20,000 bases of DNA from an uncultured virus (IMG/VR IMGVR_UViG_3300020727_000014) (taxonomy: Duplodnaviria > Heunggongvirae > Uroviricota > Caudoviricetes), in the IMG/VR virus record IMGVR_UViG_3300020727_000014; one strand, written 5' to 3'. Made by a program: the position numbers and the translations under genes. Positions within the stretch are counted from its first letter, which is position 1, and each line of letters opens with the position of its first letter. Shown here piece by piece: positions 1 to 20,000 of the stretch. The notes under the pieces were generated by a model that did not search any database, was not told where the DNA came from, and saw nothing but the letters and a program-made list of their open reading frames with translations.

Positions 1-419
1 TCAGATATTGTTTCAAAATAAAATGACCAATATCCATATTGACTAAAATAACACCAACTCCAATCATTATCAGTTAATGATTCATACAACCCACCAAAAC
101 CAAAAGTTTCAATACAATACTTAATCATATCCTGTAGTGTTACATAAATTTCTTTGTTAAGTGGCTTCACTACACGAATAATTTCCCAACCGTTCATTAG
201 AAGATAATTTTGGGCTTGTTGTTTTCCGTATGAAGAAATTCCTTTTGAATAATTTTCCATATCTTTAGGTAAAGTGATTCCTATTACATCAGGCAAAGGA
301 ATAAATTCATCCCATCTTTTATCTTTAGGTAAGTTTTCAACCTCAGTATATTTTTTTGATGTTTCTTCTAATATGGGGAAAGTACATTCAAAATATTCAG
401 GTGGGTTTAATTTATTCAT
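1..419 (-). CDS. hypothetical protein, partial (runs off left edge)
   Basis: Manual translation from ATG at 417-419 (MNKLNPPEYFECTFPILEETSKKY...) is open to the window edge; start overlaps the upstream stop. Confidence 0.75.
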   Translation of the reverse strand, partial: MNKLNPPEYFECTFPILEETSKKYTEVENLPKDKRWDEFIPLPDVIGITLPKDMENYSKGISSYGKQQAQNYLLMNGWEIIRVVKPLNKEIYVTLQDMIKYCIETFGFGGLYESLTDNDWSWCYFSQYGYWSFYFETIS

Positions 420-640
420 TATAATTTGCCATAAAAGATTTCTCTAACCTCAAGGAATTTTTCTTTAAGGTCTTCTGGATTATGTTTCATATCAAATTCA
501 TCTAATTGTTGTAGAAGTATTATTGCTTCTGCAACTAATGCTTCAGATTTTAATGGAAGATCATCTTCGGTTGCAAGGAGAGATTTGAGTAATAGTTTTA
601 TCGATTTTCTAGCAACTAAATTTTGGTTGGGTTTATTCAC
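419..640 (-). CDS. hypothetical protein
   Basis: 73 aa ORF with overlapping start/stop junctions to neighbours. Confidence 0.7.
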   Translation of the reverse strand: MNKPNQNLVARKSIKLLLKSLLATEDDLPLKSEALVAEAIILLQQLDEFDMKHNPEDLKEKFLEVREIFYGKL

Positions 641-885
641 AACAATTTCTCTATTTCAACAATAGTACATTTTATATCTAAAAGTTTTCCTCTTAGATTA
701 TGCCTTTCTATGTACATTAAGTTTATAATATCATCGTATAAAACATTATTATGTTTAGAAAAATTCCATTCTGATCCATAAGCTTTCATTATAAAATGAC
801 GAGAATTATCAATTATTTGATCAAAGAATGCTATTTCATTTTCCAGTTCTTGTTTTTTTCGTAAAAATTTTTCTAATTTGCTCAT
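637..885 (-). CDS. hypothetical protein
   Basis: 82 aa ORF, 4-nt overlaps with neighbours. Confidence 0.7.
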   Translation of the reverse strand: MSKLEKFLRKKQELENEIAFFDQIIDNSRHFIMKAYGSEWNFSKHNNVLYDDIINLMYIERHNLRGKLLDIKCTIVEIEKLL

Positions 886-1235
886 CGCTTGAATGCCTCA
901 ATTTCTTCGTTAGTTAATGGTTCAAACTCGTTGATATTTAAAAATGCACCATAAGTAACACTAATATCTCCATCTTCTTTGTGTTTAATTAAAATTCCAT
1001 GTTCAGGTATATTGTCATACCATTGTTTTTTTATAACAGATTGAATTTTTTTATATATATCTCTATTTTGCAATCCAATATCTTCTAAAGTTCTACAACA
1101 TCTTTGTAGTAAATCATCACGAATTTCTATTTCAGATTTTTGTTGCTCAATCATTTTCCTCATAGTATCCAAATTCGATTTTAATGATTCTATCATAGTA
1201 TCTTTAGTTTTCCATTGTTCTTGGTCAGTAAACAT
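882..1235 (-). CDS. hypothetical protein, coiled-coil-like N-terminal half
   Basis: 117 aa ORF, tightly packed. Confidence 0.7.
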   Translation of the reverse strand: MFTDQEQWKTKDTMIESLKSNLDTMRKMIEQQKSEIEIRDDLLQRCCRTLEDIGLQNRDIYKKIQSVIKKQWYDNIPEHGILIKHKEDGDISVTYGAFLNINEFEPLTNEEIEAFKR

Positions 1236-1237
1236 AA

Positions 1238-1495
1238 TTAATCCAAATAAAAAGTTTCAATAAGAAATCCACCTTGATCATTCATCCAACCACCATTAGG
1301 TTCTAACTCTCTGATAGTATATGAGTCACCGACTAGAACTTCCATTCTGTAAATATCACTAGTATCACCACCTATTTCTACAATGATCGTACAACCATTT
1401 TTTAACACACCAGAATACCTAAATCGGTATTTGTAATAAGAGGAAAATGTTACTACTACATCACCATATTTTTCTATAAATTCATCGTATAACAT
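1238..1495 (-). CDS. hypothetical protein
   Basis: 85 aa ORF preceded by AGGA and by the promoter at 1522-1550. Confidence 0.75.
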   Translation of the reverse strand: MLYDEFIEKYGDVVVTFSSYYKYRFRYSGVLKNGCTIIVEIGGDTSDIYRMEVLVGDSYTIRELEPNGGWMNDQGGFLIETFYLD

Positions 1496-1546
1496 ATGTA
1501 TCCTATTAAATTGTATATTCTATTATAACTCGATGTATGAAATTAG

Positions 1547-2281
1547 TCAAGCAATAGGTTCAAAGTATGGAATAATTAAATCGCCATACCGTTTTAATTG
1601 TCCATTATCATAATATTCCGATTCGTATATTTCCCAACCTCCATCAGAATCATCAATTCTAATCAGATTGTTGTTCTGGTCATATTGATATTTTGACCAG
1701 TCCCCATCAGAATAATCAATTCTGGTTTGATTGCCATTTTGATCGTATTGTGTTGTTACCCAATATCCAGAAGAATAATCATATCTTATTTCATTATTAT
1801 TCTGATCATATTGATATTTTATCCAGTCTCCATTACAAGAATCAACTCTAATTCGATTGCCGTTTTCATCGTATTGATAAGTTTTCCAAAACCCAGTAGA
1901 TTTATCAACTCTAATTCGATTGCCGTTTTCATCGTATTGATAAGTTTTCCAAAACCCAGTAGATTTATCAACTCTAATCAGGTTATTATTCTGGTCATAT
2001 TGATATTTTATCCAGTCTCCATTACAAGAATCAACTCTAATTCGATTGCCGTTTTCATCGTATTGATAAGTTTCCCAAAACCCAGTAGATTTATCAACTC
2101 TAATCAGGTTATTATTGCTATCAAAGGTTCTATCTTTTAACCATTTTACAAAATTAATATAATCGCCTTGAACCTCCCCTAAACGATCCAAAGGAAATCC
2201 AAACAATTTATTTCTTTCACAGAAATCAATTCCCTCTTTACAAGCTTTTACTTTAAGTAACATCTCTCTATTCAATTTCAT
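1547..2281 (-). CDS. YD/RHS-like 21-aa repeat protein (8 repeats)
   Basis: Tandem units like YDQNNNLIRVDKSTGFWETYQ; N- and C-terminal caps shared with 2337-3323. Confidence 0.85.
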   Translation of the reverse strand: MKLNREMLLKVKACKEGIDFCERNKLFGFPLDRLGEVQGDYINFVKWLKDRTFDSNNNLIRVDKSTGFWETYQYDENGNRIRVDSCNGDWIKYQYDQNNNLIRVDKSTGFWKTYQYDENGNRIRVDKSTGFWKTYQYDENGNRIRVDSCNGDWIKYQYDQNNNEIRYDYSSGYWVTTQYDQNGNQTRIDYSDGDWSKYQYDQNNNLIRIDDSDGGWEIYESEYYDNGQLKRYGDLIIPYFEPIA

Positions 2282-2336
2282 AACATTATCTCATTTTAAA
2301 AAGTATATTCTATTATAACTCGATGTATGAAATTAG

Positions 2337-3323
2337 TCAAGCAATAGGTTCAAAGTATGGAATAATTAAATCATCATATCTTTTTAATTGTCCATTGTCA
2401 TAAAATTCCGATTCATGTGTTTCAGACTTTCCAAAAGAATTCTGATGTCCAATCAAGTTATTATTCTGATCGTATTGTCTTGTTTCCAAATACCCCGAAG
2501 AATGATCAACTCTAATCAAGTTATTGTTCTGATCGTATTGTGTTGTTACCCAATATCCAGAAGAAGTATCATCTCTAATCAAGTTATTATTCTGATCGTA
2601 TTCTTTTGTTTCCCAATATCCAGAAGAAGTATCAGTTCTGATGATATTATTGTTCTGATCATATTCTTTTGTTTCCCAATACCCCGAAGAATGATCAACT
2701 CTAATCAAGTTATTGTTCTGATCATATTCTTTTGTTTGCCAATAACCATTAGAGTCAGAATATTTAATCAGGTTATTGTTCTGGTCGTATTGTCTTATTT
2801 CCCAATACCCAGTAGATTTAACAATTCTTATCGCGTTATTGTTTTGGTCATATTCTTTTGTTTCCCAATACCCAGTAGATTTAACAATTCTTATCGCATT
2901 ATTGTTTTGGTCATATTCTTTTGTTTCCCAATAACCATTAGAGTCAGAATATTTAATCAGGTTATTATTCTGATCATATTCTTTTGTTTCCCAATAACCA
3001 TTAGAGTCAGAATATTTAATCAGGTTATTATTCTGATCATATTCTTTTGTTATCTTATACCCATAATAATTTTCAAACTTAATCAGGTTATTATTCTGAT
3101 CATATTCTTTTGTTTCCCAATATCCAGAAGAAGTATCAGTTCTGATGATATTATTGTTTTGATCAAAATTTTTACACTTTAACCATTTTACAAAATACTC
3201 ATAATCGCCTTGAACTTCATCTAAACGATCTAATGGAAATCCAAATAATTTATTCCGTTCACAGAAATCGATCCCCTCAGCACACGCATTAGCTCGTTCT
3301 AACATATCTTTATTTAATTTCAT
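2337..3323 (-). CDS. YD/RHS-like 21-aa repeat protein (12 repeats), paralog of 1547-2281
   Basis: Units like YDQNNNLIKYSDSNGYWETKE; 84 aa longer than the paralog, exactly 4 x 21. Confidence 0.85.
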   Translation of the reverse strand: MKLNKDMLERANACAEGIDFCERNKLFGFPLDRLDEVQGDYEYFVKWLKCKNFDQNNNIIRTDTSSGYWETKEYDQNNNLIKFENYYGYKITKEYDQNNNLIKYSDSNGYWETKEYDQNNNLIKYSDSNGYWETKEYDQNNNAIRIVKSTGYWETKEYDQNNNAIRIVKSTGYWEIRQYDQNNNLIKYSDSNGYWQTKEYDQNNNLIRVDHSSGYWETKEYDQNNNIIRTDTSSGYWETKEYDQNNNLIRDDTSSGYWVTTQYDQNNNLIRVDHSSGYLETRQYDQNNNLIGHQNSFGKSETHESEFYDNGQLKRYDDLIIPYFEPIA

Positions 3324-3485
3324 ATTATTTTCTCACTTGTATCTGCTTCAATTTTATCTAATCTGGTTTCCAGATATACAGAAAGAAATAAACTCTCTTC
3401 ACCATTAAACATTTCATATCCTAAAATTAAAAGTATAACTTATTATACTTTGTTGTATGCTATTAGTCAAGAACTTTAGGTGGTA

Positions 3486-3689
3486 TCATATTATAATCCA
3501 CCCATAACTATCCCAAGAGTCTTCGTCAGAATAACATTTAAGAATTTTTGAAAGTGCTATTTCTGGAGTATCCCCAGAACAACGCATATACCACATATTC
3601 TTTTCAGAATCTATAAATTCTATTTCTGCTCTCCAATCGCTATCACATTTTTCTGATAGTGTTATTTTATCTATTTTAGATGTAGCCAT
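3486..3689 (-). CDS. hypothetical protein
   Basis: Likely start MATSKID at 3689 after GAGGA; the ORF track extends it upstream. Confidence 0.65.
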   Translation of the reverse strand: MATSKIDKITLSEKCDSDWRAEIEFIDSEKNMWYMRCSGDTPEIALSKILKCYSDEDSWDSYGWIII

Positions 3690-3933
3690 AACAATCGTCC
3701 TCTTTATTTTCGTAATAAGAAAAAGATCCACATAAACATTCTGTTTCACAATAAGCATGGCAAATACAGGTTCTAGTCAATTCACCATTACTTAAATCTA
3801 ACCAATATCCAACCTTACCGAATCTTTCACTATCCAATACCAAAATTGGATATCTTGGGTCTTCATATGATAAGTCTGCTTCAACACCTAATTCTTTATT
3901 AAGAAGCATCTTAAACACCCTTTTCATATTCAT
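3676..3933 (-). CDS. hypothetical protein with C-terminal Cys cluster
   Basis: 85 aa ORF, CICHAYCETECLC. Confidence 0.65.
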   Translation of the reverse strand: MNMKRVFKMLLNKELGVEADLSYEDPRYPILVLDSERFGKVGYWLDLSNGELTRTCICHAYCETECLCGSFSYYENKEDDCYGYI

Positions 3934-4153
3934 GAAACCATTTTAAAAATTCTTTAGTACAAGATAAGCATATCCATACTAATCCGTTATGCTCAGAACC
4001 AGCACCATTACCCCACATATCTCTACCACCTGTATTGCCTCTATATGATATTTCAGTATATCCCCATTCTCGACCGCTAGTATCTCTAGTATCTTTTTCA
4101 GAACCGCATCTATCACAACAAACTTTTTCTACAGTAACTTTTGTTATGCCCAT
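3911..4153 (-). CDS. putative zinc-ribbon protein
   Basis: CDRC ... CLSC pair of CxxC motifs. Confidence 0.65.
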   Translation of the reverse strand: MGITKVTVEKVCCDRCGSEKDTRDTSGREWGYTEISYRGNTGGRDMWGNGAGSEHNGLVWICLSCTKEFLKWFHEYEKGV

Positions 4154-4399
4154 TTAAATGCCTCGTCTGCAATACCATTGGAAACAGTTACCCAGTTTTT
4201 ACGAAAAAACTCTCCAATTTGTTTAATTGTTATAGACCCATCATCATGTTCAACACATCGCTCATATCGTCCAGTTTCTTTGAATTTTCTGGTTTTCCAA
4301 TCATTTTGAACAATATCCTGTTCATCAATAACATATGATTTATAATATGTTAATAGAGCGTTCTTTTCTTCTTTTAATAATTCAATTATCTTTTAATTC

Positions 4400-4672
4400 C
4401 TATTCTATCCAAGTTCTATCTTTTAAGTTTTCAATTTTTGCTATTTCAAAATGATTTAAAATATCCGCCATTGCACTTTCCCTAGCTCTTTTATAATCAC
4501 CAAGACCACTATCACCTAGAGCAATTTTAGCACATTCTTTAACAATCTTTTCAACAAATATATCTAATTCTTTTTTTGTTAATGTCATATAAAGTGTTCC
4601 TGGAGCATCATATACCCATTCTATATGTCTTCCAAGGATATTTGAAAGTATTTCAGCAAATTTAATATTCAT
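4400..4672 (-). CDS. hypothetical phage protein
   Basis: 90 aa ORF; FVEKIVKECAKIA resembles a common small phage protein motif. Confidence 0.65.
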   Translation of the reverse strand: MNIKFAEILSNILGRHIEWVYDAPGTLYMTLTKKELDIFVEKIVKECAKIALGDSGLGDYKRARESAMADILNHFEIAKIENLKDRTWIE

Positions 4673-4761
4673 TCTACTATATCTCTTCGTTCATGATTAC
4701 TTCGTTCATCAGCCATAACTTGTGTAGATAAAAATAATGCTATAATTAATAATTTTTTCAT
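4669..4761 (-). CDS. small protein with signal-peptide-like N-terminus
   Basis: MKKLLIIALFLSTQVMA-DERSNH..., 30 aa, AGGA upstream, ATGA overlap with next gene. Confidence 0.45.
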   Translation of the reverse strand: MKKLLIIALFLSTQVMADERSNHERRDIVE

Positions 4762-4885
4762 GTAGTTTCCTAGGGGAGAGTTGTTTAATCTTTTCTAATA
4801 AAAGAAAAATGGATAAGGAATCGGACAATCTTACAAAAGATAAAATATATCAGGAGAATTTTTAATAAGAAGAACATAGACATTT

Positions 4886-5044
4886 TCATTTATGTTTAAT
4901 AGAAAGACAATCTATTTCATCATATAATTTATATCTTCCTGCATCAATCTTTTGTTCTAAGACTTTTTCACAGGAAGTTTTATCTTGGAAGTATTGAGTG
5001 GTAAGAGTACCGTCGAACATTAACGCTAATAATACAAAAGTCAT
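4886..5044 (-). CDS. small hypothetical protein (52 aa)
   Basis: ATG directly after promoter-GAGAGA cassette; MTFVLLALMFDGTLTTQYF... Confidence 0.65.
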   Translation of the reverse strand: MTFVLLALMFDGTLTTQYFQDKTSCEKVLEQKIDAGRYKLYDEIDCLSIKHK

Positions 5045-5086
5045 TTTTATCTCTCTTTAGTTTTAATATGACTTATTATAACTAAT

Positions 5087-5542
5087 CTAGCGAAAGATGT
5101 CAACCACTTCTTTTAATTCAGCATAAAATTCTTTATACCGTTCTTGACGATGTTTATCGATTTCGGTCACAGATACTAATCGACTCAAATCCATATTGTG
5201 ATGTAGATCAGCCATTTTAACAATTACTGCATCTTTGTTCGCTTTTACCTTATCTTTGTATTCCTCATAAGACTCACCATCAACTTTTGTTAATGCAACA
5301 ATACCTCGTATAACCCTCTCAGAAAAACCTAAAGAACGTAATTTCTTTTCTGTAACCATGGTATCTTCTATAAGATCGTGTCCCAGAGCGATGATTTTTA
5401 GATCGTCATCTTTCGTATCCAGAAGTTCCATAACTGCTAAGGGATGAAGATAATAAGGTTTTCCAGATTTATCGACTTGTCCGCGATGAGCTTCTACCAT
5501 CACCATAATCATTAATTCTTTGAAATCTACTTTCGCTTCCAT
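5087..5542 (-). CDS. HD-domain protein, small alarmone ((p)ppGpp) hydrolase / Mesh1-like
   Basis: AHRGQVDKSGKPYYLHP, GHDLIEDT, ALTK and VKMADLHHN match RelA/SpoT hydrolase-domain motifs. Confidence 0.85.
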   Translation of the reverse strand: MEAKVDFKELMIMVMVEAHRGQVDKSGKPYYLHPLAVMELLDTKDDDLKIIALGHDLIEDTMVTEKKLRSLGFSERVIRGIVALTKVDGESYEEYKDKVKANKDAVIVKMADLHHNMDLSRLVSVTEIDKHRQERYKEFYAELKEVVDIFR

Positions 5543-5736
5543 AATTCACCTATCCCATGTGCTTTTTCTATTTTTCTAGCATACTCTTTATAAGCAAATA
5601 CAGATGTTGTGTATGTGCAGTCATAAAGATCATCGGTTGCAAGTGTGCTTAGTTCTTCATCACTCAAAGGCTCTCGTTTTGGTGGTGATGTGCGTAAATC
5701 CTCATAATAAGAAGTTATATGATCTTGTTCAGTCAT
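5527..5736 (-). CDS. hypothetical phage protein
   Basis: REPLSDEE...YARKIEKAHGIG, a common small phage protein pattern. Confidence 0.65.
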   Translation of the reverse strand: MTEQDHITSYYEDLRTSPPKREPLSDEELSTLATDDLYDCTYTTSVFAYKEYARKIEKAHGIGELWKRK

Positions 5737-6063
5737 TTATTCTTCACCTCGCAATTCGCTATATTCTTTCTTAAAAATCCACTTAACTCTCGCTACTTCA
5801 TCGAAATATTGACTAGTTACCTCACTTTTAATCCACCCGACTTGCGTCCCAATAGATACACCAAAATGAATTGCCCGATCTTCTGTCGTAACAATATCAG
5901 GTGTAGCCCACGAATACAATTTTATAAAATTAGCTGGATCATTTACATAGATAGAACACGCAAGATCAATAACTCTATTTCTACGGTAAAATCTATTTTT
6001 CTCTAACATTAAAGGGGATAAAAAGTTTATTCTCTCCTTTGCTTCTTCAATATACTTTCTCAT
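5737..6063 (-). CDS. hypothetical protein
   Basis: 108 aa ORF, abutting neighbours. Confidence 0.7.
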   Translation of the reverse strand: MRKYIEEAKERINFLSPLMLEKNRFYRRNRVIDLACSIYVNDPANFIKLYSWATPDIVTTEDRAIHFGVSIGTQVGWIKSEVTSQYFDEVARVKWIFKKEYSELRGEE

Positions 6064-6257
6064 TATTGATCCTCAACCAATACAGCATACCCAACACGAT
6101 TTCCATAAAAATCTTGAATGACTTGTTTGGTATTGCCATGATACAAAAGTTCTTTGGAAACAGATTCTAATATCCTTGCTATTTCACAATGAAGATTGGT
6201 ATCACATCCTTGAAATACGTCATTTTCGCAAGTTATTTCTAATACAAATTTTTTCAT
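6063..6257 (-). CDS. hypothetical protein
   Basis: Likely start MKKFVLEI at 6257 (ATGA overlap with upstream gene). Confidence 0.7.
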   Translation of the reverse strand: MKKFVLEITCENDVFQGCDTNLHCEIARILESVSKELLYHGNTKQVIQDFYGNRVGYAVLVEDQ

Positions 6258-6442
6258 TCTACAATTTCCCATGGCTCAAAACCAGTATGAGAAGACTCAA
6301 GGATAAAGATTGGAACCCGCTGCCCATGATCGCCTATAATAACAACTAAATCCTCATTAATCACACTTACAACATCATAGACTTTACTGGGTGTTAAATA
6401 CGCTGGACATAATTCTTTTTTATCTGTACATTTGATTTTCAT
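6254..6442 (-). CDS. small beta-rich hypothetical protein
   Basis: MKIKC...LTPSKVYDV...IIGDHG; similar pattern to 16425-16595. Confidence 0.65.
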   Translation of the reverse strand: MKIKCTDKKELCPAYLTPSKVYDVVSVINEDLVVIIGDHGQRVPIFILESSHTGFEPWEIVE

Positions 6443-6640
6443 TTAACAACCAGTTATTTGGGTATAGCTTACTGCACTTTGCCATAAACACCAACAATCC
6501 ATTATATGAGATCCTGAATTTACGTTCATGTAATTATCTCCTGCATTAAAAAATTCTATTAAAGTTTCTTCGTCCACTAGAGAAATGCATTTACCATAAG
6601 ATTCAATAAACACTAATTGATTTTCAGATAAATTAATCAT
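6443..6640 (-). CDS. hypothetical protein
   Basis: Likely start MINLSENQ at 6640 overlapping the upstream stop. Confidence 0.6.
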   Translation of the reverse strand: MINLSENQLVFIESYGKCISLVDEETLIEFFNAGDNYMNVNSGSHIMDCWCLWQSAVSYTQITGC

Positions 6641-6927
6641 AATTGTACCCAACCAACAGAATCACATAAGAAATCTATACCATTAACTTCTACTACATCA
6701 CCAACGCTCACAGAACGATGAAGTCCATAACTAGCTTCTCTTTCCTCTTGTCTAGAAGGATTGTTGGTAAGGTCAAAAGCTTCCTCAGGATTACTTTTAT
6801 CAGATTCAAAAGAAGGAATAACCGAATACGTGTGAAGATAATCTTTAACTAATTTTACTCTATCTTCGGTTTGATAGATATCCATACGAATCCATGGAGG
6901 CGATAATTTCACAGTTAAATCAGTCAT
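6637..6927 (-). CDS. hypothetical protein, possibly YodL-like
   Basis: HRSVSVGDVV...CDSVGW resembles the YodL-like motif; first gene after a cassette repeat. Confidence 0.6.
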   Translation of the reverse strand: MTDLTVKLSPPWIRMDIYQTEDRVKLVKDYLHTYSVIPSFESDKSNPEEAFDLTNNPSRQEEREASYGLHRSVSVGDVVEVNGIDFLCDSVGWVQL

Positions 6928-7013
6928 TTTTAAATCTCTCTTAATTAATTAGTATGACTTATTATAACTAAATCAGAATAAAGAATCAAGCACTTGATCA
7001 CTTTTGATTTTCT

Positions 7014-7259
7014 TCAAACCTTGCAAGCTTCGTCATATTCGCGGCAACGGTCTTCAAAATCCTTTTCCCATGCTTCGAATTCTTTTTGACGCTGTTCTTG
7101 CATCGCAGGAGTTAATTCGTATGCGATCCAATCTAGGATCGATTCGCGGTCGTTTGACGCGATGTGGCGTGGACGGATTCCGTTTACATCCTTGTACCAG
7201 TCGCTGAAGACAGCGTGTAGGTCTTCTGTGTTCATTGCTTGATAAGTTTCTATTGACAT
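7014..7259 (-). CDS. conserved-looking phage hypothetical protein, GC-rich
   Basis: SDWYKDVNGIRPR motif; AGGAG RBS; own promoter at 7286-7314. Confidence 0.75.
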   Translation of the reverse strand: MSIETYQAMNTEDLHAVFSDWYKDVNGIRPRHIASNDRESILDWIAYELTPAMQEQRQKEFEAWEKDFEDRCREYDEACKV

Positions 7260-7297
7260 GTTCTGCTCCTAGTTAGTATGTGTATATTATAGAGTCT

Positions 7298-7456
7298 TTA
7301 TTTGCCTTTGTCAACCCCTAAATTCCTTTTTTTTAATTCTTCAAACTTTGCAATCGATTTCGCTGCACGGTTGTTTTCCCATATTCCTAATAAACAGAAA
7401 ACGATAGTAATTGCAGGACCGATAATAAGAACAAACAAGAAAAAATAAGTCATCAT
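7298..7456 (-). CDS. small membrane protein (52 aa)
   Basis: MMTYFFLFVLIIGPAITIVFCLLGIW...; AAGGAG RBS. Confidence 0.6.
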   Translation of the reverse strand: MMTYFFLFVLIIGPAITIVFCLLGIWENNRAAKSIAKFEELKKRNLGVDKGK

Positions 7457-7463
7457 TTACTCC

Positions 7464-7625
7464 TTAATAAGGTCCTTGTTTGCGAGTGATTGAAATAATG
7501 TAGCAGTTAAGATCATATACTTTTAATGCCTTTGCTTCTGCATCTGCGAAGTTCTCTGCTTCTAATATGAAAGTTATGTAATCTGGGTAATCATCACAAT
7601 CTAAAATTACAGTGTATTCATTCAT
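7464..7625 (-). CDS. small hypothetical protein (53 aa)
   Basis: MNEYTVILDCDDYPDY...; follows cassette repeat. Confidence 0.65.
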   Translation of the reverse strand: MNEYTVILDCDDYPDYITFILEAENFADAEAKALKVYDLNCYIISITRKQGPY

Positions 7626-7681
7626 CACATTTCTCTCTTTTCATTTAGTATGACTTATTATAATAAATCTAATGGAAAGTG

Positions 7682-7873
7682 TCAAGCACTTTTTAATTGT
7701 TCTAGTATCTCAGGAATTCTGTTAAGAGCATATTCTCGTTTGCTGATTATTGACTTTTGTTCTTGGTCTGAGCGTTTACCAGTTTGACTATAAAGCAAAT
7801 GACACACACTTAATTCAAAGTTAAGGGATCGTTTCAACTCTAACATCTCTTTATGCAATTCTCGTTTGTTCAT
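7682..7873 (-). CDS. hypothetical protein
   Basis: Likely start MNKRELHK; stop TGA lies inside the TTGACA of the next promoter. Confidence 0.6.
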   Translation of the reverse strand: MNKRELHKEMLELKRSLNFELSVCHLLYSQTGKRSDQEQKSIISKREYALNRIPEILEQLKSA

Positions 7874-7874
7874 T

Positions 7875-8063
7875 TTAAATATGATCCCATAATCTTGAAT
7901 ACTTTCGTTCATTAATAATTTCAAAATTTTTTAGATTTCCATCATTATCTAATAATACGTTAACTCCGTAATAAACCCTCATAAACTGTTCATAACTACC
8001 AACGTCATCAAGAAACTTTGATTACCATTCCTTCCAAGTATTAAATACAATTTGTTCGTTCAT
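7875..8063 (-). pseudogene. small gene interrupted by in-frame TAA
   Basis: GGAG RBS, MNEQIVFNTWKEW*SKFLDDVGSYEQF...LWDHI*; TAA at 8022-8024; fills the intergenic gap exactly. Confidence 0.5.
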
Positions 8064-8064
8064 G

Positions 8065-8262
8065 TTATTCTCCATCCTTATCAAAACATCTGCATTGAAA
8101 ATCAATATCACCGATAGGAGTTCCGTTGTCTTCATAAGATTCTGGCTTAGAATAAAATTCTATTACATTCACATCAAAATCAACTTGCTCAAGTGATATC
8201 TCAACATCATACTTGCCTAGTAATGCTTTTAATTCTTCTTGAAATTGGTCTTGTCTAGTCAT
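8065..8262 (-). CDS. hypothetical protein, paralog of 11043-11240
   Basis: MTRQDQFQEELKALLGKYDV vs MTRQEQFKEELKILLEKYDV. Confidence 0.8.
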   Translation of the reverse strand: MTRQDQFQEELKALLGKYDVEISLEQVDFDVNVIEFYSKPESYEDNGTPIGDIDFQCRCFDKDGE

Positions 8263-8331
8263 TTCAAATCTCTCTCTTTATTAATTAGTATGACTTATTA
8301 TAATAAATCTAACGAAAGATGTCAAGCACTT

Positions 8332-8505
8332 TTAATCTATTCCAAAAGCAATTTCAGCAAATTTGATATACTTATCTTGAATATCAGCAATACTTTGCCA
8401 TGCAGATTCACACCATTCAATATCCCAACCTTATTCGGTATGTTCATATTCAAACATTTTATAAGCGACTTCTCTTTTTTTGTGTTCATTAATATTTTTA
8501 GTCAT
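8332..8505 (-). pseudogene. paralog of 12406-12666 with in-frame TAA
   Basis: ...VAYKMFEYEHTE*GWDIEWCESAW...KYIKFAEIA; TAA at 8431-8433 where the paralog has TTA (Leu). Confidence 0.75.
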
Positions 8506-8517
8506 TTTCATCTCTCT

Positions 8518-8697
8518 TTACGCTGTTAAGACATCATACGGAACTGAAGATAAATCGACATTAACTTCGACAGCACCTTCGCCTTCAAGGAAAAGATACC
8601 ATCCTTCCGGATGAACTTCATCTTCACCAGCAAACATTATTCCACCAGTGTGGTAAGAAACTGAACAGCCTTTTAAATCTTCTAATTTTATCAACAT
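8518..8697 (-). CDS. small acidic hypothetical protein (59 aa)
   Basis: MLIKLEDLKGCSVSYHTGG...; GGAGAGA RBS. Confidence 0.65.
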   Translation of the reverse strand: MLIKLEDLKGCSVSYHTGGIMFAGEDEVHPEGWYLFLEGEGAVEVNVDLSSVPYDVLTA

Positions 8698-8722
8698 TTT
8701 ATTCTCTCCGGAATGGTATATT

Positions 8723-8974
8723 TTAATACAAAAAAACTTTATTTGAGATTAATTTATCTCGATACGATACAATAACATGTTCTTTTATGTTATCCGATTC
8801 GGGGACAACAAGATACTGCATTTTCTCTAATCCATATTCCCAGAAGACAGTATCGAGCAACATGTTCCAAGTTTTTTCTGAGATACCACCAAATTTGCTT
8901 TTTCGTAATTTTATTTCTTTGCCTGTCATCATCTTGTCTAAGATAACCTTTGCCGTTGAATATTTCATTTTCAT
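8723..8974 (-). CDS. hypothetical protein
   Basis: Follows cassette repeat; true start may be the second Met (8968). Confidence 0.7.
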   Translation of the reverse strand: MKMKYSTAKVILDKMMTGKEIKLRKSKFGGISEKTWNMLLDTVFWEYGLEKMQYLVVPESDNIKEHVIVSYRDKLISNKVFLY

Positions 8975-9043
8975 CTCTCTTTATTAATTAGTATGATTTA
9001 TTATATCTAATCTAATGGAAAGAATCAAGCACTTTGCTGTACT

Positions 9044-9262
9044 TTAAAACCTTGGTTTCCCATCAAGAAGTTCTTTTATTTCTTTTGATACAATTTCGTA
9101 TCCATAACCAACGTTCTGATCGAATTCACTTCCTTGATACCTTGATTGTATTCTAAGATCAAGTTCGGTAAGATATTGTTCTATCAATTTCACTTTAGTA
9201 TAATCATTCATCTTAATACCCATCCCCATATACTTGTTATAAACCTCATAAACTTTAATCAT
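9044..9262 (-). CDS. hypothetical protein
   Basis: 72 aa ORF after cassette repeat. Confidence 0.65.
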   Translation of the reverse strand: MIKVYEVYNKYMGMGIKMNDYTKVKLIEQYLTELDLRIQSRYQGSEFDQNVGYGYEIVSKEIKELLDGKPRF

Positions 9263-9362
9263 TGCTTATCTCTCTTAATTTCAAAGTATGATTAATTATA
9301 CCTTAACGAATAGAAAGAATCAAGCACTTTGTTGAAAGTTTTTTGAAAAGAAAGGACGCGGG

Positions 9363-9390
9363 AAAAAAAGACCGGATGTTTATTCCGGTC
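9363..9390 (-). terminator. intrinsic terminator
   Basis: Minus strand GACCGGA-ATAAACA-TCCGGTC followed by TTTTTTT. Confidence 0.7.
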
Positions 9391-9810
9391 AGATATCACA
9401 TCAGGAGAGATGTTAGGATTGAACGATAAACTAGTGGAGAGAGGTCACTGTTAGTTGTTTATCATTCAGTAAAGGAATAGGTTATTTGTTAAATTTCCCG
9501 TCTGCAAGAGGAAATTATTGCTTCTACAACCAAACACCCTAAAAAGCCTTACATGGCTTCCGGAAAAAAAACGGAGGTAAATCATCAACAAGGAGAGAGT
9601 CTTTTTAATGATTTACCAGAGGGGATGTAAACATCCCAATATGAGTCAAATTAGACTCAAAACGAGACCACTGCACCTCGTGAGAGAGAACAAGATACAA
9701 TGGCTCAGGTTTTGCAAGAAAACATCTGGAGAGAGTCAGGTGTCCTCTTGCTATAAAAACTGGAGCAAATATCATAAGGAGAGAGACTTAATCAATAGCT
9801 CAACAGTTAA
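9363..9810 (-). ncRNA. candidate structured ncRNA with repeated CUCUCUCC-loop hairpins
   Basis: About 10 consecutive inverted repeats in a gene-free gap; five carry GGAGAGA(G) (plus strand) at the apex; ends in a minus-strand terminator. Confidence 0.65.
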
Positions 9811-9818
9811 TTATTCAG

Positions 9819-10778
9819 TTACTTTAGCATAACAGTTTTTGCTAATTTTTTCCAATCATTTCTATTCATGGTATAAAGAACAGCCAATTTTTCAACAGCC
9901 CTTAGAGATAATTCTTTCATTTTATCAGAATTTTCCTCAATAAAGTTAATCAATATTTGATCTTCTTCAGGAGAAATGCCTTTATCCCTAAGCATACCTT
10001 TATTAACTGTTTGTTTAATTTTCGTAATAAATTCCCGTTTGGTTTTAATTTTCATGTCCAACACTAGAGAACGTGATTCAAGAGCCGAAAGGTGAGGAGC
10101 ATATTTTGTGTTACCATTCGCCATTTCAGAGAAATTAAGGTTAGTCAAGAAAATAATATTGCCTTCATATTGAAAGTATCTAGGAATTTGTTCACCAAAG
10201 TCATCAAAGAATTCTTTCTCAGAACCCCAACCAATTGTCCTAGATGGTTTTAATTCTAATGCAGCTTTTAATAAATTCAAAGCAATTTCATCACCAAAGA
10301 TGGCATCAGAATCATCAATAACAATTGTTTGACCAAGTAATTTATTTTCCCATAAGAGACGGAAAAGACCAGTGGCTTTAAGAAAACCTCTATGAAAGAT
10401 ATAACCAAACTCCGAACCATTATTGATTTGGTTTAAGATTTTATTTACTTCATACGACTTACCTAATCCTGGAGCACCAGAACAAATAAGACTGTTCACT
10501 TTATTGGCTGCCACTGCTTCTACAAGTGTATCAAGGGTTGTATAGGTATCTTCAATCCTTTGATTAAGGTCTGCATCTGATTCTTCAATCATAGGAGAAT
10601 CAATTTCCAGATCAACAGAAAATTTAAACACACCACGTTTCAGGGCATTTTGTTGATTACAGATGTGATTAGGATAGGTTGTTTGGTATTTAGAGACAAC
10701 ATCATTAATTTGTCGTCTAGTGATATAACCAAGTTCAGCAACTTCAGGAAACATTTCAACAGCATTCAATTCAAACAT
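9819..10778 (-). CDS. P-loop NTPase, AAA+-like
   Basis: Walker A GAPGLGKS, Walker B IVIDD, sensor-1-like IIFLTN, ALESR arginine-finger-like, SLR sensor-2-like. Confidence 0.85.
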   Translation of the reverse strand: MFELNAVEMFPEVAELGYITRRQINDVVSKYQTTYPNHICNQQNALKRGVFKFSVDLEIDSPMIEESDADLNQRIEDTYTTLDTLVEAVAANKVNSLICSGAPGLGKSYEVNKILNQINNGSEFGYIFHRGFLKATGLFRLLWENKLLGQTIVIDDSDAIFGDEIALNLLKAALELKPSRTIGWGSEKEFFDDFGEQIPRYFQYEGNIIFLTNLNFSEMANGNTKYAPHLSALESRSLVLDMKIKTKREFITKIKQTVNKGMLRDKGISPEEDQILINFIEENSDKMKELSLRAVEKLAVLYTMNRNDWKKLAKTVMLK

Positions 10779-10853
10779 AAATTATTTCTCTCTCAATTTA
10801 GTATATCTTATTATAATATTATTGATTTAAAGTGTCAAGCACTTTGTTGCACT

Positions 10854-11027
10854 TTATGCGAGTTCTTCTACTGAAAGAATATCAACATTACCTAATCTGA
10901 ATAATGCAATCTCTTTTGCTTCTTCAGCAGTAAATGCCTTAACATAATCATATTTTACTTCAATTTCTTTTTTAAAGAAGTAATCAAATTGTTCGTATTC
11001 AACTTCGTAATTTTTAATTTGATTCAT
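10854..11027 (-). CDS. small hypothetical protein (57 aa)
   Basis: MNQIKNYEVEYEQFDY...VKAFTAEEAKE; fills gap; GGAG upstream. Confidence 0.6.
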   Translation of the reverse strand: MNQIKNYEVEYEQFDYFFKKEIEVKYDYVKAFTAEEAKEIALFRLGNVDILSVEELA

Positions 11028-11042
11028 TTTTCTTTTTGCTCC

Positions 11043-11240
11043 CTATTCACCGGCATAATCAAAATAATTACAAATAAAATCAATACCAGTGCCTTCAACC
11101 GGAACGTAGATATCACTCCATTCTGGAGCAGAGTAAAATTGTACTCCACTAACACCTTTCTCGCACGGAGTTGAAATTGCAACATCATACTTTTCTAATA
11201 AGATTTTTAATTCTTCTTTAAATTGTTCTTGTCTAGTCAT
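11043..11240 (-). CDS. hypothetical protein, paralog of 8065-8262
   Basis: Start at MTRQEQF after GAGAGAGA; the ORF-track extension merely reads through the promoter. Confidence 0.8.
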   Translation of the reverse strand: MTRQEQFKEELKILLEKYDVAISTPCEKGVSGVQFYSAPEWSDIYVPVEGTGIDFICNYFDYAGE

Positions 11241-11323
11241 TTTAATTCTCTCTCTATCAATTAAGTATAAGTTATTATAATCTAAGTGCTTAGAAGAATC
11301 AAGCACTTTGTTGCTCTTTTATT

Positions 11324-11399
11324 TGGAGCCACTGAGAGAACTCGAATCCCCAACCTTCTGATTACAAATCAGACGCACTACCAATTGTGCTACAGTGGC
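11324..11399 (-). tRNA. tRNA-Thr(UGU)
   Basis: 76 nt cloverleaf: GCCACTG/CAGTGGC acceptor, GCAC/GTGC D stem, TCTGA-TTTGTAA-TCAGA, TTCGAGT T loop, encoded CCA. Confidence 0.92.
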
Positions 11400-11402
11400 A
11401 AA

Positions 11403-11566
11403 TTAAATAAGTTATTGTTCTCAATCGGAGTCGAACCGATGTTTCTCAACTAGAGTGTCCTAGCCCAAACTAGACGACAGAAATAAATCTCCGATGGGAT
11501 TTGAACCCATGTTTCTCAATTAGAGCGTCCTAAGCCTCTAGACGATAAGAGCAATAACTTATTTAA
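11403..11566 (-). ncRNA. double tRNA-like RNA closed by a 15-bp terminal stem
   Basis: Perfect IR 11403-11417/11552-11566 enclosing two D-arm + short hairpin + T-arm units; promoter at 11570-11598. Confidence 0.7.
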
Positions 11567-11581
11567 ATTATTATACTTTAA

Positions 11582-11689
11582 TCAGATGTATTTGTTAACC
11601 ACTTTTTTACATCTTTTATAAACTTTTTTCGATTCGAACACTTTCGGTTTGTTATATTTCCAAGCATGTTTAGCGGTTAAGTTATTCAT
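11582..11689 (-). CDS. small basic protein (35 aa)
   Basis: MNNLTAKHAWKYNKPKVFESKKVYKRCKK...; GAGAGA RBS. Confidence 0.55.
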   Translation of the reverse strand: MNNLTAKHAWKYNKPKVFESKKVYKRCKKVVNKYI

Positions 11690-11720
11690 TTCAGTTCTCT
11701 CTTTGGGTATTGCTGTTTAA

Positions 11721-11882
11721 TTATACAACTTCTCTTTCTATATAATAGAATTCAGACTCATACCTCCACTGTGTAAAAGTATATGCGGTCTGCTCATCTT
11801 CAAAAGTACCTGCGATTTTTGGTTCTTCCATGTAAGAATCATCATAATACATTACATTATAAACATATTTCTCTTTATTCAT
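11721..11882 (-). CDS. small hypothetical protein (53 aa)
   Basis: MNKEKYVYNVMYYDDSY...; follows cassette repeat. Confidence 0.65.
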   Translation of the reverse strand: MNKEKYVYNVMYYDDSYMEEPKIAGTFEDEQTAYTFTQWRYESEFYYIEREVV

Positions 11883-11964
11883 ATTATATAATTCTCTCTA
11901 TCAATTAAGTATAAGTTATTATATATAAGATAGAGAGAAATATCAAGCACTTTGTTTAAAAAAA

Positions 11965-12093
11965 TTAGAGAGCAAATTTGAGGACTCTTACCCCATAAAT
12001 AGATTTATGTAGGACAGCTAGGTTAATCCGTAGCCAAGTTGGGAAATGCTAGTAACATTTTCCTAACTACATCGATTTATACAAAATCAAATT
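11965..12093 (-). ncRNA. candidate small structured RNA (unit A)
   Basis: Shares ATGGGGTAAGAGTCCTCA and an AGCATYTCC..AASTTGG block with 12178-12272; immediately downstream of tRNA-Gly. Confidence 0.4.
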
Positions 12094-12094
12094 T

Positions 12095-12170
12095 TGGAGC
12101 GGACGATCGGGTATGATCCGACAACATTCTGATTGGAAATCAGACACTCTACCAATTGAGTTACGTCCGC
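12095..12170 (-). tRNA. tRNA-Gly(UCC), atypical T loop
   Basis: 76 nt: GCGGACG/CGTCCGC acceptor, ACTC/GAGT D stem, TCTGA-TTTCCAA-TCAGA, T loop ATCATAC, U73, CCA. Confidence 0.88.
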
Positions 12171-12177
12171 ATAATTT

Positions 12178-12317
12178 TGGTATCTCAGTGAGGACTCTTA
12201 CCCCATCTTTTAATCCAAGCCTAGACACCAACTTGGAGATGCTTTCTAATGGTTGATCAGACCAACATTTGAAGTTCCTACAGGATTCGAACCCATAATA
12301 CCACAGTCAAAGTGTAG
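12178..12317 (-). ncRNA. tRNA-Gln(UUG) 3' half fused to a tRNA-like unit (unit B) ending in ACCA
   Basis: CTACA-CTTTGAC-TGTGG anticodon arm and ATGGG-TTCGAAT-CCTGT T arm, then hairpins, TGGGG-TAAGAGT-CCTCA and CTGAGATACCA; promoter at 12327-12355. Confidence 0.5.
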
Positions 12318-12405
12318 TATGTTAATATTATACAGTCGGTTTTACCTTTTGTCAACCCTTTTTAAATTTCTTTTTATCTGATACCTGTAATACCATATTG
12401 TTCTT

Positions 12406-12666
12406 CTAAGAAGAACAATGTTCTTCTGCCCATTCAACTCCTTCCCAGAACATTTTTTGCTGTTCTATTTTCAAGGTATCCATTTTTGCATCCATTACCT
12501 CATAACTCATTTGCACAGGTAATGCAATTTCAGCAAATTTGATATACTTATTTTGTATATCATGAATATTTTTCCAGGCAGATTCACACCATTCGATATC
12601 CCAACCTAAATCAGTATGTTCATGTAAAAACATTTGATAAGCGACTTGTTCGATTCTTTTTGACAT
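12406..12666 (-). CDS. hypothetical protein
   Basis: 86 aa; intact paralog of 8332-8505; own promoter. Confidence 0.75.
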   Translation of the reverse strand: MSKRIEQVAYQMFLHEHTDLGWDIEWCESAWKNIHDIQNKYIKFAEIALPVQMSYEVMDAKMDTLKIEQQKMFWEGVEWAEEHCSS

Positions 12667-12720
12667 TTCTTTTCTCGTTTTGTTAGTATGTGTATATTAT
12701 ACTATCAGTATTACCAAATA

Positions 12721-12972
12721 TCAACCATTGATTAAACTATTTTCAACAAGTTTAACATCTTTATGCATCACGTAATATGAATCTGGAAATTCACTAAACG
12801 AAATCGCATAAACTTTTGACACACTTTTTTCTTCATTTATCAACACATCATAATTGTCAACTCTAACATTGGCAATGGTATCGATAATTGGTTCAGAACC
12901 ACCAAAATCATATTCAACTTCTAAACCTTTAACACTGTTAATATCTTGTTTCATCATTTCTAATACAGTCAT
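12721..12972 (-). CDS. hypothetical protein
   Basis: 83 aa after cassette repeat; stop TGA inside the next -35. Confidence 0.75.
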   Translation of the reverse strand: MTVLEMMKQDINSVKGLEVEYDFGGSEPIIDTIANVRVDNYDVLINEEKSVSKVYAISFSEFPDSYYVMHKDVKLVENSLING

Positions 12973-13054
12973 TTTAATTCTCTCTCAATTTCAAAGTATA
13001 AGTTATTATACCTTAACGATTAGAAAGAATCAAGCACTTTGTTGCAGTTTTATT

Positions 13055-13129
13055 TGGAGCCACTCCGCAGAATCAAACTGCGATCTAGAGATTACAAGTC
13101 AATTGTATTATCATTATACATAGAGTGGC
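13055..13129 (-). tRNA. divergent tRNA-Thr(UGU)-like gene (pseudo-tRNA or mimic)
   Basis: Perfect acceptor GCCACTC/GAGTGGC, D stem and T stem CGCAG/CTGCG, CCA; anticodon stem ATTGA/TCTCT has 2 mismatches. Confidence 0.7.
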
Positions 13130-13132
13130 AAA

Positions 13133-13293
13133 TTAAATTATAAAGACTGTAGGAATTGAACCTAACATAGAGACAGACCAAACCACAACCAGTGGTTATT
13201 TTTAAGTAGGAGAATTGAACTCCTTCGCAGGTCCTAGGGCTCCGCTTTAACCAAAATAATCCTAAAAATAAAATATCAATCTTTATAATTTAA
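13133..13293 (-). ncRNA. second double-T-arm RNA closed by a 14-bp terminal stem
   Basis: Perfect IR 13133-13146/13280-13293; T arms AGGAG-TTCAATT-CTCCT and TAGG-TTCAATT-CCTA. Confidence 0.6.
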
Positions 13294-13363
13294 ATTGCCC
13301 TCTTCGACTATGTATCCATAATCCTATCGACTTTAGGCTTTGCCGTTTTCCTAATTTTGGATG

Positions 13364-13477
13364 TTAATTTCCTATTAAAGAAACTAATATAACAGTCGCA
13401 ATAAATAACTGCCCGATTATATTCATTGGTAAAGTTACAACAAATTCTTTTGGCTGTCTTACTTTATAATCTTTCAT
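13364..13477 (-). CDS. small membrane protein (37 aa)
   Basis: ATG after cassette repeat; hydrophobic IIGQLFIATVILVSLIG. Confidence 0.5.
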   Translation of the reverse strand: MKDYKVRQPKEFVVTLPMNIIGQLFIATVILVSLIGN

Positions 13478-13567
13478 TTTATTTCTCTCTCTATCAATTA
13501 AGTATAAGTTATTATATATAAGATAGAGAGAAATATCAAGCACTTCTGTATTTAATATAAAGATAAT

Positions 13568-14038
13568 TTATGCTGCTTCTTCCTCTTCGTAAAGTGCCAT
13601 ATTTTCAGAGATGGCAAAACAATCATCAATTTCTTTGGGGATATTTTCTTCCACCCAATTAGAATCACCTTGGATACAGTATTCATCGTCCTCACCATCC
13701 TTGAATGCCCCACAGAAGCCAATACCGCCTTCGTAATAAAAAGCTGTAACAGTAAACCCAAGTTCCTCAAGTTTTTGGTATCCTTCTATTGGAGGGCTCC
13801 AAGCTGAATCAAAATACACCCCGACTGAAGTATCTGTTTGTTCATAAATATATGCTTCTACAATGTCCCATTTGGTTCCCCAATTTTCCACTACGAAGCC
13901 ATATTCCGATTCACAATCAGCTGGGATAGGTATAAATTCACGAAGGAAACTATCGTTCTCTAAGGCTGCCACAGCTCTTTGGATCATAATTGGATCATCA
14001 TGTTCTAAACGTAAATCATTTGAGCACCAATTAGGCAT
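13568..14038 (-). CDS. YubB/DUF1281-like ferredoxin-fold protein
   Basis: MPNWCSN, ENWGTKWD, FDSAWSPP and YYEGGIGFCG family motifs; AAGGAG RBS. Confidence 0.8.
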   Translation of the reverse strand: MPNWCSNDLRLEHDDPIMIQRAVAALENDSFLREFIPIPADCESEYGFVVENWGTKWDIVEAYIYEQTDTSVGVYFDSAWSPPIEGYQKLEELGFTVTAFYYEGGIGFCGAFKDGEDDEYCIQGDSNWVEENIPKEIDDCFAISENMALYEEEEAA

Positions 14039-14039
14039 C

Positions 14040-14150
14040 TTATTCTCCTTTCAATTTAGATTCAACAAAGTCAACCACATCAACAACTGTTAAGGTAAAT
14101 AACCAGAACAAACAACCTAAAACTACGAAGTATTGGATAAATTCTAACAT
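14040..14150 (-). CDS. small membrane protein (36 aa)
   Basis: MLEFIQYFVVLGCLFWLFTLTVV...; follows cassette repeat. Confidence 0.6.
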   Translation of the reverse strand: MLEFIQYFVVLGCLFWLFTLTVVDVVDFVESKLKGE

Positions 14151-14213
14151 TTTATTTCTCTCTCAATTAAGTATAAGTTATTATAATCTAAGTGCTTAGA
14201 AGAATCAAGCACT

Positions 14214-14414
14214 TTAAGCAAATATTTCTTTACTAAGAATTTCTTCTTCTACAGTTTTGTGACAAGCATTTAACATCAACAATGCTACTTGGGTCGCAAT
14301 ACATCTTTCTTGTCCAGAAAGTGTCTTAGTATATTCAAGAACTTCATCGATGCTTTGGGTTGAAAATAAATCAAATTTTGGAATTGGATTTGGAACAGGT
14401 CTATTATCAATCAT
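14214..14414 (-). CDS. hypothetical protein
   Basis: 66 aa exactly spanning two cassette repeats. Confidence 0.75.
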   Translation of the reverse strand: MIDNRPVPNPIPKFDLFSTQSIDEVLEYTKTLSGQERCIATQVALLMLNACHKTVEEEILSKEIFA

Positions 14415-14467
14415 TTTTTTCTCTCTCTATTAAGTATAAGTTATTATAACCGATACAGATTTAAAGA

Positions 14468-14710
14468 TCAAGCACTTTCAATAATATCTAATTGGATATT
14501 AACACCATCATATCTACCACCGATACCTAGGATCGTTTCAGTACGATTTTTGTATTCTAAACCAATCAATAAATTGTTTACATTTATGTTAAATTTACCA
14601 TTCTGGCCTGTACCCTCGCGGATTTGTTTGACAGTGGTGTAAAATGATCCACCGATATCAGCCAATACGATTTTCACTTTAGTGCTAGGTTTAAATTTAA
14701 ATTCTTTCAT
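14468..14710 (-). CDS. hypothetical protein
   Basis: 80 aa, GAGAGA RBS, stop TGA inside the next -35. Confidence 0.75.
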   Translation of the reverse strand: MKEFKFKPSTKVKIVLADIGGSFYTTVKQIREGTGQNGKFNINVNNLLIGLEYKNRTETILGIGGRYDGVNIQLDIIESA

Positions 14711-14721
14711 TACGATTCTCT

Positions 14722-14883
14722 CTAAAGGCTTGCAGGATTAAATTCGACATCAGCTAAAACTACAGTTACATCATAACATTTTTTAGATTTGAACAATTGA
14801 GCAGCAATTATTTGGGCTTCATATGAAGCAGCTTCTACAGTTGTTTTTCTTCCTTTATAAAAGGCGATATAAGTTCTTCTCAT
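14722..14883 (-). CDS. small phage hypothetical protein (53 aa)
   Basis: MRRTYIAFYKGRKTTVEAASYEAQ...; follows cassette repeat. Confidence 0.7.
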   Translation of the reverse strand: MRRTYIAFYKGRKTTVEAASYEAQIIAAQLFKSKKCYDVTVVLADVEFNPASL

Positions 14884-14957
14884 TTTATTTCTCTCTCTAT
14901 CAATTAAGTATAAGTTATTATAACCGATATAGATTTAAAAATCAAGCACTTTAAGAA

Positions 14958-15167
14958 TTATTTTGTTGAATAATGAACAGGTCTTTCGTATGATCCTGTT
15001 GATGATCTATACACACTTACATATCTAAAGTCTTCAGTAATAAAGCTCTCGGTTTGATCACGGTCTATGTTCAACCCTAATGGCCAAACCTCAACCAATC
15101 CTTCTGATTCTAATGCATCATTAAGGGTCGGGAACCAATTATTTTTTACTTCATATCTTCTTTTCAT
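14958..15167 (-). CDS. hypothetical protein
   Basis: Likely start MKRRYEV after GGAGAGG; SVYRSSTGSYERPVHY. Confidence 0.7.
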   Translation of the reverse strand: MKRRYEVKNNWFPTLNDALESEGLVEVWPLGLNIDRDQTESFITEDFRYVSVYRSSTGSYERPVHYSTK

Positions 15168-15223
15168 CTTTCCTCTCCAATTCAAATTATAAGTTATTAT
15201 AAATTAATAGGAAAATAATGTCA

Positions 15224-15261
15224 AGCACTTCGTAGCACTTCGTAGCACTTCGTAGCACTTC
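15224..15261. repeat. 10-bp tandem repeat AGCACTTCGT x3.8
   Basis: Direct read; multiplies the AAGTGCT box upstream of a -35. Confidence 0.9.
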
Positions 15262-15603
15262 TTAAATCTTATACAGAGCAGAATACCAACTTGTGCATTG
15301 CTCGGTATACAAACCCACAGCTTCTAATGCTTCGCTCATCTTATTAATAAGTTCATAATTATAATTATCATAACTGAAATAATCACCTACAGATCCACCA
15401 TCATGACAGATGATTAATTCTGAATGAGTACCATAATCTTCTTTTCGTTCTCTCCATTGTTCAGGGGAATAAAAGGTTGTACATCCACCTGTATCGATTA
15501 TTTTTTCTTCCATTACTTCCATAATGGTTTTATATGCAAGTTTCCCAACATCGGAAAGGTGTTCTGGCATTTGAGTATCTTCGGGTGAATAATTATTAAA
15601 CAT
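15262..15603 (-). CDS. hypothetical protein
   Basis: Start MFNNYSPE after GAGA motif; the ORF-track extension reads through the promoter. Confidence 0.8.
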   Translation of the reverse strand: MFNNYSPEDTQMPEHLSDVGKLAYKTIMEVMEEKIIDTGGCTTFYSPEQWRERKEDYGTHSELIICHDGGSVGDYFSYDNYNYELINKMSEALEAVGLYTEQCTSWYSALYKI

Positions 15604-15687
15604 TTTATTTTCTCTCTTTTCAATTAAGTATGAGTTATTATAACCTTGTTGCTGGGAAATGTCAAGCATTTCCCAGCAAGGGCGTGG

Positions 15688-16341
15688 CTATGCAGCCTCT
15701 AACATTAATCGGAATACTTTTTTCATTTTACGTCCATGTTGAGGATAAGCAATAACGTCTATATCCTTCGAATAACACGCTCTACAGCTCGAACATTTTC
15801 CCTCACGGTCATAGGCTTCGCAAACAAAAACACCTGCTGGTGCACTCTCAGCATCCGGAATGATTACCGATCCATGAATCCCTGGAGTAAATTCGCCAGT
15901 AATTGAATCAGAAGAGAATCTTACCTTAACATTAGGTAAGGCATCCATTTCGGCAATTACTTTTGCGAATTTTGCAAATTTACCCATCCTTGTTGGCAAC
16001 CAATATTGTGTGTTTGGAGTTGCTTTCATTACACTTAATATCTTTTTAGCAAGCTTTAAAGAATACATATCACCACTATCAAAAAACCTGAACCACTTTG
16101 CATTTTTCATCTCAGCAGTCATATCAGAGACCCATTCAGGACGTCTCCAATCTTCTTTATTCTCAGCTCTTGGTTCTTTTACGTTTGGGAATGCATAGTT
16201 ACCAGTGGTGGCATAACAACCTGAACAAGCTGGAACCAACTCACCGTCCTCGTTTAATGATCCAGGGCAAGTTTCAAGAGCTTGTAAGCTCCAACTTTTC
16301 ACGTTATCAAGTTTAGAAGTTTTAGAAATTCTTACAGTCAT
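15688..16341 (-). CDS. Gp88-like (radical-SAM-like Fe-S) phage protein
   Basis: SWSL...TCPGS...ACSGCYA, FRFFDSGD, WLPTR, VRFSSD and C...CSSCRAC...IAYPQH match phage gene product 88 family patterns. Confidence 0.8.
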   Translation of the reverse strand: MTVRISKTSKLDNVKSWSLQALETCPGSLNEDGELVPACSGCYATTGNYAFPNVKEPRAENKEDWRRPEWVSDMTAEMKNAKWFRFFDSGDMYSLKLAKKILSVMKATPNTQYWLPTRMGKFAKFAKVIAEMDALPNVKVRFSSDSITGEFTPGIHGSVIIPDAESAPAGVFVCEAYDREGKCSSCRACYSKDIDVIAYPQHGRKMKKVFRLMLEAA

Positions 16342-16424
16342 TTTAATTCTCTCTCAATTAATTAGTATAAGATATTATAACATATTAGGTTTCAAAGGTC
16401 AAGCACTTCGTTGCCAAGTATATC

Positions 16425-16595
16425 CTATAAAATTACTTTTTCAGACAACATGATAAATTGTTTGAGCCCAAAATCGTCAATAATCCAACCACAAAACGGG
16501 TCTGGGGAAGAATAATGATCTTGTGGGTCAATCACCTCATACCATTTTTCTGGGGTGATTGACAGGGAGATTGAAGTTGCGGTTTTAACTTTCAT
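16425..16595 (-). CDS. small hypothetical protein (56 aa)
   Basis: MKVKTATSISLSITPEKWYEVI...IIDDFG; TAATG coupling to upstream gene. Confidence 0.6.
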   Translation of the reverse strand: MKVKTATSISLSITPEKWYEVIDPQDHYSSPDPFCGWIIDDFGLKQFIMLSEKVIL

Positions 16596-16825
16596 TAGGT
16601 GAAGATGTTGTATTGAGCTTCAAGGTTTGCGAACTCAGCTTCAAGGATGACCATTTGTTGCTTAGATAAGTTTAGGCGATCTATAAAATAAGCCAGTGAG
16701 GTGGTCGCTGCTTCTAAAGTATAAAGATAATTTATATCAGATCCATAAGTGTCGTACTTAGATCTTTCTTGAGCCACTTTAACAGTTAGATCAACAAGGG
16801 CGAAGACGGAATCAGTTTTAATCAT
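16595..16825 (-). CDS. hypothetical protein
   Basis: 76 aa after cassette repeat. Confidence 0.75.
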   Translation of the reverse strand: MIKTDSVFALVDLTVKVAQERSKYDTYGSDINYLYTLEAATTSLAYFIDRLNLSKQQMVILEAEFANLEAQYNIFT

Positions 16826-16882
16826 TTTAATTCTCTCTCAATTAATTAGTATAAGATATTATAACATATTAGGTTTCAAAGG

Positions 16883-17097
16883 TCAAGCACTTCTAACGGT
16901 CGCTTCGAAAAATAATTCACTTAATTTTTGGATAAGTTCTTCTTTACTTAAATCAATTAAATAACTATTGTTTTTTCCTCTTAAATTAAGGTAAGTTTTA
17001 TCTTTTTTCATTGAACTTTCAACTACAAAATGTTCATGTTCACTTAGGAAAAAAGTGAACGACCCACCGCCATCACGTGGTAAAGTAATTTTTTCAT
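16883..17097 (-). pseudogene. frameshifted cassette gene
   Basis: ATG+A6 stops after 17 codons; one extra A gives a 71-aa ORF (MKKITLPRDGGGSFTF...ATVRSA) ending in the next -35 TGA. Confidence 0.6.
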
Positions 17098-17168
17098 TTT
17101 ATTTCTCTCTCTTTATTAAGTATAAATTATTATACTAAAGACCCATCCTTAGGTCAAGCACTTTTAGA

Positions 17169-17384
17169 TTAAATTTCTATTAGAAGTTTTCTTATCGCAG
17201 AAATTTCTTGGCTATCCCATTCTTTAGAATATTTTTTCTCAGGAAAATGTATAAGGATTAAATACTGAATATTTTCTAAAGTATATTTTAAGGTATCGAT
17301 GTTAATTTTACCATCATTATAGTCATCTCCAGCGAAAAGGACTTGAACCAACAAAGAATTAAATAAGGCTTGTTTTTTTGACAT
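17169..17384 (-). CDS. hypothetical protein
   Basis: 71 aa between two cassette repeats. Confidence 0.75.
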   Translation of the reverse strand: MSKKQALFNSLLVQVLFAGDDYNDGKINIDTLKYTLENIQYLILIHFPEKKYSKEWDSQEISAIRKLLIEI

Positions 17385-17452
17385 TTTTCTCTCCGATCAA
17401 TTAATTATGATTCATTATACCTTAAGGAGAGAGAGAATACAAGCACTTTTTT

Positions 17453-17872
17453 TTATTTTCCGATGTTTATTGACCGAACAAGTTCCATTCTGTATTCATT
17501 ATTCGGTCCTTCAAAATTTACAATCACATCATCAATTTCAGCACCAATCCGAATGTATTCAATATTCAGGTCAGGATAATTAAATGTTAAATTATAAAAC
17601 AAATCGTCAAAGAAACTTACAGCTGGGAAAGCCACATCACCAGGATACCATTTTTCCCGCGTCGCCTGAAATAACAATTCATAATAACCATTTTCAGCAA
17701 CATGAAACAATGTTTTACCAGTTAGATTAAAAGAATTTTGTTCAAGATCCATTACCTTTAATTGTACTTCATCAGGAAGTTCGGCGAATTTATCTTCATA
17801 TTCATAACCAAATTCTTCCATTTGGACAGCACCACCGTAAATCCTTACAGCCACGTCAGATAAATAAGCCAT
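17453..17872 (-). CDS. hypothetical phage protein
   Basis: MAYLSDV...KWY...EYIRIGAEIDD; AGGAG RBS. Confidence 0.8.
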   Translation of the reverse strand: MAYLSDVAVRIYGGAVQMEEFGYEYEDKFAELPDEVQLKVMDLEQNSFNLTGKTLFHVAENGYYELLFQATREKWYPGDVAFPAVSFFDDLFYNLTFNYPDLNIEYIRIGAEIDDVIVNFEGPNNEYRMELVRSINIGK

Positions 17873-17874
17873 AA

Positions 17875-18069
17875 TTAAACTCCTGCAAAGGTATTAGAGA
17901 TAGAAAAGCGAGGAGCATCACCACCAACGGGTTTACCTCTAGATTCCTTAGCACGACATGTTGATTTAATTTTAATTTGTTTAGCAGGAACTTCTTTAAT
18001 TGAATTGCCATTTAGAACGAATTCTAGAGTGTCGTTTAGAAGTTTTTGTCTCAATTCTGTTTTAGTCAT
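17875..18069 (-). CDS. hypothetical protein
   Basis: 64 aa after cassette repeat. Confidence 0.7.
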   Translation of the reverse strand: MTKTELRQKLLNDTLEFVLNGNSIKEVPAKQIKIKSTCRAKESRGKPVGGDAPRFSISNTFAGV

Positions 18070-18136
18070 TTTTTCTCTCTCAATTAATTAGTATAAGTTA
18101 TTATAACCGATGTAGTTTTATAATACAAGCACTTTA

Positions 18137-18574
18137 TTAATATTCTTCGTCTGGATCAAAGTATTCATCATCTTCGTCCTCAGGCTCCCATGCAGTGTCT
18201 ATACAAACGTTTCCGAAGTCAAATATACCACTCTCGGCGATTACAGAAAACGGAGCGTAGAAGTCGTGTACGACGCCATCAGTTACATTTTTTTGATCTT
18301 CCTGAGAAATATCTTTAGTTGCGATTATACCTAATAAACCAGCATCTACACCATAAGTATTGCCTAAATTATCTTGATATTCGCCATCACCATAAGCTGT
18401 CATCGCTAAAAAAAACCTACGACCGTCCGATAAATTAAAAGCACCGTTAATTAAATTATTACCTTTAATTGTTAAATCGCAAACTTCTTTCCACTCATCA
18501 TGCATCACATAACTTAGGTCGCCGATATAATATTCGCCAGAATTAAATTCAGCAGAAACTTTTTCATATCTCAT
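18137..18574 (-). CDS. conserved-looking phage protein, DUF4241-like motifs
   Basis: YYIGDLSY, TAYGDGEY, GVDAGLLGI; acidic tail. Confidence 0.75.
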   Translation of the reverse strand: MRYEKVSAEFNSGEYYIGDLSYVMHDEWKEVCDLTIKGNNLINGAFNLSDGRRFFLAMTAYGDGEYQDNLGNTYGVDAGLLGIIATKDISQEDQKNVTDGVVHDFYAPFSVIAESGIFDFGNVCIDTAWEPEDEDDEYFDPDEEY

Positions 18575-18685
18575 TTTATTTCTCTCAATTAATTAGTATA
18601 AGTTATTATAACCGATGTAGTTTTATAATACAAGCACTTTTTAGGACACAGGATTTTCCCGCGTCCCATCAAGTTAAGTAATAGG

Positions 18686-18985
18686 TTAACATTCTTCTAC
18701 TTCAGCTTCAACCTTAAATTTTCTTACCCAATCGTAAATTTGGGAATCGTTAAGTAATTCAATACCTTGAACTATAAATTTAGCGATAGACGAATTTAAC
18801 TTAGTTCGTTGAGCGTATTCGGTTGAAATTTCATTTTCATCGTCGTAAACATATAACCATATTCCGTAAGCATCAACAAGTATGATACCGATATTTTCAT
18901 CTACGGCATAATAAGGATCAGAACCATCTTCAAAACTAGAAGCACCTAAATAAGCTTCATCCCAACCTTTAGTAAATTTTATCAT
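18686..18985 (-). CDS. hypothetical protein
   Basis: 99 aa after cassette repeat. Confidence 0.75.
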   Translation of the reverse strand: MIKFTKGWDEAYLGASSFEDGSDPYYAVDENIGIILVDAYGIWLYVYDDENEISTEYAQRTKLNSSIAKFIVQGIELLNDSQIYDWVRKFKVEAEVEEC

Positions 18986-19051
18986 TTTTATTTCTCTCTC
19001 AATTAATTAGTATAAGTTATTATAACCGATGTAGTTTTATAATACAAGCAC

Positions 19052-19222
19052 TTAATAATATATTATCAAATTATTTTCGGTTGGGTCTATTTCTATATCA
19101 AAAGCTGGTGTTAATATAACATCCTTTATTCTAGATTCGCTTATAAATATTTCGTTGTTTAGATCTACACCTTGGGCTTCCGCTTGTAATAATAAATCTA
19201 ATAAATCTTTAGCTGTAATCAT
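19052..19222 (-). CDS. small hypothetical protein (56 aa)
   Basis: MITAKDLLDLLLQAEAQG...; the stop TAA forms the start of the next AAGTGC box. Confidence 0.7.
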   Translation of the reverse strand: MITAKDLLDLLLQAEAQGVDLNNEIFISESRIKDVILTPAFDIEIDPTENNLIIYY

Positions 19223-19347
19223 TTTTATTTCTCTCTTTATTAATTAGTATAAGTTATTATAACCGATGTAGTTTTATAATACAAGCACTTTTTTACATTT
19301 ATTCCTAATCTATTTTTTTCCCGTGTCGCATTTTTTAAAAAAAGTGA

Positions 19348-19376
19348 TTGACAAACATGCTCAGATTTTATATAAT
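19348..19376 (+). promoter_or_regulatory. consensus sigma70 promoter, divergent from the cassette array
   Basis: TTGACA-17 bp-TATAAT. Confidence 0.8.
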
Positions 19377-19577
19377 AAGTCATAATAATAAGAAAGCGGA
19401 AAAAACCGTATGAAGGCTGTGAAGCTGGTCCCCAACTAGCTGGCCACTTCGTTTTAAATTTAAAACTTAATTTACTCATAAATTACTTTCCATAAGATTA
19501 CATAAGTAATCACTTAGATTACATATGTAATCGGATACTTTGATCGGAAATCCGAGGAATTTTTTTTAAAAAAGTGA

Positions 19578-19606
19578 TTGACAAATCTTTAGGAATCAGG
19601 TATGAT
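19578..19606 (+). promoter_or_regulatory. second plus-strand sigma70 promoter
   Basis: TTGACA-17 bp-TATGAT; shares ttttttaaaaaaagtgattgacaaa with the first. Confidence 0.7.
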
Positions 19607-19871
19607 TAAGGTGTAAATGTAAAGTTTTCTGAGGTTTTCTTGAGGATAAGTTGCGCCTTATAGAAAGGTCGATTAGTTAGGAGTTAATTATGGATTGGTA
19701 TGTCGTTACTTAACATAAGTATTTGGATACTTTGGATAAGTAATCACTTAGATTCCATAAGTAATTCATTAGCTAATAAGTTAGGACTTAGTTACGATAA
19801 GTTAGGACTTAGATTCCATAAGTATTTACATACTTTGAATAAGTCCTGGATTATAGCGTTTCGGGTTTTGA

Positions 19872-19948
19872 AAATAGCGAAGCAAATAGCGAAGCAAATA
19901 GCGAAACAAATAGCGTTTTCCGTTTTAAGCGGACTTCGTAAAATAGCG
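19872..19948. repeat. AAATAGCG repeats (12-bp period x4 plus one isolated copy)
   Basis: Copies at 19872, 19884, 19896, 19908 and 19941. Confidence 0.85.
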
Positions 19949-20000
19949 TTTTCCCCTCTGGGAATTCGGGTTCGAAAATAATGCTTGACGAACTAATGTT

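Follow-up and report, generated by a model that had tools for sequence, protein, structure and literature searches.

A family of phage RNAs predicted to join two tRNA-like bodies through a shared anticodon helix

Introduction

What is an RNA that carries two D arms and two T arms in one chain and no anticodon, and what could a phage use it for? The question arises from a locus of approximately 164 nt in a 20,000-nt stretch of phage DNA (hereafter the window), whose source contig is 41.4 kb long, 31% GC, and 29% complete, with many small genes behind sigma-70-type promoters. A first-pass annotation, made from the letters of the window, had described the locus as a two-elbow tRNA mimic with swapped acceptor strands and proposed that it acts either as a decoy for tRNA-targeting defence nucleases or as a scaffold resembling a Y RNA; a pair of decaying tandem tRNA pseudogenes was named as the alternative. 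Here, we follow up these proposals by folding, homology searches, and covariation.

Results

The RNA gene lies between a promoter-like site and tRNA-Thr

All the sequence motifs on which the annotation was built are present in their places on the minus strand. A pattern scan recovered the proposed sigma-70-type promoter-like site (11598-11570, 11/12 match, 17-nt spacer), which ends 3 nt short of the terminal stem; such sites number 22 in the region versus 17.7 in shuffled sequences, a count not above chance. Given the usual promoter spacing, transcription is predicted to start at approximately 11563-11566. On the other side, the annotated tRNA-Thr (UGU) follows, starting 3 nt beyond the terminal stem, and the RNA indeed has no CCA, as its positions 73-76 read AATA. 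The features, with the parts of the RNA named after the fold argued for below, are as follows:

11570-11598, minus: sigma-70-type promoter-like site, 11/12 match, 17-nt spacer (pattern scan)
11403-11566, minus: double-tRNA RNA gene, about 164 nt, permutation A, Glu-type D arms (sequence, fold, and relatives)
11546-11566, minus: terminal stem, 5' strand, of which 11552-11546 are acceptor positions 1-7 of the outer body
11527-11545, minus: positions 8-9 and D arm 1 (G15, GG in the loop), in the outer body with variable loop 2 and T arm 2
11515-11525, minus: anticodon segment 1, 11 nt, one strand of the shared central helix
11494-11514, minus: variable loop 1 (4 nt, C48) and T arm 1, in the inner body with D arm 2
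11478-11493, minus: sealed acceptor hairpin of the inner body, 6 bp with a 4-nt loop
11457-11477, minus: positions 8-9 and D arm 2
11445-11455, minus: anticodon segment 2, 11 nt, the other strand of the shared central helix
11424-11444, minus: variable loop 2 and T arm 2, outer body
11403-11423, minus: terminal stem, 3' strand, without CCA
11324-11399, minus: tRNA-Thr(UGU), assigned to the same transcript as the double RNA

The window RNA folds stably, with its acceptor strands paired crosswise

The 15-bp terminal stem of the annotation is present and is followed, inside a C-A mismatch, by 5 further base pairs, giving 20 paired positions out of 21. The minimum free energy of the RNA is -48.2 kcal/mol (z = -3.84; 0/200 shuffles equally good), and the junction pattern of T arm, closed stem, and D arm occurs once in the window and in 0/200 shuffles. 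The acceptor strands pair as had been claimed, with Watson-Crick pairs at 5/7 and 5/7 positions crosswise versus 0/7 and 2/7 within the units.

The annotation had also folded each anticodon segment into its own CTC...GAG mini-hairpin. Constrained folding gave energies of -47.5 with these hairpins and -44.9 with the two segments paired crosswise, in a central helix with 10 possible pairs and two single bulges. Because both units carry the same 3-bp ends, the window sequence is neutral between the two folds; the crosswise assignment of this RNA rests on homology, since neither its own sequence nor its folding energy chooses.

Relatives occur in two arrangements and two D-arm classes

A strict pattern search returned a single near-identical strain (L019, 2 differences in 164 nt). 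Looser patterns returned 3, 67, 69, and 73 loci in viral sequences, 6 in metagenomes, and 35 in genomes, most of them normal tRNA clusters, chance matches, or single anticodon-less units. Nineteen two-unit RNAs with Glu-type D arms were chosen by eye. Ten of them end in the acceptor stem (type A: the window RNA, L010, L149, L050, L069, L053, L160, L193, L214, and L166), and nine end in the anticodon stem, with both acceptors sealed (type B: L015, L020, L055, L102, L011, L012, L085, L246, and L210). The cells counted below are not all independent, because L010/L149 and L102/L246 are close pairs. L019, two loci with tandem single units that have their own acceptors (L013 and L017), and the partial forms L207, L253, L036, and L054 were excluded from the counts.

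Since these patterns demanded a Glu-type D arm, a control search was run with the common AGCUC D arm, which yielded at least 118 loci. Among the matches listed, 27 candidates had two D arms and a short first unit, and a filter kept 18 of them. The core and Levitt counts used 19 AGCUC RNAs, namely the 18 minus L270, which is very short, together with L289 and L306; these two had been dropped by the filter's acceptor test although both acceptors of each are sealed hairpins. The analysed set thus holds 38 two-unit relatives including the window RNA, nearly all on phage contigs of 31-70% GC; motif conservation in the first unit is partly built in, because the relatives were found with motif patterns.

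One member (L166) was located in the genome of a cultured Undibacterium. The sequence of L015 recurs unchanged in the cultured phage Lacusarx, which infects Sphingobium sp. IP1; there it occupies positions 67085-67231 of NC_041927, between tRNA-Pro and tRNA-Val, and carries no annotation. The tRNA passages of the Lacusarx paper (PMC5648845) do not mention it. When 50,697 phage records were searched by BLAST with the window RNA, only short tRNA-like matches came up, and a search with the neighbouring proteins gave the near-identical strain only. Matches in Streptomyces phage Faust and in BcepSauron proved not to be doubles.

Covariation places the two anticodon segments in one helix

Where the two anticodon segments of a relative differ in sequence, the 5' half of each pairs with the 3' half of the other. 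In the Glu class (19 RNAs), 106/114 cells at the first three positions are Watson-Crick when the segments are paired crosswise versus 70/114 when each is paired within its own unit; over four positions, the counts are 128/152 versus 79/152. Shuffling the partners 10,000 times gave a mean of 64.5 and a maximum of 89. Taken RNA by RNA, crosswise pairing wins in 14, ties in 4 (the window RNA, L010, L149, and L210), and loses slightly in one (L050), with T-stem registers set by hand for L010, L149, L214, and L085 and the anchor corrected for L020. The AGCUC class agrees: among the 18 RNAs from the matches listed, crosswise pairing reaches 110/144 cells versus 73/144 and wins in 18/18, and 5,000 shuffles gave a mean of 71.6 and a maximum of 86. 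The mini-hairpins are therefore probably a misreading, and the segments are better taken as the two strands of one shared helix.

RNAalifold, given no input structure, found both crosswise helices in 8 type B RNAs and one in the 10 type A RNAs, the other being misaligned by gaps. In the type A alignment, 35 pairs account for 339 cells, of which 92.9% are paired, and 24/35 pairs have changed on both sides; 0/500 shuffles reached these values, for a structure that was itself derived from that alignment. Compensatory changes affect the outer stem and the crosswise helix as well as the sealed acceptor and both T stems. The pairing statistics indicate that the fold is under selection.

The tertiary core gives a further reading of the wiring. 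In tRNA, the Levitt pair is G15:C48 or A15:U48. Across the 38 RNAs, positions 15 and 48 fit this rule in 74/76 cells when combined crosswise versus 58/76 within units. Eight RNAs have units unlike enough to be informative, and 8/8 choose the crosswise combination; as all eight are type B, the crosswise evidence for type A consists of the anticodon-helix pairing only.

If the anticodon segments pair between units, the D1 core goes with variable loop 2 and T arm 2, and the D2 core with variable loop 1 and T arm 1, and the "swapped acceptors" become the ordinary acceptors of two tRNA bodies set tail to tail. The RNA is thus predicted to be two normally wired tRNA bodies that share one anticodon helix of about 11 bp, one of them with a sealed acceptor. 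The outer body would comprise the open acceptor, D1, V2, and T2, and the inner body the sealed acceptor, T1, V1, and D2. Types A and B are circular permutations, two openings of the same ring. Were the helices coaxial, D stem, joint, and D stem would span approximately 21 steps, or roughly two turns.

The elbow and the spacing are kept, and the anticodon loop is dropped

Both units have GG in the D loop in 34/38 RNAs, and both T loops are canonical in 34/38, a count partly built into the search patterns. The D/T elbow core of tRNA (G18G19, T loop, and Levitt pair) is present in the family, and together with the family-wide pairing it supports the annotated idea of a conserved two-elbow tRNA mimic without an anticodon. 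The anticodon segments measure 11-14 nt in 29/29 Glu-class strands. The distance from D to T is 16-19 nt in 50/50 units (with the upper bound set by the patterns) versus 22-23 in normal tRNAs, and by this distance a 7-nt anticodon loop on a 5-bp stem is absent. Sealed acceptors range over 3-49 nt, with 6/64 at 8 nt or less and 35/64 at 14-20 nt, as long as a normal acceptor with its loop. A CCA is encoded at 2/12 open acceptor ends, all of type A; type B has both acceptors sealed.

The D arms fall into two classes. Those of the window RNA are of the Glu type, as annotated, yet this is not a feature of the family: 19 analysed relatives, from the matches listed, have the AGCUC type. As the control search found the same layout there, the architecture is not specific to tRNA-Glu, and we rejected a tie to tRNA-Glu identity.

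Reduced forms exist as well. L207, upstream of rIIA, has lost one T arm and kept the crosswise pairing; in L253 and L036, the second D arm has degenerated; L054 is one unit with the outer stem; and the joint of L270 is very short. The tandem anticodon-less singles at L013 and L017, each with its own acceptor, are possible intermediates towards the fused form.

Single anticodon-less bodies with a Glu-type D arm and their own acceptor were seen at 43 viral loci (e.g., L009, L024, L039, L048, and L051); CCA is encoded by 1/43 of them versus 14/21 normal-length tRNAs at the same loci. Dimerisation of these singles through palindromic loops was considered and is not supported: palindromes of at least 6 nt occur in 11/43 versus 7.6 expected (p ~0.10), and 4-nt palindromes in 24 versus 24.9 expected. 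At L034, L030, and L164, single units are inserted in a conserved flanking RNA, which we take to resemble the C4 antisense RNA of P1/P4-type phages. A number of bacterial loci (L169, L171, L180, L184, L185, etc.) are otherwise normal tRNA-Glu genes with a few anticodon-arm bases missing and could be assembly errors or pseudogenes.

The inner body resembles the tRNA-like module of YrlA RNA

According to passages of Chen et al. (2014; PMC4201824), YrlA contains a circularly permuted tRNA body in the order variable loop, T arm, sealed acceptor, D arm, in which the Levitt pair covaries and the anticodon stem serves as a connector that leads to the Ro60-binding stem; its gene lies within about 4 kb of rsr, on the same strand. 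The inner body of the window RNA (11510-11457) has exactly this order, and covariation bears out the YrlA-like module of T arm, closed acceptor, and D arm that had been noted. Unlike in YrlA (RF02553), however, the anticodon stem here connects to another tRNA body.

The Ro60 motif GNCGAAN0-1G has no match in the window RNA plus 19 nt upstream. The YrlA model finds nothing in the window at E up to 10 and nothing at gathering on 20 Glu-class loci. AGCUC-class relatives, from the matches listed, match it at 28-48.5 bits, often twice, against a gathering score of 69, and nearly all of these matches cover only model positions 23-89 of 114, mostly without 1-22 and 90-114. The tRNA part of the Rfam comparison gave only signals below threshold, each window unit scoring 22-23 bits against RF00005 (gathering 29), and the mascRNA model scored 12.3 of 42.5 bits.

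Ro60 and RtcB, for which the annotation had suggested a search, are rare. TROVE (Ro60) was found in 2/40 records overall (2/20 and 0/20; among near-complete ones, 2/10 and 0/4), one match approximately 8.6 kb from the RNA and the other a weak 55-residue fragment; RtcB was found in 3/15 records. TROVE has no match in the 41-kb contig of the window, which is only 29% complete and extends more than 8 kb to each side of the RNA. The absence of the Ro60 motif and the scarcity of Ro60 argue that the double RNA is not a Y RNA. By analogy, it would work like a doubled YrlA tRNA-like domain, while motif, score, and gene context all place it outside the Y RNAs.

The architecture differs from other known RNAs

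A canonical tRNA with a Glu-type D arm and a 4-nt variable loop shares with each body the D arm, G15:C48, GG, T arm, and acceptor-length stems; here, by contrast, there is no anticodon loop and mostly no CCA, and two bodies lie in one chain. Phage tRNA clusters are known to harbour other stable RNAs, namely T4 species 1/2 (rnaC, rnaD) and T5 RNA1, RNA2, RNA3, RNAI, III, IV, 2H, and X (GenBank), but none of these has two D arms or a junction of T arm, sealed acceptor, and D arm. Identity with them was rejected, as the family model has no match in either region at E 1e-6. By eye, T5 RNA2 (L076:10960-11084) is tRNA-like, and its anticodon arm harbours a further T-loop hairpin.

No Rfam family covers the double RNA, and no description was found in the full-text literature searched, which leaves most subscription journals outside. 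The relevant passages of PMC10085705 and PMC7824862 do not describe the architecture, and six of our contig ids are absent from four supplement files of Fremin et al. (2023; PMC10690425), other supplements of which may list the motif as an anonymous candidate among 10,006. The architecture is conserved and undescribed, belongs among the known tRNA mimics, and defines a widespread phage family.

Genomic contexts vary

ARAGORN called a tRNA at 10/22 loci, which lie in tRNA clusters. Other copies precede rIIA, head genes, or a Mu-like baseplate gene, or have RtcB and a tmRNA nearby; a scan of 62 + 48 proteins revealed no recurrent neighbour gene. Scans for a promoter ahead of L214 and of L053 were negative, and an intrinsic terminator follows L053 at a distance of approximately 45 nt.

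Discussion

The family has retained the tRNA body and the distance from one body to the other and has dropped the anticodon loop, the free acceptor, and the identity, and the simplest use of such an RNA is as a stable, two-headed ligand that is no substrate. Our best guess, which could well prove wrong, is a free-standing, trans-acting, uncleavable decoy for host proteins that read tRNA shape. In this scheme, the RNA would be made early from its own promoter, an RNase P cut before tRNA-Thr would free its 3' end, and it would accumulate as a stable species. The paired anticodon segments (~11 bp) would leave no anticodon loop to be read or cut, and most members would offer no free CCA end, while the two elbows would be displayed with about two helical turns between their T/acceptor stacks. 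Host readers of tRNA shape would bind it as a non-substrate, and the real tRNAs would be spared. The likeliest targets would be oligomeric tRNA-targeting defence nucleases or toxins, or effectors that cut or modify tRNA. As outlined in parts of a recent review (PMC13434031), tRNA-cleaving defences are common, and HepS and bacterial Schlafen cut in the anticodon loop; because the double RNA has no such loop, a decoy would have to bind tRNases of this type through the tRNA body. A decoy role is compatible with all the evidence gathered, in which we found no link to any defence system and no binding partner.

More tentatively still, the RNA may be a natural pseudo-two-fold tRNA dimer in one chain, with at least two origins, permuted, and serving as a bivalent, uncleavable inhibitor of tRNA-targeting defences. 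That joint reading would cast it as a tRNA-shaped counterpart of the RNA anti-CRISPRs (Racrs), which passages of PMC10651486 describe as phage small RNAs that mimic a host RNA. Racrs are a precedent for an RNA decoy but mimic CRISPR repeats, not tRNA shape, and no tRNA-shaped anti-defence RNA of such a kind was found in the literature searched.

A less likely role is that of a cis element for processing or stability, at which RNase P/Z cuts or exonucleases stall, as with t-elements or mascRNA. The many sealed acceptors of 14-20 nt also fit RNase P processing, and in M. smegmatis a YrlA whose sealed acceptor has 7 bp undergoes RNase P cleavage and acquires CCA (passages of PMC4201824). Many copies sit in tRNA clusters or just upstream of rIIA, baseplate, and head genes, and two type A members encode CCA. 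One tRNA body would suffice as a cutting signal, however, which leaves two fused bodies and two permutations unexplained. The shortest sealed acceptors, at 8 nt or less, also count against a cut, as do three further points: the open acceptor of the window RNA is buried in a 21-bp stem that begins at the predicted transcription start, tRNA-Thr has a cutting site of its own, and L053 is followed by a terminator.

We regard as improbable a ligand of the ribosome or of translation factors, whose elbows would meet the L1 stalk, the P/E sites, RelA, or EF-Tu-independent factors so that translation is modulated or preserved. Neighbouring tRNAs on the ribosome lie side by side and not anticodon to anticodon, and this arrangement speaks against such a role for the tail-to-tail bodies, which furthermore have no anticodon or CCA to dock. 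In favour of the role are the conservation of the elbow features and of the distance between bodies, and the fact that copies are often found in tRNA clusters; for the YrlA module, contact with the ribosome is one of the options named by Chen et al., in the passages cited (PMC4201824).

We judge just as improbable that two YrlA-type domains tether or block host PNPase or Ro60, the scaffold role of the annotation. The exact YrlA order of the inner body (passages of PMC4201824) and the frequent double matches of AGCUC-class relatives to the middle of the YrlA model speak for it. All those matches stay below the gathering score, though, with none in the window, and the missing Ro60 motif and rarity of TROVE weaken it further. 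Two tandem tRNA-Glu genes decaying without function, to which the sub-threshold tRNA scores of the units, the degenerate forms, and the tandem singles might point, are barely credible: decay is refuted for the family by the compensatory changes in the helices named above, and the crosswise Levitt covariation and the recurrence of one fold in two permutations and two D-arm classes speak against it too.

Whether or not the decoy reading holds, the fold is unusual in having two complete, crosswise-wired tRNA cores, for which the evidence extends to a tertiary pair, and in occurring naturally as two circular permutations and two sequence classes among phages of low to high GC. Being invisible to ARAGORN and below Rfam thresholds, the family has stayed unannotated in phage tRNA clusters, a cultured phage's included. 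It shows that the tRNA-like module of YrlA occurs, and is under selection, without Ro60; the question of the module's binding partner thereby becomes directly testable. If the RNA is a decoy, it would be a counter-defence made of RNA, aimed at immune systems that cut tRNA, and would provide a bivalent tRNA scaffold of natural origin.

Other elements in the window and beyond

A second structured RNA of about 163 nt (z -3.0) lies at 13134-13296 (minus); it combines a terminal stem with two T arms, of which one sits nested on an inner stem. Its layout differs, it has no match to the double-RNA model at E 0.001, and elsewhere it was seen only in the near-identical strain. It is directly followed, at 13058-13129 (minus), by a degenerate tRNA-Thr-like gene that scores 42.3 bits in Rfam and escaped ARAGORN; in strain L001, the 5' half of this gene equals that of the intact tRNA-Thr, which suggests recombination between the two cassettes. 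At 12200-12333 and 11979-12095 (minus), a lone T arm stands behind a 12/12 promoter with a short hairpin motif; the motif is repeated at ~12190-12207 and 11979-11995 and recurs in the tRNA clusters of L001 and L007. A promoter-plus-leader cassette is repeated before small genes at 11 places from 11276 to 19258 (minus), and an IS200/IS605-type tnpA and tnpB pair lies inside the phage contig (G000:C1:14975-16601). In Streptomyces phage Faust, an unannotated module of T arm, sealed acceptor, and D arm (L389:1200-1265), not scored as YrlA, lies approximately 700 nt upstream of a Ro-like gene and is probably an unrecognised phage Y RNA.
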